Below, one piece after another: positions 1 to 64,000 of a stretch of 64,000 bases of DNA. Source of the stretch: Clostridia bacterium. GTDB lineage: Bacteria > Bacillota > Clostridia > Oscillospirales > CAG-272. The position numbers were made by a program, and so were the translations under genes. The notes under the pieces are model-generated. The model was not told the origin of the DNA and searched no databases. It worked only from the letters and a program-made list of their open reading frames with translations. The stretch is taken from contig JAFTST010000004.1 of NCBI GenBank assembly GCA_017467165.1, forward strand, positions 595-64,594. The letters are read 5' to 3'. How positions within the stretch are numbered: the first letter of the stretch is position 1; every line of letters begins with the position of its first letter.

Positions 1-2057
1 CTCGCTCTGCGAGCGGAGGAAACGGAACCTTCCTTTTCGGTCCTGCGACCGACCGCGCAATACTCAATTATGCTGAGGAATCGGGATATATCATCTCTGA
101 GTATATGGAGAGAAATATTCCTATAAATATACACGTTGTTATCTTTGATAACAAAATTCTTCTGTCCCCCGGCTCGATACAGATAATGAAGGAGGACGAT
201 AACCGCCTTCTGTACCGTGGTGCAGACTATCTCACCTATCGAACAATTCCTCTTGAGCTCAGAAGAAAATTTGAGTCTGACGTCAGGGTCGCCGCCGCGG
301 AATTTCAAGCTATGGGCTATCGCGGAGTGTGCGGCTTCGACGCAATTATATGCGACGGGCGTGTCACCCTGCTTGAAATCAACAACAGATTCCAGGCGTC
401 ATCCGGACTTCTCAACACTGCCTGCGAGCTGGCGGGAATTCCCTCGCTCCAGCGGATAAATCTTGGAGCCTTCAATATAGACCCCGACACGCTCGAGCCC
501 GTTGAGTGCGGATGGCGCGAGGAGTACGCGGCACTCGAGGATATAGAGGTTAATTTCAGCAACTACTTCTATACCGACAACGGAACGCTCTTTCACAGCA
601 GGTATCTGTACGACCGCTTTCTCGAGTGTGCCACTGGCGATAAGAGAATAGGCGGAGTGTTTGAGCTTGAGGACGACGGCTTTGACAGAAAGCAGGGAAC
701 GAGCCATCTGGCTTATCTCTACCGCGTGGTGTTCGATACCAATATCACCTCGCTTGACTCCGAGTATCACCTGCTTATTAATGAAAACGTCTGCGAGCCG
801 CACAAGCTCAGGTGGGCGGATAAAATCAGCGTCAATCTCAATAAGAAAATGGAGAGAATGACCAAGGCTGAGTTGCGCGACTATCTTCTCAGGCTGAAGA
901 TTGCTCTTTTGGTTCAGGGCGTGGTTATCACACCCGAGGCGCTCGCTCATATCAATGAAAGAAACGGGCTGAGAGTTGCCACCAACAACGCTATCGATAT
1001 AAGGATAGAGATACCGAAGCTTTCCGACTCTCAGGACCGTCTGGCTAAGGAAAAATATATTATTATCAACGCGCCCACCGACGTTGAATTCGTCGGGCTA
1101 TCGCCCTTTTCCATCTGTCTTGAGGACGGAAAGTATCACCTCAGATACTACGGCGACGAGATAGTTGGAATATCCATATATCCGAGAGATAATCTCCAGG
1201 ACAAAAGAACGGAGAAGGACGGAATATCCTACTCCGAGGTCGCCTTTCTATCCACCGACAGACTGCGCGTGCACGTCACCAACTCCTGTATTTTCAAGGG
1301 GAAGGATAAGGACGGGGGAGAGCTAGGCTGTAAGTTCTGCAATATATGCCCGTCGCACGACGTTATCGACCTGGACAACGTGCGCGAGGTGGTCTCTGAG
1401 TATTGGGAAAACCGACGCAACCTCGGTCTTGATGCGGATGACGGGGCGAATAACGCCTCGGGCAGAGAGCTTGGTCTGACGCACTTTCTCGTCGGAGGAC
1501 AGACTGCGCCTGACAGCTCGAACGGAAACGTCGTCGAGGTTATCAGAATTATCAGAAGCATTGCAAGATACGCGCCGATATACGCTATGGTAGTGCCCTA
1601 TGCGGAGCATACGCTCAGGGCTATGTACGACGCGGGACTCAATCAGCTTGCCTGCAACATAGAGGTGTTCGACGATGCGCTGGCAAGACAATATATGCCC
1701 GGCAAGAGAGGGAAGTATCCCGCCGAGGTATACTTTGAGAGGCTTTCCTACGCGACGCGTATGCTTGGCAGAAGCGGAAACGTGCGCAGTATGGTTATAG
1801 TAGGTCTTGAGCCGCACGCTACGCTCATGGAGGGCATAGAAAGGCTGGCAACTCTGGGTATACAGCCGATTCTGTCGATTTTCAGACCTCTTCCCAACAC
1901 GGAAATGTCGGATTTGGAGGCGCCCTCGATGCTCTATCTTGAAAGAGTGTATAATGAGGCACAACAGATATGCAGAAAGCACGGACTCTTTCTCGGTCCG
2001 GAGTGCGTGAATTGTCAGAACAACACTCTGGCGCTTCCGTTCTGGCTTGAGAAATAA
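1..2057 (+). CDS. ATP-grasp domain fused to a radical-SAM-like C-terminal domain (5' end lies outside the window)
   Basis: The frame is open with no stop from nt 3 to the listed ATG at 105, so the gene starts upstream. ATP-grasp C-terminal signature GYRGVCGFDAIICDGRVTLLEINNRFQASS. The C-terminal ~270 aa carry VTNSC-x14-C-KF-C (CX14CX2C spacing, as in QueE-type radical SAM enzymes) and HFLVGGQ (GGE-like). Confidence 0.6.
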   Translation, partial: RSASGGNGTFLFGPATDRAILNYAEESGYIISEYMERNIPINIHVVIFDNKILLSPGSIQIMKEDDNRLLYRGADYLTYRTIPLELRRKFESDVRVAAAEFQAMGYRGVCGFDAIICDGRVTLLEINNRFQASSGLLNTACELAGIPSLQRINLGAFNIDPDTLEPVECGWREEYAALEDIEVNFSNYFYTDNGTLFHSRYLYDRFLECATGDKRIGGVFELEDDGFDRKQGTSHLAYLYRVVFDTNITSLDSEYHLLINENVCEPHKLRWADKISVNLNKKMERMTKAELRDYLLRLKIALLVQGVVITPEALAHINERNGLRVATNNAIDIRIEIPKLSDSQDRLAKEKYIIINAPTDVEFVGLSPFSICLEDGKYHLRYYGDEIVGISIYPRDNLQDKRTEKDGISYSEVAFLSTDRLRVHVTNSCIFKGKDKDGGELGCKFCNICPSHDVIDLDNVREVVSEYWENRRNLGLDADDGANNASGRELGLTHFLVGGQTAPDSSNGNVVEVIRIIRSIARYAPIYAMVVPYAEHTLRAMYDAGLNQLACNIEVFDDALARQYMPGKRGKYPAEVYFERLSYATRMLGRSGNVRSMVIVGLEPHATLMEGIERLATLGIQPILSIFRPLPNTEMSDLEAPSMLYLERVYNEAQQICRKHGLFLGPECVNCQNNTLALPFWLEK

Positions 2058-2078
2058 ATCCGCGGAAGGAGATAACTT

Positions 2079-5000
2079 ATGAGTGAACAGGAAAAAAACG
2101 GCTCGGTAGCCCTTTTTGGCGGCGTTGGCGCGGCTGAGGAGTCGGTTGCTTCCGAGAGCACGGCTCAGGCAGAGTCGCAGGCCGGCCCAAGAAGCGCCGC
2201 CCGCGAGTCGAAAAGAATAAGAAAAAAGGCGGGGCTGACCCATCCGGGCGCTGAGGTCGAGGGAAGAAAAAGGACCGGAAAAAAAGCGAAAAGGGACGCA
2301 GAGCGGGAAGAGGCACAGAAAAGTCGATTCTTTCGCGCCAGAGAATACAAGAATATAAGAAAAGCGCTGGTTATGGCGGCTGTTCTGGTGGTCGTGTGCG
2401 TTGCGGCAACCTTTTTGGTGCTGGCATTCGACCCTGACTTTGAGGTCGCGACGAGTATAGTCAGAGATATAAATATAATGCTCATCTCGACTAACGCCAC
2501 GTCCATAGGACTGTACGTCACCGCCTTCATATTCCTCAACGATTCTCTGAAAACGAGAGCCAACGAGGACGTTACTCTGCGCGAGGCGGTGGACAATATT
2601 CTTCAGCGATACAGAAAGAATATGCTGTTCATAGCATTTTCCATCATAGTAACGGTCGCTCTTGAGGTAATCAGTAACTTCACCCTCGGCGTAGGTGATG
2701 CTACGGGGCAGGTAGGCTTTGAGGACACTATGGTTCCTCTTCTCAGCTTCCGCTGGTTCTTCTTCGTGTTCATTTCCGCGTGCGCCATATTCTTAACCTT
2801 CTGGACAATAATGTGCAGTAAGGACATTACTCACAGCGACGGTCTTATCGCCGCAGAGGCGCAGCTGAATATGATTGAGCACAGGGAAAGACTCATTGAG
2901 CTGTACAACAGAGTCCTGAGCGACGCAGATGCCTACAACACCCTCACAGCCGAGGAGCGTCTTGCCGAGGGCGTTGAGGGAAGGGAGCTTCTTGACAACC
3001 TTGCCGACAGAAAATACAGCTTCGGTCAGGCTTGCTGTATCAGCGGCGTCGCCGAGAATAAATCGGGCGGCGAGGGACAGGATATCGTTATCAAGCTTGG
3101 CGACAGGGAATTCAGCTTCCGCGAGGCGTGCTGTAGCAGCAGTGTGACCAAGAGCGAGGACGAGGACGGTCAGAGCGAGCAGGATATTATTATCCAGCTT
3201 GGCAAGGAGGTAAGGTTTATCGAAACCATCATCTCCCGTATCTGTGAGAATAACATAGACAAGTCTATAATGAATAACGACTTCGTCTTCAGCAGCATGC
3301 GCTCGGGCTTCAAGTATCTATACGCCAGAAAGGACGGAAGCAACCAGGTAGATATCAGAGAGGAAAACCGCTTCCTCGACCATATCAAGTATCAGCTTCT
3401 CTCCACCTGCCGCAACGACGAGTCCCCCTACGACAACGATAAGGTCGAGGAGGTCTTTGAGAAGGCGAGGCTCGCGTACAAGTTCACCGTCTCAGACGAG
3501 TGCGATTATTCTGCGAGCATCGAGGAGATTAACAGCATTGACAATAAGCAGCACGGCTACATAAGGGACTACAAGGACAACACGGCTGCTATAATAGACG
3601 AATTCTTCGAGGGCTACGAGCAGCTTGTCGGCTACCGTGACGCGCTTATACACTACTCCGAGTATAACGGCCGCGACGAGCGCTCGAGAAGATGGAAAAT
3701 CAGGAAAAAGACCTCGACTGATAAGAAATACAAGAAAATGATAGCGCCGATAAGGTGGCTGTACGGAGGCTGGAACAAGCTCACCGCCTCTGAAGCCAAG
3801 AAAAAGAGCGCGGAAAAGAGAGATATAGAGGTCAGACGGCAGGCGAAGGAGAGGAGCGACAACCGCCGTATCCTCGGATACGCCAAGGTTATGAAAAGAG
3901 TCCTCCTTGACAGATTCACCTCCTTCGTCAAGATTAACGATATCAGCCTTGGTAACTCTGTATTTGATAAGGGCTGGCTCAACTATTCGGAGCTTTCCGA
4001 CTCGAACTTCACTCACTCCTCCTTCCGCTTCTCGAGGATTGAGAACGCGGTGCTTCGCCGCTGTGACCTTTCGACCGGCAACTTCATTCAGGCTGACGCG
4101 AGCAACAGTGACTTCACCGGCTCGAACTTCAACTACTCGGATATGACGGGTATCGACCTCACCAACAGCATCATCGACGGCTGTCAGATGAACGTTATCA
4201 GGCTTCGTGATATACGCATCGACGATTATCCCGGTATGAATATGCTCTACAATCTTGTCAAGGGCAACAACTACTACAAGTACGCATCGCAGAGATACAA
4301 GGACAACCCCGAGAAGAAGAACGCATGTATGGGCAAGTTCTACAGCTTTGACAGCGAGTTCCTTCTTCACAGAGAGTGGATAGATAAGCAGCGCACGATA
4401 GCTATGAACGACGACGGCGAGTACGGAGAGCGTATGAACGCCCTGAGAAGATGCTTCGCCCTTGATGAATTTATCAAGAACTTCAAGCTTTATTCCTCTC
4501 AGCCCGAGGAGAATAACAAGCAGGAATCCGCGGCTATTCTCGTCCTTGCCGTTGATAACGAGCTTAAGGACAACCAGAGCTCCAGCCTCTGCCGCGAGTT
4601 CCACGAGTCGCTCAAGTTCAAGGATAACGCTCCGGGTATATTCATGGGCGACGGATGTAGCCTTATCGACAGGTCTTATCTCATTCTCGTTGACGCGATG
4701 GATGAATTTATAAGCTACCACAAGTATTCCAAGATTGGAAAGCACACCTTCGACTTCCTCCCCGAGCTTCGTACAATGGAGGCTCAGATGTGGCGAGTTA
4801 TCAAGAAGAAGGGCACCCGTGTCAAGAAAATCGACGACAAGAAGATGAAAAAACTCTTTGAGTACGCGGGAAAGAAGCTCGTAGCGTACGGCAAGGCGCC
4901 CTCGACTGATATATTTGAGCTGGGCGAAGAGTGGCAGGCTATGAGCGAGGTCAAGAAGAGCTTTAAGGAAATCCGCGAGAGAACCGTAGGCAGAGTATGC

Positions 5001-6095
5001 TTTAACGTTGCTAAGCTCAGATTCGTATCTGCGGAAAAGGTGTCGATAAAGGATACCGACTTCTCGCACGTCGATATGGTGGCGTCTGCATTCCGTCAGT
5101 CGGATATGTCCGAGTCGGTATTCTACTACACCGACGCAGACGAGGCAATGTTCCAGCGCTCCAACCTTAACGCTATCGACGCATATCGCGCGAGCTTCGA
5201 GGGTGCTAACTTTGGCGAGGCGAGCCTTGTCAGCGCAGTGCTTATCGATTGCAACCTCGAGAACGCTAATCTTAACGGCGCGGTGCTTATGAACGCGAAG
5301 ATTATCTACTCGGGTGACAGCGACGAAAAGCCCTATCTTTCAAGACTGCTTGAAAAGGGAACCGTCTCGGGCGCGTCCTGCTTTGACGAGGTCGACCACC
5401 TGAGAGAGCCCCGTGTCAACGGATTTGATTACAGCGATATAGATAAGGACGTTATCACCGCCTACAACGCTAAGGATATTGATTTGACAGGAGCATTGGC
5501 GACGGGACTCAGCGTCATCAACGTCAATATGGCGAGAGGCAGATTCGTCAGAGCGGATATGAAAAACTCCTTCCTCTTTAACAACTTTATGCACTGGAGC
5601 CATTTCAACGACGCCAACCTCTCCAGCTCCGTGCTCATAGCCAACAGCTTCAATCAGTCGAGCTTCAAGGGCGCACAGATAGCGAGAGCCACGGTAGTAG
5701 CCTGCGAGTTCAGCAACACTAATATGAGCGACTCGAAGCTTATCTGCGCGAGCCTCAATAAGTGCTCCTTTGAGAACGCTAACCTCAGCGGCTGTAACCT
5801 CTCGGGCGCTATCATAGCGAACACCTCCTTCACCAGATGCAGCTTCTCAAAGGCTAATCTTGCCAACGTGGAGTTTGAAAACGTGTTCTTCGAGGAGGTT
5901 GACTTCTCCGACTGTATTGGTCTATCCGAGGCGAAGTTCAAGAACTGTATGATTCGTATGGAGGGAGAAAGACTTCCTTGCTCCGAGCCTGATATGTTTA
6001 TCAACGTGTCGGCTGAAAAATGCGACGTCAAGCTGATACAGAGCGGCGACTGCAGATATTCCAGCGAGTCTGTTCTGAGCGGGACGGATTATTAA
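2079..6095 (+). CDS. giant membrane-anchored pentapeptide-repeat protein (1338 aa)
   Basis: AAGGAG lies 7 nt before the ATG, 21 nt after the previous stop. K/R/E-rich N-terminus and about four hydrophobic helices (aa ~100-250). Two long blocks of pentapeptide repeats follow, e.g. LSDSNFTHSSFRFSRIENAVLRRCDLSTGNFIQADASNSDFTGSNFNYSDMTGIDLTNS and CSFENANLSGCNLSGAIIANTSFTRCSFSKANLANVEFENVFFEEVDFSDC. Confidence 0.8.
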   Translation: MSEQEKNGSVALFGGVGAAEESVASESTAQAESQAGPRSAARESKRIRKKAGLTHPGAEVEGRKRTGKKAKRDAEREEAQKSRFFRAREYKNIRKALVMAAVLVVVCVAATFLVLAFDPDFEVATSIVRDINIMLISTNATSIGLYVTAFIFLNDSLKTRANEDVTLREAVDNILQRYRKNMLFIAFSIIVTVALEVISNFTLGVGDATGQVGFEDTMVPLLSFRWFFFVFISACAIFLTFWTIMCSKDITHSDGLIAAEAQLNMIEHRERLIELYNRVLSDADAYNTLTAEERLAEGVEGRELLDNLADRKYSFGQACCISGVAENKSGGEGQDIVIKLGDREFSFREACCSSSVTKSEDEDGQSEQDIIIQLGKEVRFIETIISRICENNIDKSIMNNDFVFSSMRSGFKYLYARKDGSNQVDIREENRFLDHIKYQLLSTCRNDESPYDNDKVEEVFEKARLAYKFTVSDECDYSASIEEINSIDNKQHGYIRDYKDNTAAIIDEFFEGYEQLVGYRDALIHYSEYNGRDERSRRWKIRKKTSTDKKYKKMIAPIRWLYGGWNKLTASEAKKKSAEKRDIEVRRQAKERSDNRRILGYAKVMKRVLLDRFTSFVKINDISLGNSVFDKGWLNYSELSDSNFTHSSFRFSRIENAVLRRCDLSTGNFIQADASNSDFTGSNFNYSDMTGIDLTNSIIDGCQMNVIRLRDIRIDDYPGMNMLYNLVKGNNYYKYASQRYKDNPEKKNACMGKFYSFDSEFLLHREWIDKQRTIAMNDDGEYGERMNALRRCFALDEFIKNFKLYSSQPEENNKQESAAILVLAVDNELKDNQSSSLCREFHESLKFKDNAPGIFMGDGCSLIDRSYLILVDAMDEFISYHKYSKIGKHTFDFLPELRTMEAQMWRVIKKKGTRVKKIDDKKMKKLFEYAGKKLVAYGKAPSTDIFELGEEWQAMSEVKKSFKEIRERTVGRVCFNVAKLRFVSAEKVSIKDTDFSHVDMVASAFRQSDMSESVFYYTDADEAMFQRSNLNAIDAYRASFEGANFGEASLVSAVLIDCNLENANLNGAVLMNAKIIYSGDSDEKPYLSRLLEKGTVSGASCFDEVDHLREPRVNGFDYSDIDKDVITAYNAKDIDLTGALATGLSVINVNMARGRFVRADMKNSFLFNNFMHWSHFNDANLSSSVLIANSFNQSSFKGAQIARATVVACEFSNTNMSDSKLICASLNKCSFENANLSGCNLSGAIIANTSFTRCSFSKANLANVEFENVFFEEVDFSDCIGLSEAKFKNCMIRMEGERLPCSEPDMFINVSAEKCDVKLIQSGDCRYSSESVLSGTDY

Positions 6096-6107
6096 CACTT
6101 AGCTAAA

Positions 6108-6166
6108 ATAAAAAAGGGCTAGGCCACAGGCTGAAATTACAGCTTTTGACCTAGTCCGTTTTTTAT
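6108..6166. terminator. bidirectional rho-independent terminator between convergent genes
   Basis: GGGCTAGG (6116-6123) pairs with CCTAGTCC (6150-6157). An A-run lies upstream and TTTTTT downstream. It sits between the pentapeptide gene (+) and purC (-). Confidence 0.5.
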
Positions 6167-6171
6167 TTGTT

Positions 6172-6870
6172 TTATCTGTTGTTGATAAGCTTGGTGAGCT
6201 CGACGGGGTCTACGATAGTACCGTCGCGGTATACTCGCATATTGCCCGAGGCAATCTCGTCGATAAGAAGAACCTCACCGTTGTTATAGCCGAATTCGAA
6301 CTTGATATCCCACAGGTCAAGACCGATGGATTTGAGGTCGTCGGCGACGATTTTGGTGATTTTCAGCGTCTTCGCCTTCATTTCCTCGAACATCTCGCGC
6401 GACATAACGCCAAGAACCTCAAGGCCCTCCGAGGTAACGAGCGGGTCGCCCTTCGCGTCGTTCTTGAAGGTGCACTCAACGTAGCCCTGAGGAATGGGAG
6501 TGCCGTCCTTGATATACTCGCCGTATCTGCGGATAAAGCTACCCGTTGCTACAAGACGGCATATAACCTCGAGTCCGCCTCCGCCCTGCGCCTTACCGAA
6601 GCACTCTGCAGGAAGAACCTCCATTGTAGCTTCGTCAAGATTAGCGCTGACGTAGTGAGTCTTGACACCCGCCTTATGAAGAAGCTCGAAATAGTAGACA
6701 GAGGTTGCAAGATTTGCCCTGCCAATGCCCTCGATAGTAAGACCGACGCTGTTTTCGCCCGGGTCAAACTTTCCGTCCTTGCCGGTGCAGTCGTCCTTAA
6801 ACTTTAAGAGTACGTTGCCGTTTTCAAGAGAATAGACGTCCTTTGTTTTTCCTTCATAAAGCTTTACCAT
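6172..6870 (-). CDS. purC: phosphoribosylaminoimidazole-succinocarboxamide (SAICAR) synthase
   Basis: N-terminus [13 protein letters not shown], later LIDEI...GNMRV, 232 aa, typical PurC length and motifs. GAGGAG RBS 6 nt upstream. Confidence 0.9.
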
Positions 6871-7110
6871 TGTGTGCTCCTCACGCTTTCTTCGGTATTA
6901 AATTTCGTTTTTATCCGACGAAAATATTTTATCATATATTTTTTTCTTTGTACACCCCTTTTTTGAAAAAAATAGGCTCATATTTTGGCGCTCCGCGGGC
7001 ACGAAAATTGGATAAAAGCCACAGAACACTCATCAAATCCCGCTTATCGCTTGATTTTCATCCGAAGGTATGCTACCATATAGAAGAGAATAATATCAAG
7101 AGAGGTATAT

Positions 7111-7875
7111 ATGCAGAATACAGTAGTTATAGATTACCTTACATTCGAGCTTTCCGCAGAGGAGAACAGCTATACCGTGGTTTACTGCGAGGAGGAGGCA
7201 GATAGGGTAGTTATTCCGAAGGAAATAAACGGACTTCCCGTTATGGGAATAGGCGAGGGAGCATTCCGCGGCTGCCTTGGGCTTACCGAGGTGGTTTTCC
7301 CCGAGATAGATATAGTCGACGCGCTTGTCAGTGGACTCAGCTTTGAGATTGACGACAGCGCCTTCCGCAGATGTATTTCTCTCACCGAGGTGACAATTCC
7401 CGACGGCGTGACGAGAATAGGCTGGGCGGCATTTGCCGAGTGCTTTAACCTTCGCTCGATAACAATACCTGCCGGCACCTTCGTCTCGAGCTACGTCTTT
7501 ACAAACTGCGGCAAGCTTGAGGTGGTCAGCGACCTTTCTGTGATTAGCGAGGGTGTCTTCAGCGATTGCACCGCCTTGAAGCATCTGCCTCTGGGCGCGG
7601 ATGTCACCGAGATATCCGAGTCTGCGTTTGAATATTGCACATCTCTTACCGACGTGGTTATACCCGCGAGAATAAATAGAATAGAGGCTCTCGCCTTCGA
7701 GGGCTGCTACTCGCTTGAAAGCGTGCGCTTTGAGGAGCCTGAGGGCTGGTATCTTTCGTCAAGCTATCATCCTGATAAGGAGTTTCCCCTTGACCTGACA
7801 AATCCTGAGAAAAACGCGAAGGATCTCGGCAGTATGGACTTTGACGACGGCGTTATCGCGTGGTACAGGAAATAA
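7111..7875 (+). CDS. BspA-type leucine-rich-repeat (LRR_5) protein, no signal peptide
   Basis: Repeating ~23-aa units of the form IPxGVTxIGxxAFxxCxxLxxITIP (e.g. VTIPDGVTRIGWAAFAECFNLRSITIPAG). Confidence 0.75.
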   Translation: MQNTVVIDYLTFELSAEENSYTVVYCEEEADRVVIPKEINGLPVMGIGEGAFRGCLGLTEVVFPEIDIVDALVSGLSFEIDDSAFRRCISLTEVTIPDGVTRIGWAAFAECFNLRSITIPAGTFVSSYVFTNCGKLEVVSDLSVISEGVFSDCTALKHLPLGADVTEISESAFEYCTSLTDVVIPARINRIEALAFEGCYSLESVRFEEPEGWYLSSSYHPDKEFPLDLTNPEKNAKDLGSMDFDDGVIAWYRK

Positions 7876-8004
7876 GAAAAAGAAAAAGAGAGGACATTTC
7901 GTCCACCGATTTGTTCTCTCTTTTTTGTGCATTTGTTAGTGAAAGCTCTCCGATAGGGATATCACGCCATTGTTAACCCTGCGTTGCCGCTTATCATATT
8001 GATG

Positions 8005-8787
8005 CTAGAATCCCATTTCCCCGAGCTCACGGCACAGCTGTATATAAAAAGCGAAAATCCTCTCGCGCTGACTCTTTTTTGCCAGAAAATCAACGATTTG
8101 AAGATGTGATACCGAGATATCAAGGCAATCTCCGCGATAATTGCCGAATTCAGCCGACTTACCGGACACCATTCCATCGTTATCAACCTTCTCATAATGC
8201 TTATACAGAGTCATCGGAAGCCCCATAAGAAAGCAGTCCTTTCCGCGCTTTAAATTGGTGGAATAGCTCTGGCAGTACACCTTTTCGGAAAAGCAGAGCG
8301 CCTCCTCGCTTTCGTCAACGGCTCTGAGCTGCTCGCACGCCCTCATAGCATCGGGGAGCTCGTCACCGACAAGCTTATAGAAGGAATTTATGAAAAAGGC
8401 GAAGATACGCTTCATCCATAATGGTAAGGACCATATCCACGATGCGATTATTGAGCCTCTGTGAGGAGTACACAGCGTTGTCAGCGAGGCGATTTTATCC
8501 TCCATACCGAGATTTGTTATCATATATTTTGAATCAAGCCCGCCCTTTGAGTGCGCTATGATGTTAGCGCGCTCGGCGCCACTATCCTCAAGCGAGCGCA
8601 GTATGAAGTCCTTGAGCTGAGCGGCGTTTGTTTCTATCGCCCCGAAGGCATCAATGTCGGCAATATACACCGTATAGCCGTTTTCTTTTAGCACCTGTTC
8701 GATTTTTCCAAACGCTCTCATTACCCGCGATTCCTTTATTGCGAGTCCGTGGACCAGGATTATCGGGTATTTTGTCATATGTTTCAC
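8005..8787 (-). CDS. alpha/beta-hydrolase, lipase/esterase-like
   Basis: PIILVHGL oxyanion-region motif and AHSKGG nucleophile elbow (GxSxG type). 260 aa. Confidence 0.7.
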   Translation of the reverse strand: MKHMTKYPIILVHGLAIKESRVMRAFGKIEQVLKENGYTVYIADIDAFGAIETNAAQLKDFILRSLEDSGAERANIIAHSKGGLDSKYMITNLGMEDKIASLTTLCTPHRGSIIASWIWSLPLWMKRIFAFFINSFYKLVGDELPDAMRACEQLRAVDESEEALCFSEKVYCQSYSTNLKRGKDCFLMGLPMTLYKHYEKVDNDGMVSGKSAEFGNYRGDCLDISVSHLQIVDFLAKKSQRERIFAFYIQLCRELGEMGF

Positions 8788-8817
8788 CGCCTTTTGAGCT
8801 TTGCTAAGTATATTCTT

Positions 8818-8846
8818 ATTCTATGCTCGATTTGTCACGCTGTCAA
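8818..8846 (-). promoter_or_regulatory. sigma70-type promoter for the lipase gene
   Basis: On the minus strand TTGACA (8846-8841), a 17-nt spacer, then TAGAAT (8823-8818), about 30 nt upstream of the start codon. Confidence 0.55.
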
Positions 8847-8935
8847 GTCTTTTCTCATACAGACGCGGCATAGCGAGTGACTTGAAGGTAGAATAGAAAA
8901 TTAAGTACGAGCGAGTTAACTCAGGCACCACAGGC

Positions 8936-8962
8936 AATAAAAAAGCCACCCTTACGGGTGGC
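8936..8962 (-). terminator. rho-independent terminator of the 140-aa membrane-protein gene
   Basis: GCCACCC-TTAC-GGGTGGC hairpin (8945-8962). On the minus strand it is followed by TTTTTTATT. Confidence 0.65.
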
Positions 8963-9023
8963 TTGCCTGTGTATAAAGGTTACGAAAAAGATAATTTTTA
9001 CGGTTTGCAATAAGGTTTCGAAC

Positions 9024-9446
9024 TCAAACGTTTTTTGCAAAAGCCTTATTGATTAATATACCGTTGATTGCATATGCTGTCGCTATTATTGCAACAACGA
9101 AGAAGTATATTAGAGCCTCAAAAAACAATCTAAATATTATTGTATAAAACAAAATAGACCACATTGAAACTGATAGCGAAAGCATTATCACTGACAAAAT
9201 TAAATTGTTTACTTTTAGTTTGTGTATAGTTTTTGTTTTGCCGGTTGTTTTTAAACACTTATAGCAATTAAGGTAAATAATATCAATCCATACAAAAAAG
9301 ACAGTATTAAGCAACAAGGCAATTACAGGAGGTATTGCTTTATTGACAATTCCGGCAAGCACTGTAAATATCGACATCATTACAGTAACAATGAGAGAAA
9401 ATACAAGTAAAAGCATTGTTATAATACACAGCTTGTTCTTTTTCAT
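9024..9446 (-). CDS. small hydrophobic membrane protein (4 predicted TM), unknown function
   Basis: 140 aa and almost entirely hydrophobic helices. GGAG lies 8 nt upstream. The coding sequence is markedly AT-rich compared with its neighbours. Confidence 0.5.
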   Translation of the reverse strand: MKKNKLCIITMLLLVFSLIVTVMMSIFTVLAGIVNKAIPPVIALLLNTVFFVWIDIIYLNCYKCLKTTGKTKTIHKLKVNNLILSVIMLSLSVSMWSILFYTIIFRLFFEALIYFFVVAIIATAYAINGILINKAFAKNV

Positions 9447-9570
9447 ATGCTCTACTCCTTTGTTGTATTAATAGAAACGGTTCAGCCTTTCCGCGTTTAT
9501 TCTATCATAAATAAAAATGCTTGCTATGCAAGGATTTCTGCGTATATTATATCATAAAATCGTCAGTTTG

Positions 9571-9747
9571 TCAAATGATGCATCGCCTACGGCGATATGA
9601 TGCATTTGCTTCGCAAATATGATGTTGCTCCACTTCGTTTCGCAATGATGCGATGTTTGCCCCAATGTGCCGTAAGGCACACATCATTCGCGAAGCGAAC
9701 ATCATTAGGCTTAGCCGTCATCATTTGCCGAAGGCAAACATCATTCA
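9571..9747. repeat. mirror-symmetric array: 4 x ATGATG, then 4 x CATCAT, each followed by a short GC-cored triloop hairpin
   Basis: ATGATG at 9575, 9597, 9619, 9645 and CATCAT at 9682, 9700, 9719, 9739. The centre is GTGCC-GTAA-GGCAC (9667-9680). Mini-hairpins include ATCGCC-TAC-GGCGAT, ATTTGC-TTC-GCAAAT, TTCGC-GAA-GCGAA, GGC-TTA-GCC and TTTGCC-GAA-GGCAAA. Confidence 0.85.
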
Positions 9748-9752
9748 AAAAA

Positions 9753-9790
9753 CGCACCTTTGTCTTGGTAGACAAAAGTGCGTTTTTTGT
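9753..9790. terminator. bidirectional rho-independent terminator (terminates the tRNA transcript on the minus strand)
   Basis: CGCACCTTTGTCT-TGGT-AGACAAAAGTGCG stem with one bulge. It is flanked by AAAAAA (9747-9752) and TTTTTTGT (9783-9790) and lies immediately 3' of the tRNA. Confidence 0.7.
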
Positions 9791-9864
9791 TGGCAGCGGA
9801 ACTAGGATTCGAACCCAGACATACAGAGTCAGAGTCTGCTGTGCTACCTTTACACAATTCCGCT
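9791..9864 (-). tRNA. tRNA-Gln (anticodon CUG), CCA encoded
   Basis: The reverse complement folds as a cloverleaf. Acceptor AGCGGAA/TTCCGCT, D-arm GTGT-AAAGGTA-GCAC, anticodon arm GCAGA-CTCTGAC-TCTGT (U33, CUG, A37), T-arm CTGGG-TTCGAAT-CCTAG, discriminator G, then CCA. 74 nt. Confidence 0.8.
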
Positions 9865-9880
9865 ATATTAAGTTTTAATG

Positions 9881-10028
9881 ATTCAAGACATACAGAGTTT
9901 GCCGCTCGGGGTATGCTGCCCGAAGGTTGTGTCGCACTCGCGGTAGATGGAGTAACATCTCCTCGCCTGGCAATATACCGCTTGCGCGGTATGCAGAGTC
10001 TTTTGTGCTACCTTTACACAATTCCGCT
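9881..10028 (-). pseudogene. disrupted second copy of the tRNA-Gln gene with a 94-nt insertion after the anticodon and a deleted T-arm/acceptor 3' strand
   Basis: 10028-9993 matches 33/36 to nt 1-36 of the intact tRNA. 9898-9881 (ACTCTGTATGTCTTGAAT) matches positions 37-49 and then loses GGGTTC. Between them, 9992-9899 contains ATACCGC-GCAA-GCGGTAT, GGAG-ATGTTA-CTCC and CC-TTCG-GG hairpins. Confidence 0.7.
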
Positions 10029-10046
10029 AGGTTTTAACGCTCGTTT

Positions 10047-10075
10047 ATTCTAGCACAAGAAAAAAGTTTTGTCAA
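10047..10075 (-). promoter_or_regulatory. strong sigma70-type promoter driving the pseudo-tRNA + tRNA-Gln unit
   Basis: On the minus strand TTGACA (10075-10070), a 17-nt spacer, then TAGAAT (10052-10047), about 19 nt before the pseudo-tRNA 5' end. Confidence 0.6.
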
Positions 10076-10267
10076 GGGGTTTTTGATAATTTTTGCACTT
10101 TTTTCGGGGGATAATCAATATCCCCCGTCTTTAATTATGTAAGTATATATAGTATGTGTTAAAAGGACTGTGTTTTATCCTGTTACCCTGATTGAGGCCG
10201 CGGGCGAGTATTTTCCCTTTAATAGAAATTCCCCCCGTCATCGAGCAGAGGAAAACGGCGGTTTCCT

Positions 10268-10948
10268 TTAATAGAAATCCTCCTCGTCGTCGAGCAGGGT
10301 AAAGCGGCGCTTTTTCGCCTCGATATAACCTTCCTTTATCAGCCTGCTTATCTCGACAGAGAGCCCCGAGCGGTCGACCTCGAGATAATCCGCCAGCTCC
10401 TGACGGTTAAAGGGTATATCGAAGCTGCGCTTTCCCGTTTCCTTCGCCATAGAGGATAGGTAGGCCAGGAGCTTTTCGCGCGTGGTGCGCTTCGAGGTTA
10501 TTTCAATTCGTCTGTGATAGCTGATGCAGTCGGTTGCGAGCGCCTTCATCAGATTATATATCAGCGTGTGGTGAAAGCCGCAGGCGTTTGAGCAGGTGTG
10601 AAGAATATGAGAGCAGCTTAAATGCATAACCACGGTAGGCTCGGTGGCAACTGCGCTCACGGGCACGTAGTCAGACTCTGCGCAGGCAAATTCCGCAAGG
10701 ACAAGACCGCCCGCGCTAACCTTGGATAAAATGCTCCTTTTGCCGAAGTAGTCTATCTGCTCTATCTGCACGGCGCCTGACAGCACCACTCCTATATGTC
10801 TTGCGGCGCTCCCCTCGGCGAAGACGGTGAAGCTTTTTTCATACTCGACAACCCTCGCGCCAAGACATTCGAGCATCTTATAAAGAAAGTCCTCGTCAAT
10901 TCCAAGAAAAAGCGGACATTTTTTTAAAATTTGAGAAAATTTTTTCAT
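10268..10948 (-). CDS. Crp/Fnr family transcriptional regulator
   Basis: cNMP-binding-like N-domain (FLGIDEDFLYKMLE..., GVVLSGAVQIE) and a C-terminal HTH (RQELADYLEVDRSGLSVEISRLIKEGYI). The start is placed at MKKFSQ (GGAG 6 nt upstream) rather than the ORF-track start at 10975. Confidence 0.85.
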   Translation of the reverse strand: MKKFSQILKKCPLFLGIDEDFLYKMLECLGARVVEYEKSFTVFAEGSAARHIGVVLSGAVQIEQIDYFGKRSILSKVSAGGLVLAEFACAESDYVPVSAVATEPTVVMHLSCSHILHTCSNACGFHHTLIYNLMKALATDCISYHRRIEITSKRTTREKLLAYLSSMAKETGKRSFDIPFNRQELADYLEVDRSGLSVEISRLIKEGYIEAKKRRFTLLDDEEDFY

Positions 10949-11067
10949 ATTTTTCTCCTTTTGTTGAAAATTCAACAGAAATTACACTCTCATTATACTA
11001 TAATGTAGCCAGAAAGGCAAGAGCAAATCTTGTTTTTGATAAAAAAGTGAGGGGAAAGGTGAAAAGA

Positions 11068-11487
11068 ATGAAAAACACCGAAACCCGTCAGCGTGGAGGG
11101 TCGTCCGCCAAAAGCGGACTCAAGCAATGGCCCTGCAGAATAGAGCTGGTGCCAAGCGAGGCGCCCTACCTCGAGGGAGCAGGACTCCTGATAAGCGCCG
11201 CCTGCGCGGCATTCGCTCACCCCGTTTTTCATAACGAATTTATGAGGGACAGAATAAGCCTCGTGTGCTGTCCGAGGACCTCGGGAGATTTCACCGACAA
11301 GCTGTGTGAAATCCTCACCAAAAACAGAATAGAGGATATTCTGGTAGTGAGAATGGAGGTCGGGTGCTGTGAGAGGACCGAGGCTTGTGTCAGGGAAGCT
11401 CTGAAGAGGAGCGGCGAGGGAATACCCGCCCGAGTGGTAACTCTTTCCACCGACGGCAAAATAATTAAAGAAAGTATACTAAATTAA
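11068..11487 (+). CDS. conserved Cys-rich protein (putative Fe-S binding), function unknown
   Basis: LKQWPCRIELVP...LLISAACAAFAH...LVCCPR...MEVGCCE resembles a family usually annotated as 4Fe-4S-binding/ferredoxin-like. The start is uncertain (GVG at 11047 or ATG at 11068). Confidence 0.45.
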   Translation: MKNTETRQRGGSSAKSGLKQWPCRIELVPSEAPYLEGAGLLISAACAAFAHPVFHNEFMRDRISLVCCPRTSGDFTDKLCEILTKNRIEDILVVRMEVGCCERTEACVREALKRSGEGIPARVVTLSTDGKIIKESILN

Positions 11488-11509
11488 AAATAATACAATA
11501 ATAGGAGAA

Positions 11510-11896
11510 ATGAAAATGAGTAAGGTTAAGTTTTATATCTGTGAGAAGTGCGGCAATATCGTAGAGAAGGTTGAGGATTCGGGCGTTCCGGTTGTATGCT
11601 GTGGACAGAAGATGACTCCCCTTGTGGCAGGCTCTGTTGAGGCAAGCCGCGAAAAGCACATTCCCGTAGTTGAGGTGTCCGAGGGCGCGGTTAAGGTTAC
11701 CGTAGGCTCTGTTCTTCACCCGATGAGCGAGGAGCACAATATCAGCTGGGTTTATCTTGAGACAGACAAGGGTGTGCAGAGAAAGCACCTTCTTCCCGAC
11801 GAGGAGCCCGTTGTCAGCTTCGCTATCGCTGACGAGAAGCCCGTAGCGGTATACGCGTACTGCAATCTGCACGGTCTGTGGGTAACCTACCTGTAA
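11510..11896 (+). CDS. dfx: desulfoferrodoxin (2Fe superoxide reductase)
   Basis: N-terminal desulforedoxin motif YICEKCGN...VVCCG, and an SOR domain with KHIPVV, HPM..EH.I.W and AYCNLHGLW. 128 aa. Confidence 0.9.
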   Translation: MKMSKVKFYICEKCGNIVEKVEDSGVPVVCCGQKMTPLVAGSVEASREKHIPVVEVSEGAVKVTVGSVLHPMSEEHNISWVYLETDKGVQRKHLLPDEEPVVSFAIADEKPVAVYAYCNLHGLWVTYL

Positions 11897-11926
11897 TTTA
11901 TTTAAGAAAATTGAAAGGAAACGAAA

Positions 11927-12436
11927 ATGAACGCTAAGGTACACGAGCTGTTGAATCAGCAGATCAACAAGGAGCTATACTCCGCTTACTTATATCTCGA
12001 TTTTTCAAACTACTTTAAGGCAAGAGGTCTTGACGGCTTCGCTAACTGGTATATGATTCAGGCGCAGGAGGAGAGAGATCACGCGATGCTCTTCTACACC
12101 TACCTGCAGAACGAGAACATGCCCGTAACCCTCGAGTCAATTGACAAGCCCGACAAGCTGCTTGACAGCGATATGAACGTGCTTCGTCACGGACTTGAGC
12201 ACGAGAAGCTCGTCACCTCGCTTATCAACGATATATACGAGGCGGCTTACTCTGCTCGCGATTTCCGTACTATGCAGTTCCTTGACTGGTTCGTTAAGGA
12301 GCAGGGCGAGGAGGAAACCAAAGCCAACGACCTTATCTCGAAGATGGAGCTGTTTGGCTCCGACCCCAAGGGTCTCTATATGCTTAATCAGGAGCTGGCG
12401 GCAAGAGTTTATTCTGCGCCCTCGCTCGTGCTCTGA
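11927..12436 (+). CDS. ftn: non-haem ferritin
   Basis: LNQQINKELYSAYLYL...QAQEERDHA...LEHEK are ferroxidase-centre residues in a ferritin-like four-helix pattern. 169 aa. Confidence 0.85.
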   Translation: MNAKVHELLNQQINKELYSAYLYLDFSNYFKARGLDGFANWYMIQAQEERDHAMLFYTYLQNENMPVTLESIDKPDKLLDSDMNVLRHGLEHEKLVTSLINDIYEAAYSARDFRTMQFLDWFVKEQGEEETKANDLISKMELFGSDPKGLYMLNQELAARVYSAPSLVL

Positions 12437-12533
12437 TATTTATAGCCCTCGCGGCGGCTCTCCCTCGAAAAGAGGGGAAACGGGTCTTTCCGCGAGGGCG
12501 AATGCTCTGTACAGAGAAAATGTAAGTAATTGT

Positions 12534-12546
12534 TGTCATAATGACA
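12534..12546. promoter_or_regulatory. candidate metalloregulator (Fur/Zur-family-like) operator upstream of the ZIP transporter
   Basis: Perfect 6-1-6 inverted repeat TGTCAT-A-ATGACA, 14 nt before the ATG at 12560. A second perfect palindrome, CTCTGTACAGAG, lies at 12505-12516. Confidence 0.35.
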
Positions 12547-12559
12547 GAAAGGGACGGCT

Positions 12560-13312
12560 ATGGAGCTCGTTTTGTTGACTGCGCTCGGAGTTGGCGGCGC
12601 GACGGTTATCGGCGCGGGAATAGGCTTTTTATTCCGCAGAATTACTCATACCTTCTCGGACATAGTCCTGTCCTTCGCGGCGGGGGTTATGCTCGCGGCG
12701 GCGGTGCTCGGGCTTGTCGTTCCGTCGCTAGAATACGGGGGCAGGCTCGCTCCTCTTGTAACGGTCACAGGAATTTTTGTCGGCGCTCTCTGCCTCAATC
12801 TCGTGGACAGGCTCGTGCCCCATCTGCATAAGCTGGCAGGTCTTGACACAGAGACGCACAACAACGGAAAGCTCGGAAAGGTATTGCTTTTCGTCACGGC
12901 GATAGCGATACATAATCTGCCTGAGGGAATTGCCGCGGGAGTCGGCTTTGGCACGGGGGACGTGTCGCAGGCGCTTCTAATTTCCGGCGGTATAGCGCTT
13001 CAGAATATACCCGAGGGTATGGTTATTATAGGTCCGCTTCTTGCCGCGGGAGTGAAGCCCGGCAGAACCTTCCTTATAGCTTCGGTAACGGGACTTATTG
13101 AGGTTGTGGGAACGCTTATCGGCTACTTCGCGGTCAGTATTTCATCGATTATTCTGCCATTCGCGCTTGCATTCGCTGGCGGCACGATGCTGTACGTTAT
13201 CTCCGATGAAATGATACCCGAAACCCACTCCCACGGGCACGAAAGAGGGGCAACCTACGCGTTGCTTCTTGGCTTCTGTGTGATGCTGGTGACAGACTTT
13301 CTGCTTGGATAA
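12560..13312 (+). CDS. zupT: ZIP family metal (Zn/Fe) transporter
   Basis: Multi-TM protein with HNLPEGIAAG and LQNIPEGM motifs typical of ZupT/GufA. Confidence 0.8.
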   Translation: MELVLLTALGVGGATVIGAGIGFLFRRITHTFSDIVLSFAAGVMLAAAVLGLVVPSLEYGGRLAPLVTVTGIFVGALCLNLVDRLVPHLHKLAGLDTETHNNGKLGKVLLFVTAIAIHNLPEGIAAGVGFGTGDVSQALLISGGIALQNIPEGMVIIGPLLAAGVKPGRTFLIASVTGLIEVVGTLIGYFAVSISSIILPFALAFAGGTMLYVISDEMIPETHSHGHERGATYALLLGFCVMLVTDFLLG

Positions 13313-13325
13313 CAAGGGGATTTTG

Positions 13326-13355
13326 AAAAAGGCACTCGCGTGCCTTTTTTCTTTT
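13326..13355 (+). terminator. rho-independent terminator after the ZIP gene
   Basis: AGGCAC-TCGC-GTGCCT followed by TTTTTTCTTTT. Confidence 0.65.
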
Positions 13356-13388
13356 GGTATATGGAAGCTCGCTTGCTATAATATCAGT

Positions 13389-13417
13389 TTGACAATCCGC
13401 CACGCTTGTGATAGAAT
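13389..13417 (+). promoter_or_regulatory. sigma70-type promoter of the TIGR01212 gene
   Basis: TTGACA (13389-13394), a 17-nt spacer, then TAGAAT (13412-13417) with TG one base upstream (extended -10). Confidence 0.6.
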
Positions 13418-13446
13418 ATAGAAAAGCTTGTGAGAGGGGGTAGGAT

Positions 13447-14367
13447 ATGCTGTATAACAACCTTTCTGGATATTTAAGAGAAAGATACGGAAAAAGACTT
13501 AAGAAAATCTGCGTTGACGGCGGCTTCACCTGTCCAAACCGCGACGGAAGGTGCGGTGTCGGCGGTTGTATATACTGCGGTGAGCGCGGCGCGGGCGAGC
13601 ATATCAATAACACCCTTTCGATAACCGAGCAGGTAAGACGGGGGCTCGAGGGTGGCACAGAGGACGACGGCTTTATCGTCTACTTCCAGAATTTCACTAA
13701 CACCTACGCCCACGTGTCAATTTTAAAGCAGAGGTACAGCGCCGCCCTGATTGACAGTCGCATCAAGGTGCTCGCTATTGGAACGCGCCCTGACTGTATT
13801 GACGAGGGGGTTGTGAGGCTGATACGCTCATATATGGACAGAGTCGACGTATGGGTTGAGCTTGGACTGCAGACTTCGTCCGACAGGACGGCAGGGATTA
13901 TCAACCGAGGCTACAATACCGACGTCTTCACAAGGGCGGCGACCCTGCTTTCTGAGTACGGTATTCCCTTCGTCGTGCATATGATAATAGGTCTGCCCGG
14001 CGAGAGCTATCTTGATATAGACGACACGGTTGAGGTTATTAATTCGGTCTATCCCTCGGGTGTCAAGATACACGGTATGTACGTTATGAGGGGCACGGTC
14101 CTTGCCGAGATGTACGAGAGGGGAGAGTATACCCCGCTCACGCTCGACGAATACGTTACCCTCGCCGCCAGGGCTATAACGAGGCTTCGCCCGAATATAG
14201 TTCTGCACAGAATAACGGGAGATTGCCCGAAGGGGCTGCTCGTCGCTCCCGAATGGAGCGCGGACAAAAACAGGGTTATAGCCCTGATTAACGAGAAGCT
14301 CACCGAATGGGGAGCAAGGCAGGGCTCCCTCACCGAGGGGGTATTCCCCTGGGATACGGTTGAATGA
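13447..14367 (+). CDS. TIGR01212-family radical SAM protein (YtqA/YhcC-like)
   Basis: Hallmark N-terminus KICVDGGFTCPNRDGRCGVGGCIYCGERG, 306 aa. Confidence 0.85.
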   Translation: MLYNNLSGYLRERYGKRLKKICVDGGFTCPNRDGRCGVGGCIYCGERGAGEHINNTLSITEQVRRGLEGGTEDDGFIVYFQNFTNTYAHVSILKQRYSAALIDSRIKVLAIGTRPDCIDEGVVRLIRSYMDRVDVWVELGLQTSSDRTAGIINRGYNTDVFTRAATLLSEYGIPFVVHMIIGLPGESYLDIDDTVEVINSVYPSGVKIHGMYVMRGTVLAEMYERGEYTPLTLDEYVTLAARAITRLRPNIVLHRITGDCPKGLLVAPEWSADKNRVIALINEKLTEWGARQGSLTEGVFPWDTVE

Positions 14368-14445
14368 CCCTTAATTAAGAATAATGAAGAATCAAGCAGT
14401 TTTTCCCCCTTTCCTGTATATAAGCCAAATAGTCCTTCTATATAG

Positions 14446-14480
14446 AAAACCCGTCCTCAGAGCGAGGACGGGTGATTTTT
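14446..14480. terminator. bidirectional rho-independent terminator (radical SAM gene on +, TIR-LRR gene on -)
   Basis: CCCGTCCTC (14450-14458) pairs with GAGGACGGG (14464-14472). AAAA lies upstream and GATTTTT downstream. Confidence 0.7.
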
Positions 14481-14483
14481 CGT

Positions 14484-16091
14484 TTAGTTCTCCGAATGAG
14501 GAATATCCTTGGAGTCGCAGTATGCGGCGGCGGCAGAGCCGTCGGAGCAGATAACGCGAAGCTTCGAGCAGCCGTTGAAAAGTCCCCAGCCAAATTCCTT
14601 GACGCTGTCGGGAATAACGAGGCGGGTGAGGGAGGAGCAGCCGCGGAAGGCGGTGTCGTCAATCTTGACAACGCTGTCGGGGATAATAAGCTCCTTCAGG
14701 CTCTCGCACATATAGAACGCGCCCTCGCCAATCTCGTAGACGCTATCGGGAATGTTGATTTCCTCAAGGCTCTTACAGCCGCAGAATGCCCAGTCGCTGA
14801 TGGTAACCACGCTGTCGGGAATGCTGTATTCCTTGGACTCGATTTTCGGGGGATAGCAGATAAGAATAGACTTGTTCTTGTTGAAAAGAACGTTGTCAAC
14901 CGCCTTGAACGAGCGGCTCTTGGGGTCAACCGTGATTTCCGAGAGGCTGTTACAGCCGCGGAAGGGTCCTGCGCCCATCGAGAAAACGGATGCGGGGATG
15001 TTGATAGAGGCGAGCGAGGTACAGTCCTTGAAGGCGTTCTTTCCTATCTTGAGAAGGCTCTCGGGAAGACGGATTTTTCTAAGCTCGATACAGCCGTTGA
15101 ATACCATATCGTCAATCTTGGTTACTCTGTCGGGCACGAAGATCTCGGACAGGGATATGCAGTCTGCGAAGGAGCTCTCACCGAGTATGGTGAGCATCTC
15201 GGGAAGGTCGATATGAGCGAGCGCCTTACAGGAGTTGAAAACGCCGCCGTATATTTCTGTCATTTCGTTCTTAAGGCTTACCGATGAGAGCTGAGCGCAG
15301 TTTTCAAAGGCGCGCTCGCCGATCTCGATATCCTTGTTGTCCGCAACCATAGACTTAAGGCTGATGCAGTCGCGGAAGGTGCTCTCACCGACGAAGCTGA
15401 TATTCTCGGGAAGGTGAATCTCCTCTATGCTCTTACAGCCTCTGAATGCCTCGCGGCGAATGGTGCTGACCTCGTCGCCGAGGTGTACCTTGACCAGCTT
15501 TTCGCAGTTCTTGAAGGCGCTCTCGCCGATAACCGAAACTCCGCCGGGAATGGAAATTTCGTCGCTGCCGTCCTTGCAGCTGAGGAGCACTCCGTCCTTA
15601 ACCTCAAGGCTTCTCATAGTTTCCACGGGAAGTCCCGAGATAAGCTTCTGCACGTACTTGTCGAGCGAGGAGCGGGAATAGCCCTTGACGTGCTGAATAT
15701 TCTCAAGAATCATCTTGAGCGCCGGGGGAATCTCCACAGTTTCGTCAAGGTACACGGGGTATATCTTCTTGTTGTTCTTGAACGCGGTGATTATCTCCAT
15801 ACCGCAGTATTTGGAGTTCATAGACGCCTTGGAAATGAAAAGAAGGAACGCGCTACAGCCCTCGATTTTGGTGCGGAGCTCCGCGCGGAAGTCCTCGCCT
15901 ATCTCCATAGTGTCGTCGTACCAGATTCTGAATTTCTCGCGCTCTATGTGCTTTAAGAAGGTATATACCTCGTCGGTGTCAGCGTGAGAGTAGCTTATGA
16001 ATATGTAGGGCTCGTTACCCTCGTAGGAAACGAGGTCGCCAAGGGTATAACCCGATACGATGTTGGTCATTTTGTTGTCGCGGTCGCTCAT
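14484..16091 (-). CDS. TIR domain fused to BspA-type leucine-rich repeats (cytoplasmic, 535 aa)
   Basis: aa 27-150: EPYIFISYSHADTDEVY...RIWYDD...AFLLFISKASMNSKYCGMEIITAF (TIR_2-like, Glu99 in the catalytic-Glu position). aa ~170-520: about 14 LRR_5 units such as IPDSVVKIDDTAFRGCSSLTRLVIPDSV. No signal peptide. Confidence 0.8.
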   Translation of the reverse strand: MSDRDNKMTNIVSGYTLGDLVSYEGNEPYIFISYSHADTDEVYTFLKHIEREKFRIWYDDTMEIGEDFRAELRTKIEGCSAFLLFISKASMNSKYCGMEIITAFKNNKKIYPVYLDETVEIPPALKMILENIQHVKGYSRSSLDKYVQKLISGLPVETMRSLEVKDGVLLSCKDGSDEISIPGGVSVIGESAFKNCEKLVKVHLGDEVSTIRREAFRGCKSIEEIHLPENISFVGESTFRDCISLKSMVADNKDIEIGERAFENCAQLSSVSLKNEMTEIYGGVFNSCKALAHIDLPEMLTILGESSFADCISLSEIFVPDRVTKIDDMVFNGCIELRKIRLPESLLKIGKNAFKDCTSLASINIPASVFSMGAGPFRGCNSLSEITVDPKSRSFKAVDNVLFNKNKSILICYPPKIESKEYSIPDSVVTISDWAFCGCKSLEEINIPDSVYEIGEGAFYMCESLKELIIPDSVVKIDDTAFRGCSSLTRLVIPDSVKEFGWGLFNGCSKLRVICSDGSAAAAYCDSKDIPHSEN

Positions 16092-16107
16092 TTTGTACCT
16101 CCGGAAA

Positions 16108-17409
16108 TTAAACTATAAGTGTCAGCACGCCGAGTGCCGTGAGTATGGTGGGGATCGCTATAGTAACGCCGATGCGAAGAAAATCAAGGTATCCAAACTT
16201 GTGTCCGTGCTCCTTCAGTATGCTCGACCACATAATTCCCGCCAGGGCGCCAATTGGCGTCAGGAATGCGCCTATGTTGGAGCCGATAACAGTGCTGAAT
16301 ACCGCCGCCCTCGTCGCCGCGGGAGCAACGCTCTCGATAATGGAGCAGAAGAGCACGCTCATAGGAATATTGTTGATGACGTTAGCCGAAAGGAAGGACA
16401 GAAGACCGTACTTAATAACGGCTGCGCTCTCACCGAGAAGCGTGGCAATGCCGGAGGTAACTCCCTTGTTCTCAAGGGTGATAACCATAACGAACATACC
16501 GATAATGAAGGGAATAAGCTGCCAGGGCGCGCGCTTGAGGCAGGCGATAAGCTCGCTCGGGCGCTGCTTTCTTACAAGCGAAATAACAAGCGAGAAAAGG
16601 AACAGCGACAGGGCGCTGACGAGCGATACCAGCCACATTTCAAGACCGATATACGAGCCGATGGCGAGCGTCACCGTGCAGACCGCGAGGTGGGCTATGC
16701 CTACGTACAGGCTGAGCTTATCCTTGATGTGCGTTTCCTCCGGCTCGCCGAGAATCGGCTCGGAGAGCTTCTTTCTGTACAGAAGATACAGGGCGAAAAA
16801 GGCAACCGTTCCCGCCGCCAGAGTGGGAAGAAGCATAACCTTGGTGTAGTCGAGGAAGTTGATGCCGTATGCCGTGGAGAGATAGATGTTGGTAGGGTTT
16901 CCTATGATAAGCATCATGCTCCAGGTGTTCGCCGCCACGAATTCGGCGGCAAGGTAGGGCATCGGGCTTATCTTGGCGTTCTTGGCGAAGTAGCAGATAA
17001 AGGGGGTGAACGAAAGTATAATAACGTCGTTCGAGGTGAAAACGGTCAGCACCGAAACGATAAGATAAAGGTACAGAAAAAGCTTTTTCTGACTTGTCTT
17101 CGCCCGTCTCAGCGTCAGGTTAGCAAGGTGACTGAAAAAGCCGAGCTCGTCGAGGAATATCGACAGAACCGTCATCGAGATGAAGAGAACGAGTATCTTT
17201 ATCGGATTTATCGCCGTGTCGGCAATCAGGGCGGCGCCTGCATCGGCGGGAGCAATCTGCCCCGTGACGAGCAGAACGAGCGCTCCCAGCAGTGCTATAA
17301 CCCAATAGCTGTCGAGCTTAAGCCTGCCCAGCCTGATATTAGGGAAGAACAGCACGCCCGCTATCATTGTAACGCAGGCTGTGGCGCATATGATTATTGA
17401 CGGTATCAT
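16108..17409 (-). CDS. ArsB/NhaD-superfamily anion permease
   Basis: 433 aa with 10 or more TM segments. INPIKILVLFISMTVLSIFLDELGFFSHLA and TSNDVIILSFTPF are typical of the ArsB/YbiR/CitMHS-like fold. The gene ends 16 nt before the TIR-LRR start. Confidence 0.65.
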   Translation of the reverse strand: MIPSIIICATACVTMIAGVLFFPNIRLGRLKLDSYWVIALLGALVLLVTGQIAPADAGAALIADTAINPIKILVLFISMTVLSIFLDELGFFSHLANLTLRRAKTSQKKLFLYLYLIVSVLTVFTSNDVIILSFTPFICYFAKNAKISPMPYLAAEFVAANTWSMMLIIGNPTNIYLSTAYGINFLDYTKVMLLPTLAAGTVAFFALYLLYRKKLSEPILGEPEETHIKDKLSLYVGIAHLAVCTVTLAIGSYIGLEMWLVSLVSALSLFLFSLVISLVRKQRPSELIACLKRAPWQLIPFIIGMFVMVITLENKGVTSGIATLLGESAAVIKYGLLSFLSANVINNIPMSVLFCSIIESVAPAATRAAVFSTVIGSNIGAFLTPIGALAGIMWSSILKEHGHKFGYLDFLRIGVTIAIPTILTALGVLTLIV

Positions 17410-17425
17410 ATCTCAAAGTGTCCTT

Positions 17426-19039
17426 TTATACCTCGGGAATTTCCACTCCCTCGGGAAGCTCGTCGGGAACAGTTCCGTTTTCTACATAGTCTATGTAGGA
17501 TGAGTAGTAGGAGAGGATGATGTCGTTGAGCTGCTCGTCGGTAACCTCGTCAAGCTCGCTGTAGTTATCAACCACGTAGTCGGACATTCCGCGGACAACG
17601 TCCTCCTCAAGCTCAATGCCGTTTTCCTTGAGCGTTTCGTCCATCTTTGTGTTGACTGCGTCGCGGTATTCGTCCTCGGTTTCAAAGTCCTCTTTATCGA
17701 TAGCGAGGGTCTCGTTAAGACCCGACTTGACGTTCTCATATGTTTCGGTAACACTCTCGTCAAGTCCCATAGAGTCTGCCATTATCGAGATGGACAGCTT
17801 GGTGAAAAGGGTAACGAGTCTGCCCGTTCTCGGATTTGTGTTAAGAGTGGTGATAATCGTGTCTATAACCAGCTCGCCCTCTGCATTTCTCATAACGAGC
17901 GCGTCCTGCAGAGCCTCGGTGTTACCCTCGCCGAGCATAGTCATAATGCCGTTATCTCCCATAATATAGTAGACCTCGAGCATTGTCAGAAGGTCACCCT
18001 CTATGTTCTCATAGGAGCTGTCGTGGAAGATGGAGAACGCCTCCTTGAAAAGAGAGGTGTAGGGCTCCTCGAGAGGAAAGCTGTCCATATTTTCGGTCAG
18101 GGCGGTTGACGAGCCGCGGAGTATTCCCGCGAGTATATTCGCCATATACTCGTCCTCGCTCATTTCCTCTACTATTTTTCTGAGGGTAGCCTGATGCTCG
18201 GGAGAGGGAGCCTTCCAGTCCATTCCCTTGAGCTCTGTCGCATCAAGGAATACACCTGCGAAAAGCGAAGCCTTTTCTCTCATATCGTAGCTTTCACCGT
18301 GAACCTCGGCGTGAGTGAGTCCTGCGAAAAGCGCATCTCCGCCGTTCTCGGAAATTATATCAACCACAGGGTTTTCAAACGCCTCGTCAAGATATGCGGC
18401 GTAGAAGCCCTCAACCTTTTCCTTCGATTCATCGGAGATGCTCTCGCTGACAAGAAGGTCAACCTTGATATTCTCGGCAACTCCGAGGAAGCCTGATACG
18501 GGAAGAAGAACGCATACCGCGATAACAGCACCTTGTACGATTCCCATAACGCCGCCAAGCAGCGTGGAGAAAAAGCCCTTGTGTCTGTCGACGAGTCCGA
18601 GAAGCGCTCCAAGCAGCCAATATACGAGCATAAGAACTGCCTTTGCTATGTAGAAGCAGGTGATGAATATCGCGGGAGCTACTCCGATAGCTATGAATAT
18701 GCCGAGGATATACTGTATCGTCTCGGCGTCAAAGGCGTTAATGATTTCTCGGGTCTCTGCGGGGACATCGGTTGCGTACGAGGGATAAAACGTCGTGGCA
18801 AGCTCCTCAATGGTCTTGCCCTCTAAGAGCTTATCTACCACACCGGTAAGACTCACCGCGAGAAAATAAGATACGACTGCGGCAATGGCAATAGTTGCAA
18901 TTCTGATTACCGTTTTTCCAAAGCCGCGCTTAAGTCCTGTGAAAAAGCCTAAAAGCATACTTAACGCTGCGAAGGCGAGTATGCCAAGCGAAATCCAACC
19001 GCCGACGGTCGCGGGCGGAATAGTAATATTGAAATTCAT
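17426..19039 (-). CDS. CvpA-family membrane protein with a long acidic C-terminal extension
   Basis: N-terminal 190 aa have 4 TM with GFFTGLKRGFGKTVIRI (CvpA-like RGF motif). A soluble D/E-rich region of ~350 aa follows. The gene ends 16 nt before the permease start. Confidence 0.55.
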   Translation of the reverse strand: MNFNITIPPATVGGWISLGILAFAALSMLLGFFTGLKRGFGKTVIRIATIAIAAVVSYFLAVSLTGVVDKLLEGKTIEELATTFYPSYATDVPAETREIINAFDAETIQYILGIFIAIGVAPAIFITCFYIAKAVLMLVYWLLGALLGLVDRHKGFFSTLLGGVMGIVQGAVIAVCVLLPVSGFLGVAENIKVDLLVSESISDESKEKVEGFYAAYLDEAFENPVVDIISENGGDALFAGLTHAEVHGESYDMREKASLFAGVFLDATELKGMDWKAPSPEHQATLRKIVEEMSEDEYMANILAGILRGSSTALTENMDSFPLEEPYTSLFKEAFSIFHDSSYENIEGDLLTMLEVYYIMGDNGIMTMLGEGNTEALQDALVMRNAEGELVIDTIITTLNTNPRTGRLVTLFTKLSISIMADSMGLDESVTETYENVKSGLNETLAIDKEDFETEDEYRDAVNTKMDETLKENGIELEEDVVRGMSDYVVDNYSELDEVTDEQLNDIILSYYSSYIDYVENGTVPDELPEGVEIPEV

Positions 19040-19081
19040 ATAAGGCGCTCCTTATCTAAAATATTTTTACTCGGCAAATTA

Positions 19082-19110
19082 ATAATACTACAATTTAACT
19101 CTAATGTCAA
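19082..19110 (-). promoter_or_regulatory. sigma70-type promoter of the cvpA-like / permease / TIR-LRR operon
   Basis: On the minus strand TTGACA (19110-19105), a 17-nt spacer, then TATTAT (19087-19082). AAGGAG RBS precedes the ATG at 19039. Confidence 0.55.
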
Positions 19111-19184
19111 TAACAGAAAAGAAAAAGAGAATTTTCAAAAAATGGAAAACAGAGAAAGCCTACCCAAAATAATACTCTCAAAGC

Positions 19185-19380
19185 CAACAGATGCGAAAGC
19201 GAGGGCGGAGGCGCTTATGCAAATTTTTCCTTTGATATGCTAACCTGCCCCGCTCCCGCATTTCGCAGTGCTTTTTGTTATTTTGTTGAAATTAAACAAA
19301 AAGGGGCAGTCCCAAAGGGACCGCCCACAAGATTGATTTTAGCATAGCGCGCGCTCGTTGTCAAGCGTTTTTACAAAAAT
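19185..19380 (+). ncRNA. candidate structured RNA upstream of hpf (possible raiA-motif-type RNA; unverified)
   Basis: A GC-rich island in an AT-rich 530-nt intergenic region. A long imperfect hairpin pairs TGCGAAAGCGAGGGCGG with CCGCTCCCGCATTTCGCA. GGGCAGTCCC-AAA-GGGACCGCCC is a second hairpin. CTGCCCC can alternatively pair with GGGGCAG (pseudoknot potential). The island lies upstream of hpf's own promoter. Confidence 0.3.
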
Positions 19381-19454
19381 AGCATTAAAACGCCACCAAA
19401 ATTAACCGTTTGTACATAAGTTATAAAATTCGGTGTAGAAACACAAAAAAACTG

Positions 19455-19483
19455 TTTACAATCACCACAAAATCTGCTATAAT
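19455..19483 (+). promoter_or_regulatory. sigma70-type promoter of hpf
   Basis: TTTACA (19455-19460), a 17-nt spacer, then TATAAT (19478-19483), about 90 nt before the hpf ATG. Confidence 0.6.
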
Positions 19484-19574
19484 AAAAGTGCGAAAGGGGA
19501 GATTCCCCGATCGAGTGGAACTCCAACTTCGCTATTCCACAGGAAAGGGCTCCCGATGGGAGCAGGTGAACGGT

Positions 19575-20099
19575 ATGAGGATCACGATTTACGGCAAGCA
19601 GATGACCGTCAGAGAGAGTCTTAAGACGGCAGTAGAGAAGAAGCTATCAAGATTTGATAGATTTTTCGGGGAGGAAACCGAGGGATTTGTCACCTGTCGG
19701 GTTAGGAAGAATGCCAAGATAATCGAGATTACCGTTAATTACGGTGGAGTAACCTACAGGAGCGAGGATGAAAGCGACACCTTCTTAACGGCGCTGGACA
19801 GAGCTGTCGAGAGTCTTGAAAGGCAGATAAGAAAGAATAAGACCAGACTTGAAAAGCGCATGAAAAGAGATGCCTTCGCCTTAGCGGAGGAAGACAACGA
19901 TGAGTACGTTGAGGAGGGTGATTTCGAAATCAGGGTTAAGACCTTCCCCTTCAAGCCGATGAGTCCTGAGGAGGCTATACTGCAGATGAATCTTCTCGGA
20001 CACAGCTTCTACGCCTTTACCGACGACAAGACCGGCGAGGTCTGCGTAGTATATAAGAGGCGCGCGGGAAGCTACGGTCTTATTATCCCGGATAATTAA
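19575..20099 (+). CDS. hpf: ribosome hibernation promoting factor (long HPF / RaiA family)
   Basis: MRITIYGKQMTVRESLKTAVEKKLSRFDRFF... N-domain plus the C-terminal dimerisation domain (FEIRVKTFPFKPMSPEEAILQMNLLGHSFYAF). The start is set at ATG 19575 because the promoter lies inside the longer TTG-initiated ORF (19410). Confidence 0.9.
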   Translation: MRITIYGKQMTVRESLKTAVEKKLSRFDRFFGEETEGFVTCRVRKNAKIIEITVNYGGVTYRSEDESDTFLTALDRAVESLERQIRKNKTRLEKRMKRDAFALAEEDNDEYVEEGDFEIRVKTFPFKPMSPEEAILQMNLLGHSFYAFTDDKTGEVCVVYKRRAGSYGLIIPDN

Positions 20100-20874
20100 G
20101 CTCCTGAAAACAAGAAAAGCCGAGGATGAAGCCTCGGAGAAAGGAAGGACGGTCCAATGGCACACTTGTAATTAAGTGGCAGGCAGCCCGTTAAAATTGA
20201 ATACGGGTGGGACCGAATTGAATTGAACCATCGGTACGCTTGCCATAATAAGCGTCTGTGACTGACGGCAAAACAGCATTCCGGTATAGATGATTTTCCC
20301 CATACCGTCAGCCGCTAAAAAAATAATTATATATACCGAACTCAGAAGAAAAAAGGTATGGACCAATGAGATAGTTAATTTCTTTAACGGTAAGGATGGG
20401 CAGGAGCCCCCGAAAGTCGTGATTGCGAGTAAGCTTGCTGCTTCAGGCAGATCACGGAATGATTTTTGGTACAGTCCAATGAACACCTGAATTTTTTGTA
20501 GGTAAATTCACCACTCGACTTAAAATTACTGTTATGAAAAGCCTAAAATAAATCTGAGGTCGCCGCGACGCGACAGGGGATAGTCCAAAGAATTTTCGCC
20601 CCGACAGGAATGAATCGGCAAGGAAGCCAGAGGACTAAAAGGAAAAAGCAAGAGCCAAAGATACGGATATACCCCGTCCGGAAACATGGCGCAATGAATC
20701 AACCGGTATATTCCAATGAACTAATAAGGGCAAGGCGTGTTAAATTTAATGAAATTTTACAGGCTTAAATGCAAAGAAAACTTTACAACTGAATATTTGA
20801 TTACTTGATTTATTAAATCTCAACGAGATTTGCCCGTGCCGGCGATATGGCACACAAATTATGCTCGAGCTTGT
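20100..20874 (+). ncRNA. ~770-nt ORF-poor, structure-rich region (unclassified large ncRNA or long hpf 3' UTR)
   Basis: No convincing ORF on either strand. Many local helices, e.g. CTGACGG...CCGTCAG, GATATACC...GGTATATT and AAATCTC-AAC-GAGATTT. Recurring GGTAnnnnCCAATGA motif at 20355, 20468 and 20705 (plus GGTCCAATGG at 20151). The region ends at the strong terminator at 20875-20912. Confidence 0.35.
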
Positions 20875-20912
20875 GCGAGGACGCCTTTTGGTGTCCTCGC
20901 TTTTGTTTTTTT
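20875..20912 (+). terminator. strong rho-independent terminator
   Basis: GCGAGGACGCC-TTTT-GGTGTCCTCGC (11 bp) followed by TTTTGTTTTTTT. Confidence 0.8.
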
Positions 20913-20993
20913 CGAAAAAATACTTTCTCTATTGAATTTGCGGGAATAATGATGTATACTGTCCTTGATAGTGACCCGTCCCGGAGGTTTATT

Positions 20994-21977
20994 ATGAAGG
21001 ATTTACTTTTTGCCTTTAATTCTGTGGCGCCGATTATATTTACCGTTGCCGTCGGATATTTTCTGAAACGCATAGGGATGATTGACGCAGCCCTTGCCAA
21101 GGCGGCTAACCGTCTGGTTTTCAGAGTGTTTCTGCCGGTTATGCTCTTTATGAACGTCTACGGCATAGACAGCCTCAGCGGAGGCAGCTACGGATATGCC
21201 ATATACGCCACTCTGGCGGTTGTTCTGATTTTTCTTGTAGGAATACCCGTAGTTATGCTGCTGACTAAGGACCCGTCAAGACGGGCTGCGCTTTTGCAGG
21301 GCATTTTCCGCTCTAACTATGCTCTTATCGGTATTCCTCTTGCCGAGAGAATAGCGGGAGCTGAGGGCGCCGCGGTTGCTACCGTTTTGTCGGCTGTCAC
21401 CATACCCGTGTTTAATATTCTGGCGGTAATTGCCCTCTCAATCTTCACCGAGGGGAAGAAGGGAAGCCTGAAGAATGTCCTACTCGGCATTGTGAAAAAC
21501 CCCCTGATAATAAGCATCGCAGCGGGCCTTGTAGCTCTCGGTGTCAGGGCTGTTTTTGTCAGATGCGGCGTTTCCTTCCGACTGAGTGAGGTAACCAGCG
21601 TCTGGGCGACGATGAAATATCTGTCAAATATAGCGACTCCTATGGCGCTTATTGTGCTTGGCGCGCAGTTTGAGTTTTCGGCGGTATCCTCGCTGAAAAA
21701 AGAGATTATCTCGGGCACGCTTCTTCGCAGCATTATAGTGCCCCTTCTCGGACTTGGAGTAGCATATCTCGCCTTTGGCAAGAGCTTCAGCGGAGCAGAG
21801 TACGCCGCTCTCGTTGCGGTCTTCTCGACGCCCGTTGCGGTTTCCAGCGTGCCTATGGCTCAGGAGATGGGCGCGGATAGTACCCTCGCGGGACAGCTCG
21901 TTGTTTTCACCACTCTCAGCTCGGCGTTTACCGTTTTCCTCGCGTCATTTGTTCTACGCCTTCTGGGTGTGTTCTGA
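20994..21977 (+). CDS. AEC (auxin efflux carrier) family permease
   Basis: MKDLLFAFNSVAPIIFTVAVGYFLKRIGMID... and 10 TM, typical of AEC/malate-permease-like proteins. GGAGG lies 6 nt upstream of ATG 20994. The longer ORF from 20847 would span the terminator. Confidence 0.8.
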   Translation: MKDLLFAFNSVAPIIFTVAVGYFLKRIGMIDAALAKAANRLVFRVFLPVMLFMNVYGIDSLSGGSYGYAIYATLAVVLIFLVGIPVVMLLTKDPSRRAALLQGIFRSNYALIGIPLAERIAGAEGAAVATVLSAVTIPVFNILAVIALSIFTEGKKGSLKNVLLGIVKNPLIISIAAGLVALGVRAVFVRCGVSFRLSEVTSVWATMKYLSNIATPMALIVLGAQFEFSAVSSLKKEIISGTLLRSIIVPLLGLGVAYLAFGKSFSGAEYAALVAVFSTPVAVSSVPMAQEMGADSTLAGQLVVFTTLSSAFTVFLASFVLRLLGVF

Positions 21978-22030
21978 CAGCTTGTCATTATTACCAAATC
22001 TTAGAGATTTTAACTTTTATTGTCTTATTT

Positions 22031-22071
22031 ATCCGTCCTTGCGCTAAGCCGGGGCGGATTTTTGTTTTTTT
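22031..22071 (+). terminator. rho-independent terminator after the AEC gene
   Basis: ATCCGTCC...GGGCGGAT stem followed by TTTTTGTTTTTTT. Confidence 0.6.
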
Positions 22072-22098
22072 CACTACACCAATCCTCGCGTGTATAAT
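22070..22098 (+). promoter_or_regulatory. candidate promoter of the pectin-locus operon
   Basis: TTCACT (22070-22075), a 17-nt spacer, then TATAAT (22093-22098). About 200 nt of AT-rich leader precede the first ORF. Confidence 0.4.
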
Positions 22099-22300
22099 AT
22101 TATTGAAGGTAAGCGTTTTTAATCCGGAGAGATTATATTTGTTGAAAGTGCACAAAAAGTCGAACAACTTTTTATCCGACTTAAAATGTTTTATCAAAAG
22201 ATATCAAAAAATTGAAGATAAATATTGTATGTTGTCAAAAAAATCAAGGCAAAGATTTCTGGGTTGTTGTAAAATTAATTATCAATAAAAAAAGGTTTTT

Positions 22301-23023
22301 TTGATTATCTTTATGCAGAATATTTCTTTCAAGCAATATAAGTACATTGACCTATCGATTTTAGCGGTGCTTCTCGCCATATCGGAGGCTGTGACAACGG
22401 TTGCTACAAACAAGTGGTTTGTCGGTGTTCCGTTCGCCATATCGACCACGCTTCTTCTGACGCTGGTAGCTATGATGCGATGGAGCGGCTACGCGGCGAT
22501 AATCGCGGCGCTTGGCGGTGTGGTTTTCTCGATTGCCTCTGGCGCTGACACTTCGCAGTACCTCATATATACGGTCGGCAATTTGTTTTCGCTTCTCGGT
22601 CTTTTCGTTCTTCTTCCGGTTGGAAAGGAGCGGGTACGCAGGAGCGCGCCCTGGACGCTGCTTTACTGTGCTGTGTCCTACGCTTCGCTTCAGCTCGGCA
22701 GATGGCTTGTATCCCTGATATTCGAGCTGAGCATCGGCAGTCTTCTCGTCTTTCTCACTACGGATATAATCACTCTTCTGTTCTCTGCGGTGGTGCTGCT
22801 TCTTTTGAGAAGGGTTGACGGGGTGTTTGAGGACCAGAAGCACTATCTTCTTCGTCTGGCTGAGGAAAGAGAAAAGGGCTCCTCCGAGGATTCCGGAGCC
22901 GGTGGTGCGTATTACGGCGAGGCTTTTGACGGGGAAGAATACGACGACCTGATTGAGGATGAATACACCGATTACGACGATGAGGGCGAATTCGTGGAAA
23001 AGGAGCCGTACATCGATGACTGA
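22301..23023 (+). CDS. multi-TM membrane protein with acidic C-terminal tail (ECF-S-component-like?), unknown function
   Basis: About 6 hydrophobic helices, then a tail EEREKGSSEDSGAGG...EEYDDLIEDEYTDYDDEGEF. The start is uncertain (TTG 22301 or ATG 22313). Confidence 0.45.
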   Translation: MIIFMQNISFKQYKYIDLSILAVLLAISEAVTTVATNKWFVGVPFAISTTLLLTLVAMMRWSGYAAIIAALGGVVFSIASGADTSQYLIYTVGNLFSLLGLFVLLPVGKERVRRSAPWTLLYCAVSYASLQLGRWLVSLIFELSIGSLLVFLTTDIITLLFSAVVLLLLRRVDGVFEDQKHYLLRLAEEREKGSSEDSGAGGAYYGEAFDGEEYDDLIEDEYTDYDDEGEFVEKEPYIDD

Positions 23024-23047
23024 TAACAAAGTTTTTTCAAGGAGGGC

Positions 23048-24115
23048 TTGCCTGTGAAAATAAAAAGTGACGACTACCTCGTATATGACGAGGCGACAGG
23101 AAAATACAGAGAGGACGCTGAGCAGGCGGTCAGGGACGACGTTGAAAAACGGCATTGGATTATCGTTCTGAGGACTGTTCTCAAGGACTGGCGACTGTAT
23201 CTTATGCTCGTGCCGATGCTTCTGGTATTTTTGTTCTGGAGATACTTCCCGATGTACGAGCTGCTCGGAGCATTCAAGGTTGATGACTCGAATCTTGACG
23301 TCGCAGATCAGCTGTACGCAGGCTTCTCTTATTTCAGAGAGCTGTTCTCGGGCGCTACTTCCACTTCGCTGGAATTCTGGCGCGCCTTCAGAAACACCTT
23401 CCTTCTTTCCTTCTACGGACTCTGCTTCGGCTTCCCGATGCCGATAATCATAGCGCTTTTCTTCAACGAGATACGCTCCAACATTGCGCGCAGCGTATAT
23501 CAGGTTATTACATACTTGCCCAAGTTTATGTCAACCGTCGTTATGACCACGCTTATCACGATGCTCGTGCGTCAGTCATCACTCACGATTGATATTGAGA
23601 TGGGTATCATCTCGAAGTTCCTCGTCAATCTCGGTCTTATCACCGAGGAGGTCGGACACGCCGGACTTCTCAACAACCCGGGCTTCTTCCGCGGAATCTA
23701 TCAGATAAGCGGAATCTGGGAAACCGCGGGATACGACAGTATAGTATTCTTCGCGGCTATTATAGCAATTTCGCCGACAAGCTACGAGGCGGCGCAGATT
23801 GACGGAGCGGGTAAGATGGCGCAGATGCGCTACGTCGTGCTCCCCAGCATTCTCTCCACCGTGATTATCATGCTTATCACGAGAATTGGCTCGCTGCTCA
23901 ACGTAGGCTACGAGAAGGTGCTTCTGCTCTATAACGATAACACGTACGTCACAGCAGACGTTGTATCCACCTTTGCTCAAAGGATGGGAATGGGAACGAA
24001 TCCCTCCATCGGTCTTGCCTCTGCGGCAGAAATGCTGAACAACGTAGTCGGTATGCTTCTGGTTATAGGAGCTAACACCATCGCCCGCAAGGCGTCCGAC
24101 GTATCACTGTACTAA
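23048..24115 (+). CDS. carbohydrate ABC transporter permease (LplB/MalF-type)
   Basis: LKDWRLYLMLVPMLLVFLFWRYFPMY N-terminus and EAAQIDGAGKMAQMRYVVLP (EAA loop). AGGAGG RBS. Confidence 0.85.
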   Translation: MPVKIKSDDYLVYDEATGKYREDAEQAVRDDVEKRHWIIVLRTVLKDWRLYLMLVPMLLVFLFWRYFPMYELLGAFKVDDSNLDVADQLYAGFSYFRELFSGATSTSLEFWRAFRNTFLLSFYGLCFGFPMPIIIALFFNEIRSNIARSVYQVITYLPKFMSTVVMTTLITMLVRQSSLTIDIEMGIISKFLVNLGLITEEVGHAGLLNNPGFFRGIYQISGIWETAGYDSIVFFAAIIAISPTSYEAAQIDGAGKMAQMRYVVLPSILSTVIIMLITRIGSLLNVGYEKVLLLYNDNTYVTADVVSTFAQRMGMGTNPSIGLASAAEMLNNVVGMLLVIGANTIARKASDVSLY

Positions 24116-24125
24116 GGAGGAAGAT

Positions 24126-25016
24126 ATGAAAAGGCGACTTGAAGTATCAGAGCTTATATTCAAGATATTAAGCTACGTTTTCCTCACGGTTTTCGCTATC
24201 TGCTGTCTTTATCCCTTCTTATACGCCATTTCCGCGGCGATAAGCAGCAGAGAAGCGGTTGAATACGGTCAGGTAATACTGTTCCCCAAGGGAGTTCAGT
24301 TCCACGCATTTTCCGAGATGTTCAACAACAATATGTTCTGGAACTCCTACACGAACACTCTGTTCATCACGTTCTACGGTACTCTGTGGGCTATGGGCTT
24401 CTCCATTCTCGGAGGCTACGCCCTCTCGAAGAAGAGACTGCTGTTCAGAAAGGGCTTCAATTTCTTCCTCGTTTTCACTATGTGGTTCTCCGCAGGTATC
24501 GTTCCGCAGTATCTCAATTATCTTAACACCAAGGAAGTTTTCGATTTCATCGGCATCACGGACGACAAGTGGCTCGTCGTTATCGCTATGGGTATGCAGG
24601 CGATGAATATAATCCTTCTCCGAAACGCCTTTGAGGGAGTTCCCTCGGAGATAGAGGAGGCGGCAATAGTTGACGGAGCTACCGAGATGCAGGTGCTCGG
24701 CAGAGTATATCTTCCTATGTGTAAGTCCACTATCGCGACAGTCGCGCTGTTCTTCGCTATCTCGCGCTGGAACGGTTACTTCTGGGCGCGCCAGATGATC
24801 ACCAACTCCAACGAGCATCCTCTGCAGGTATTTATCAGACTTAAGCTCGAGGAGCTGCAGGACTCGGAGTTCCTGACAGGCTGGGATAAGCCGTACTCCG
24901 CAGACTCGGTTATCTACGCGCTTATCGTATGCTCCATTATCCCCATTCTCGTTATTTATCCCTTCATTCAGAAGTATTTCGCCAAGGGCGTGAATATGGG
25001 CGGCGTTAAGGAATAA
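24126..25016 (+). CDS. carbohydrate ABC transporter permease (LplC/MalG-type)
   Basis: EEAAIVDGATEMQVLGRVYLPM (EAA loop), 6 TM, GGAGG RBS. Confidence 0.85.
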   Translation: MKRRLEVSELIFKILSYVFLTVFAICCLYPFLYAISAAISSREAVEYGQVILFPKGVQFHAFSEMFNNNMFWNSYTNTLFITFYGTLWAMGFSILGGYALSKKRLLFRKGFNFFLVFTMWFSAGIVPQYLNYLNTKEVFDFIGITDDKWLVVIAMGMQAMNIILLRNAFEGVPSEIEEAAIVDGATEMQVLGRVYLPMCKSTIATVALFFAISRWNGYFWARQMITNSNEHPLQVFIRLKLEELQDSEFLTGWDKPYSADSVIYALIVCSIIPILVIYPFIQKYFAKGVNMGGVKE

Positions 25017-25088
25017 GACGCCGTAACACAGGTTATTATTGCGCAGGACGCTTAATAATAAAAAATATTTTATCAGGAGGAAACCCCC

Positions 25089-27269
25089 ATGAAAAAGAGT
25101 AGAATACTCGCGCTTCTACTTGTGCTTTGCATGCTTGTATCTGTAATTACAGCCTGCAAGCCAAAACCAACTCCCGATCCCGATCCCACACCCACCCCCA
25201 ATCCCGAGCTGAAGCTCGAATATGCGGAGGGCACAGTTCTCCGTATGGCAACCGGTTATAACAACAAGAAGACCGGTCTGTTCTTCGACGCAGAAGTTGC
25301 AGGCGAGGGCATCAAGCTTGCTGACGGCGTGACCTATCACTCCGGCGACCTCAAGCCCACCTGGGTTGAGGTACAGAATCAGCTCAAGGTAGCATTTGAG
25401 AACAAATACCAGGGCAAGAGCGCTACAGAAGAGTACAAGTTCTGGCAGGAAAAGCTTAATGAGGTTGATATGGTGAGCGGTACCGCATCTCAGCTTTCTG
25501 AGGCAGGCGTAGCCGGCAAGCTTATCAACATCGCTGAGTACCTTGACTATATGCCTAACTTCAAGGCATACCTTGAGGCTAACCCCATCGTTCGCCTCTC
25601 CATCACAGGTGACACCTCTAACGGTGCTATCTACTTCTCCCCCTACTTCGACGGTGTTAACGACATCGAGCGTATGCCCCTTATGCGTGTTGACTGGGTT
25701 GAAAAGCTCCTCAACGGCGAGGGCGAGTTCACCGCAGAGGCTTCCAAGAATCTTGCTGCAGCAAGCTACACCCCCTATATGCCCACCACCGGAACAGTAG
25801 AGGTTGACGTAGTTAAGGCTGACGGCTCGGGAACCGAAAAGGTTACCAAGAACTACACCGCGGCAGGCAATATCGTTAAGGTTATGAACGACGCTCTCGC
25901 AGCAGGCACCGTTACCGGTGTTGAGGCTGTTAATATGCTTCGCGACTACATCGACGACGCGTACAACGGATACTACGGAACCAACCGCGCTGACCTCTTC
26001 GTTGGCCAGAACGCTGCTTGGGACGCAGACGAGCTCGTAGCTCTTCTTCGTTGCGTAGTTGCTAACCCCCAGACTCTCAACGGCAAGGATTCCATTCAGG
26101 GCTTGTTCTCCAGAGAGGATAGCAACAACCAGAGAAGGATTGATATGTTCCGCTTCGCAGGAACTCTGTTCGGCGTTCGCGGACTTGAGTCCAGACAGGA
26201 TTATCTCTACATAGGCACCGACGGCAATCTCCACGATGCTCGTCAGGAGGCTGATACCTACGTTGCTCTTGAGAGAATGAACGCTATGGTTAAAGAGGGC
26301 CTTATCGCTCAGTCCTTTGTTGAAAATGAGGCTAACTCCACCGACAAGATGCTCGAGCTTGACCTTGGCTTTATGCACTACGACTACAACCAGACCCAGA
26401 CCGTATATAACGAGACCAAGCTTAACAAGATAAAGCTTGAGGACGTCACGTTTGTTGATTCAGACCTTGGCGAGAAGTATATGGAAGTTATGGTTCCCGG
26501 TGCACACTGGTTTGACGGCACCGAGGGCGGCGTATATATGAGATTTACCGAGTCCTGGAGATCTGTTAAGACCGACGGTTGGGGCATCTCCAAGGCAGGC
26601 GTTGGCGACGATACCAACAAGCTCAACGCAGCTCTTGCTCTTATCGACTTCGCATACAGCCAGAAGGGACAGATTCTTATGTCCTACGGTCCCGACGCCT
26701 TCATCAAGACTAAGGCTGACGGCTCTTACGTAACCTTCGACTTCAACGGTCAGCAGATGCCCGTTATCGCAGACGCTACCTACGAGGAGCTTTGGACCCT
26801 TGCAAGCGGTAACTACACCAACTACGCTCGTATGTACCTCGGCTCCACTCTCTCCTTTGTGAAGAGCCAGGCGTTTGAGTATCAGTGCACTCACAAGGTT
26901 GGTAAGGAAGGCGCGGCTAAGATATCCAGAGCTATCGCTCTTGGCACTATCAAGCATCCCGAGCTTGCTATCACCGAGAATCCCTGGTACACCTCCGTTC
27001 CCACCGTTCTTCCCAACACCAAGGCGGAGAATGATACCATAGGCGACTTCACGGAGCTCACCTCCAGCGGTAAGTTCTCGCAGTCCAAGCCTCCCGCAAC
27101 CAATATCTTCGTTGACATCATTACCGACGGATATTCGGGCGACGGCACAGCAGACAGAGCTTCTATGCTCAACACCGTTAAGGATACCTGGGGCGGCAGC
27201 GCATACCTTGCTCTCAAGGAGCGCGCTTGGGACAGACTCGTTAAGTACTACGAGGACCTCAATAAGTAA
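25089..27269 (+). CDS. unusually large (726 aa) lipoprotein solute-binding protein of the ABC importer
   Basis: Lipoprotein signal MKKSRILALLLVLCMLVSVITAC followed by a P/T/D linker. The position and composition resemble LplA-type family-1 SBPs. Confidence 0.7.
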   Translation: MKKSRILALLLVLCMLVSVITACKPKPTPDPDPTPTPNPELKLEYAEGTVLRMATGYNNKKTGLFFDAEVAGEGIKLADGVTYHSGDLKPTWVEVQNQLKVAFENKYQGKSATEEYKFWQEKLNEVDMVSGTASQLSEAGVAGKLINIAEYLDYMPNFKAYLEANPIVRLSITGDTSNGAIYFSPYFDGVNDIERMPLMRVDWVEKLLNGEGEFTAEASKNLAAASYTPYMPTTGTVEVDVVKADGSGTEKVTKNYTAAGNIVKVMNDALAAGTVTGVEAVNMLRDYIDDAYNGYYGTNRADLFVGQNAAWDADELVALLRCVVANPQTLNGKDSIQGLFSREDSNNQRRIDMFRFAGTLFGVRGLESRQDYLYIGTDGNLHDARQEADTYVALERMNAMVKEGLIAQSFVENEANSTDKMLELDLGFMHYDYNQTQTVYNETKLNKIKLEDVTFVDSDLGEKYMEVMVPGAHWFDGTEGGVYMRFTESWRSVKTDGWGISKAGVGDDTNKLNAALALIDFAYSQKGQILMSYGPDAFIKTKADGSYVTFDFNGQQMPVIADATYEELWTLASGNYTNYARMYLGSTLSFVKSQAFEYQCTHKVGKEGAAKISRAIALGTIKHPELAITENPWYTSVPTVLPNTKAENDTIGDFTELTSSGKFSQSKPPATNIFVDIITDGYSGDGTADRASMLNTVKDTWGGSAYLALKERAWDRLVKYYEDLNK

Positions 27270-27408
27270 TATCTTACAAGATTTCGTATTTCTGAATTCA
27301 CCGAGCGGTGAATAAGTCGGGGGGAGCTCCCGCTCCCCCTTGACTGAAAAAAGCCATGCCGTCTGGCATAGGACGGCAATTTACAGCCGTATGGCACGGA
27401 GATAAACG

Positions 27409-28002
27409 ATGTATAAGAAACAAATGTTATTCCAGCGCATCATATGCTACGCCCTACTTATCGCGGCGGTGCTCGTGTTCGTATATTCTCTCGGCATTAT
27501 GACCAACCTCTACGATGCGCTTTATCTTTATTCCGAGGACCCCGAAAATCCCGTAGTACAGGGAGCGGAGGTTTATATTCATATGCAGCCCTTCAACAGG
27601 CAGCTTACAGCCGCGGGAATAGCGCTTATTCTCTCCGCGGTAGCTCTCTTCGTGACGAATACTCACAAGAGGAGAAAATATTACATAGGAAATTACGTTA
27701 CGGTTGATATAAACGCGGTGTTGACCGTGGTTACGTCCGTATGGGCGCTTATCAACGTTGCTGAATATAAAGAGGCGTTTTTGAAAGTTGATTTCGAGGC
27801 GCTAAAGGCAGAATCCCAAATCTTCAAGACATTGTATACAGAGTCGACCTTCTGGTTTGATATAAGCGTTCCAGTGTTCGCTATTCTTCTTCTGGTTACC
27901 GCTCTCAGTATCGGAAACCTGGTCTTCAAGATTCTGCTTATGCGCGGCGAGAAGAGATTGCTCGAGCAGTCGGGGCAGATTTCCACGGAGGTGACTGAGT
28001 GA
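27409..28002 (+). CDS. 4-TM membrane protein, unknown function (P1)
   Basis: 197 aa with four hydrophobic helices and a basic loop HKRRKYY after TM2. It lies inside the ABC operon. Confidence 0.55.
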   Translation: MYKKQMLFQRIICYALLIAAVLVFVYSLGIMTNLYDALYLYSEDPENPVVQGAEVYIHMQPFNRQLTAAGIALILSAVALFVTNTHKRRKYYIGNYVTVDINAVLTVVTSVWALINVAEYKEAFLKVDFEALKAESQIFKTLYTESTFWFDISVPVFAILLLVTALSIGNLVFKILLMRGEKRLLEQSGQISTEVTE

Positions 28003-28496
28003 TGACAAATGCTAATGTGAATTTAAAGCACGACAGAATGCGTTTTATCAAGAACAAGACCTCTGCCAATCTTGCCCTTCTCGGCATTGTTTTCAACGTG
28101 CTCTACTTCGTCAGCATTTATTCCTCTGACGTCGGAAACTACTATTACAAGGCAGAAATAGGCATATCCGTTGTATATAATCTGCTTTTCCTGCTTATTA
28201 CCTTCCTCTCTTCCGAGGGAGTTAAGAGCTACAAGCTCTCGTATTCGTATATACTCATCGGCGTGGGCGCTATGCAGATTGTCAGAATATTCAAGATACC
28301 GCTTGAGGCGGTCAGGGCTGTGATTACCGTATCGGGCGCAGAGGAGGCTGTTATGTCAGGCAGGCAGTTTGCCTACGTCACGGTAATGCTCACACTCTCT
28401 GCCGTGTGCTGTATCGCGGGCGGTATTATAGGCGTTATTCGCACGGGTACGCTTGAGGCGTACAACAAATCACTCGCCGAGGGCGAAAAGAACTAA
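27999..28496 (+). CDS. 4-TM membrane protein, unknown function (P2)
   Basis: 165 aa. Its start overlaps the P1 stop (ATGA). Four hydrophobic helices. Confidence 0.55.
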   Translation: MMTNANVNLKHDRMRFIKNKTSANLALLGIVFNVLYFVSIYSSDVGNYYYKAEIGISVVYNLLFLLITFLSSEGVKSYKLSYSYILIGVGAMQIVRIFKIPLEAVRAVITVSGAEEAVMSGRQFAYVTVMLTLSAVCCIAGGIIGVIRTGTLEAYNKSLAEGEKN

Positions 28497-28516
28497 AGAA
28501 AGGCGCGGGTCATAAT

Positions 28517-29578
<1,062 letters not shown>

Positions 29579-29588
29579 GGAGCCCGGA

Positions 29589-30170
29589 ATGAATAAAGTT
29601 AAAGCTGTATTAATAAAATTTGGCTCCTGGTTGAAGGAGAGGGCTCGCCGCCTGATTGTATTTCTTAAAAAGAGCCCCGAGATGATACCGATAACCTCGC
29701 TCGTCGTGTCCTTTCTCGTGTATTCTCTGAATCTTACCGATATATCGGACACAACGGCGAAGATATACGGATCCTTTATGGGACTTTGCTCCTTCGTCAC
29801 TATGCTCTTTATGATTCTTTCCTTCGTATGTATGCTCAGCGCGTTCCCGAAGAGAAAAAAGCCGAACGCTCTGATGATAGTGCTGATGATGGCTATGTAC
29901 GCTGTGGTTATAGCTGCCGACGTGCTTTATTATATCCGAATAGAAAACGCGCTTACCAGAGCCGAAAGCCCCATTAAGCTCACCGAGAGCACGATGTATA
30001 TCTGGTCGGCTCAGAACGTTGTAGTTATTCATATCATCACCGTAGTTATAACGATGGCTCTCGTTCTTCTTGAGCCGCTTATCGCAAAGCTTCTCAGGAA
30101 AATCAATACCACCGTTGAGCTCGAGGATAGCGCTACGATGGAGGAAATCGAGCTTTCCGAGGACGAATAA
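29589..30170 (+). CDS. 4-TM membrane protein, unknown function (P3)
   Basis: 193 aa with four hydrophobic helices, a basic loop PKRKKP after TM2 and an acidic tail. Confidence 0.55.
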   Translation: MNKVKAVLIKFGSWLKERARRLIVFLKKSPEMIPITSLVVSFLVYSLNLTDISDTTAKIYGSFMGLCSFVTMLFMILSFVCMLSAFPKRKKPNALMIVLMMAMYAVVIAADVLYYIRIENALTRAESPIKLTESTMYIWSAQNVVVIHIITVVITMALVLLEPLIAKLLRKINTTVELEDSATMEEIELSEDE

Positions 30171-30178
30171 GAAACGAA

Positions 30179-30835
30179 ATGGCAAAAAAACAAAAAAATA
30201 CCAACTCCGCACCAAAGAGCAACGGAAGCGACAGAAAAAACAACCCGTACGCATTGAATACCGACGCGGTTGACAGGCTGGTCACGGCGGATGAAAAAAG
30301 CTATCCGAAGCTCACGATAGAAAACGACCCGAGAAAAAAGTACAAGGGTGGATTTCTTGACAGAGTACCGACCTGGATTAAGGCGCTTTTTATGAAGTTC
30401 TGGTTCAACGGCGCGGTATGCTTCTTCATCTTTTGGGGACTCGGTATGTATATTAAGAGCATGGCGGATATGATTATAATCCTCGCCGTCGTTCTCGGTA
30501 TGGTGACCGATATACTCGTCAATAACGCCTTCCGCTTCTTCGCTACGGTTGAGGGCTCGCTCGACGGGTGGATGATGTTCCCGAAAAAACGATTTATTAA
30601 CTTCTTTTTGAATATAATCTACGCCTTCGCCGTGCTCCTGTGCGTTATATGGATATACAACGTTGTCAACGTGTTGCTGAATAATATCAGCGGCACCGAG
30701 GGCGAGATAAAGCTGGGTGTAGAGCCGATACTCTTCGGCGTGTTCTACGTTGTCGTCGATATGTGTCTGATTTCAATAAAAAATATGGTAGTCAGCATTG
30801 TCAGCGATGCGAAAAAGAAAAACGGAATTGACTGA
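30179..30835 (+). CDS. membrane protein with basic N-terminal tail and ~4 TM, unknown function (P4)
   Basis: 218 aa. The N-terminal ~65 aa are hydrophilic (KKQKNTNSAPKSNGSDRKNN...), followed by hydrophobic helices. Confidence 0.55.
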   Translation: MAKKQKNTNSAPKSNGSDRKNNPYALNTDAVDRLVTADEKSYPKLTIENDPRKKYKGGFLDRVPTWIKALFMKFWFNGAVCFFIFWGLGMYIKSMADMIIILAVVLGMVTDILVNNAFRFFATVEGSLDGWMMFPKKRFINFFLNIIYAFAVLLCVIWIYNVVNVLLNNISGTEGEIKLGVEPILFGVFYVVVDMCLISIKNMVVSIVSDAKKKNGID

Positions 30836-30837
30836 TT

Positions 30838-32382
30838 ATGTTAAACATACTTTTCACAACCTCGACCTCTGCCGCATTTGAGTGGCAGGGAAACGAGCCC
30901 TATTATACCGAGCGCGAATACACGGTTTTCCTTGACGGCGAGGTCGCCCACAGAGGTAACACCAACGTCTTTTCGCTTTTTGGTCTTGTGCCGGGAAGAG
31001 AATACACCCTGACGGCTGACTGTATGGAGGGCGAGCTTCGCTTTTCCACTCTTACTGAGTCGGCGGCTGTAAGCGTTCGCGATTTCGGCGCTGTCGGTGA
31101 CGGCGCGACCGACGATACCGTGGCTATACAGACCGCGGTTAACTGTATGCCAAGGGGAGCAAGACTGATATTCCCCGAGGGAACCTATCTCACGTCACCC
31201 ATATGCCTGAAGAGCCATATTACCATCGATATCCCCGAGGGAGCGGTGCTTCTCGGCCACACCGAAAAATGCCGCTATCCCATTATTCCCGGAAAGCTCA
31301 CCGATGCTGTGAGCGGCGACGAGGTGCACTTCGGAAGCTGGGAGGGCAACGCCGTGCCTATGCACCAGGCTCTGCTCTTCGCAGAGTACGCAGAGGATAT
31401 AACCATCGTCGGAAGGGGCAGAGTTGACGGCAACGCAGAGGCGGCAGGCTGGTGGATAGACGTCAAGAGCTATCCCGTGGGCAGACCGAGGCTGATGTTC
31501 TTCAACAGATGCGAGAGTGTGAGAGTGCACGGAATCCACGCCTGCAACTCGGCGTCCTGGCAGATGCACCCGTATTTCAGCCGCAGGGTTGATTTCGTGG
31601 ATATGTTCATTTCAGCGCCCAAGGACAGCCCTAATACCGACGCTATCGACCCGGAGGCGTGCGATGAGGTTAACATCATTGGCTGCAGGTTCAGCGTTGG
31701 TGACGACTGTATCGCTATAAAGTCAGGAAAGATTGAAATTGGCAGGAAATTCAAAACACCCGCCAACCGACATACTATAAGAAACTGCCTCATGCAGTTC
31801 GGACACGGAGCCGTCACGCTTGGCAGTGAGATGGCAGGCGGAGTTACTAACCTCACGGTTAACCGCTGTGTGTTTATCGCCACCGACCGCGGTCTCAGAA
31901 TCAAGACTCGCAGGGGAAGGGGCAAGGACGCCGTTATTGACGGCGTAGTATTTGAAAATATTAAGATGGACGGTGTTCTCACCCCCATCGTTATCAATAT
32001 GTGGTACAACTGCTGTGACCCCGACAGAAACAGCGAGTACGTATGGTCAAGAGAGCATTTGCCCGTTGACGAGAGGACTCCCTATCTCGGAAGCTTCACC
32101 TTCAGAAATATGGAGTGCCTTAACTGTCAGGCGGCGGCGTGCTACTGCGATGGCTTGCCCGAGATGCCCATAGGCGAGATTACCCTCGAGGGTATAAAAT
32201 TCACCTTCGCCGAGGACGCTGAGCCGTCGAAGCCGGCTATGCGTGAATTTATGGAGCCTATGTGTCGGGCGGGAATGTACTTCGACAACGTCGGAAAACT
32301 CACGGTCAAGGACGTTACGCTCGAGGGCGTGGTTGGCGACGAGCTTATCGCGAGCCACATAGGAGAGCTTGTCAGAAAATAA
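30838..32382 (+). CDS. glycoside hydrolase family 28 (polygalacturonase / exo-polygalacturonosidase)
   Basis: GH28 motifs NTDAIDP, GDDCIAIKSG, GHGAVTLGSE and RGLRIKT. The N-terminus VRDFGAVGDGATDDT is typical of the pectate-lyase-fold family. Confidence 0.9.
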   Translation: MLNILFTTSTSAAFEWQGNEPYYTEREYTVFLDGEVAHRGNTNVFSLFGLVPGREYTLTADCMEGELRFSTLTESAAVSVRDFGAVGDGATDDTVAIQTAVNCMPRGARLIFPEGTYLTSPICLKSHITIDIPEGAVLLGHTEKCRYPIIPGKLTDAVSGDEVHFGSWEGNAVPMHQALLFAEYAEDITIVGRGRVDGNAEAAGWWIDVKSYPVGRPRLMFFNRCESVRVHGIHACNSASWQMHPYFSRRVDFVDMFISAPKDSPNTDAIDPEACDEVNIIGCRFSVGDDCIAIKSGKIEIGRKFKTPANRHTIRNCLMQFGHGAVTLGSEMAGGVTNLTVNRCVFIATDRGLRIKTRRGRGKDAVIDGVVFENIKMDGVLTPIVINMWYNCCDPDRNSEYVWSREHLPVDERTPYLGSFTFRNMECLNCQAAACYCDGLPEMPIGEITLEGIKFTFAEDAEPSKPAMREFMEPMCRAGMYFDNVGKLTVKDVTLEGVVGDELIASHIGELVRK

Positions 32383-32396
32383 TCCCGGGAGATTAT

Positions 32397-33527
32397 ATGT
32401 ATAGAAAAATCGACGCTTATATAGACGGGCTTATGCGTCTGTCGACACCCGATATGCCGATGTGGAACATAGAGAGCATAAGGGGAGGAAAGAAGCCGCA
32501 CTGGAATTACATAGACGGCTGTATGATAACCTCGCTTATAGCTATCGGTGAAATAACGGGGGATAAGAGATACTTCGAGTTCTCAGAGAGCTTTATCGAC
32601 TACTACGTGTCCGAGGACGGAAGCATTCTTGGCTACGATATAGAGAAGTACAACCTCGACGATATCAACGAGGGCAGAGTTCTTTTCCCACTTTATCACC
32701 GCACGGGCAAGGAGAAGTACCGCCTTGCTATTGAAAAGCAGCGCGCTCATCTTCTCTCACAACCCAGAACGGTAACGGGAAGCTTCTGGCATAAGCTCAT
32801 ATATCCAAACCAGGTATGGCTTGACGGAATATATATGGCGCAGGTTTTCTCCGCGCTGTATGCAAGGGAGCTCGGAGGCTCTGACTACTCTGACCTTCTT
32901 TCTCAGATAAGAAACGTCAGAAAGTATATGAAGGACGAGAAAACCGGACTGTACTACCACGGAATAGACTATTCCAAGAGTATATTCTGGGCGGACAAGG
33001 AAACGGGGCTTTCAAAGAACTTCTGGCTCCGCTCTATCGGATGGTTTTCGGTTGCCCTGGCAGATATAATTGAGATATGCGACATCCCCGAGGTTAAGGC
33101 GGAGCTTTCGGAGATTTTCTCCGAGCTTATGCACAGCGTCCTGAAATACAGGGACGGGGAAAGCGGAATGTATTGGCAGGTTGTGGACTGCCCGGGAAAA
33201 GAGGGAAATTACCTCGAAACCAGCGGCTCGTCAATGCTCGCCTATTCGATGCTCAAGGGCGCGAGGCTTGGCGTGCTTTCTCCCGAGTTTTCAAGGCTCG
33301 GAAGAGAAACCTTTGACGGAATACTTGAAAAATACCTGACGGTGAGCGAGGACGGAGAGCTGGTGCTCGGCGGCATCTGCCTTGTGGCAGGTCTCGGACC
33401 CGAGAACAACACCCGCCGCGACGGCTCGTATGAGTACTATATCTCAGAGCCCGTGGTCGAAAACGATGCCAAGGGAGTTGCTCCCTTCGTACTGTGCTAT
33501 ACCGAGATTTTAAGACAGGGAAAATAA
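32397..33527 (+). CDS. unsaturated rhamnogalacturonyl hydrolase (GH105, YteR/YesR-like)
   Basis: WNYIDGCMITSL..., LDDINEGRVLFPLY, FWHKLIYPNQVWLDGIYM. The start is placed at ATG 32397 (GGGAG RBS) and not at the overlapping 32262. Confidence 0.85.
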   Translation: MYRKIDAYIDGLMRLSTPDMPMWNIESIRGGKKPHWNYIDGCMITSLIAIGEITGDKRYFEFSESFIDYYVSEDGSILGYDIEKYNLDDINEGRVLFPLYHRTGKEKYRLAIEKQRAHLLSQPRTVTGSFWHKLIYPNQVWLDGIYMAQVFSALYARELGGSDYSDLLSQIRNVRKYMKDEKTGLYYHGIDYSKSIFWADKETGLSKNFWLRSIGWFSVALADIIEICDIPEVKAELSEIFSELMHSVLKYRDGESGMYWQVVDCPGKEGNYLETSGSSMLAYSMLKGARLGVLSPEFSRLGRETFDGILEKYLTVSEDGELVLGGICLVAGLGPENNTRRDGSYEYYISEPVVENDAKGVAPFVLCYTEILRQGK

Positions 33528-33528
33528 T

Positions 33529-34383
33529 ATGAGGCTTATGATACGTGCTCACGACCTTGGTGTCAGGGGAGAGCGTGAGATAGCAGCCGCGGCGCGCGCC
33601 CTCGGTCTTGACGGAGTGCAGCTCGTGGTCTATAAGGCTGTTGACGATGTGAAATATGAGCAGGGCTCGATAACGAAAGAGAGAGCGGAAAAGATAGCTT
33701 GCGCGCTTTCCGAGGGGGGTGTCGGGGTTGCGCTTATCGGCGCGTACTTCAATCCCGTGCATCCGAACAGAGAAAAGGCGGAGCGGGGAATAAGAATCTT
33801 CGAGGAATATCTTTCTATGTGCTCCTCTCTTGGCTGTGACACGGTAGGCAGTGAAACGGGCTCTTATATGGGCGACCCCTGGGGCTATCACCCCGGCAAC
33901 CTGACAGACGAGGCTTTTGATAGAGTCGTAGAGGTCTTCTCGGGTCTTGCCGAGGTGGCAGAAGGATACGGAGCTAATATAGCCGTCGAGGGCGCGTACA
34001 ATCACGTCTGCTCAACACCCAAAAGGCTCGCGGAATGTGTCGCGCGTATCGGCAGAGAAAACGTAAGAGTCATATTTGACCTTTATAACTACCTCAATAT
34101 AGAAAATCACGGAAGAGCATACGAAATACTCGACGAAGGGCTTGAGCTTTTCGGAGAGAAAATAACGCTCTTTCATATAAAAGACTATACAGTCGATGGC
34201 GACAGACTGTCGCAGTGCGGAGTAGGCAAGGGTATTCTCGACTACAAGAGAATAATAGCGAAAATCTTCAGGCACAACCCCAATGCCACCCTCGTTTTAG
34301 AGGGCACGGTCGGTGAGGATATAGCCTACTCTGTCAGACATCTTGGAAAAATAATCAGCGAAACAGAAAACACTCTAGCATAG
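33529..34383 (+). CDS. sugar-phosphate isomerase/epimerase (xylose-isomerase-like TIM barrel)
   Basis: 284 aa. The pattern (LGCDTVGSETG..., IAVEGAYNHV..., FDLYNY..., FHIKDY) is typical of the AP-endonuclease-2/TIM-barrel family. Confidence 0.65.
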   Translation: MRLMIRAHDLGVRGEREIAAAARALGLDGVQLVVYKAVDDVKYEQGSITKERAEKIACALSEGGVGVALIGAYFNPVHPNREKAERGIRIFEEYLSMCSSLGCDTVGSETGSYMGDPWGYHPGNLTDEAFDRVVEVFSGLAEVAEGYGANIAVEGAYNHVCSTPKRLAECVARIGRENVRVIFDLYNYLNIENHGRAYEILDEGLELFGEKITLFHIKDYTVDGDRLSQCGVGKGILDYKRIIAKIFRHNPNATLVLEGTVGEDIAYSVRHLGKIISETENTLA

Positions 34384-34403
34384 AAAAGGGTAAGGAGTAT
34401 ACT

Positions 34404-35495
34404 ATGGCATACCTTTCTTTAAAAGAAATCAATAAGATTTATCCCAACGGCTTCCACGCCGTGCACGATTTCAACCTCGATATCGAAAAGGGTGAATTTA
34501 TAGTCCTGGTCGGACCGTCCGGATGCGGAAAGTCCACGACGCTTAGAATGATAGCGGGACTTGAAAACATCAGCAAGGGAGAGTTCTACATAGACGGCAA
34601 GCTCGCCAATGAAAAGAGCCCGAGAGATCGCGGTATAGCGATGGTATTCCAGTCCTACGCCCTGTATCCTCATATGTCGGTGTACGATAACCTCGCCTTC
34701 GGACTCTCCTTGCAGGGAATTGACGATGAAATCATCGACGAAAGAGTGCAGAATATCGCGCGCATACTCGGTCTTACCGATTATCTTGACAGAAAGCCGA
34801 GACAGCTCTCGGGCGGTCAGCGCCAGCGTGTTGCGGTAGGCCGCGCTATAATCAGAAAGGTGGGAGTGTTCTTAATGGACGAGCCGCTCTCCAACCTCGA
34901 TGCGAAGCAGAGGGTTACGATGCGCTCGGAGATTACAGACATTCACAGAAAGGTCGGCGCAACCACGGTGTACGTCACTCACGACCAGACCGAGGCTATG
35001 ACGATGGCAGACAGGATAGTGGTTATGAAGGGCGGCTACGTACAGCAGGTAGGTACACCCTACGAGCTCTACTTCAACCCCGTCAATATGTTCGTCGCGG
35101 GCTTTATCGGCGAGCCGCCTATGAATTTCATCAGCTCACCTGTGACGGATGGAAAAATGACCGTCGGCAACAAGGACATTGAGCTCTCGGGAGTTCTTTC
35201 CGAGGAAGTGATAAAGGCGTATGAGGGAAAGGAGCTGGTTCTTGGCTTCCGTCCGGAGTCTATTCTGCTTGGCGAGAGGGAGAATGCGCTGAGCTTTGAG
35301 GCAGAGGTACAGCTTACCGAGCTTCTCGGCGATAACACCAACGTCTACGTCACACTCGGAAATGATAGCCCGATACTCAAGGTAGACCCCCACGATACTC
35401 CGAAGGTTGACAGCACCGTTACCTTCTCTATACCCCTTGAGTCAGCCTATTTCTTCGACAAGGAAACCGAGCTCGTTATCAGAAAGACGAACTGA
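34404..35495 (+). CDS. sugar ABC transporter ATP-binding protein (MsmX/MalK type), copy 2
   Basis: Walker A GPSGCGKST, LSGGQRQRVAVGRA, VFLMDEPLSNLD. A paralogue of the 28517 gene. Confidence 0.9.
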   Translation: MAYLSLKEINKIYPNGFHAVHDFNLDIEKGEFIVLVGPSGCGKSTTLRMIAGLENISKGEFYIDGKLANEKSPRDRGIAMVFQSYALYPHMSVYDNLAFGLSLQGIDDEIIDERVQNIARILGLTDYLDRKPRQLSGGQRQRVAVGRAIIRKVGVFLMDEPLSNLDAKQRVTMRSEITDIHRKVGATTVYVTHDQTEAMTMADRIVVMKGGYVQQVGTPYELYFNPVNMFVAGFIGEPPMNFISSPVTDGKMTVGNKDIELSGVLSEEVIKAYEGKELVLGFRPESILLGERENALSFEAEVQLTELLGDNTNVYVTLGNDSPILKVDPHDTPKVDSTVTFSIPLESAYFFDKETELVIRKTN

Positions 35496-35518
35496 TAATA
35501 TCAAAATCAGCTAAAATA

Positions 35519-35553
35519 TCAAAGGAGAGATGCCGCGGCATCTCTCCTTTTTC
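35519..35553. terminator. bidirectional terminator between the ABC/GH operon (+) and uxaCAB (-)
   Basis: GGAGAGATGC-CGCG-GCATCTCTCC palindrome flanked by AAA upstream and TTTTT downstream. Confidence 0.7.
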
Positions 35554-35597
35554 TGTATTGGGTCGGACTGTGGAAATATTAATCCTGCAGCTCCTTG

Positions 35598-36956
35598 TTA
35601 AAAGTTGAAGTAATTCTTCGCGTTGTAGTATGCGATATCGCTGACTATCTCGCCGAGCAGCTCGTAGTCCTCGGGGAATTCTCCGTCTTCAACCCAGCCG
35701 CCGATAAGGTTGCAGAGTATGCGTCTGAAATACTCGTGACGGGGGTAGGAAACGAAGGAGCGGCTGTCTGTCAGCATACCGACGAAGCGGGAGAGCATAC
35801 CGAGGTTGGCAAGCGAGGTCATCTGCGCTACCATTCCGTCGCGCTGATCGTTGAACCACCAGCCCGAGCCAAACTGAATTTTGCCCGCCACTGAGCCGTC
35901 CTGGAAATTGCCGAGCATAGTGCCGAGCACGTAGTTGTCCTTGGGATTGAGGGTGTAGAGTATAGTCTTGGGAAGCGAGCTTGAATATGCGAGATTGTCG
36001 AGGAATGCCGACAGCTTTTCGGCTATGGCGAGGTCGTTGATGGAGTCAAAGCCCGTGTCTGCTCCGAGCTTTTCGTACATTCTCCTGTTATTGTTTCTGA
36101 GAGCGCCGATATGAAGCTGCATTGTCCAGCCAAGACGAGTGTATTCTACCGCGCAGATGCGAAGCATCTCGGTCTTGAAGGCGTCGATTTCGGCATCGGA
36201 GAGCGCCTCGCCCGCCAGCCTCTTGTTAAACGCCGCCTCAGCATCTCCGATAGCGAAGGGCACGTACTCGAGCGCGTGGTCGGAAAGTCGGCAGCCGTAC
36301 GAGTTGAAGTATGCGATTCTTTCCTTAATCCACTCGACAAGCTCGGAGTAGCTTCCGACACCGATAGACTCGATATAGGGAAGGAAGGTTTCCTTGCCAA
36401 TCTCCACAGCCTTGTCCGGACGGAAGGTTGGAAGGATTTTGGTGGAAAAGTCACGAAGCGCCTCGTGGTACTCGAGTGTGTCGGCGGGGTCGTCGGTGGT
36501 GCAGATAATCTCAACGCCCGAGCGCTTAATAAGATTCTTAGCAGAAAACTCGTCCTTAGCGAGAAGGGCGTTGCATTTTTCCCATATCATAGGAGCGGTT
36601 TTTTCGGAAAGAAGCTCGTCAATTCCAAAAAATCTCTTGAGCTCGAGGTGCGTCCAATGATACAGCGGGTTGCCGATAAGATATGGCATCGTGCGGGCGA
36701 ATGCGAGAAACTTCTCATACTCGTCGGCGCCGCCTGTTATATACTCCTCGTCGATGCCGTTGGTACGCATCTGGCGCCACTTGTAGTGGTCGCCGCCGAG
36801 GAAAAGGTCGTAGGCGTTTCTGAACTTGTAGTCCTCGGCTATCATCGTGGGGGAGAGGTGACAGTGGTAGTCAATGATGGGAAGGTCCTTGATAATGGCG
36901 TACAGCTTTCTTGACGCCTCGGTTTTCAGCATAAAATTATCGTTTATGAAGCTCAT
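35598..36956 (-). CDS. uxaC: glucuronate/galacturonate isomerase
   Basis: MSFINDNFMLKTEASRKLY...LPIIDYHCHLSP... is the UxaC N-terminal hallmark. 452 aa. Confidence 0.9.
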   Translation of the reverse strand: MSFINDNFMLKTEASRKLYAIIKDLPIIDYHCHLSPTMIAEDYKFRNAYDLFLGGDHYKWRQMRTNGIDEEYITGGADEYEKFLAFARTMPYLIGNPLYHWTHLELKRFFGIDELLSEKTAPMIWEKCNALLAKDEFSAKNLIKRSGVEIICTTDDPADTLEYHEALRDFSTKILPTFRPDKAVEIGKETFLPYIESIGVGSYSELVEWIKERIAYFNSYGCRLSDHALEYVPFAIGDAEAAFNKRLAGEALSDAEIDAFKTEMLRICAVEYTRLGWTMQLHIGALRNNNRRMYEKLGADTGFDSINDLAIAEKLSAFLDNLAYSSSLPKTILYTLNPKDNYVLGTMLGNFQDGSVAGKIQFGSGWWFNDQRDGMVAQMTSLANLGMLSRFVGMLTDSRSFVSYPRHEYFRRILCNLIGGWVEDGEFPEDYELLGEIVSDIAYYNAKNYFNF

Positions 36957-38323
36957 AGTGTTACTCCGTCCTTGAATATTGATATTTCTCTGTAGCCGTT
37001 TTCCTCGTTTCTGGTTTGTCTGCCCTCGGCTACCTCGATAACGTACTCGAACAGCTCATCGGTGAGGGGATTTCCGTCAAGCGTGGGTGATGCGTCAAAG
37101 TCTATCCAGCCGCTCTTTCTCTGTGCGAGCGAGTGGTTGGTTGCGATTTTAACCGTGGGAACCGCGCTTCCTACCGGTGTTCCTCTGCCTGTGGTGAAAA
37201 GAATTATATGCACTCCCGCCGCCATAAGATTGGTTATAGCAACGATGTCGTTTCCGGGACCGTTAAGCAGCGACAGACCGCACTTGGTCAGCGTGTCTCC
37301 GTAGTCAAGCACGTCCACCACCTTGGACAGACCGCCCTTCTGCACGCATCCGAGCGACTTCTCCTCAAGGGTGGTTATTCCGCCCTTCTTGTTTCCGGGA
37401 GAGGGATTTTCATAGATAACCTGCCCGTGCCTTGTGTAGTAGTCCTTGAAATTGTTGATAAGCGAAACCGTCTTATCAAATACCTCGCGGCTCTCGCATC
37501 TCTGCATCAGAAGATGCTCCGCGCCAAACATCTCGGGCACCTCGGTAAGTACACAGCTTCCGCCCATAGCTATAAGCTTATCGGACAATCTTCCGACGAG
37601 GGGATTGGCTGTAATTCCGCTGTATCCGTCGCTTCCACCGCACTTCAGTCCGAGCTTCAGCTTGGAAACGGGAACTGCCTGTCTTTCAAAGCCCTTGGCA
37701 TACTCCTGAAGCTCGCGCACTATTCTTATTCCCTCGGCAACGTCGTCCTCGACGTCCTGAGTGTTGAGAAAGCGCACTCTTTTTGGGTTATATTCTCCAA
37801 GGAACTCCTTGAAGAGCTCTATATTGTTGTTTTCACAGCCGAGACCGAGCACCAGAACGCCCGCGGCGTTGGGGTGACGAACCATTCCCTTGAGAATAGT
37901 CTGGGTTATTTTCTGGTCATCTCCCAGCTGTGAGCAGCCAAAGGGGTGGGGAAACGCCAGCGCCCCCGTTGCCTCTGCAATCCTTTCGGAAACCTTGTTG
38001 ACACAGCCGACGGTGTTGACAATCCACACGTCGTTTCGTATGCCGACCTCACCGTTCTCGCGTACGTAGCCAAGGAAGGTGCGCTCGGTGCGTTCCTCGG
38101 GGATATCGTGGAAGCGCGGCTCGTAGACGTACTCGAGGTTTCCCGACAGATTGGTTTTCATATTGTGGGTGTGCACGTGCTCGCCCGCCTTGATATCACA
38201 GATCGCGTGACCTATGGGGTTGCCGTATTTTATAATATTTTCGCCCGCCGCGATATCTCTCAGCGCGTGCTTGTGACCGCTTTCGAGATTTACCTCGACG
38301 TTGTCAAGTCTGTTTATCTGCAT
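36953..38323 (-). CDS. uxaA: altronate dehydratase (UxaA family)
   Basis: SAF-like N-domain (ALRDIAAGENIIKYGNPIGHAICDIKAGEHVHTHN) and a UxaA C-domain (GLKCGGSDGYSGITANP). It overlaps uxaC by 4 nt. Confidence 0.85.
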   Translation of the reverse strand: MQINRLDNVEVNLESGHKHALRDIAAGENIIKYGNPIGHAICDIKAGEHVHTHNMKTNLSGNLEYVYEPRFHDIPEERTERTFLGYVRENGEVGIRNDVWIVNTVGCVNKVSERIAEATGALAFPHPFGCSQLGDDQKITQTILKGMVRHPNAAGVLVLGLGCENNNIELFKEFLGEYNPKRVRFLNTQDVEDDVAEGIRIVRELQEYAKGFERQAVPVSKLKLGLKCGGSDGYSGITANPLVGRLSDKLIAMGGSCVLTEVPEMFGAEHLLMQRCESREVFDKTVSLINNFKDYYTRHGQVIYENPSPGNKKGGITTLEEKSLGCVQKGGLSKVVDVLDYGDTLTKCGLSLLNGPGNDIVAITNLMAAGVHIILFTTGRGTPVGSAVPTVKIATNHSLAQRKSGWIDFDASPTLDGNPLTDELFEYVIEVAEGRQTRNEENGYREISIFKDGVTL

Positions 38324-39597
38324 TCTCCAACCTCGCTTTCAAGAAAGGAAATATCCTCACCCCAAAGAGCTGCGTTGGCAAGTATATCGTGTATGCCGTG
38401 CGTCCTTATGAACTCGACAACCTCGGGCGCGTCGTCAGGCTCGCCGACCTTGTAGAACTCAATAAGTCTGGCGAGAGAGAAAACGAGTGTCTTCGGCGTT
38501 TTGCCAAAGCGCCTGATATACTCAAGGATAGAGGGAAGAACCCTTACCTTGAACTTGCTCACAGAGTTGAGAGCGATGCTCGACAGATAGTGCTTGATAT
38601 AAGGATTGCCAAATCGGTCGATAACGCTGTTGGCATAGCTGACAAGCTCCTCTCTCGGCAGGTCGAGTGTGGGAATGATTTCATCGAATACGCACGCCTC
38701 GACGTGAGCCTTCATTTCGGGGCTGTCGATACAGCTCTTCACCGTGTCATAACCCGAAAGCAGAGCGTGCGGGACGAGCGAGGTGTGCGCTCCGTTAAGT
38801 ATGCGAACCTTCCTTGTGCGGTACATCTCCAGCTTGTCGCGCGTTACTATAACGTTGAGTCCTGCGGACGAGAAGGGGAGCTCGCTATCAAGGTCAATAT
38901 CGGTTTCGATAACCCACAGGTGGAAGAACTCGGAGGTGTTGACCATATTGTCCTCGTATCCGAGATTGAGCTCCTCGCCCCTCGGGTATCCGGTATTTAT
39001 TCTGTCAACAAGCGTGTTGGTGAAAACGTTTTTCTCATTTATCCAACGGATAAATCCGTCGCCAAGCTCCCAGAGCCTCGCATATTCGAGCACGCATCTT
39101 TTGAGATTGTCACCGTTTCTGTCAATAAGCTCGCAGGGCAGAAAAATAAAGCCGTCAAGATCCAGCTCGTACCTGTGCAGAAGGAGCAGAGTCAGCTTCG
39201 CGGGAAAGCTCTTGGGCGGAGCGTCGGTAATTTTGTCATCCTCAGAGAAGACTATTCCCGACTCGGTGGTGTTTGATACGATAAAACGAAAATCGGGGTT
39301 TTCTGCAAGCGCCAAATACCTGTCGAACTCCTCATAGGGCTTGATACACTCAGAAATAACGTCGACAACCGTACTCTCGACGCCCTCTTTTCCTCTGACA
39401 AGGTGGGTATAGACACAATTCTGGGCGCTTAGCATATCGCACATACCGTTTTCGATAGGCTGAACCACTATGACGTTGCCCGAAAAGGCACCATTATCAT
39501 TTATTTTTTGGAGCATCCAGTCAAAAAATCCGCGAAGGAAGCCGCCCTCGCCAAATTGAATAACCTTATTGGGCCTTACAGCTTTTTTAAAGCTCAT
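38314..39597 (-). CDS. uxaB: tagaturonate reductase (altronate oxidoreductase)
   Basis: VIQFGEGGFLRGFFDWM (mannitol-dehydrogenase-family Rossmann N-terminus). The start is set at MSFKKAV (ATG 39597, GGAG upstream). Confidence 0.85.
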   Translation of the reverse strand: MSFKKAVRPNKVIQFGEGGFLRGFFDWMLQKINDNGAFSGNVIVVQPIENGMCDMLSAQNCVYTHLVRGKEGVESTVVDVISECIKPYEEFDRYLALAENPDFRFIVSNTTESGIVFSEDDKITDAPPKSFPAKLTLLLLHRYELDLDGFIFLPCELIDRNGDNLKRCVLEYARLWELGDGFIRWINEKNVFTNTLVDRINTGYPRGEELNLGYEDNMVNTSEFFHLWVIETDIDLDSELPFSSAGLNVIVTRDKLEMYRTRKVRILNGAHTSLVPHALLSGYDTVKSCIDSPEMKAHVEACVFDEIIPTLDLPREELVSYANSVIDRFGNPYIKHYLSSIALNSVSKFKVRVLPSILEYIRRFGKTPKTLVFSLARLIEFYKVGEPDDAPEVVEFIRTHGIHDILANAALWGEDISFLESEVGECR

Positions 39598-39734
39598 AGT
39601 CAATCTCCTTTGTTTTAAAGTCGTTATGCGGGACGGATTACCCAAAGGGTAATCACACTACCCCTGCATATTTATTGTATATCAAATTAGCAAGTGGCCG
39701 CCTTAAAAATATTAACAGATTTTTAGTGAATTTC

Positions 39735-39763
39735 TTGATTTTTTTGATATAGTGTGCTAAAAT
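39735..39763 (+). promoter_or_regulatory. sigma70-type promoter of the AraC regulator
   Basis: TTGATT (39735-39740), a 17-nt spacer, then TAAAAT (39758-39763). This excludes the ORF-track start at 39762. Confidence 0.5.
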
Positions 39764-39785
39764 GAAGAAAAAACCGGAGGGCGGT

Positions 39786-40598
39786 ATGAAAGAGGCTATA
39801 AAAAACGGTGTCGACGGGTATTATTTTGACCGAGCCAGCTCAAGACGCGGGAGTGAATCAAACCAGCATTATCACACGGGCTTTGAGATATACTATATGA
39901 AGGAGGGCAGGTGCCGTTATTTCATAGACGACCGCTCCTACGACGTAATTTCGGGCGACGTTATCGTTATTCCTATGGGAGTAATACACCGCACCAACTA
40001 CGGAAGTCAGCCGCACTCAAGGCTCCTTATCAACTTCACCGAGGAGTTTATACCCGAGAGTGTCAGGGGCAGAATAGGGGAGCTCGAGCATTTATACCGC
40101 ACCTCGGAGATCACCGCGAGAATCGAGGATATACTGCTCCGCATCGAGCGCGAATGCACAGAGCATGATGACGAAATGACCGTTGATGCCCTGAGATGCT
40201 ACACGGGTGAAATTTTTTTCCTTCTTCTCAGGAGCAAAATCTCGCACGAGGAGGCGAAGGGAAACAACGCTTTAGTCGAGCAGGTGGTTAAATATATTCA
40301 GAGAAACTATATGCACGAAATAAGGCTATCACAGGTTGCGCGTATGCTCTCGGTCAGCGCGGAGCACCTGTCGCGCCTTTTCAAGAAAAGCACGGGCTTT
40401 GGATTTAACGAATACGTCACGCTCGTCAGGCTTCAGAAGGCGGAATATATGCTGAAAAACGAGCCCGGAAGGTCCATTTCCGAGGTAGCGTACGCCTGCG
40501 GCTTCAATGACGGAAACTACTTTTCGTACAAGTTCAAGCAGGTCTACGGAATCCCACCCACAAGGGTGCGCGGAACGGACAACCGGAGTGAGAATTAA
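39786..40598 (+). CDS. AraC-family transcriptional regulator (cupin sensor + HTH)
   Basis: Cupin-like N-domain (HYHTGFEIYYMKEGRCRYFIDD...GDVIVIPMGVIHR) and a C-terminal AraC HTH (ISEVAYACGFNDGNYFSYKFKQVYGIPP). GGAGGG RBS before ATG 39786. Confidence 0.85.
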   Translation: MKEAIKNGVDGYYFDRASSRRGSESNQHYHTGFEIYYMKEGRCRYFIDDRSYDVISGDVIVIPMGVIHRTNYGSQPHSRLLINFTEEFIPESVRGRIGELEHLYRTSEITARIEDILLRIERECTEHDDEMTVDALRCYTGEIFFLLLRSKISHEEAKGNNALVEQVVKYIQRNYMHEIRLSQVARMLSVSAEHLSRLFKKSTGFGFNEYVTLVRLQKAEYMLKNEPGRSISEVAYACGFNDGNYFSYKFKQVYGIPPTRVRGTDNRSEN

Positions 40599-40628
40599 GT
40601 GACAACTATAATTTACATTTCACCTTGT

Positions 40629-40668
40629 GCGAGGCGTCGTCTGGCGCCTCGCTTTTCTTGTTCTTTTG
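40629..40668 (+). terminator. rho-independent terminator after araC-like gene
   Basis: GCGAGGCG-TCGTCTGG-CGCCTCGC followed by TTTTCTTGTTCTTTT. Confidence 0.7.
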
Positions 40669-40728
40669 GAGAGAGACCATATTTAAAATAAATATAAAAA
40701 AATATTTTATATATTTTATACAATAATA

Positions 40729-40757
40729 TTGAAAGTTCGGGAAGAATATGGTATACT
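40729..40757 (+). promoter_or_regulatory. sigma70-type promoter of the surface lyase gene
   Basis: TTGAAA (40729-40734), a 17-nt spacer, then TATACT (40752-40757), preceded by an AT-rich UP-like tract. Confidence 0.5.
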
Positions 40758-40820
40758 GTGTACAGATAGTACGAGCTTTGCTCGACGTGGAGCGCGACTA
40801 TAATAAAGGAGGAATGAGTT

Positions 40821-43800
40821 ATGAAATTAAACTCTTCAAGAAAGCTGTTATCCCTGATGCTCGTTTTGTGTCTGGCGGTGCTCGTTGTACCCGTTCTGAC
40901 GCTGAATGCGCGCGCGGAGGATAAGGTTTACACTATGACCGCTGACGACATTGCGGCGTTCGCTGCAGGCGCGAAGGCAGACGGTGACGTTGAGGCGGTT
41001 GGAACAGATGGATATTTCAATGTTTTTTACAGCGAGAAAACTAAGGTTGACGCAAGCGCTAAGAGCTTTGAAGATGGCGTTAGCGTTACTAACCGTATCA
41101 GCTGGGGCGGAAACACTGATATTGGCGAGCTTGTGAAGAACGCGATACAGATTAAGACTGAGGGACCCGCTACCCTTAAGATCTGGTTCGTATCGGGCGG
41201 CGATGACCGTGAGGTTGCGATCTTTGGCCCTACCGGTAGCGTTGTTGCGCAGACCGCTATCGGAACCGTTAAAAACTCACTTTACATAGCCGAGCTTGAA
41301 ATTGCCGAGGCAGGCACCTATTACATAGGTAACGTCGGCGGCAACAACAATTACTACAAGCTCGAGGTTACGGAAAAGGCGGCTGAAGCGCCCGCTCCTA
41401 CCGAAATCGTCTACACTCTCGACACCACGCTCGACCTTCCCGCAATGGCGCAGGGAGTTAAGGCTGATGGTGACGTTGAGGCGGCAGGAACCGAAAACTT
41501 CTTTAACATATATTACAGCTCTAAGACAAAGATTGACTCAAGCTCGAAGACCTTCGACGATGGATACGCAGGCGCACAGCGTCTGAACTTCGGCGGCAAG
41601 GCGCAGATTGGCGAAACTACCAAGAATGATATTCAGTTCACCACCGAGGGCGCGGCTACCGTCAAGATCTGGTGGGTACAGGGCGGTGACGACCACCGTC
41701 AGATGGGTCTGTTTGGTGCAGACGGCACTCTTATCACACAGACCGAGGGCGAGTATGTTAAGAACTCTCCCTATATGTCTACTCTCGAGATAGCTGAGGC
41801 AGGCACATACTTCCTCGGCGGCGTCACCAATAATAACAACTTCTATAAGGTTGAAGTTACAGTGCTCGGCAGCGGCACTCCCGAAAAGCCTGCAAGAGCA
41901 GATTGGGCGACCGTTGCGGCTCCTGTGATTAATTCGATTACAGTGGACGAGAAGGACGATGGAAATCTCAAGGTTGCAGTTTCCGCTCTCGTTGGCTACG
42001 ACGGAGCAGACGAGGTTGTTGTCGCTATGCTTGACGCTGAGGGCAACGAGCTTGCAACCAAGCGCTCCATCGCGGAGAAGGGCGAGCATACTCTCACCTT
42101 CACTCCCACAGCGTCCGGTACTTATACGTTCGTCGCTACCCTCAGCAGAGAGGGCGAGCAGGATAAGACCTCGGCACCCCTTTCGAGCGAGTTCGTATAT
42201 CCTCTCGGAAATCCCATTCTTATCAGCGCTACCTCCAAGGGCGCGGGCAAGGTAGAGGTTATCTTCTCCGCAGTCAAGGAAGCAGAGGGCTACCACATCT
42301 ACATCGACGGCGCGAAGGTTGCTGAAACCACCAATACTACCTGTATGGTAGAGGGTCTTACCGTTGGTTCTGTCGTTGAGGTCAAGGTCTATGCTATAAG
42401 GGGTACAGAGCAGGTTGAGTGTGCTTCTGCTCTTAATTGCACCGTTACTCAGGAGGCAAGACAGACCTGGGGCTTCACAGTATACGGCCCCTCCACCAAC
42501 ATCAGCAACAACGGCTACACAGGCTCGGTTAACGACGACGGACGGGTTACCGTATTCTCCGAGGGCGGCAAGGGCAAGATTCAGCCTACCTCCGTGGACG
42601 GTCTTGCCTTCTACTACACTGCAGTTCCCACAGAGTACAACTTCACTCTGCGCGCGACTGTCACCGTTGACAGCTGGACGTTCTCCAACGGTCAGGAGGG
42701 CTTCGGCCTTATGGCTACCGACCGCCTTGGAATAAGCGGAAATACTGCTGACTTCTGGAACAACTCCTACCTCGTAGGCTCTACTAAGATAGAGTACAGA
42801 TACGACTCCGAGTTTGGAACCATCTACGACATTTCGGACCCTGCAGCTATCAGCTTTCCCAAGTACTCAATGAAGCAGGGACTTGGTATCGTTGAGAGAA
42901 CGGGTGTCAACAAGGAAAACCTTGCAATGTTCGAGGCTAACGACACCAATACTATCAACACCTACTTCTCAAGCATCACCAAGACCTTCGAGACCACCGC
43001 GGGCTACTACGGCTATGAGGCGGGAACCTATAACGTTATCGGTAACGCTACCGGTACGGTTCAGGGTACTCTTGACGATTTCCTTATGACCACCTTCGTT
43101 CTGGAAATCCAGAAGAATAACACGGGTTACTTCCTCTCCTACTATGACACAGAGGGCAACCTTATCGCTCGCGAGAAGTTCTACGAGCCCGAGGCGCTGA
43201 GCCAGCTCGACGAGGATAACGTATACGTAGGCTTCTTCGCTTCCCGTAACGCTCGTGCGACCTTCTCCAATATTCACTTCGATACTATTCTTGCCTCCGA
43301 GGATGCTCCCGCAGAGGAAAGACCTATCGAGTACATCGTCCCCACCGTTTCTATCGTATCTCCCACCGTTACCACAGAGCTTGGCTACAGAGTAGAGGTT
43401 GACACCAACGTTAACGGTACTCTCAAGGTTTCTCTTAACGGTAAGGTTCTCGTTGAGGGCGTTGAGGTTAAGGGACTTGTCAGATATTTGCTTGAAGTAA
43501 CTCTTGACAGCTACGGTGAGAATAATCTCGTCGTAACCTTCACTCCCGATCCCGATCAGGATCTTGGCGAGTATACCGAGCTTGCGACAACGCAGAACCA
43601 GTCGCAGTCGATCACCATTATGGCGAATAAGGGCTTCTATCACAACAAGGTTGTATACGTATCTCCCACGGGTCTTCCCAACGGTAACGGTACGAAGGAA
43701 TATCCTCTCGATATCTACACCGCGGTTGACAACGCTATTCCCGGCCAGACCATAGTAATTATGGAGGGCACTTACCGCCTTATCAAGACTGTCAGAATCC

Positions 43801-45266
43801 AGCGCGGAATGGACGGAACTGCAGAGGAGCCTGTCAGAATGATAGCAGATCCCGAGGCTAAGACCAGACCCGTGTTTGATTTCCAGGGTGAGTGCGCAGG
43901 ATTTGTACACGGCGGTGACTATTGGTACTTCTACGGCTTTGACGTAACCCGCTCTGCAGATATGCAGAAGGGCTTCCAGGTTTCGGGTAACCACAACACC
44001 CTTGACCAGATCAACACCTACTACAACGGTAACACCGGTATACAGATCAGCCGTTATACAGGCACCGATCTGTTCCCCGATTGGCCCAGCTATAACCTGA
44101 TTCTCAACTGTACGTCCTACTGCAACTATGACGCAGGCTTTGAGGATGCTGACGGCTTTGCCGCTAAGCTCACCTGTGGCGAGGGTAACGTATTCGACGG
44201 ATGCGTAGCGTATAACAACGCTGACGACGGATGGGACCTGTACGCGAAGGTTGAAACAGGCTCTATCGGCGCTGTCGTTATCAGAAACTGCGTAGCGTAT
44301 GCCAACGGCTACGTTCCCGGCATCGAAGGCAAGACCGGCAACGGTAACGGCTTCAAGATGGGCGGCTCGAGCCTCTCCGGTAAGCACCAGCTCATCAACT
44401 CCTACGCGTTCTACAATCTCGCGAAGGGTATTGACTCCAACTCCTGCCCCGACGTTACAGTTCACAACTCCATCAGCTATAACAACGGCTCCTATAACGT
44501 TGCCTTCTACACTAACGCGGGCGCGAATACCGCCTTCGTTGCTGACGGAATTATCTCCTTCAAGGATGCTGATATTACAAATCAGGTTCCCGGCGGCTTG
44601 CTTGACAGAGGCGAGCAGCTCAAGGGTAAGGGCACTCAGGTAACGGCGGATTACAACAACGCGACCACATACTACTGGAACGGTACCGCTTGTCAGAATG
44701 CCGCAGGCACAACTCTTACAGCAGATATATTCGAGAGCCTTGAGTTCAAGGGTATAAAGAGAAAAGCTGACGGTACAATAGATATGCAGGGCTTCCTTCT
44801 TCTTACCGAGAGCGCTCCTGAGGATGCAGGCGCGAGACCCGACGGAGAAGCATCTGCTGACAACAGCACTCTTCCCGAGGACCTCGCTCACGACTTCAGC
44901 AGTGGCTGGCACACTCACGACAACGATCTTCACTGGCGCGAGTGCGAGTGCGGCTTCAAGACCGATATGGGTGAGCACGAGTATGAGTACGTTATCGACC
45001 AGATGCCCACCGAGTTTGTCACAGGCTGGAAGCACAGAGAGTGTAAGGTATGCGGAAAGCAGGGACCGAAGATCGAAATGTACTACGATGAGATAGCTCC
45101 TACTCCCGAGCCCGAGCCCGAGCCTGAGACTCCCGACGAGCCTGTCGACGAGCCCAAGGGACTGCCCGCAGTAGCGATAGTATTTATCGTTCTTGGTAGC
45201 ATCGTAGCTCTTGGCGGCGGCGGATTCCTTGCTTGGAAGTTCCTTCTTCCCAAGTTCAGAAAGTAA
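40821..45266 (+). CDS. 1481-aa cell-surface multidomain pectate-lyase-like protein (right-handed beta-helix, PL9-like) with C-terminal TM anchor
   Basis: Signal peptide. Two tandem ~155-aa repeats. Ig/Fn3-like segments and a LamG/ConA-like segment. Beta-helix entry VYVSPTGLPNGNGTKEYPLDIYTAVDNAIPGQTIVIMEGTYRL and NGNGFKMGG. A Cys/His module, a PEPEPEPE linker and a hydrophobic anchor ending KFRK. Confidence 0.65.
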   Translation: MKLNSSRKLLSLMLVLCLAVLVVPVLTLNARAEDKVYTMTADDIAAFAAGAKADGDVEAVGTDGYFNVFYSEKTKVDASAKSFEDGVSVTNRISWGGNTDIGELVKNAIQIKTEGPATLKIWFVSGGDDREVAIFGPTGSVVAQTAIGTVKNSLYIAELEIAEAGTYYIGNVGGNNNYYKLEVTEKAAEAPAPTEIVYTLDTTLDLPAMAQGVKADGDVEAAGTENFFNIYYSSKTKIDSSSKTFDDGYAGAQRLNFGGKAQIGETTKNDIQFTTEGAATVKIWWVQGGDDHRQMGLFGADGTLITQTEGEYVKNSPYMSTLEIAEAGTYFLGGVTNNNNFYKVEVTVLGSGTPEKPARADWATVAAPVINSITVDEKDDGNLKVAVSALVGYDGADEVVVAMLDAEGNELATKRSIAEKGEHTLTFTPTASGTYTFVATLSREGEQDKTSAPLSSEFVYPLGNPILISATSKGAGKVEVIFSAVKEAEGYHIYIDGAKVAETTNTTCMVEGLTVGSVVEVKVYAIRGTEQVECASALNCTVTQEARQTWGFTVYGPSTNISNNGYTGSVNDDGRVTVFSEGGKGKIQPTSVDGLAFYYTAVPTEYNFTLRATVTVDSWTFSNGQEGFGLMATDRLGISGNTADFWNNSYLVGSTKIEYRYDSEFGTIYDISDPAAISFPKYSMKQGLGIVERTGVNKENLAMFEANDTNTINTYFSSITKTFETTAGYYGYEAGTYNVIGNATGTVQGTLDDFLMTTFVLEIQKNNTGYFLSYYDTEGNLIAREKFYEPEALSQLDEDNVYVGFFASRNARATFSNIHFDTILASEDAPAEERPIEYIVPTVSIVSPTVTTELGYRVEVDTNVNGTLKVSLNGKVLVEGVEVKGLVRYLLEVTLDSYGENNLVVTFTPDPDQDLGEYTELATTQNQSQSITIMANKGFYHNKVVYVSPTGLPNGNGTKEYPLDIYTAVDNAIPGQTIVIMEGTYRLIKTVRIQRGMDGTAEEPVRMIADPEAKTRPVFDFQGECAGFVHGGDYWYFYGFDVTRSADMQKGFQVSGNHNTLDQINTYYNGNTGIQISRYTGTDLFPDWPSYNLILNCTSYCNYDAGFEDADGFAAKLTCGEGNVFDGCVAYNNADDGWDLYAKVETGSIGAVVIRNCVAYANGYVPGIEGKTGNGNGFKMGGSSLSGKHQLINSYAFYNLAKGIDSNSCPDVTVHNSISYNNGSYNVAFYTNAGANTAFVADGIISFKDADITNQVPGGLLDRGEQLKGKGTQVTADYNNATTYYWNGTACQNAAGTTLTADIFESLEFKGIKRKADGTIDMQGFLLLTESAPEDAGARPDGEASADNSTLPEDLAHDFSSGWHTHDNDLHWRECECGFKTDMGEHEYEYVIDQMPTEFVTGWKHRECKVCGKQGPKIEMYYDEIAPTPEPEPEPETPDEPVDEPKGLPAVAIVFIVLGSIVALGGGGFLAWKFLLPKFRK

Positions 45267-45294
45267 TTTAACCCACAAGCTATAGCTTTAACTT

Positions 45295-45327
45295 GCGCGG
45301 CTGAGAAATCAGCCGCGCTTTCTCTTG
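45295..45327 (+). terminator. rho-independent terminator after the lyase gene
   Basis: GCGCGGCTGA-GAAA-TCAGCCGCGC (10 bp, GNRA loop) followed by TTTCTCTTG. Confidence 0.7.
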
Positions 45328-45353
45328 CAAATTTTGCGAAGCTGTGATAAAAT
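45325..45353 (+). promoter_or_regulatory. sigma70-type promoter of the transglutaminase-like gene
   Basis: TTGCAA (45325-45330), a 17-nt spacer, then TAAAAT (45348-45353) with a TG extension. Confidence 0.5.
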
Positions 45354-45446
45354 GAAAGAAAAACGTCCCCTGTGCGAAAATATTCTTCGTTTGGAGTAAT
45401 ATTATTGTAGGGGTGGAGATAATCTACCCGAAAATAAGGATCTGAT

Positions 45447-47327
45447 ATGAAAAAAAGTTTTTTATTTAGTGTGTTTTTATTAGTCGCGATTTTCCTCTCT
45501 CTTTTTAACAGCTACGCCCATGCTGAAAACACCGAGCCCGTGGAGTCGGGGGAGGTTGAAATTGAATACTACGGCAGAGCGGCGCTTTCCGAGCTTGAGG
45601 GGGCAGAGGAGTATCTTTTTGCCTATGACGCTATCACCGCGGGAATAGAAAACGCCGAGGCGGAGATTGACGTCTACAACGGGAAAAGAGCACTCTCGGT
45701 TGACGAGCTGACGATGGTTTTTGAGGTGTACAGACGTGACAGAGCAGATCACTTCTGGCTTGGAAACGCTTATTCGGTTATGAGAAACTCCAAGGGAGAC
45801 GCCTTGGCGCTTGCCCCGAGCTATCTATACGAGGGACAGGCGCTTATCGCTGCCAGAAATGAGTATGACAGGGCGGTCTCGGAGATACTGGCAGGTATAA
45901 ATCCCGAGTGGTCGGAGTTTGAAAGGGAGCTATATATCCACGATTATCTGGCGGGCGAGATTACCTATACAGAGGCGGAAAATGCGCACAACTCCTTTGG
46001 CGCCATAGTCGAGGGTAAGGCGGTCTGCGAGGGCTACGCAGAGGCGTTTCAGTATCTGTGCCAGAGGGTAGGAATACAGTCATTTATAGCTATAGGCAGC
46101 TCAGTTAATCCCTCTACGTCATCACCGGAGGGACACGCCTGGAATTACGTCAGAATAGACGGAAAATACTATCAGGTTGATCTCACCTGGAACGATCAGG
46201 GAGAAAAGCTGTATCACGCATACTTCAACGTTACGGATGAGGAAATCTCCAAAGACCACGATACCACTGAAGTGGCTTTTCCCCTACCCGTGTGTGATTC
46301 TGTGGAAAAAAACTATTTCACAGTGATGGGCGGTAGGATAAGCGCTCCCTTTTCCGTCTCGGAGGTAGCGGCGCTTTTCGACCAAAAAACCCACACCGCA
46401 TCGGTATATACTGTTGACGTCTATGATTTCACCGGATGGTTTGAACGCAACGCCAGCTCCATCGTTTTAAGTCTTGGAATCGTTGGCTCGTTCAGATACG
46501 GTTATTCGGTTATGGGGTGTGAGGTCAGGCTTGAGCTTCTAACCTGTAAGCATCTGCGTATGGAGCGTGTTCCCGAGCTTCAGCCCACCTGCACCGAAAA
46601 GGGAAACCTGTCCTATTATATCTGCGAGTGCGGAGCAAAATTCAACGACATCTTTGCTACAAAACGAATAACCGATATGGCAGAGGTTACCTTATATCCG
46701 ACAGGACACCTGTTCGACGAGGAGATTGTCGATGAGGAGCATATAAGATATGAGGGTGATTGTAACACCAAGAGGAGCTATTGGTATGATTGCTCGCGTT
46801 GTGACGTTATAGCGAAGGATGACAAGGAAGGGGAATCTTATTATTATACGGTTGGCGGATTCTGTCACTCTGTTGAGGAGGGATTTGGCTATAAGGACGA
46901 GGAGGGACACGCACGAAAATGCTCAGTCCTCGGCTGTACCTATCACGAGGAAATATTCCCCCACACCCCCGACAGAGAGGCGACCGACGACACACCATCG
47001 GTTTGCACGGAATGCGGATATATTATTACCCCTGCGAAAAACCATACGGAGCACACGCCAAGGGAGCCTTGGGAGATGGACGTCGACGGACATTGGCACG
47101 CCTGCTCCGGCTGTGAGGGGCAGAGGCTTGAATACTCCGAGCACTCCGATAAGGACGGTGACGCGTTATGCGATGCCTGCGGAGCTCCTTATACAAATAA
47201 CGAGGCGGAAAATCCAATTAAGCTGACGATAACCGAGCAGGGAATTGTTATCCTTGCGGTCCTTGCCGTAGCTGTGGCTGTGGCTGTGGCTGTCGGTCTT
47301 ATAAAGGCTCTCCGCAGGTACAATTAA
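45447..47327 (+). CDS. secreted transglutaminase-like cysteine-protease-fold protein with Cys/His-rich repeats and C-terminal TM anchor
   Basis: Signal peptide. Core with Cys (KAVCEGYAEAF), His (PEGHAWNYV) and Asp (YQVDLTWND), the transglutaminase-like triad arrangement. The C-terminal ~220 aa hold CxxC/HxH modules. Anchor ILAVLAVAVAVAVAVGLIKALRR. Confidence 0.7.
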   Translation: MKKSFLFSVFLLVAIFLSLFNSYAHAENTEPVESGEVEIEYYGRAALSELEGAEEYLFAYDAITAGIENAEAEIDVYNGKRALSVDELTMVFEVYRRDRADHFWLGNAYSVMRNSKGDALALAPSYLYEGQALIAARNEYDRAVSEILAGINPEWSEFERELYIHDYLAGEITYTEAENAHNSFGAIVEGKAVCEGYAEAFQYLCQRVGIQSFIAIGSSVNPSTSSPEGHAWNYVRIDGKYYQVDLTWNDQGEKLYHAYFNVTDEEISKDHDTTEVAFPLPVCDSVEKNYFTVMGGRISAPFSVSEVAALFDQKTHTASVYTVDVYDFTGWFERNASSIVLSLGIVGSFRYGYSVMGCEVRLELLTCKHLRMERVPELQPTCTEKGNLSYYICECGAKFNDIFATKRITDMAEVTLYPTGHLFDEEIVDEEHIRYEGDCNTKRSYWYDCSRCDVIAKDDKEGESYYYTVGGFCHSVEEGFGYKDEEGHARKCSVLGCTYHEEIFPHTPDREATDDTPSVCTECGYIITPAKNHTEHTPREPWEMDVDGHWHACSGCEGQRLEYSEHSDKDGDALCDACGAPYTNNEAENPIKLTITEQGIVILAVLAVAVAVAVAVGLIKALRRYN

Positions 47328-47402
47328 TGCCTCCCCGTGTGAATTTAACGGCGGAAATAAGAAAAAAGCTTGAATGCCGACAAATATCGGCCGGAGAATA
47401 AA

Positions 47403-48377
47403 ATGACACTGGATTCGGTAAAGGAAAAAATACTTTCGGTAATTCTTGGGCACGCTGTGGCGGATGCCGTCGGTGTACCGGCAGAATTTAAGCCTCGCTC
47501 GCATTTTAATTTGAACCCTGTGACTGATATGACGGGCTACGGCACGCACAATATGCCTCTGGGATGCTATTCGGACGATACGAGCATGAGCATAGCCGCG
47601 CTTGACGTGCTGAAAAGCGGTAGCACGGATTATATCGCTATAATGGATAACTTAGTTGATTGGGTATACAGTGACAAGTACACCGCGACGGGCGTTACCT
47701 TTGACGTTGGTGGCAGCTGTATGAGCGCCATTTCAGCATACAAATATTCTGACAGAAAAAGCGCCTTTGGACACGCCCCCATATCCGAGAGGTCGAACGG
47801 AAACGGATCCTTGATGAGAATACACCCATTCGTTCTGTATTATTATTTTACCTCAGGCGAGCTTGTCCCGCATATCAGTGATATTGAAAAGGCGTCTATG
47901 TTGACACACCCACACCCACGCTCGCTTGTCGGCTGCGGAATATACGCCTTCGTCCTGTGGGCGCTCCTTGACAGACCCGAGAGAGCGTCCGTATACCGCG
48001 GTCTAACTATGGCGAGGGAGTATTACCGTGACAGCGAGGAATATCACACCTACAGGCGTCTTTTTGAGGAAATAGGAGACCCGGAGCGTGAGCTGCCCGA
48101 GGTCGATGCTATTGAGAGCTCGGGTTACGTGGTTCATTCTCTGGAGGCGGCTATATGGTGCCTGCTTCGCGCGGGTGGCTATCGTGAGTGCGTTCTTTCG
48201 GCGGTAAATCTTGGCGAGGATACCGATACGGTTGCCGCTATCGCGGGAGGCTTAGCCGGAGCGCTGTTTGGACTTGAGTCGATACCTGACGCTTGGCGCG
48301 CGGGACTTATCGGGGGCGAAAAAATCGAGGCAATGTGTCGCGACGCCGCGGTAATTTGGTGTGAAAACAGGGACTAA
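47403..48377 (+). CDS. ADP-ribosylglycohydrolase family protein (DraG/ARH-like)
   Basis: GHAVADAVGVPAEF, YSDDTSMSIA, SNGNGSLMRIHPF and GEDTDTVAAIAGGLAGALFG are classic ARH metal-binding motifs. GGAG lies 6 nt before ATG 47403. Confidence 0.85.
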   Translation: MTLDSVKEKILSVILGHAVADAVGVPAEFKPRSHFNLNPVTDMTGYGTHNMPLGCYSDDTSMSIAALDVLKSGSTDYIAIMDNLVDWVYSDKYTATGVTFDVGGSCMSAISAYKYSDRKSAFGHAPISERSNGNGSLMRIHPFVLYYYFTSGELVPHISDIEKASMLTHPHPRSLVGCGIYAFVLWALLDRPERASVYRGLTMAREYYRDSEEYHTYRRLFEEIGDPERELPEVDAIESSGYVVHSLEAAIWCLLRAGGYRECVLSAVNLGEDTDTVAAIAGGLAGALFGLESIPDAWRAGLIGGEKIEAMCRDAAVIWCENRD

Positions 48378-48455
48378 TGACAACAATTATATACATATTT
48401 CAATGAAAAAGAGCCTTATCCCTCGTTTTAAGAAGGAGCCTCGGCTCTTTTTATT

Positions 48456-49259
48456 TTATCCCAGCATAACGTCAAGCAGCATCATTAGGGCGAAGCCTGT
48501 GACTATGCCCATGGTTGAGAAATAGGGCTTCGCATCCTTGTTCTTCTGGCACTCGGGGATAAGCTCGTGCACCGCGACGAGTATCATTGCTCCCGCGGCG
48601 AAGGCGAGTGCGTAGGGTAGAATAGCCTCTACGTAGACTACCAAGAGAGCCCCCAGCACGCCTGCCACAGGCTCAACCATTCCCGATGCCTGGCCGTAGA
48701 TAAAGCTCCTTCTTCTTGAGAAGCCCTCGCGCCTGAGCGGGAGCGACACCGCCGCCCCCTCGGGAAAGTTTTGCAGTCCGATTCCCAGAGCTATCGTCAC
48801 GGCTCCCGAGATTTCCTCGGCAGAAAACGAGCCGTTTTTCAGAGCACCAAAGGCAACTCCGACCGCCAGACCCTCGGGTATATTATGAAGCGTGATTGAT
48901 AAAATCAGCATTACTATTCTTGAAATCCGCGAGCCGCCCGCCTCTTTATTCTCCGTCAGCCTTGCTCGAGTGCGGGTAACTATTTTATCGCTACCCCACA
49001 TGAATATTGCTCCGAGAAGAAAGCCTATCGTTACCACCAGATACGCGGGCATTCGTGAATGTATCTCAGCTCGCTCAATCGCGGGCTGTAAGAGTGACCA
49101 GAAGCTCGCCGCTATCATCACTCCCGAGGCAAATCCCAGGAGCAGATTCAAGAGCTCGGGTCTTGGCGACTTGAAAAATACGACAGCTCCCGCGCCCAGA
49201 GCGGTGAGCAACCAGGTGCCGAGCGTCGCGATAAGCGCCATTAAAACGTATTTATCCAT
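48456..49259 (-). CDS. zupT: ZIP family metal transporter (second copy)
   Basis: LHNIPEGLAVGVAFG and GLQNFPEGAAVS motifs, 8 TM. Confidence 0.8.
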   Translation of the reverse strand: MDKYVLMALIATLGTWLLTALGAGAVVFFKSPRPELLNLLLGFASGVMIAASFWSLLQPAIERAEIHSRMPAYLVVTIGFLLGAIFMWGSDKIVTRTRARLTENKEAGGSRISRIVMLILSITLHNIPEGLAVGVAFGALKNGSFSAEEISGAVTIALGIGLQNFPEGAAVSLPLRREGFSRRRSFIYGQASGMVEPVAGVLGALLVVYVEAILPYALAFAAGAMILVAVHELIPECQKNKDAKPYFSTMGIVTGFALMMLLDVMLG

Positions 49260-49319
49260 CCTTACCTCCTATTACAGTATATTTTTGTCGAGATAAGTTG
49301 TGTATGGTTTTTTAGGATA

Positions 49320-49348
49320 TTGAATAATGTATTTTCTTGTTGTATAAT
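49320..49348 (+). promoter_or_regulatory. sigma70-type promoter of the yhhQ operon
   Basis: TTGAAT (49320-49325), a 17-nt spacer, then TATAAT (49343-49348). Confidence 0.55.
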
Positions 49349-49401
49349 GAAAATAAAAAATCGTTTAAAACGATTTTTAAGAAAACTATATAGGTGACTT
49401 G

Positions 49402-50154
49402 ATGAAAAACAAAATGAAAAGCAGACTGAAAAGGGAGTGGCAGGAATATAAGCTTCTCCTGCGCTCTATACCCGCCCCTGTGGTGACGCTCTTCGTAGTG
49501 AGCGTTATATGTATGAACCTTTTGGCGAATAAAACACTCCTCAAGCTCGAATGGATAGCGCTCGACGGTGGATTTCTGATTTCCTGGCTGTCATTTATGT
49601 GTATGGATATTATCACCAAGCGCTTTGGACCGAAGGCGTCAAACAGCATTTCGCTTCTTGCCTCGGGAATCAATCTTCTTACCTGTCTTATCTTCTTCGT
49701 TGCCGCCGCCATACCCTCGAATGCAGGCGACTATACGGTTTTTGACAGCATTTTCGGCGGTACCTGGTTCATTCTTCTTGGCAGCACGGTGGCGTTTCTT
49801 GCATCTGCGCTTATCAACAACACCCTGAACTATCTTGTGGGCAAGGCTTTCAGGAAAAACCCCGACGGACGCTTAGCATACGCTACGAGGACCTACGTGT
49901 CGACCTTTATAGGACAGTTTTTCGATAACTTCATTTTCTCGGTTATAGTGTTCGTCCTATTCGCTCCTGTGTTCTGGAACGGTTTTTCCTGGACGCTGCT
50001 CCAATGCGCGACCTGCGCTCTGGCGGGGGCTATTGCCGAGGTTATTATGGAAATAGCCTTTTCGCCCATAGGCTACCGCATCACGAAAAGATGGCAGAGA
50101 GAGTCTGTCGGGGCGGAGTATCTTGAATTTGTTGAGAAGGAGAAGGAAGAATGA
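49402..50154 (+). CDS. yhhQ: queuosine-precursor transporter (YhhQ/VUT, DUF165 family)
   Basis: VVSVICMNLLANKTL...DGGFLISWLSFMCMDIITKRFG...YVSTFIGQFFDNFIF is the YhhQ-family pattern. AGGTG RBS. Confidence 0.75.
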   Translation: MKNKMKSRLKREWQEYKLLLRSIPAPVVTLFVVSVICMNLLANKTLLKLEWIALDGGFLISWLSFMCMDIITKRFGPKASNSISLLASGINLLTCLIFFVAAAIPSNAGDYTVFDSIFGGTWFILLGSTVAFLASALINNTLNYLVGKAFRKNPDGRLAYATRTYVSTFIGQFFDNFIFSVIVFVLFAPVFWNGFSWTLLQCATCALAGAIAEVIMEIAFSPIGYRITKRWQRESVGAEYLEFVEKEKEE

Positions 50155-50807
50155 AGGTGTTAGTTACGGGAAGCTCGCAGGGAATAGGCAGGGCTATCGC
50201 AGAAAGGTTTCTTTCCCAGGGGCACACAGTATACGGAATTGACAGGCAGGAAGGCGGGATTGTGAGCGAGCGCTATACCCACTTTCAGTGCGACGTGCGC
50301 GACAGGGAAGGTCTGCCCGAGCTGTCGGGGATAGAAATACTTATCAATAACGCGGGAACGCAGAACGAGGACGATATAGATATCAACCTCAAGGCGCTTA
50401 TCTATATCACCGAGAAATACGGAGTACAGCCCGCGATACGCTCGATACTCAATATAGGCTCCGCTAGCGCTCATACGGGCGCGGAGTTTCCCGAGTATTG
50501 CGCGAGCAAGGGCGGAGTTCTCGCTTATACCAAAAACGTGGCGCTCAGGGTTGCTCGGTTTGGCGCGACCTGCAACAGTCTTGACCCGGGCGGAGTCTTC
50601 ACCCCTCTTAACGAGTGCGTGACAAGCGACCCGGAGCTCTTCGCCGAGATAATGAATGAAACGCCCCTCAGAAGATGGGCGAGCTCCGAGGAGATTGCCG
50701 ATTGGGCGTATTTTCTCACGGTGACGAATAAATTCTGCACGGGGCAGAGCATACTCGTCGACGGCGGAGAATCAATAAATTTTCACTTCGTGTGGAAGGA
50801 AGATTAA
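50151..50807 (+). CDS. short-chain dehydrogenase/reductase (SDR)
   Basis: TGSSQGIG glycine-rich loop, NNAG, and the catalytic YCASKGG. The start overlaps the yhhQ stop (ATGA). Confidence 0.85.
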   Translation: MKVLVTGSSQGIGRAIAERFLSQGHTVYGIDRQEGGIVSERYTHFQCDVRDREGLPELSGIEILINNAGTQNEDDIDINLKALIYITEKYGVQPAIRSILNIGSASAHTGAEFPEYCASKGGVLAYTKNVALRVARFGATCNSLDPGGVFTPLNECVTSDPELFAEIMNETPLRRWASSEEIADWAYFLTVTNKFCTGQSILVDGGESINFHFVWKED

Positions 50808-50816
50808 GGAGAGCTT

Positions 50817-51371
50817 ATGAGCGGTTCAATAGGTATAAGGCTGACCCGTGCGAAGAAAAGCTATGATCTTGGCGCCTCGAAGTTTTTTGGCGCGCCGACG
50901 GTGCCACGCGCGTGGGACGGCGAGTTTTTTGAGGACGAGATATTTCTGTGTCAGATAAGGCTATCGGATATTGCCGAGCTCGACCGGGAAAACAGGCTCC
51001 CTCACACAGGGTATCTCTCGGTCTTTTTGTCGACGGGCACAGATGAGCTTGTGCCTATCGTCAGATATTTTGACGGCGAGCCCGAGCTTGCCCTTTCCGA
51101 CTTCAATAAGCAGGTCGAGGGCTACGAGAGCTTTAACGACGCCTACCTTGCGGAGTTTTTCTCTGCCGAGGAGGACTATGACGGAACGAGGCTTTTCGGT
51201 ATTCCGAGTGGCTGGTGCTACGATGAGGAGCCACCCAGCCTCCTTTTGCAGTATGACCCGCTGGATAACGAAACGGGCTTTCTCGATTATATGGACGGAT
51301 ATTTGTACCTTTTCTTCGGCGAGGACACAAATGACCTCTCAAAGATTAGCTTAATGGAGGATTTCAGCTGA
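50817..51371 (+). CDS. YwqG-family (DUF1963) protein
   Basis: SKFFGAPTVPRAWDGEFFEDEIFLCQIRLSDIA...LPHTGYLSVFL resembles the YwqG/DUF1963 pattern. Confidence 0.6.
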   Translation: MSGSIGIRLTRAKKSYDLGASKFFGAPTVPRAWDGEFFEDEIFLCQIRLSDIAELDRENRLPHTGYLSVFLSTGTDELVPIVRYFDGEPELALSDFNKQVEGYESFNDAYLAEFFSAEEDYDGTRLFGIPSGWCYDEEPPSLLLQYDPLDNETGFLDYMDGYLYLFFGEDTNDLSKISLMEDFS

Positions 51372-52037
51372 TGAGACTTTTCTTTAGCGCTCTGACAAAA
51401 TACCTTTTTGGGCTTTTGCTCGTGGGAGCGCTCATTTTTCTCCCTGCGGGAAGCCTCACCTTTTTTAACGGCTGGCTGTTCATCTGTCTGCTCTTCGTGC
51501 CGATGCTCTTTCTTGGAGCCTTCCTTTTGATAAAGCGTCCCGACCTTCTTGAAAAAAGGCTCAGCGCCAAGGAATCGGAGGGCGCTCAGAAGGGAGTTGT
51601 CGCCCTGTCTGCCATTATGTTCGTTGGCGGATTTGTCGTAGCGGGGCTTGACTTCCGCTTCGGCTGGTCGAGAGTTCCCACCTGGGCGGTGATTGTCGCG
51701 TCGGTTATACTGCTTGTTTCATACGGCTTGTACGCCGAGGTTATGAGAGAAAACGCGTATCTTTCAAGAACGGTAGAAATACAGGAAAATCAGAAAATAA
51801 TTGACACGGGGCTATACGGAATTGTCCGTCACCCGATGTATGCCGTCACCCTGTGGCTGTTTTTTGGCTATACCCTTGGTGCTTGGCTCGCTGTGGTCGC
51901 TTTGCTGCTTCGCCCCATACGTTATACTCCTCGTGGTCAGGATAATCAACGAGGAAAAGGTCTTAGATGCAGGGCTTGTCGGATATACCAAGTATAAGAA
52001 AAAAGTCAGATACAGGCTGATACCCTTTATCTGGTGA
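51371..52037 (+). pseudogene. isoprenylcysteine carboxyl methyltransferase (ICMT)-family membrane methyltransferase, interrupted by a +1 frameshift in a T6 run
   Basis: The N-part (51371 frame) reads ...DTGLYGIVRHPMYAVTLWLFF. The family-typical C-terminus AIPLVLGSLWSL...VRIINEEKVLDAGLVGYTKYKKKVRYRLIPFIW is in the +1 frame (stop 52037). The switch is at TTTTTT 51860-51865, and removing one T gives a continuous ORF of about 220 aa. Confidence 0.7.
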
Positions 52038-52162
52038 TGTGCCACCCAGTGTATGTTTTTAAAAAATTTTAAAAATAAGTAACCTTTTATATGTTTTCTC
52101 CGTCTATAAGGATAGACGAGTATAATTTTGATTAGATAGAGAAAAAAGCAGGTGACAGAGAA

Positions 52163-52522
52163 GTGATACATTATATGAAGCTTAACCCGAAGCCCTTTTC
52201 AATGATTGCCGAGGGGAGAAAAACTATTGAGCTGAGGCTCTACGACGAGAAAAGACAAGGGATTTCGCTCGGCGATGCTATTGTTTTCAAGAATACCGAA
52301 AACGAAAATGAGGTCATATCTTGCACGGTTAAAGGGCTGCATATCTTCCCGAGCTTTGATTTGTTATATAAATCCTTGCCGCTTGATAAGTGCGGCTATC
52401 TTCCCGAGGAAATTGCATTTGCTTCACCCGGGGATATGGAGCTCTACTATCCCGAGGATGAGCAGAAAAAATACGGTGTTGTCGGAATAGAGCTTGAGCT
52501 CGATAACCCTATTGTCAGATAA
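52163..52522 (+). CDS. ASCH-domain protein
   Basis: LNPKPFSMIAEGRKTIELRLYDEKRQGISLGDAIVF is the ASCH beta-barrel pattern. 119 aa. Confidence 0.65.
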   Translation: MIHYMKLNPKPFSMIAEGRKTIELRLYDEKRQGISLGDAIVFKNTENENEVISCTVKGLHIFPSFDLLYKSLPLDKCGYLPEEIAFASPGDMELYYPEDEQKKYGVVGIELELDNPIVR

Positions 52523-52532
52523 GGAATGTACA

Positions 52533-53039
52533 ATGAAAAACAATTTTACCAAGGAAGATATTAAAAACAGCGTTGAGTATCAGTGGAGAAAAAACTCTAT
52601 CGCGTGGCTTCTCGGCATTTGGGCGGTTATAGCGGTTGTGATGCTTTTCGCAACTCTTGCCGGAAGTCTTGGCGATATCAAATACATAGGTCTTAGCCTT
52701 CGGATCTGGCTCATAGTAATGGCGATATACAGCACAGCACTTCTGCCCTTCGCGGTGTTTTATTTTTATAAAATGATTTACCTCTTGAAGCACTACACGG
52801 AGTTTAATTCGTATGAGGTCGTGCTCGACAGGGTTTCCACCTCGTATGCTTATAAGGGCGCTGTGTACTACACAGTTACCTTCAATGACTCGGGAGCTTC
52901 AATACAGGTAAGCACCAATCCCTACTTTTCAAGCGGTATATTTGCAAGGTTCACCCTTGAGGATTATAACAACGAAAGGGTCGTTGGCTTATACGATAGT
53001 CAGATGGATAAGTTCTATATCATTAGGAAAGTAGATTAA
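52533..53039 (+). CDS. 2-3 TM membrane protein with small C-terminal domain, unknown
   Basis: Hydrophobic helices (IAWLLGIWAVIAVVMLFATLAG and LRIWLIVMAIYSTALLPFAVFYF). The start is placed at ATG 52533. Confidence 0.45.
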   Translation: MKNNFTKEDIKNSVEYQWRKNSIAWLLGIWAVIAVVMLFATLAGSLGDIKYIGLSLRIWLIVMAIYSTALLPFAVFYFYKMIYLLKHYTEFNSYEVVLDRVSTSYAYKGAVYYTVTFNDSGASIQVSTNPYFSSGIFARFTLEDYNNERVVGLYDSQMDKFYIIRKVD

Positions 53040-53061
53040 TTCAAAAAAGGAGGATACCAAA

Positions 53062-54156
53062 ATGAAGAAAATTATAGCCCTGCTCGTCATTGTCATAACC
53101 ACATTTTCGCTGTCCTCCTGCTTTCTGTTTGGAGGCGTTACCACCCATCCCGATATGGTTGAATACACCGAGAGAGAGGTTTTGGAGGTAGCGGAACAAA
53201 AATACGGCGTTGCCGAGTGGATATTTTTCGGTATGGAGCTTCGCGGCGAAGCAGGTTATGATACCGAAGGCGCCTTCAAGGTTGATTTATACGACGAGCA
53301 GTTTGGTACGGAATTTGTTGGTGGCGACAATATTGAGAAGGCTTTTTCCTCCTTTGCAGGTAAGAACGGAAATCACGATGTACAAGGTATGTACTCCAGT
53401 TTTCTCTGCTGTGTTGCTCTTGGTGAGCGCGCCGACGGCTCTCTGAAATTCGTTTATTATAACACCAATATACACAAGGATGCGAAAATTTTCGACACGG
53501 TAGGCGCATCGGATTACACCTTCGAGGTGTTGCCCACGGAGATTACAAGCGAGCTTTTAACAGTTGATTCAAGATGGACGGCTATGCAGCTGTTCCTCAA
53601 CGATTTCAAGAACGGACTCATCCCTGCAGGCTTCGTTTATTCGGGCGAGCGTTTAATAACACGGCGCTACGAAACATCCTACAGCTACGTTGAGCTTGAG
53701 TTTTATAAGGAAAATGGCGAGGTCGTTTACGATATATACTATACGAAGGACGAAAAAAAGCCCCGCGAAAGACGCCTCGTCTATTCCACCTCCGACCGCT
53801 ACGGTGTGATATACAACTACTACGGGCTTGATAAGTCTGAGTATTTCGATATTACAACGACTGTAACACAGAGCACCGAGCAGGAAAGCTGTATGTCATT
53901 GAAGGCCCATGTCGAAGCGAAGGAGATAGAGGGAAAGGTACTGTACTCGAGGCTTTTATACTCGGCAGAATACTACGTCAAAAAGGACAAGGGCCCCGTT
54001 TTGCACGGCACAGCGAGTGAAACGGTGACGGATAAGCTAGAGTTTGAGTGCGGCTGGATGCTGGATAAGATTGACGGTATAGACCATGCGGAAACGGCGA
54101 AATTCTACCTTTCACACTTCTATATCTTCTATGAAAAGAACGCAGAAGCCGAATAA
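53062..54156 (+). CDS. lipoprotein, unknown function
   Basis: Lipobox MKKIIALLVIVITTFSLSSC. GGAGG RBS. 364 aa. Confidence 0.6.
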   Translation: MKKIIALLVIVITTFSLSSCFLFGGVTTHPDMVEYTEREVLEVAEQKYGVAEWIFFGMELRGEAGYDTEGAFKVDLYDEQFGTEFVGGDNIEKAFSSFAGKNGNHDVQGMYSSFLCCVALGERADGSLKFVYYNTNIHKDAKIFDTVGASDYTFEVLPTEITSELLTVDSRWTAMQLFLNDFKNGLIPAGFVYSGERLITRRYETSYSYVELEFYKENGEVVYDIYYTKDEKKPRERRLVYSTSDRYGVIYNYYGLDKSEYFDITTTVTQSTEQESCMSLKAHVEAKEIEGKVLYSRLLYSAEYYVKKDKGPVLHGTASETVTDKLEFECGWMLDKIDGIDHAETAKFYLSHFYIFYEKNAEAE

Positions 54157-54171
54157 AAGGAGGCAACGGTA

Positions 54172-55143
54172 ATGAGAAAAACGCTTGCAACATTGTTGTT
54201 GCTCTCTCTTATTCTTTGCTTATTGTCAGGCTGTAACGGAATCGGCAATTATTACAGAATAGACGTGACGGGCGATAAGGACTCGCTGATGAAGCCGATT
54301 AAGTCGCACTATCAAGTAGGAGCGACGGTTGAAATAAAAGCGCATCCGGTTACCGACGTATCGTTACACGTATTTGTTAATGGCGAGGAAATTCCGATGA
54401 TTCATTTTGATTCGGATTATTGGGGCTTTGAGTTCGTAATGCCTGAAGAAAACGTCACTGTTCACTTAACGTACGATAATTTTTACGGAAAAGAGGAATA
54501 CGTTTTTGACGATCTGTGCTCTCTCAATTTTTTGATGAGTGAAATCACTAAGGTTTCGGTAAGAACGACAGATTATAGGGAGAAATACAGCTTTATTGAA
54601 ACCCGATACTCCTCTTGTCAGGGTGATATTGATAATTTCAAGGAGATAATTGAAGAAAAGCTGATAAAAGCAGATAACAACGTTGCTTCCGACGCTATCT
54701 GTGGGGGCGAATACAGCTTCTATTATGACACCGAATCTCACGGAGAAAGGGCAGAAACGCTTAGATTTAATGATAACTTCTTCACTTGGAGCGATTTTTC
54801 AAGCTGGCAGGCATTTAAGTTCGAGGATGAAAATTACGTTTTGCCTACAATAGAAAATCCCGATCTTATAACCTACTCATTCAGATATGACGGTCGAAGC
54901 AGTGACGTCAGAAGATATGATGACGAATCCTTTTCGATTGATTTCTTCGGTATTGGATCGGTAGAGTTTATTCCATACGAGGGAGAACCGATTGAAGCAA
55001 GCTTACCGTTTTATTTGGACAGCGGATACGGAAAAATCAATCTGTTGAGCCCGACGGTTTTCGAGCTTAACGGTGAGTGCTATGAAATTATTTCCGGCGC
55101 GGAAACCTGGGCATACAAATACTGCAACTTGGGAGGAAAATAA
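54172..55143 (+). CDS. lipoprotein with N-terminal YW(G/E)FxFxMP module, unknown function
   Basis: Lipobox LLSLILCLLSGC. Module VGATVEIKAHPVTDVSLHVFVNGEEIPMIHFDSDYWGFEFVMPEENVTVHLTY. Confidence 0.6.
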   Translation: MRKTLATLLLLSLILCLLSGCNGIGNYYRIDVTGDKDSLMKPIKSHYQVGATVEIKAHPVTDVSLHVFVNGEEIPMIHFDSDYWGFEFVMPEENVTVHLTYDNFYGKEEYVFDDLCSLNFLMSEITKVSVRTTDYREKYSFIETRYSSCQGDIDNFKEIIEEKLIKADNNVASDAICGGEYSFYYDTESHGERAETLRFNDNFFTWSDFSSWQAFKFEDENYVLPTIENPDLITYSFRYDGRSSDVRRYDDESFSIDFFGIGSVEFIPYEGEPIEASLPFYLDSGYGKINLLSPTVFELNGECYEIISGAETWAYKYCNLGGK

Positions 55144-55523
55144 TGAAAAAAATATTGTTTTTATTACTTACTGTTCTGTTAGCGGCTTCGCTATTCTCCT
55201 GCTCCACCCCTATCTATCCGGGATTGCCGGATATAAGCGAAGATCCGATGAAAGGCATCGAGATTTACTGTTGGCAGGACGGCGGCGAATGGAAATGCGG
55301 CGGCACGGTTGGCACGAATAGGATGAAAACCGACGAGGAAATCCGCGCCCTGCAGGTCGTTACAATTCCCGAGATGAAAAGAATTCTCGAACGAAAGGGA
55401 CTCACCGATTGCTTTGTTGTTCGGCTCGTTGACCTTTCGGGCGACGAGGTTGTATACCTTGACTTCGAGGAAAACCTTACGCAGATTACAACGCTTGAAA
55501 TGCAATTAGGCAGAGAAGAATGA
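55143..55523 (+). CDS. small lipoprotein, unknown function
   Basis: Lipobox LLTVLLAASLFSC. The start overlaps the upstream stop (TAATG). Confidence 0.55.
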   Translation: MKKILFLLLTVLLAASLFSCSTPIYPGLPDISEDPMKGIEIYCWQDGGEWKCGGTVGTNRMKTDEEIRALQVVTIPEMKRILERKGLTDCFVVRLVDLSGDEVVYLDFEENLTQITTLEMQLGREE

Positions 55524-55536
55524 AAGGGAGTATCAG

Positions 55537-56802
55537 ATGAAAAGAATACTGGCTTTAGTCCTGATAATAACACTTTGCTTATTCGCTCTTGTTTCCTGTG
55601 ATTTATTCCCGGAAAAGAAGAGGGTGAGCTGTAAGGAGTATAAAAACTGCGCCGTTTTCACTCTCGATTATTTTGAAGGCTCATATTCAGTTGAGCTTTC
55701 TCGCACGGGCCTTGGCGAGGGCGCGATTTATTATCAGATAAACCTTGAGCACGGTCGGCTGACTGTGAATTACAAGGACGCAGGCTTTATTCACAGCGAG
55801 CAGCCTCTTGGTGATTTTACCGCAGATGACGAAATGCCGATTATCAGCTCGGGCGGATATATAGAGGGCGACAAGATTGAGATTTCCTTTGGAACATTAA
55901 GCCCCGTTAAGGGTGAAATCATTATCGCCTTTACCGAGGATGCGCTGAACGATGCTCTGGAAAGCACGCAGCACGAGCATACTATTACATATGTTTCCGC
56001 CGGCGAGGCAGGACATTTTGAAAACTATACGTGCGGATGCCCCCACGACCACGGAGCTGTACCGCATTATGATGAAGATATTGATCTCATCTGCGATGCT
56101 TGCGGATATGATATGAACGCAGATTACCCACCCCTCGTAGATGAAACCGTTTCCTTGGCGCAATTTGCAAGCTGGCTCACCGAGCTTAACGCTGAAAGCG
56201 TTGCCGAGATTAAAACCACATTTGAATACGTAGGAGTTGCACCCGGCACACTCAAGGATATAAGCAGAACAACCGACAAAACAGTGATTGCAGATGTTCT
56301 TGAAAAATATGCGAGCGTGGAAATGAGACCTGTTGCTCCTGAAGAAACCTACATAGACGGCGGAAGTGCGTTTACGATAGAGTTTACACTCACAGATGGA
56401 ACGGTAAAGCAACTTCATTTTAACAACGGCTTCTACGCATACGGATTAGATGAGATCGATATATCCGCGCTCCGCTATTTTGAATTGTGTTCTATTCCTA
56501 CGCTGAAAGACTATGATAACGTCACAAAATCCAACGGATTTATTACCTACATAGGCACAGGCGAGGTATATGACAAGGACAACAATCTTGTATGCGAAAT
56601 TCCCATAGACGAGCTTGAATTTGATTATGATTTGGATTTGGATTTGCCCGATCTTCCGCCCTATGATTTGGCTATAAGGACTGAGTTTGGTGACCTTAAA
56701 TTTATCGCGCCCGATATATTCTATATGGAAACCGGTGAAGCGTGTGTTCTCGTCGGTAAAAACCTAGACGAATTGATTGCTTACGCCACCTCTGCCGAAT
56801 AA
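55537..56802 (+). CDS. lipoprotein with internal Cys/His module, unknown function
   Basis: Lipobox LIITLCLFALVSC. Module HEHTITYVSAGEAGHFENYTCGCPHDHGAVPHYDEDIDLICDACGYDM. Confidence 0.6.
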   Translation: MKRILALVLIITLCLFALVSCDLFPEKKRVSCKEYKNCAVFTLDYFEGSYSVELSRTGLGEGAIYYQINLEHGRLTVNYKDAGFIHSEQPLGDFTADDEMPIISSGGYIEGDKIEISFGTLSPVKGEIIIAFTEDALNDALESTQHEHTITYVSAGEAGHFENYTCGCPHDHGAVPHYDEDIDLICDACGYDMNADYPPLVDETVSLAQFASWLTELNAESVAEIKTTFEYVGVAPGTLKDISRTTDKTVIADVLEKYASVEMRPVAPEETYIDGGSAFTIEFTLTDGTVKQLHFNNGFYAYGLDEIDISALRYFELCSIPTLKDYDNVTKSNGFITYIGTGEVYDKDNNLVCEIPIDELEFDYDLDLDLPDLPPYDLAIRTEFGDLKFIAPDIFYMETGEACVLVGKNLDELIAYATSAE

Positions 56803-56811
56803 TCCTTAACG

Positions 56812-57360
56812 ATGAATGACGAGGAATGGCTGTACGAGAATTTAAAAGCTGCGTACAAGGCAGGTGAAACGGTAACTGTAAAGATAGAAATGGCTATTGA
56901 CCTCGGGTGTGTTTTCCTTGTTAACGGCAATGATATAGCTGACTGCCAAGATGTTGACGGACTGTATTGGGAATTCACATTTACAATGCCGGCGTGCAAC
57001 GTTGAGATTGATTTTAAGACCTACGACGGATTTTTGCCTGATTGGAACTATGGTATATTGATTGAAAGCTATTGGAAGCAAAACCTTGATGCTGATTACG
57101 TTTATATTGAAAATTATTACGGTGAGTTTTCGGGCGGCGCAATTGTAGCAATGATAGCATCAGGAGCTTATGACGACGCTGTTTGGGAAGAAACGATTGG
57201 CGATACAACCATACGCTATAACAACGGAAATTGCATTCTCGTTCTTTACGAGGGAGAATTTCATACGCTTACCGCCGCGTATGAAAACGGATATCTTTCT
57301 TTGAATGATATAGAAGCTATCTCTGACTTGCAAAAAGAATATTATCCATATTTATATTAG
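56812..57360 (+). CDS. soluble protein with YWEFTFTMP module, unknown function
   Basis: No signal peptide. AGETVTVKIEMAIDLGCVFLVNGNDIADCQDVDGLYWEFTFTMPACNVEIDFKTY. Confidence 0.55.
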   Translation: MNDEEWLYENLKAAYKAGETVTVKIEMAIDLGCVFLVNGNDIADCQDVDGLYWEFTFTMPACNVEIDFKTYDGFLPDWNYGILIESYWKQNLDADYVYIENYYGEFSGGAIVAMIASGAYDDAVWEETIGDTTIRYNNGNCILVLYEGEFHTLTAAYENGYLSLNDIEAISDLQKEYYPYLY

Positions 57361-57367
57361 AAGATAT

Positions 57368-57407
57368 AAAAAAGCCTGCGGCGCATCTTAGCGCGCAGGC
57401 TTTATTT
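57368..57407 (+). terminator. rho-independent terminator after the lipoprotein cluster
   Basis: AGCCTGCG...CGCAGGCT stem followed by TTATTT. Confidence 0.55.
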
Positions 57408-57572
57408 GCCAAAGACACACTTTCCCCGAAAAAAGTCCCTCGCAACCTAAAGTTGCGCGATAGTTGGTGGCGCTTTTCGGCGTTTGTTGGTAAAATATCA
57501 CCGTGAGGGCGACGGTTGCAATGAAGCGCTACGTATTTACCCTCTATCAAAAGAAAACGGAGGTTATTAATT

Positions 57573-59003
57573 ATGACAATCGGCGAGCGTATCGCAAAAT
57601 GCCGAAGGGAAAAGAACTTATCACAAGAATATATAGCCGAGCTGCTTGGAGTTTCGAGGCAGGCTGTATCAAAATGGGAAACAAATCAGACAGAGCCTGA
57701 CACGGGTAATCTGATAGGACTTGCAAGAATATTTGGCGTTAGCGTTGAATACTTGGCAAACGGAGAGGAAGAGCCCACGAGGGTTGTCTACGTGGAAAAG
57801 AATCTTCCCGTTTTCAAGATTATAGGCATTGTGCTTACCTCTCTTGGCGGTCTTTCTCTTTTGCTCGGCGCTCTTTTGCCATATATGCTTGGCATAGGTA
57901 TTGTCACCGTGACGTTTGGCTTACTGCTTCTGCTTCTGAAAAAGGACGGTCTAATTCTCAGTGGCTTTATCCTTGTGATTGGTGTTGCGCTCTTTGTGAT
58001 ACAAGGCATTTGGTTTGGCATCGACACGCCTATTATGTGCCTGATTGCCGCTATTTCGGTGGGATTGCCTATTCTGACTTACGCCATTATCAAGCTCGTG
58101 AAGAGGATAAAGGAAAAAGACCCTATAAAGAAGCTTAAAGATAATCCTACGCTTATTAAGAGAATCATTATTGTAATTGTAATTGCCGCTATCGTTATTA
58201 CGGCTATCGCTGTTCCTCTCAGTATAGCAGGCAAAAAACGAAGAAGCGCTATTGAAAAGGCTAAATTCTTTTCTTCGGAAAGGCTGTCGGAATTTATGGT
58301 TGCGGGCTTGCCTGCGCCGGTGGATATTGACTGTATCAATCTTAACAGCGAAACAATTTTATTTGACACCGATTCGGATGAATTTCACGAGTACCTTGAG
58401 TGCGTGTATAACTATTTAATCGGGAGAAGCTTCAAGCATCTCGGAACACGGGGCGAGGTTATATACGCCGAGGGAGAAGCAAAACAATACGCATTTTTAC
58501 CGCACGACAAGCACTTTTACTACGGTCCGGATAAGCACTCCGGGTTTAATTTAAGCACAAATCCCAACTCCTATTACTTTGTTTTTAGCAACAGCATTAA
58601 AAACGAAGAAAACGGCGAAATCGAGTGCTGTGTAATTCACATAGAGCGCGTAGAAAAATCCAAAGCTGTGATTGACGGTAAAACGTTCGTTTACAACACA
58701 GTAATGTCCGTTTATCGTGAAAGTATTTCGGAGGGTTACAAATATCCCACCTACACTATTGAATACGTGGAAAACGTTTTCCACGTTGACCTTGCTGATT
58801 ATTTGCTCCCAAATCAACCCACCTTCTCCCTGCCCGGAAAGGAAGTCACGATACGGATAAAGCCACAGAGCGAGAACTTCGAGCTTTGGATTGACGGCGG
58901 AAAACAAATTCAGCGCACCGCTGTGACAGATGAGTATTGGGAATATACCTTCACAATGCCCGAGCATAATATTAAGCTATTGACTCTACCAAAGGATTTA
59001 TAA
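57573..59003 (+). CDS. membrane-tethered XRE-family HTH regulator (HTH + ~5 TM + extracytoplasmic domain)
   Basis: N-terminus MTIGERIAKCRREKNLSQEYIAELLGVSRQAVSKWETNQTEPD (Cro/C1 HTH). About five hydrophobic helices (aa 80-230). The C-terminal ~240 aa end with VTDEYWEYTFTMPEHNIKLLTL. Confidence 0.75.
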   Translation: MTIGERIAKCRREKNLSQEYIAELLGVSRQAVSKWETNQTEPDTGNLIGLARIFGVSVEYLANGEEEPTRVVYVEKNLPVFKIIGIVLTSLGGLSLLLGALLPYMLGIGIVTVTFGLLLLLLKKDGLILSGFILVIGVALFVIQGIWFGIDTPIMCLIAAISVGLPILTYAIIKLVKRIKEKDPIKKLKDNPTLIKRIIIVIVIAAIVITAIAVPLSIAGKKRRSAIEKAKFFSSERLSEFMVAGLPAPVDIDCINLNSETILFDTDSDEFHEYLECVYNYLIGRSFKHLGTRGEVIYAEGEAKQYAFLPHDKHFYYGPDKHSGFNLSTNPNSYYFVFSNSIKNEENGEIECCVIHIERVEKSKAVIDGKTFVYNTVMSVYRESISEGYKYPTYTIEYVENVFHVDLADYLLPNQPTFSLPGKEVTIRIKPQSENFELWIDGGKQIQRTAVTDEYWEYTFTMPEHNIKLLTLPKDL

Positions 59004-59155
59004 CCCTGACGGCTCAGAAATCGCGCACGGGTACGGGCTAAACGCTCCCCTCGGGAAAACGAAAAGCAATCGTTTTTTTGCAATATAAGAAAAAACAAAA
59101 TAAAAAGCCTCCGTTTTGTCAAGAATTAAGTCAGATACAAAATGGAGGTAAATTT

Positions 59156-59818
59156 ATGTTCAAGCACGAAAAAATGTTATTCCACCCCGTGGAGATTGAA
59201 AGACCGAACCCACAGTACGCCGTACTGCTTCAGGAGCAGCTTGGCGGCGGTAACGGTGAGATGAAGGCGGCTATGCAGTATATGTCGCAGAGCTTCAGAA
59301 TCAAGGACCCAGAGATAAAGGATCTGTTTCTCGATATTGCCGCGGAGGAACTCGGCCATATGGAAATGGTAGCGCAGACTATCAACCTGCTCAACGGTCA
59401 CGAGGTTGACGCGACGAAGGTCGGAGCGGGCGAAATCCAATCGCACGTCCTTCTCGGACTCAACCCGGGGCTAATCAATTCCTCGGGCTACTCCTGGACG
59501 GGAGATTACGTCACCGTCACGGGCGACCTGTGCGCCGATCTGCTTTCAAATATAGCCTCGGAGCAGAGAGCGAAGGTGGTATACGAATATCTTTACAGGC
59601 AAATCGAGGATAAAAAGGTGAGGGAAACGATAGACTTCCTTCTAAACAGGGAGGAAGCGCACAACCAGATGTTCCGCGACGCCTTCAACAAGGTACAGGA
59701 AACCGGCTCCAACCGTGACTTTGGCACGACCAAGGCGGCGAAAATGTATTTCTCAATGTCAAATCCCGGCCCGAACACCTTTGCCACGGGCGAAACGCAC
59801 GCTCCGTCATTTAAGTGA
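59156..59818 (+). CDS. manganese catalase family protein
   Basis: NPQYAVLLQEQLGGGNGEMKAAMQYMSQSF...AAEELGHMEMV are the di-Mn ligand motifs. GGAGG RBS before ATG 59156. Confidence 0.85.
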   Translation: MFKHEKMLFHPVEIERPNPQYAVLLQEQLGGGNGEMKAAMQYMSQSFRIKDPEIKDLFLDIAAEELGHMEMVAQTINLLNGHEVDATKVGAGEIQSHVLLGLNPGLINSSGYSWTGDYVTVTGDLCADLLSNIASEQRAKVVYEYLYRQIEDKKVRETIDFLLNREEAHNQMFRDAFNKVQETGSNRDFGTTKAAKMYFSMSNPGPNTFATGETHAPSFK

Positions 59819-59826
59819 AAAAATAG

Positions 59827-59855
59827 TTGAAAATTTCTTTCGGATATGCTAAAAT
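59827..59855 (+). promoter_or_regulatory. sigma70-type promoter of the flavodiiron gene
   Basis: TTGAAA (59827-59832), a 17-nt spacer, then TAAAAT (59850-59855). Confidence 0.5.
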
Positions 59856-59888
59856 AAGTCGGAATAAACTTATTTGGCGAGGTAAGCT

Positions 59889-61046
59889 ATGAATATTACG
59901 CGGGATATTTTTTACGTTGGCGTAGACGACCACCGTATTGATTTATTTGAGGGACAGTACAGCGTGCCCAACGGTATGTCCTATAACTCATACGTTATTA
60001 TGGACGAGAAAATTGCGGTTTTGGATACCGTTGACGTCGCCTTTTGTGACGAATGGCTCGACAAGGTGCGCGCCGTGCTTGGTGACAGAAAGCCCGATTA
60101 TCTTATAGCGCACCATATGGAGCCCGACCATTCGGCGAATATAGCGAGCTTTCTTTTGGCATATCCCGACACGGCGGTTGTCGCATCGGCAAAGGCTTTT
60201 GCGATGATGAAGGGCTATTTCGGTATAGATTTTTCCGCGGGCGGCGTTGTTGTCGCGGACGGGGATACGCTCTCCCTCGGCAGACACACCCTGACCTTTA
60301 TCACCGCGCCGATGGTTCATTGGCCAGAGGTTATAGTCAGCTATGACAGCGCGGACAAGGTTCTTTTCTCTGCTGACGCTTTTGGAAAATTCGGAGCGCT
60401 CGACACCGACGAGGAATGGGCTTGTGAGGCTCGCCGCTATTACTTTGGCATAGTCGGAAAATTCGGAGCGCAGGTGCAGTCGCTTCTAAAAAAGGCGAGC
60501 GGGCTTGATATACAGACTATCTGCTCCCTGCACGGACCTGTTCTCACAGAAAATATAGGCTATTACGTCGGTCTTTACGATACCTGGTCATCATACAGAC
60601 CCGAGGACGAGGGCGTAGTTATAGCATATACCTCGGTATACGGAAACACCAAAAAGGCGGTCGAAAGACTCGCGGGAAAGCTCCGCGAAAACGGATGCCC
60701 GACTGTATCCGTTATTGACCTTGCGCGCTGTGATATGGCGGAGGCTGTTGAGGACGCCTTCAGATACTCAAAGCTCGTGCTCGCCACCACCACCTACAAC
60801 GGCGACGTTTTCCCATTTATGCGCGAGTTTATAGACCACCTCACCGAGCGCAATTTTCAGAGCCGCACCGTAGCATTTATCGAAAACGGCTCCTGGGCTC
60901 CAATGGCAACTAAGGTTATGCGTGCTATGCTCGAAAAGTCGAAAAACCTCACCTACACCGACTCAACCGTGAAAATCACCTGCGCCCTGAATGAAGAAGG
61001 CGAAAAGCAGGTCGACGCACTCGCGGACGAGCTCTGGGAAAGATAA
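59889..61046 (+). CDS. fprA: FprA-family A-type flavoprotein (flavodiiron O2/NO reductase)
   Basis: Metallo-beta-lactamase-like N-domain with HHMEPDHS, followed by a flavodoxin-like C-domain (VIAYTSVYGNTKKAVE). Confidence 0.85.
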   Translation: MNITRDIFYVGVDDHRIDLFEGQYSVPNGMSYNSYVIMDEKIAVLDTVDVAFCDEWLDKVRAVLGDRKPDYLIAHHMEPDHSANIASFLLAYPDTAVVASAKAFAMMKGYFGIDFSAGGVVVADGDTLSLGRHTLTFITAPMVHWPEVIVSYDSADKVLFSADAFGKFGALDTDEEWACEARRYYFGIVGKFGAQVQSLLKKASGLDIQTICSLHGPVLTENIGYYVGLYDTWSSYRPEDEGVVIAYTSVYGNTKKAVERLAGKLRENGCPTVSVIDLARCDMAEAVEDAFRYSKLVLATTTYNGDVFPFMREFIDHLTERNFQSRTVAFIENGSWAPMATKVMRAMLEKSKNLTYTDSTVKITCALNEEGEKQVDALADELWER

Positions 61047-61073
61047 ACCGTCAACCCGTCAGATTTATATGAA

Positions 61074-61113
61074 ACAGGAGGCTTGCCACACAAGGCAAGC
61101 CTCCTGTATTTTT
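61074..61113 (+). terminator. strong rho-independent terminator after fprA
   Basis: ACAGGAGGCTTGCC-ACACAA-GGCAAGCCTCCTGT (14 bp) followed by ATTTTT. Confidence 0.8.
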
Positions 61114-61334
61114 CCGGGCGAAAAAGCGAAGCAAGATTGCGCGCCCTGTGAAACGAAGCGCTGTCGCGCGCTGAGGCGCGATGCGGGCTGTCAGCTCTGA
61201 ATAATTAACACGGGGTCGCAGATATCCCCAGCCGCACGGTGCGCGGATTAAAAAAGCATTTTTTTGATTAGGGGGGGTTGCTTTTACAAAGCATAATATT
61301 CAAATTGCCGTCACCGAAAATTCACAGTTTTTTC

Positions 61335-61363
61335 ATTGACTCTGCGGTTGAACGAAAGTATAA
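61335..61363 (+). promoter_or_regulatory. near-consensus sigma70 promoter of the MarR operon
   Basis: TTGACT (61335-61340), a 17-nt spacer, then TATAAT (61358-61363). Confidence 0.6.
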
Positions 61364-61370
61364 TATAATT

Positions 61371-61384
61371 AGTTCAAATTTGAA
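61371..61384. promoter_or_regulatory. candidate MarR operator
   Basis: Perfect 14-nt palindrome GTTCAAATTTGAAC, immediately downstream of the -10 and 22 nt before the marR-like ATG. Confidence 0.5.
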
Positions 61385-61405
61385 CAATCAAGATTTGGAG
61401 CACTT

Positions 61406-61855
61406 ATGATAACAATTCAGGAAATGAACGGCCACGCCAGAAAAATCGCGCTGGCATACGAAAAGGCATTGCTTCCCTTGGCGCAGGAAACAAATTTGCC
61501 TCATACTGCTATCAGTATATTACTCTTTATTGCTAACAGCGCCGAGCAGACAACCGCGAAGGATATTTGCGAGCTGAGAGGGCTGAAGAAGCCTATTGTA
61601 TCAATGTACGTGGAGCGTTTGGTTGCAGAGGGATATATTGAGCGACAAGCGGTTATGGGTGACAGAAGAAAGAGCGCGCTCGTATGCACGGATAAAGCCT
61701 TGAATATCATTGAAGCGGGAAGGGCGCGGCAGATTCGCTTTGCTAAAGAGGTGCTTCGGGGTATCAGTGAGGAGGACCGCGCGGTAATGGAGCGTTGCTT
61801 CAGAACAATGGACGAAAATATAGACCGTATTATCAAACAAAAGCAGGACTTTTAA
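61406..61855 (+). CDS. MarR-family transcriptional regulator
   Basis: Winged-helix pattern TAKDICELRGLKKPIVSMYVERLVAEGYIERQAVMGDRRKSAL. 149 aa. Confidence 0.85.
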   Translation: MITIQEMNGHARKIALAYEKALLPLAQETNLPHTAISILLFIANSAEQTTAKDICELRGLKKPIVSMYVERLVAEGYIERQAVMGDRRKSALVCTDKALNIIEAGRARQIRFAKEVLRGISEEDRAVMERCFRTMDENIDRIIKQKQDF

Positions 61856-61857
61856 CT

Positions 61858-62658
61858 ATGGCGCGTAGAAAAGGATTATCAAAAATTTCCCTTTTGCATT
61901 ATATCAAGCTGATTCTGCGCTCGCTCCTTTTTTGCGTGGTATTGGTTTTTTATATACTTGACAGAACCGAGGTTCTTACGTATCGGGCCATACTTCCCGC
62001 GGTAGTATGGGTGTTTTTCGTTGTCGAAATGCTTCTGCGCTTTTTCCCGTCAAGGCTGGAGAGTATGGGCTGTCAGAAGCAGTTTGTAAGAAACTATGAA
62101 CCGCTTGGCGAAGACTCCTCTCCGATAAATCAATCAGCGAAAACAACAGCCCTTGTCGTCATCATCTGGCTTGCCCTCAATGCTGTCATCGGCGCGCTGT
62201 ATTATGCCGGAATATTTGACACGGGTATATTGATTTTGATTGCTATCGGGTATTCGGTATGCGATATTATCTGCATTCTCTTCTTCTGCCCGTTCCAGAC
62301 CTGGATTATGAAAAACAGGTGCTGTACCACCTGCAGAATTTACAACTGGGATTTTGCTATGATGTTCACGCCTCTTGTATTTGCTCCAAGCCTTTACACA
62401 TACAGCCTCCTTGGCTGCGCAGTTATGTTGCTTTTGCGTTGGGAGATAACCTACTTTCTGCATCCCGAGCGCTTTTCGACGGCAACGAACGGCTGCCTTG
62501 ATTGCTCGCGCTGCGAGGAAAAGCTATGCAGCCACAAAAAGCAGCTTCAGGGCTTTTTGAGAAAATACAGGACGAGGTTTTTCCCGCCGCGTGTAATCAA
62601 AAGATATATCGAAAGGACAAAAAAAGAAGAAAACCGCCAAAGCGACGGCGAAGAATAA
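61858..62658 (+). CDS. Cys-rich polytopic membrane protein, unknown function
   Basis: Five to six hydrophobic helices. Cys clusters CDIICILFFCPF, NRCCTTCRIYNWD and NGCLDCSRCEEKLCSH. The start is placed at ATG 61858, directly after the marR stop. Confidence 0.5.
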   Translation: MARRKGLSKISLLHYIKLILRSLLFCVVLVFYILDRTEVLTYRAILPAVVWVFFVVEMLLRFFPSRLESMGCQKQFVRNYEPLGEDSSPINQSAKTTALVVIIWLALNAVIGALYYAGIFDTGILILIAIGYSVCDIICILFFCPFQTWIMKNRCCTTCRIYNWDFAMMFTPLVFAPSLYTYSLLGCAVMLLLRWEITYFLHPERFSTATNGCLDCSRCEEKLCSHKKQLQGFLRKYRTRFFPPRVIKRYIERTKKEENRQSDGEE

Positions 62659-62669
62659 AGGAGAGCTAA

Positions 62670-63458
62670 TTGAAAAAGGAAAAGGATATACTGTTTGATG
62701 ATTCTGACGAGATAATGCTTCCGTCGACACTCGCCGCAATTCCAAGCGGCTTGATGAACGCGCTCTATCATCAGACGAAGAAAATTATGGGCAGAATGGT
62801 AGATTACAAAGAGCTCAGAATGATCTACGCCTGCGCTATGAAGGAAATAAAAACCAAGTTTGAAATTCTTAACACGGATTTCAGTCTTCAATACCACAGA
62901 AATCCTATAAATTCAATTCAAACCAGGCTCAAAAGCACGGCGAGTATTATAGAAAAGCTTGTGAAGATGAATAAATCCGTTGATATAGACAGTGTTTCGG
63001 AAAACATACACGATATTGCAGGTGTAAGAGTAATCTGCTCGTATATCGACGACGTGTATTTGGTAGCAGAAGCTCTGTTGAAGCAGGACGATATCACGCT
63101 CATTACACGAAAGGATTATATCGCAGAGCCAAAGGAAAACGGATACAGAAGCCTGCATTTAATTGTCAAGGTTCCCGTATTCCTTTCGGAGCGACGGCTC
63201 GAGATGGAGGTGGAGGTACAGCTTCGTACCATTGCGATGGATTTCTGGGCGAGTCTTGAGCATCAGCTTTATTACAAAACCGATTTTGACGGCAAGGGCG
63301 AGCTTGTTGATGAGCTTCGCAGGTGCGCCGCGACTATCAATAAGACTGACGTGGAAATGATGCTGATTCGTTCGAAATTGGAAGCCTTGTCCGACGTTCC
63401 TTCTGAGGAGGAGATATTGCTCGAGCGTGTGAGAAGGCTTGATACGCCAATCGAATAA
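62670..63458 (+). CDS. small alarmone synthetase (RelQ/RelP-type GTP pyrophosphokinase)
   Basis: RelA/SpoT synthetase motifs IHDIAGVRVICSYIDDVY, ENGYRSLHLIV and EVQLRTIAMDFWASLEHQLYYK. TTG start with an AAGGAG RBS. Confidence 0.85.
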   Translation: MKKEKDILFDDSDEIMLPSTLAAIPSGLMNALYHQTKKIMGRMVDYKELRMIYACAMKEIKTKFEILNTDFSLQYHRNPINSIQTRLKSTASIIEKLVKMNKSVDIDSVSENIHDIAGVRVICSYIDDVYLVAEALLKQDDITLITRKDYIAEPKENGYRSLHLIVKVPVFLSERRLEMEVEVQLRTIAMDFWASLEHQLYYKTDFDGKGELVDELRRCAATINKTDVEMMLIRSKLEALSDVPSEEEILLERVRRLDTPIE

Positions 63459-63582
63459 AGGCGTTCTCTCGTTATGAAAAAAGCTCCTTGAAATCAGAAG
63501 CGCCAGCACCGCATAAAAAAGGAGCACGGACGGAGTAACCGAGGGCACAGGTTGAAAAAACAAGAAAGGAGGGGACCTGATT

Positions 63583-64000
63583 ATGAAACGGTTTTTTGCG
63601 AGAAAACAGATATTAACTATACCAAATCTTTTGAGCGTTGTCCGCATTGCCCTGATCCCTCTTATTGTTTGGTTGTACAGCGTAGAAAAAAATTACCACG
63701 CCTCAATTTGCGTCATACTTCTGTCGGCGGCAACGGATATCGTCGACGGATTTATAGCAAGGCGTTTCAATATGATTTCTGATTTTGGAAAGGCACTTGA
63801 TCCTCTTGCGGATAAGCTGACTCAGGCGACGCTTTTGATTTGTCTTTTATCAAAGTACGAGCTGATGTGGGGGCTATTAGCTGTTTTTGGCATTTGTGAA
63901 ATAACAAAGCTGACACTCGGTATTATCATTGCAAAAAAGCACGACGAGGTAAATGGGGCAAAATGGTACGGCAAGGCGAACACAGTCATAATTTACACGA
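63583..64000 (+). CDS. CDP-alcohol phosphatidyltransferase (PgsA-like), 3' end outside the window
   Basis: My own translation from ATG 63583 gives MKRFFARKQILTIPNLLSVVRIALIP...ATDIVDGFIARRFNMISDFGKALDPLADK. This matches the family motif DG(x2)AR(x8)G(x3)D(x3)D. The frame stays open to the window end. GGAGG RBS. Confidence 0.8.
   Translation, partial: MKRFFARKQILTIPNLLSVVRIALIPLIVWLYSVEKNYHASICVILLSAATDIVDGFIARRFNMISDFGKALDPLADKLTQATLLICLLSKYELMWGLLAVFGICEITKLTLGIIIAKKHDEVNGAKWYGKANTVIIYT

Follow-up and report, generated by a model that had tools for sequence, protein, structure and literature searches.

The window analyzed here, a stretch of 64,000 nucleotides from a Clostridia bacterium, encodes on its plus strand the long-form ribosome hibernation promoting factor (hpf, 19575 to 20099; PF02482 plus PF16321), and an exact look-up of this protein found no identical record. 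The HPF protein inactivates ribosomes and is the main ribosome hibernation factor of Firmicutes. Downstream of hpf follows a gene-free stretch of about 0.8 kb with the element described here (20120 to 20912, plus strand) and then the gene of an AEC-family permease. The promoter-like site of the hpf unit (TTTACA-17-TATAAT with a TG extension, 19455 to 19483, plus strand), the same pair of which is conserved upstream of hpf in relatives, is the only strong plus-strand promoter call upstream of the element; a scan of 19000 to 21500 called no plus-strand promoter between this site and the element, and no terminator was called between hpf and position 20875. In that scan, the sole plus-strand terminator call of the hpf-to-permease interval (20875 to 20900) was the strong terminator expected from the original prediction, with an 11-bp stem, 8 GC pairs, and a T-tract; this intrinsic terminator (20875 to 20912, plus strand) ends the element, and a second, weaker plus-strand call (21206 to 21218, 5-bp stem) falls inside the permease gene. 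Judging from these calls, the element is apparently co-transcribed with hpf, and an internal promoter is also possible; a weak match (9/12) is located at 20520 to 20549.

Between 20100 and 20990, the longest ORF on either strand has at most 104 amino acids, in line with the ORF-free region proposed in the original prediction, whose coordinates and sequences were as described. None of these ORFs is conserved as a protein across 21 related loci, which rules out a conserved small protein as the product. Gene callers put spurious ORFs of 60 to 100 amino acids on the element, for example a 66-amino-acid call in L202, a near-identical twin of the window locus. The element region folds well on the plus strand (z = −3.2) as well as on the minus strand (z = −3.8), and therefore, folding energy by itself gives no strand.

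The region from 20120 to 20912 is one copy of a conserved, folded RNA family that is absent from Rfam 15. The family comprises 25 distinct RNAs of 430 to 1,100 nt (MAG or metagenome loci), all of them directly after hpf on the same strand: the element followed hpf in 18 of 80 genome loci, and further metagenome loci brought the total to 25. All loci were retrieved through hpf, and copies elsewhere in the genomes would have escaped notice. All hosts are uncultured Clostridia of one clade from gut and rumen (at least 25 loci). The RNA starts 10 to 70 nt past the hpf stop codon, without an intervening terminator, and the window, with 21 nt between the hpf stop at 20099 and the start of the first hairpin, conforms to this rule. 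Every member with sufficient sequence ends in an intrinsic terminator, and relatives without the element have a plain terminator immediately 3′ of hpf.

Searches with the window sequence alone (blastn and nhmmer) matched L001 and L002 only; the family was first recognized by shared motifs and architecture and was confirmed afterwards with a covariance model. This model (R1), built from only the two subgroups without the window, matches the window at 20701 to 20829 with 44.5 bits (E about 1e-4 in 449 kb), and about 30 control loci gave no match to it except a weak partial one (L081, E 0.54, short motif). The window has the 5′ part that characterizes the family (CCGRGG-loop-CCYCGG, AGAAAGGnAGG, and a start codon with one to four sense codons and a stop, at 20120 to 20171; 25-sequence alignment A1), three copies (20355, 20468, and 20705) of the internal GGUR-N4-CCR-AUG-HAC with an in-frame stop within four codons, of which members have at least one, and the 3′ domain with the last module, UUACAAYUGAAUA, a small hairpin, and the terminator. 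A metagenome search with the pattern GGAGARAGGN{8,14}RTGTTCTGA was too loose, and all 120 of the 120 stretches returned (L082 to L201) were unrelated. The single viral-scan match for GGTATAAGCCAATGAAC (L081), at a gene end with a terminator, had an unrelated context, as could arise by chance.

Covariation analysis, suggested together with the original prediction, was run on the relatives. In a 10-sequence subgroup, 36 of 107 pairs were changed on both sides, compared to 14 ± 2.6 in shuffles and 9 to 17 in slid controls, and covarying helices were also found within the window's own subgroup. At the 5′ end, the hairpin P1 (CCGAGG-AUGAAG-CCUCGG, 20120 to 20137, plus strand), correctly described as lacking a U-tract, is present in 25/25 members, with A-U, G-C, and G-U exchanging at stem positions 4 and 5. 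It is followed by the P2 domain (20176 to 20246, plus strand), in which the long-range helix of GUGGCAGGC (20176 to 20184) with GCUUGCCAU (20238 to 20246; alignment pairs 60 to 68 with 137 to 145) shows changes from C-G to A-U and from G-U to A-U; the inner hairpin CCCGU/ACGGG (20187 to 20191 with 20203 to 20207, plus strand) is replaced by UGUAAU/AUUACA in L203 and L211. Further downstream, a small conserved hairpin, GGGC-AGGA-GCCC (20398 to 20409, plus strand; pairs 453 to 456 with 464 to 467), has a G-C to A-U change, and the P5 helix of UCGUGAUU with GAUCACGG (20417 to 20457, plus strand), flanked by the conserved AAAGUC and GGAAUGAU, has compensatory double changes at 5/8 pairs and has its homolog in the short subgroups in the AAGUCGCG...CGCGGAAGAGG helix (helix 9 there). 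Both long-range P2 and P5 (20417 to 20424 with 20450 to 20457) covary strongly and were missed in the original prediction. Of the helices that it did list, relatives retain AAATCTC/GAGATTT, GTGCC/GGCAC, CCCGT/ACGGG, and the 5′ hairpin with compensatory changes, whereas CTGACGG/CCGTCAG, CGGTAT/ATACCG, CTGC/GCAG, and GATATACC/GGTATATT proved specific to the window and lie in regions that are unaligned in relatives. The first two of these build a long hairpin (CUGACGG...CCGUCAG with inner CGGUAU/AUACCG, 20262 to 20311, plus strand), whose loop, AGAUGAUU, is similar to loops of subgroup C.

Toward the 3′ end, the hairpin CCGA-CAGGAAUGAA-UCGG (20601 to 20618, plus strand; pairs 816 to 823 with 834 to 841) is conserved in the window's subgroup. 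The 3′ domain (20701 to 20829, plus strand), the part matched by model R1, holds a single-stranded-looking element, UUUACAACUGAAUA (20782 to 20795, plus strand), that is nearly invariant as UUACAAYUGAAUA in all subgroups. Next comes the small hairpin AAAUCUC-AAC-GAGAUUU (20815 to 20831, plus strand; elsewhere AAUCUUU...AAGAUU), with compensatory changes from U-A to C-G in the window and from C-G to U-A in L029, and then the hairpin GUGCC...GGCAC (20836 to 20853, plus strand; pairs 1143 to 1147 with 1158 to 1162), conserved with double changes in the window's subgroup. RNAalifold also proposed a helix (helix 2) between the 5′ purine tract and a pyrimidine-rich arm (UCUUUCU or UCUCC) of a 3′ hairpin. 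A long regulatory 3′ UTR with an interaction of 5′ and 3′ UTRs is known from icaR of Staphylococcus aureus (PMC3868564), and the pyrimidine-rich 3′ arm of the element could likewise pair with the purine tracts. However, 7/7 pairs of helix 2 are invariant or changed on one side only, and since covariation is seen in the local hairpin but never in these pairs, the 5′-3′ long-range pairing is left as an idea. Resemblances to the 3′ end of 16S rRNA (AAGUCG, CGGAAG, and UCUUUCU) are 6- to 7-mers, as expected by chance, and were discarded.

The recurring motif noted in the original prediction, GGTAnnnnCCAATGA / GGTANNNNCCAATGA, has three exact copies in the 64-kb window (0.00 expected), and the copies of GGTANNNNCCAATGA, at 20355, 20468, and 20705, are all on the plus strand and all within the element; the variants GGTCCAATGG at 20151 and AATGAATC at 20609 and 20693 were found as well. 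Within the element, CCAATG occurs 4 times (0.25 expected), GGTA 7 times (2.1 expected), and AATGA 7 times (2.3 expected). The motif had been seen as an RNA motif; each copy is a start codon with one to three sense codons and an in-frame stop. Across the family, such a module consists of GGUR, 7 to 8 nt ending in CCA, AUG, usually HAC, and then zero to two codons and a stop, and it sits behind a hairpin and an A/C-rich linker. The modules are rigid: G stands at −10 in 96%, the spacing is fixed, CCA precedes AUG, and HAC, never GAC, follows it. Thermodynamic folding leaves the module's GG and CC largely base-paired. Each species has two to seven modules (the first plus one to six more), with mini-ORFs of two to five codons, the start codon counted.

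An in-frame stop follows after one to four sense codons at 70 of 78 CCR-RUG sites. These 70 sites represent 30 distinct mini-ORF sequences that end in UAA (13), UGA (9), or UAG (8). For the 222 remaining AUGs of these RNAs, a stop follows after one to three codons in 18% and after one to four codons in 29%. In the homologous last module, the stop varies between UAA, UAG, and UGA, and the ORF length shifts by 3-nt steps; in two members, a GUG start replaces AUG. The generic arrangement GGDR-N6-7-AUG-(1 to 3 codons)-stop occurs four times on both strands of the 64 kb, three of them within the element. From these sequence statistics, we infer that the mini-ORFs are translated.

In the window, module 1 is headed by a purine tract, GGAGAAAGGAAGGA (20136 to 20149, plus strand), conserved as AGAAAGGnAGG, which is a very strong SD-like sequence; the duplex energy of first-module SDs with the anti-SD averages −12.6 kcal/mol and belongs to the top 1% of the background. 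Its mini-ORF, AUG GCA CAC UUG UAA (20157 to 20171, plus strand), has the counterparts AUG UUC UGA, GUG UUC UGA, or AUG UGC UGA in other subgroups. The SDs of internal modules are weak (−5.2 kcal/mol versus −3.9 kcal/mol for the background). These are, all on the plus strand, module 2, GGUAUGGACCA AUG AGA UAG (20355 to 20374, start AUG at 20366), module 3, GGUACAGUCCA AUG AAC ACC UGA (20468 to 20490, start AUG at 20479), whose CCAAUG may pair with the upstream UAACGG (20386 to 20391), and module 4, GGUAUAUUCCA AUG AAC UAA (20705 to 20724, start AUG at 20716), whose GGUAUAUUCC can pair with GGAUAUACC at 20665 to 20673. Module 4 is the single internal module common to all members. Translational coupling via upstream ORFs that end in the UGA of CCAAUGA, seen for some modules of subgroup C and for module 3 of the window, was inconsistent and was dropped.

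What kind of RNA is this? The original prediction had left three options. An unclassified large noncoding RNA and a very long structured hpf 3′ UTR are both supported by the position in 25 loci, the covarying helices, and the lack of an Rfam match, which do not distinguish one from the other. The third, a leader or attenuator of the AEC-family permease, falls: the permease gene does follow the element in the same orientation, but in only 3 loci (the window, L202, and L001), whereas 22/25 members have another downstream gene, often on the opposite strand and convergent (RNase III-like or other). Furthermore, in the window, the permease has a promoter-like site (20932 to 20960) and an RBS of its own, both beyond the strong terminator. 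Since the downstream gene differs and a terminator lies in between, the constant same-strand gene and the lack of a constitutive terminator that mark a cis-acting leader are both missing, and we consider this reading most improbable. Size, an origin in Clostridia and the rumen, many helices, and the raiA/hpf neighborhood are shared with one or more of the known large RNA classes, of which the element might be a divergent member. However, in the Rfam 15 search that the original prediction had recommended, none of 4,227 models matched the window or 15 loci at the gathering score, none (including ROOL, GOLLD, OLE, HEARO, and raiA) matched at E ≤ 10 in 19900 to 21100, and none matched at E ≤ 5 in five members, consistent with an unclassified RNA. 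A raiA motif was not found upstream of hpf, and the phage and plasmid collections held no DNA similar to the element. Because no Rfam 15 family matched, the element is not taken as ROOL, GOLLD, OLE, HEARO, or raiA/ModT, and the likelihood of such a kinship is practically negligible. A further candidate is a minigene inhibitor of translation like lambda bar or CreT, in which mini-ORFs would sequester particular tRNAs, either on stalled ribosomes or as peptidyl-tRNA, and thereby help HPF to shut down translation. CreT RNAs act in this way (PMC8501985), and the layout of each module (SD and AUG, with the stop one to a few codons later), flanking stem-loops, and several copies fit it. Module 1 fully combines a strong SD, an efficient start, and a very short ORF, but the SDs of most modules are weak, and neither an antitoxin nor a CRISPR context accompanies the element. 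Moreover, in 34 long ORFs of the window, AAC, UAC, CAC, and UUC outnumber their synonymous alternatives and are thus preferred, not rare, and tandem rare codons (consecutive codons with limiting tRNAs) do not occur in the mini-ORFs. Codon usage rules out a rare-codon tRNA trap, and minigene inhibition as such is very unlikely.

The modules may, on the other hand, be binding sites rather than ORFs. In this case, the RNA would serve a specific protein or RNA partner as a sponge or scaffold, with the 17-nt GGUAUAAGCCAAUGHAC as the site in two to seven copies, in the manner of CsrB, and the in-frame stops might be a mere safeguard that limits the damage from accidental starts at the conserved AUG, not the purpose of the element. 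Motif rigidity, with fixed spacing and conserved non-SD positions, resembles the site of a specific partner more than it does a generic ribosome binding site; the copy number that varies between species, the weak SD match of the internal modules, and their embedding among covarying hairpins also fit. Against this stand the lack of a known candidate partner and three features that it leaves unexplained, i.e., the very strong SD of module 1, the AUG-to-GUG swap that preserves a start codon, and the stop after only one to three codons in nearly all copies. A CsrB/RsmZ-type sponge for CsrA in particular was rejected; its site, GGA, is not enriched (17 versus 16.4 expected), and GGA loops are not conserved between subgroups. 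Altogether, a sponge or scaffold is a minority view that we take seriously. Doubtful, and ranked below it, is a purely cis-acting structured 3′ UTR that governs hpf mRNA stability by the blocking or recruitment of 3′ exonucleases or RNase III/Y, without any role of ribosomes. The element always lies between hpf and its terminator and has covarying helices, YhaM controls the hpf mRNA of S. aureus through the 3′ end (PMC11347170), and Firmicutes have long 3′ UTRs with regulatory roles, such as that of icaR (PMC3868564). However, the start/stop regularity of the modules and the strong SD would go unexplained, and 430 to 1,100 nt with conserved single-stranded motifs far exceed the needs of a stabilizer.

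Our preferred reading is that the element is a structured, ribosome-engaging 3′ extension of the hpf transcript. We put its probability at about 0.5 and infer the physiological role. The RNA carries a string of two-to-five-codon mini-ORFs and, therefore, probably works by engaging ribosomes. The weak SD match of the internal modules, the rigidity of the motif, and the base-pairing of its GG and CC in folds count against this reading. Ribosomes would be loaded strongly by module 1 and weakly by the remaining modules, and would terminate after a few codons, all of which are preferred and fast-decoded. The 5′ hairpin together with a ribosome at the strong SD may protect against 5′ exonuclease, like the STAB-SD and hbs-type elements of Bacillus. 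Ribosome occupancy would compete with the helices that hold several start sites, and via the fold, the number of active ribosomes might decide what becomes of the hpf message or a released RNA. Since the co-expressed HPF inactivates ribosomes, the RNA would be placed to sense, buffer, or reinforce this inactivation. It is imaginable, as a more tentative extension that we hold to be possible rather than probable, that the element is a ribosome-engaging RNA partner of the hibernation factor expressed from the same promoter, whose mini-ORF array, set in a folded scaffold, parks or cycles ribosomes or reads out the number of active ribosomes and thereby couples it to HPF production or hibernation.

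The element resembles ROOL, GOLLD, OLE, and the raiA motif (ModT) as a long, ORF-free, many-helix RNA of gut and rumen Clostridia, and yet it matches their models neither in sequence nor in structure and contains an array of start-stop mini-ORF modules. To our knowledge, such arrays have not been reported for ROOL, GOLLD, OLE, or ModT. With ModT it shares the genomic tie to the raiA/hpf gene, but its place is 3′ of hpf, apparently within the same transcript, whereas ModT is a separate gene upstream; raiA is the downstream neighbor of ModT in 66% of cases (PMC11706538). A close likeness to a module, an SD and an efficient start, few codons, a stop, and stem-loops nearby, is found in CreT and the lambda bar minigenes. 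There, decoding as such, rather than the peptide, is the function (PMC8501985). However, their codons are rare or "hungry" and those of the element are preferred; the element has two to seven modules in a covarying structure of 0.4 to 1.1 kb on a housekeeping stress gene, and, unlike CreT, comes without an antitoxin. Sequence features of stabilizers of the STAB-SD (cryIIIA) and hbs type, a hairpin and a GAAAGGAGG-like tract, are present too. In hbs of B. subtilis, ribosomes that initiate at a strong SD block RNase J1 (PMC5737220), and the element likewise has a 5′ hairpin and then GAAAGGAGG, a tract resembling a strong SD that no real gene follows. In contrast to those stabilizers, which are short and lie in the 5′ UTR of the protected gene, the module here follows the coding region and heads a long conserved RNA. 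In S. aureus, the HPF level is set via the mRNA 3′ end with its intrinsic terminator and YhaM (PMC11347170); there, a short 3′ end is trimmed by one nucleotide, without a long extension or mini-ORFs.

Large bacterial RNA classes of unclear function are few, and each has led to new biology. The element adds a conserved, covarying large RNA outside Rfam to this short list. It is a second RNA class near raiA/hpf, unrelated to the abundant raiA/ModT RNA, which suggests that ribosome hibernation has overlooked RNA components. That about 30 mini-ORFs keep a start, one to four sense codons, and any stop is a rare clear sign that ribosomes read a "non-coding" RNA, and this regularity makes the function of the element directly testable. 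If the more tentative, extended reading is true, a ribosome-engaging partner RNA of the hibernation machinery would be a new functional class.

The gene for the ribosome hibernation promoting factor, hpf (19575-20099, + strand), is followed on the same strand by a hairpin without a U-tract (CCGAGG-AUGAAG-CCUCGG, 20120-20137) and then by about 770 nt that hold nothing but short ORFs on both strands, up to a strong intrinsic terminator (20875-20900 plus T-tract, + strand). No conserved protein was found among the longer ORFs. The original prediction had described this layout from the sequence, including the weak hairpin, the lack of a plausible ORF, the closing terminator and a recurring motif, and each of these was recovered here. 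All three copies of GGTANNNNCCAATGA in the 64 kb (0 expected) lie within the region on the + strand, and CCAATG (4 versus 0.25 expected), GGTA (7 versus 2.1) and AATGA (7 versus 2.3) are enriched within it. The region folds better than shuffled sequences on either strand (z = -3.2 and -3.8), and therefore energy alone cannot assign the strand. The proposed Rfam search of the region returned no Rfam 15 family, whether at the gathering score or at E ≤ 10. Gene calling in L202, a locus of the same species (HPF 98% identical, element near-identical), predicted a 66-aa ORF within the element (3716-3916, corresponding to 20290-20490 of the window); since it is without a Pfam match and not kept in relatives, it is probably a false call.

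Searching one genome per species with the HPF protein yielded 80 loci in MAGs of uncultured Clostridia from gut and rumen, and further members came from contigs fetched via close HPF homologues; all loci were thus retrieved through hpf, and the occurrence of the family is known from hpf loci. The genes downstream of hpf are highly varied among the 80 loci, many of which nevertheless have 430 to 1350 ORF-free nt after hpf, and reading of these regions revealed a common architecture in 18. In total, the family comprises 25 distinct RNAs in four subgroups: A (the window, L001, L002, L203, and L211; 770 to 950 nt), B (ten sequences, about 550 nt), C (four, 900 to 1100 nt), and D (six, 430 to 560 nt). 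Where the element is absent, hpf is followed directly by a plain terminator. Post-hpf regions of 15 loci, members and nonmembers, gave no Rfam match, a raiA motif was not found upstream of hpf, and phage and plasmid collections held no DNA similar to the element.

The family alignments are small (5 to 16 sequences). For subgroup B, RNAalifold predicted 107 pairs from ten sequences, and although the figures are somewhat inflated, as the structure was taken from the same alignment, both sides are changed at least once in 36 of these pairs, compared to 14 ± 2.6 in column shuffles (0 of 500 reach 36) and 9 to 17 with slid partners; 92% of the cells are paired, compared to about 40 to 47% when slid. 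Helices 5, 9-12, 14, and 18 contain 3 to 8 covarying pairs apiece. In subgroup A, covariation was seen in the 5′ hairpin, 20176-84 with 20238-46, GGGC/GCCC (20398-20409), 20417-24 with 20450-57 (compensatory in 5 of 8 pairs), 20815-21 with 20825-31, and 20836-40 with 20849-53; some of the helices originally listed are among them, and the others lie in window-specific inserts that cannot be aligned. Furthermore, a covariance model built from subgroups B and D alone detected the 3′ domain of the window (20701-20829; 44.5 bits, E about 1e-4 in 449 kb) and, with similar scores, all remaining subgroup A members; in about 30 control loci, it matched nothing except, weakly and partially, the short motif (one hit; L081, E 0.54). 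The element is a conserved, covarying RNA that always lies 3′ of hpf, in keeping with two of the earlier options, an unclassified large noncoding RNA or a long structured hpf 3′ UTR. The third, a leader or attenuator of the AEC permease, is ruled out because the permease follows the element in the window, L202, and L001 only, downstream genes elsewhere being varied, and because a terminator intervenes.

The recurring motif proved to be present and conserved, and to be more than a motif: GGUR and a spacer ending in CCA are followed by a start codon, 1 to 4 sense codons, and an in-frame stop (consensus R(-11) G U A U A R D C C A AUG H A C). In a census of every CCR-RUG in the 25 RNAs, chosen blind to the downstream sequence, 70 of 78 sites have an in-frame stop after 1 to 4 sense codons, and the eight exceptions include sites without an upstream GG; for the 222 other AUGs in these RNAs, the share with a stop after 1 to 3 codons is 18%, and after 1 to 4 codons 29%. 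The 30 distinct mini-ORF sequences end in UAA (13), UGA (9), or UAG (8) after one (11), two (15), three (2), or four (2) sense codons. In the internal module common to all members, the stop alternates between UAA, UAG, and UGA and the ORF length shifts by whole codons; in the first module (start codon at 20157), GUG replaces AUG in two members. The generic pattern GGDR-N6-7-AUG-(1-3 codons)-stop has four matches on both strands of the 64 kb, three of them in the region. 5′ of the first module are the covarying hairpin and then a purine tract, whose pairing with the anti-Shine-Dalgarno (anti-SD) sequence averages -12.6 kcal/mol (top 1% of background); for the internal modules the value is just -5.2 kcal/mol, compared to a background of -3.9. 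Upstream of the modules there is usually a variable stable hairpin and an A/C-rich linker, and in some, an upstream UACC is paired with GGUA. In L001, this UACC immediately follows the stop of the preceding mini-ORF, an arrangement typical of translational coupling, although the layout is not general.

In members and nonmembers alike, the 5′ UTR of hpf (19484-19574; same position in L001-L080) has a conserved architecture of its own, without an Rfam match: a GUGGAAU...AUUCCAC hairpin, GAAAGG, a variable covarying hairpin, and GGUR-N6-7-AUG. The hpf start site hence shares the GGUR element and its spacing with the 3′ modules. The interval between hpf and the divergent 537-aa gene upstream of it contains a strong terminator (19304-19326, - strand) and an 11/12 promoter-like site (19336-19364, - strand).

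Several element-free loci (L005, 1541-1640; L007, L020, L041, L048-L053, and L058) carry another conserved stretch of about 100 nt directly after hpf (ggcgatagccgtcgtttgtcaccgctcg...gtag...ctac..cttcggg...ttttcctc), which on the opposite strand has the form of an SD followed by an 18-codon ORF and which gave no Rfam match in L005 and L049. In L018 (3560-3870) and L017 (5130-5230), two to four tandem 67-nt units (ataagcgacggtgtcgcaattataaaccgccgatggcggtaattataaactcgcgtggctcgtaatt), each of three small hairpins, lie just 3′ of the element terminator. Compared to L203 and L205, the metagenomic L204 has a 19-nt deletion, natural or due to faulty assembly, that drops the otherwise near-invariant UUACAACUGAA about 745 to 765 nt past the hpf stop. 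In subgroup C, L057 has a glycine riboswitch 3′ of the element (3668-3757, 48.6 bits), L051 and L060 have T-box-leader-like sequences (AGAGAG...GGUACCGCG) about 1000 to 1250 nt after hpf, and all three have an additional conserved 3′ domain (GGGCGCUGAAUCACAGGCCCG ... GUUGAACUUUAUUAAGGACGAUAGUCCGGAAAAUCAG) ahead of the terminator. In many loci, a gene for an RNase III-like protein of 365 to 448 aa (Ribonucleas_3_3 plus dsrm) converges on the element end or the hpf terminator (- strand; L207, 4272-5618; L214, 3483-4634; L216, 3621-4718), and the minus-strand post-hpf ORFs of L011-L016, L026, L031, L034, and many nonmembers are probably also RNase III-like. RNase III beside a long helical RNA is a noteworthy pairing, but the arrangement seems to reflect synteny within the clade, not a specific link.

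Since no promoter or terminator was called between them, hpf and the element appear to share one transcript, although a weak promoter-like match (9/12) is present inside the element (20520-20549). The modules are regular, the first has a strong SD, and a terminator ends the RNA. In-frame stops of any identity at varying whole-codon distances, in about 30 sequences, suggest that ribosomes read the mini-ORFs, decoding being the sole explanation we see for this pattern; decoding may be the function of the RNA or only tolerated by it. The most economical mechanism would be that ribosome loading protects the RNA, with the 5′ hairpin and strong SD acting as in STAB-SD and in B. subtilis hbs (PMC5737220). 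Loading would also compete with folding of the RNA, and this competition would make what becomes of the hpf message, or of a released RNA, depend on translational capacity. A specific binding partner is also conceivable, given the rigid motif and the weak SDs of the internal modules. A trap for rare-codon tRNAs, as in CreT or bar (PMC8501985), is at odds with the codons used, as AAC, UAC, CAC, and UUC are the preferred synonymous codons of the window's genes, and a CsrB-type sponge is at odds with the GGA counts (17 in the region versus 16.4 expected).

The family is missing from Rfam 15, and text searches of a partial literature found no paper describing it. The raiA/ModT RNA, a frequent neighbor of raiA/hpf (PMC11706538), is likewise associated with these genes, yet unrelated to the element. 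In S. aureus, the 3′ end of the hpf mRNA sets the HPF level (PMC11347170). In sum, the family is a new class within the large structured bacterial RNAs or long structured 3′ UTRs; its one unusual property is the array of mini-ORF modules, and it has a suggestive partner in the hibernation factor.

Follow-up and report, generated by a model that had tools for sequence, protein, structure and literature searches.

A conserved membrane-tethered XRE-family regulator of apparent fusion origin, preceded by a fluid array of mosaic lipoproteins in a Clostridia genome

Background

In cellulolytic Clostridia, anti-sigma factors of the RsgI type carry an outside domain of the same kind as the exported proteins of their pathway, a logic that allows one ligand to be recognised by sensor and effectors alike. 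RsgI proteins are paired with SigI and do not bind DNA, and on the outside they carry carbohydrate-binding modules whose specificity is known. Transmembrane transcription regulators (TTRs) are widespread, some of them with co-encoded partners (PMC10269533). This is the case for ToxR/ToxS, TcpP/TcpH, PsaE/PsaF and VtrA/VtrC, in which the outer domain of a tethered DNA-binding protein cooperates with an exported or membrane protein encoded alongside (PMC10269533, Table 1). BcrR, the XRE-type membrane-bound bacitracin sensor of Enterococcus faecalis, is anchored by four transmembrane (TM) helices and is described as sensing within the TM bundle and without an ectodomain (discussion of PMC13384398).

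The locus described here lies in a window of 64 kb (the whole stretch of DNA analysed) from the genome of an uncultured gut Clostridia.

Organisation of the locus

The open reading frames g1 to g6 lie on one strand with gaps of 22, 15, -1, 13 and 9 nt, and are followed by an intrinsic terminator and the regulator gene g7 (Table 1). The coordinates of this series, the four lipoboxes, the hairpin with its T-tract and a first protein with two TM segments (two or three had been proposed) all agree with an earlier note on this DNA. The terminator closes the lipoprotein transcription unit.

Table 1. Features of the locus (positions in the window)
Feature	Position	Strand	Basis or remark
ASCH-domain gene, 119 aa	52163-52522	+	Pfam ASCH 28.8 bits, cut-off 21.2
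g1, 168 aa, 2 TM segments	52533-53039	+	hydropathy peaks at residues 23-41 and 58-76
g2, 364-aa lipoprotein	53062-54156	+	lipobox LSSC
g3, 323-aa lipoprotein	54172-55143	+	lipobox LSGC
g3 B-repeat-like module, residues 35-106	54274-54489	+	module HMM, E 1.5e-28
g4, 126-aa lipoprotein	55143-55523	+	lipobox LFSC
g5-g6 mosaic lipoprotein gene	55537-57360	+	lipobox LVSC; split by in-frame TAA at 56800-56802
g5 ORF	55537-56802	+
g6 ORF	56812-57360	+
g5-g6 B-repeat-like module	56818-57039	+
Intrinsic terminator	57371-57408	+	hairpin 57371-57403, then UUUAUUU; dG -22.6 kcal/mol, z -3.6
Regulator promoter/operator region (predicted)	57442-57496	+	near-invariant in five-locus alignment
Palindrome GCAAC-CTAAA-GTTGC	57442-57456	+	conserved as GCAAC-N5-GTTGC
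Box GATAGTTGGTGG	57459-57470	+	conserved promoter region
Extended -10 TGGTAAAAT	57488-57496	+	conserved promoter region
g7, 476-aa XRE-type TTR	57573-59003	+	HTH_3 61.5 bits, cut-off 23
g7 HTH, residues 1-66	57573-57770	+	HTH_3
g7 TM1-4, residues 83-172	57819-58088	+	TM prediction; basic loop follows
g7 TM5, residues 198-216	58164-58220	+	TM prediction
g7 A-domain, residues 229-400	58257-58772	+	about 170 aa, membrane-proximal
g7 B-repeat-like module, residues 409-469	58797-58979	+	module HMM

The earlier note had counted six genes, the sixth encoding a soluble protein; the six ORFs stand, the gene count does not. The g5 and g6 ORFs share one frame, separated by the TAA and three codons, and conserved residues run across the stop. 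Read through the stop, the sequence aligns over its full length with P0150, an intact lipoprotein of 590 aa in which a tyrosine takes the position of the stop, and g5-like sequence is fused upstream of a g6-type domain in two further single proteins, P0002 and P0007. Because both ORFs share a frame and the alignment to P0150 is continuous, the series amounts to five genes, of which one is split, and the reading of g6 as an independent soluble protein was rejected: it is the C-terminal part of the nonsense-split g5 gene, the tail of the fifth gene, itself a lipoprotein gene. That gene is a mosaic of cassettes, namely g5N, a Cys/His motif (residues 146-193), g5C, the B-repeat-like module and g6C, and its termini are 96-99% identical to those of P0150 while the middle is only about 35% identical.

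The remaining genes differ widely in how far they are shared. No known family was found for g1, a homolog of which (75% identity) adjoins a g4 homolog at locus L020, with the regulator absent nearby. For g2, Pfam and NCBIfam gave no match and a homolog is absent from the fetched loci, so that among the loci examined g2 was found at this one alone. The g3 lipoprotein joins an N-terminal B-repeat-like module, within which residues 63-103 give a sub-threshold match to Pfam TcaA_3rd_4th, to a private C-terminal domain. The most conserved neighbour of the regulator is g4 (202 clusters, 77-98% identity), with orthologs of about 80% identity in the arrays of L006, L014, L016 and L017; it also occurs without the regulator, at L020 and L022. 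The ASCH-domain gene, 10 nt upstream of g1 and with a GC content of 0.44, opens the low-GC same-strand series and is probably co-transcribed with it. It matches a PHROG RNA-binding protein (E 8e-20), is missing in related loci and stands outside the conserved set.

The regulator and the origin of its ectodomain

To judge from its sequence, g7 is a conserved membrane-tethered XRE-family TTR, and the earlier description of a 476-aa XRE-HTH protein with five TM segments is borne out by the HTH_3 match and five hydrophobic segments. Its loops are rich in lysine and arginine on the predicted cytoplasmic side, and the residues that follow TM5 are likewise basic (KKRR), the topology itself being a prediction. 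Homologs fall into 61 clusters (55-100% identity), with the HTH present in every cluster long enough to cover the N-terminus. Across 52 orthologs the per-domain identity is 0.74-0.91, with means of 0.91 for the HTH, 0.80 for TM1-4, 0.76 for the A-domain and 0.81 for the module, by which measure all domains are constrained. The ectodomain was modelled by AF2 with a pLDDT of 83; as a Foldseek search found no recognisable fold for the A-domain (best E 0.4), no ligand can be proposed.

Extracytoplasmic domains common to the regulator and the adjacent exported proteins, as the earlier note had claimed, were confirmed and extend beyond the module of about 60 aa to the A-domain, which in related loci is also found on adjacent lipoproteins; P0195 and P0207 likewise are lipoproteins with an A-domain. 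Residues 195-380 of g7 match the first 166 residues of lipoproteins in L011, L017 and L014 (E 1e-13 to 9e-15). In a distant relative, L015, the two parts are adjacent genes: a 223-aa regulator half (XRE-HTH 47% identity, about four TM helices) and, after a gap of 14 nt, an LCGC lipoprotein with the A-domain (31% identity, E 2e-10), with the upstream promoter layout conserved. L023 is a looser case, with an XRE-4TM gene and an A-domain lipoprotein gene on the same strand. As TM5 and the ectodomain are homologous, from the first residue on, to whole lipoprotein precursors of nearby genes in sister genomes and the two parts are separate genes in L015, g7 appears to have arisen when an XRE-4TM protein resembling BcrR was fused with the lipoprotein of a neighbouring gene, and TM5 looks like the former lipoprotein signal peptide turned membrane anchor. 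The L015 pair constitutes Rosetta-stone evidence that argues for a functional coupling of regulator and lipoprotein.

The same homology of TM5 to lipoprotein signal peptides would also fit a processed pro-protein, in which the (A/L)SIA|(S/G)KK sequence after TM5 is a signal-peptidase site and the ectodomain is released as a free exported protein; the XRE-TM part would then act alone in the manner of BcrR and the fusion would merely co-express the two halves. The small-x-small motif SIA-(S/G) is conserved among orthologs and the two-gene version in L015 agrees with such an arrangement, but internal TM helices are seldom cleaved, and the loss of the lipobox cysteine agrees with TM5 having become a permanent anchor. 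Processing is considered very improbable.

The shared module

The module that the earlier note had seen in three proteins is common to g3, g6 and g7 (pairwise E 3e-9 for g3-g6, 3e-5 for g6-g7 and 1e-3 for g3-g7). Searched against all stop-to-stop ORFs of the window, its HMM matches exactly these three (E 1e-28 to 2e-32; next best E = 1.3), all inside the island. It does not serve as a private signature. Of the roughly 2,960 cluster representatives that its profile retrieves, most are giant surface proteins with many repeats or lipoproteins, and an XRE HTH occurs in one of the 150 best matches, which is the representative of this very regulator family; the domain is therefore promiscuous and shows no preference for XRE-TM regulators, the first of the two outcomes that the earlier note had named as counting against its reading.

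Profile similarity places the module within the widespread InlB B-repeat/Flg_new_2 superfamily (PF18998, 'Divergent InlB B-repeat domain'), of which it is a divergent member. It has the G-x-V-T-V ... Y-x-F-x-M-P-x-x-[DN]-V signature, genuine multi-repeat Flg_new_2 proteins are retrieved with its profile at 406 and 283 bits, and profile-profile comparison gives a probability of 96% (E 3e-9). By contrast, the copies in the window lie below the Pfam threshold (best sub-threshold E 0.05), have a distinctive core ('VNG..I' and 'YWEF') and stand singly on lipoproteins and regulator rather than in long tandem arrays. From the AF2 model, no more than weak Ig-like matches were obtained.

Lipoprotein arrays in related loci

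A same-strand array of cassette lipoproteins lies directly upstream of the regulator in seven of nine informative loci with differing surrounding genes, although these loci come from related MAGs and do not represent seven independent events. Synteny holds to this extent; beyond it, array composition differs from locus to locus and the components are also found separately. The lipoproteins are built from a small shared pool of cassettes (g4, f146, f138/139, the A-domain, the Cys/His motif, g5C, g6C and the B-repeat module) and recombine quickly. At L007/L008 the regulator has no array, and at L022 g4 and a g5-like gene take the regulator's slot. Together with the g1-g4 pair that lacks a regulator at L020, this speaks against the self-contained system of the earlier note, and variable array content that includes a pseudogene is hard to reconcile with obligate partners.

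Base composition

The earlier note had considered the locus more AT-rich than its flanks and probably acquired horizontally. The island has a GC content of 0.438, compared with 0.496 elsewhere in the window, and falls among the lowest 1% of sliding windows of its size; GC3 is 0.48 in its genes against 0.59 in other ORFs (Mann-Whitney p = 8e-4). The contrast itself is upheld; the flanks, at 0.50-0.53, are not in the mid-50s as had been estimated. The low-GC stretch starts about 400 nt before g1 and takes in the ASCH gene, and further low-GC patches lie at 8-10 kb and 62-64 kb.

Import of the whole 7-kb block, from ASCH gene to regulator, as a recent genomic island would explain the lower GC. 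Related cassettes at variable sites next to tmRNA or tRNA genes in other genomes, a frameshifted gene immediately upstream of the block and an imperfect 19-nt direct repeat bracketing it (51996 and 59121) also point this way, but the repeat is A-rich and of a kind expected by chance (13 similar families in 9 kb), and no integrase, transposase or tRNA was found at the block borders in the window, nor were mobility genes, an adjacent tRNA or convincing flanking repeats found in the window. Orthologous loci also show a modest GC deficit, and the GC of the regulator follows each host, from 33% to 56%, which implies long residence of the family in the clade. Exchange with a sister lineage of lower GC would still fit, yet acquisition as a unit is regarded as improbable.

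Promoter and proposed mechanism

Each of the 13 distinct regulator loci has the palindrome and the adjacent box a single time, about 130 nt upstream of the regulator ATG and nowhere else; Rfam has no match to this region. No copy of the operator-like site stands before any lipoprotein gene in the loci scanned, which leaves a regulatory link to the array hypothetical. In addition, the strong terminator stands between array and regulator.

With moderate confidence, we favour a model in which a conserved XRE-family TTR that arose by fusion follows a changeable array of mosaic lipoprotein genes, has its activity set by the ectodomain and regulates its own synthesis. The regulator would stay in the membrane and bind the predicted operator GCAAC-N5-GTTGC, whose overlap with the -35 region of its own promoter suggests autoregulation; it probably has unlinked targets too. 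The ectodomain may recognise an envelope or extracellular ligand that its lipoprotein paralogs also bind, or may touch them directly through homotypic A-domain or B-repeat interactions.

A less probable alternative is that the adjacency does not reflect partnership. The locus would then be a hot spot where, perhaps under pressure from phages or host immunity, lipoprotein genes duplicate, shuffle cassettes and degenerate, and the ectodomain a one-off fusion that now senses something unrelated, with the neighbouring lipoproteins outside its signalling. This would account for the dissimilar arrays, the nonsense mutation in g5-g6, the divergent middle between near-identical termini in P0150 (which points to cassette replacement), the solitary regulator of L007/L008 and the confinement of the operator to the regulator's own promoter. 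Moreover, many lipoproteins with the same cassettes have no regulator nearby, and arrays lie next to tmRNA or tRNA genes and are found without the regulator. However, the split pair in L015 argues that the halves work together, the regulator ectodomain is as conserved as the TM bundle while its neighbours shuffle, and the proximity of array and regulator outlasts several changes of genomic context.

Comparison with known systems

As in BcrR, an N-terminal Cro/C1-type HTH is followed in g7 by a four-helix membrane anchor in a one-component regulator thought to work from the membrane, and the split relatives of L015 and L023 (201-223 aa, HTH and about four TM helices) have the same overall architecture. 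Relative to BcrR, g7 has one more TM helix and an outer portion of 255 aa; a bcrABD-type ABC transporter is absent beside it, and comparison with plasmid-borne proteins, including 315 Enterococcus records, found no similarity beyond the HTH. RodZ shares the N-terminal XRE-type HTH, membrane span and outer C-terminal domain, but its membrane span is a single helix and it has a DUF4115 domain, whereas g7 has five helices, does not match DUF4115 and has a conserved palindromic site in the promoter of its gene. The match between the outer domain of a membrane signalling protein and exported proteins recalls RsgI, although no sigma factor is encoded at the g7 locus. For the proposed ectodomain-partner logic, ToxR/ToxS or TcpP/TcpH would be the functional analogues, and both the L015 pair of regulator and lipoprotein and the fused g7 fit it. 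ToxR-type regulators are Gram-negative proteins that combine an OmpR-type winged helix with just one TM helix, in contrast to the XRE HTH and five TM helices of g7 in Clostridia, and the putative partner of g7 differs from theirs in being a lipoprotein homologous to the regulator's own ectodomain.

The regulator g7 and its putative promoter

Judged by its sequence, g7, the last gene of the low-GC block, encodes a conserved, predicted membrane-tethered XRE regulator with an ectodomain homologous to adjacent lipoproteins. The organization that the earlier note had read from the sequence, an XRE-type HTH followed by five predicted transmembrane (TM) segments, is confirmed: HTH_3 (PF01381) matches residues 7-61 over the full model length with 61.5 bits against a cut-off of 23, and five hydrophobic 19-mers (residues 83-101, 104-122, 128-146, 154-172 and 198-216; Kyte-Doolittle 2.2-3.2) follow. 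With a DNA-binding domain and TM helices predicted in one polypeptide, g7 has the architecture of a transmembrane transcription regulator (TTR). An N-in, C-out topology fits because the predicted cytoplasmic loops are rich in K/R; the residues after TM5 are basic too.

A search with g7 devoid of its HTH returned 61 clusters at 55-100% identity, all from MAGs and metagenomes labelled Clostridia or Eubacteriales bacterium, with an HTH in every cluster long enough to reach the N-terminus. Most members have 471-477 aa, while variants of 558-562 aa carry two copies of the module (the ~60-aa YWEFxFxMP domain shared with g3 and g6) and variants of 696 aa carry a domain of the g5C type, a sub-domain of g5-g6, after the module. 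Averaged over 52 orthologs, identity to g7 is 0.91 for the HTH, 0.80 for TM1-4, 0.74 for the loop, 0.85 for TM5, 0.76 for the membrane-proximal A-domain (residues 229-400) and 0.81 for the module. On these values, the ectodomain is under as much constraint as the membrane bundle. Neither the model of the whole ectodomain nor that of the A-domain alone found a match in the PDB by Foldseek at E <= 1e-3; the module gave weak echoes of Ig-like folds (IPT/TIG, filamin) and the A-domain only noise. Just after TM5, a small-x-small sequence (A/L)SIA followed by S/G-KKRR is kept across orthologs; the SIA motif could be a signal-peptidase I site at which the ectodomain might be released from the membrane part.

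A near-invariant element precedes every regulator gene: the palindrome GCAAC-N5-GTTGC is followed by the box GATAGTTGGTGG and by an extended -10 sequence TGnTAAAAT. Each of the 13 distinct regulator loci contains it once, some 130 nt ahead of the ATG. It has no match in Rfam, so it is no known RNA. Further copies, with up to one mismatch in the half-sites and up to two in the box, were not found near lipoprotein genes. We infer that the element is the putative operator and promoter of the regulator itself, and the conserved palindrome at its own promoter would be an indirect sign that g7 binds DNA and regulates from the membrane.

Fused and split forms of regulator and lipoprotein

Residues 195-380 of g7 align with the precursors of lipoproteins from three related loci (L011, L014 and L017) at 27-31% identity (E 1e-13 to 9e-15). 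As the alignment starts at residue 1 of the precursors, TM5 is the counterpart of the lipoprotein signal peptide, with the lipobox Cys being lost in g7 (…PLSIAG-KKRR). Two further lipoproteins, P0195 and P0207, also carry the A-domain. The outer part of g7 looks like a captured lipoprotein, and either the fused or the split state may be ancestral.

A split architecture exists in a distant high-GC Clostridia MAG (locus L015), in which a short XRE-TM gene is directly followed by the gene of an A-domain lipoprotein and the pair is preceded by the same palindrome, box and -10 layout as the regulator loci. In a looser case, L023, a 201-aa XRE-4TM gene shares its strand with genes for a PAP2 phosphatase, a methyltransferase and an A-domain lipoprotein; the presence of PAP2 hints at a connection to lipid carriers or envelope stress. 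A metagenome scan with a narrow A-domain alignment returned four short loci, and a genome scan dominated by the HTH pattern returned only three. The occurrence of the same pair fused in g7 and split in L015 is a clean evolutionary clue of the Rosetta-stone kind, which suggests joint action of the XRE-4TM and lipoprotein halves and predicts a physical partnership between regulator and lipoprotein. A regulatory or physical link of g7 to its present neighbour lipoproteins is putative.

The neighbouring genes

The ORFs described by the earlier note are present on the + strand, separated by 22, 15, -1, 13 and 9 nt, and the lipoboxes LSSC (g2), LSGC (g3), LFSC (g4) and LVSC (g5) do close the signal peptides. 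All four proteins are predicted to be lipidated, as each has a lipobox (N-terminal signal peptide ending in [LVI][ASTVIF][GAS]C) after a hydrophobic stretch at residues 4-24; the orthologs of g4 have canonical FTAC or LSSC boxes. The terminator following g6 is intrinsic and strong. Among Pfam, NCBIfam, PADLOC and PHROGs, searched with all island proteins, only the HTH and an ASCH domain were matched, and Rfam gave zero matches over 51.5-59.5 kb.

Features of the window and of related loci (L0xx), with their coordinates
Feature	Sequence	Position	Strand	Details
ORF of 140 aa	window	9024-9446	-	GC 0.30
tRNA-Gln	window	9791-9864		sole tRNA of the window
ICMT/PEMT-like gene	window	51371-52037		frameshift near 51,880-51,950
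Direct repeat, first copy	window	51996-52014		AAGAAAAAAGTCAGATACA
ASCH gene	window	52163-52522	+	
Low-GC block, g1-g7	window	52533-59003	+	
g1	window	52533-53039	+	two hydrophobic segments
g5-g6 read-through	window	55537-57360	+	
Cys/His mini-motif	window	55972-56115	+	g5 residues 146-193
g5 stop codon	window	56800-56802	+	TAA
Terminator	window	57371-57403		followed by U-tract; dG -22.6 kcal/mol, z -3.6
Palindrome, box and -10	window	57442-57496		
g7	window	57573-59003	+	
Motif after TM5	window	58206-58235	+	g7 residues 212-221
Direct repeat, second copy	window	59121-59139		AAGAATTAAGTCAGATACA
XRE-TM gene	L015	7207-7878		223 aa; HTH 47% identical to that of g7; about four TM helices
Intergenic gap	L015			14 nt, with ribosome-binding site
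A-domain lipoprotein	L015			193 aa; LCGC; mature part is A-domain, 31% identity to g7 residues 229-347, E 2e-10
XRE-4TM to A-domain lipoprotein	L023	531-3219		
g4, g5-like lipoprotein and M20 peptidase	L022	9298-13078		
Regulator slot	L007	9328-12148		
Sigma-factor operon	L002	8755-13934		
Sigma-factor operon	L005	6882-10648		

One member of the series is a broken gene. The earlier note had taken g6 for an independent soluble protein, but it shares the frame of g5 and does not constitute a separate gene. The codons after the g5 stop read S-L-T-M-N-D-E-E-W, and the block S[IL]TMND..WLYE, conserved in homologs, begins there upstream of the Met of g6; several of these homologs are lipoproteins or have g5-like sequence ahead of the g6-type domain. 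The read-through of g5-g6 aligns end to end with a 590-aa lipoprotein, P0150, which has Tyr at the position of the stop. A read error is probably not the cause of the split, as the split allele recurs in several assemblies (P0001 on 5 contigs, plus L001). Residues 1-145 are ~99% and the last ~200 residues ~96% identical between g5-g6 and P0150, while the central ~250 residues share only ~35%. Such near-identical termini around a dissimilar middle point to a recent internal cassette replacement by recombination. A Cys/His mini-motif, HEHT..H..C.C..H.D.D..CD.CGY, is found in g5 and in lipoproteins of L006, L011, L014, L017 and L009; it has no Pfam model, occurs in one to three copies in many mosaic lipoproteins, and may be an extracytoplasmic metal-binding unit.

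The shared module is a common surface domain

The presence of one module on g3, g6 and g7, proposed by eye in the earlier note, is borne out by BLASTP (g3-g6 E = 3e-9, g6-g7 3e-5, g3-g7 1e-3). A profile built from 14 instances matches only these three among the stop-to-stop ORFs of the window (E 1e-28 to 2e-32; next E = 1.3). Searched against 1.84 billion cluster representatives, it retrieves 2,959 proteins with E <= 1e-3, of which 674 have E <= 1e-10. The top matches are 1-5 kaa long and contain 10-23 tandem copies, which Pfam assigns to Flg_new_2 (PF18998, 'Divergent InlB B-repeat domain'), with 406 bits for P0105 and 283 bits for P0094. The signature G-x-V-T-V ... Y-x-F-T-M-P-x-x-[DN]-V-T is also seen in true Flg_new_2 repeats, and hhalign aligns the module with them at 96.1% probability (E 3.2e-9). 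None of the 14 module sequences reaches the Flg_new_2 gathering score of 23.6 bits (best E 0.051), and residues 63-103 of g3 match the TcaA 3rd/4th domain (PF22820) at 15.4 bits (E 0.019), below its gathering score of 27 bits. As profile methods link the module to Flg_new_2 while the copies in the window miss the Pfam thresholds, it is best described from sequence comparison as a divergent branch of the very common and promiscuous InlB B-repeat/Flg_new_2 superfamily of cell-surface domains.

This tempers the original claim that the module marks a dedicated system. As the first of two refuting outcomes, the earlier note had itself named a promiscuous domain without preferential co-occurrence with XRE-TM regulators, and this is what was found: among the best 150 of the 2,959 matches, the sole XRE-TM protein is the representative of g7's own family. 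The 146 newly retrieved proteins of these 150 contain no HTH of the regulator; 111 are longer than 750 aa, and 20 of the 35 shorter ones have a lipobox. The YWEFxFxMP module belongs to the ordinary B-repeat-type domains of surface proteins and is by itself no signature of a dedicated system. In other Clostridia (L002 and L005), g6-type lipoproteins with the module and the g6C sub-domain share operons with an ECF sigma factor, a putative anti-sigma protein without Pfam match and a serpin, which is a different regulatory context for this cassette. A corresponding sigma/anti-sigma link was considered for the locus in the window and rejected because no sigma factor is present.

Variable lipoprotein arrays and the origin of the block

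A run of same-strand lipoprotein genes ends just before the regulator in 7/9 informative loci (window, L006, L016, L017/18, L011/12, L014 and L024), with outer neighbour genes that vary among the nine. The arrays are assembled from recurring cassettes: g4, f146, f138/f139, the Cys/His motif (HEHT..C.C..H.D.D..CD.CGY), g5N, g5C, g6C, the A-domain and the B-repeat module. The g4 cassette (126 aa, ~80% identical) occurs in five loci and f146 in four, each time as the last gene before the regulator, and the set differs between any two informative loci. In L009, a Cys-motif lipoprotein lies downstream of the regulator in place of an upstream array, and L007 and L008 have no array lipoproteins. Conversely, L020 has g1 (75% identity), a 132-aa gene and g4 beside smpB and lacks the regulator, and g4 has 202 clusters against 61 for the regulator. 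The proposed self-contained system does not hold, as the array differs from locus to locus and its components also occur apart.

In L022, the slot flanked by an AAA_17 gene and tRNA-Leu(tag)/infC, which the regulator fills in L007 and L008, contains g4, a g5-like lipoprotein and an M20 peptidase, and the arrays of L006 and L014 start directly after the tmRNA gene. This implies that the cassettes occupy variable sites adjacent to tRNA or tmRNA genes; no integrase is visible at these sites in L006, L007, L014 and L022. The locus documents a cassette-shuffling pool of lipoproteins in uncultured Clostridia of the herbivore gut, with a possible bearing on the surface variation of these organisms.

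The block is indeed lower in GC, with 0.438 versus 0.496 in the rest of the window, but the mid-50s given for the flanks by the earlier note are wrong (0.50-0.53). Its GC lies in the lowest 1% among same-size sliding windows, and GC3 is 0.48 in the island genes versus 0.59 in the other 49 ORFs (Mann-Whitney p = 8e-4), so that its composition is deviant. The low-GC stretch extends over the ASCH gene, 10 nt upstream of g1, which heads the same-strand series, matches a PHROG RNA-binding protein (E 8e-20) and is absent from all related loci. Directly upstream of the block, the ICMT/PEMT-like gene is frameshifted, its L009 homolog aligning over residues 3-198 in frame 3 and then over residues 166-223 in frame 1; either the gene is a pseudogene or the assembly is in error. 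An imperfect, A-rich direct repeat of 19 nt (17/19 identical) brackets the block with near precision; repeats of this kind are expected by chance, but the position is suggestive. Elsewhere, the low-GC ORF adjoining tRNA-Gln forms a compositionally odd patch and a possible insertion.

Horizontal acquisition, which the earlier note thought probable, remains unproven: no integrase, transposase or adjacent tRNA is present at the block, and the flanking repeat is not convincing. The GC of the regulator follows that of its host (0.33 in a 0.34 host, 0.42 in 0.43-0.48 hosts and 0.56 in a 0.57 host), so the family has long been resident in the clade. The 6-point deficit could stem from recombination with a sister lineage of lower GC. 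Overall, the original observation was largely right and its interpretation partly so.

Comparison with known systems

TTRs are common, but only a few have been worked out, almost all of them in Proteobacteria or lactic acid bacteria, and little is known of signal reception by the outer domain. The class is now known to be widespread (PMC10269533). BcrR, which is anchored by four helices and is described as sensing within the membrane (PMC13384398), resembles the HTH and 4-TM core of g7, and the split relatives in L015 and L023 have a BcrR-like architecture. By contrast, the BcrR family consists of HTH and four TM helices without an ectodomain, whereas in g7 a fifth TM helix and a C-terminal domain of 255 aa follow. 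A tblastn search with g7 residues 1-221 against 72,556 plasmids gave matches only in residues 1-82, and no bcrABD-type ABC transporter lies beside g7 in the locus; membership in the BcrR family is ruled out on these grounds. RodZ is also ruled out, as g7 has no DUF4115 match and five TM segments instead of a single one followed by a C-terminal DUF4115. Defence-system and phage identities are excluded for the island, since the PADLOC and PHROGs matches of g7 are confined to the generic HTH region and g1-g6 have none.

The proposed coupling of g7 to a lipoprotein would be analogous to ToxR/ToxS, TcpP/TcpH and PsaE/PsaF. Those regulators have OmpR-type winged helices and single TM helices, while g7 has HTH_3, five TM segments and no Trans_reg_C match, and therefore it is not a member of the ToxR family. 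A far-reaching proposal, which we regard as speculative and rather unlikely to hold as a whole, is that XRE-4TM regulators and A-domain lipoproteins would constitute an undescribed Gram-positive envelope-signalling pair, split in L015 and fused in the window, whose rapidly diversifying paralogous lipoproteins would tune the regulator via homotypic contacts between ectodomains; such a pair would correspond, in Clostridia, to ToxR/ToxS, with a built-in variability of the partner and the A-domain as a new sensor fold. A further analogy is offered by RsgI anti-sigma factors, in which the outer domain of the sensor is the same as that of neighbouring exported proteins, just as the outer domain of g7 is shared with the exported proteins encoded next to it.
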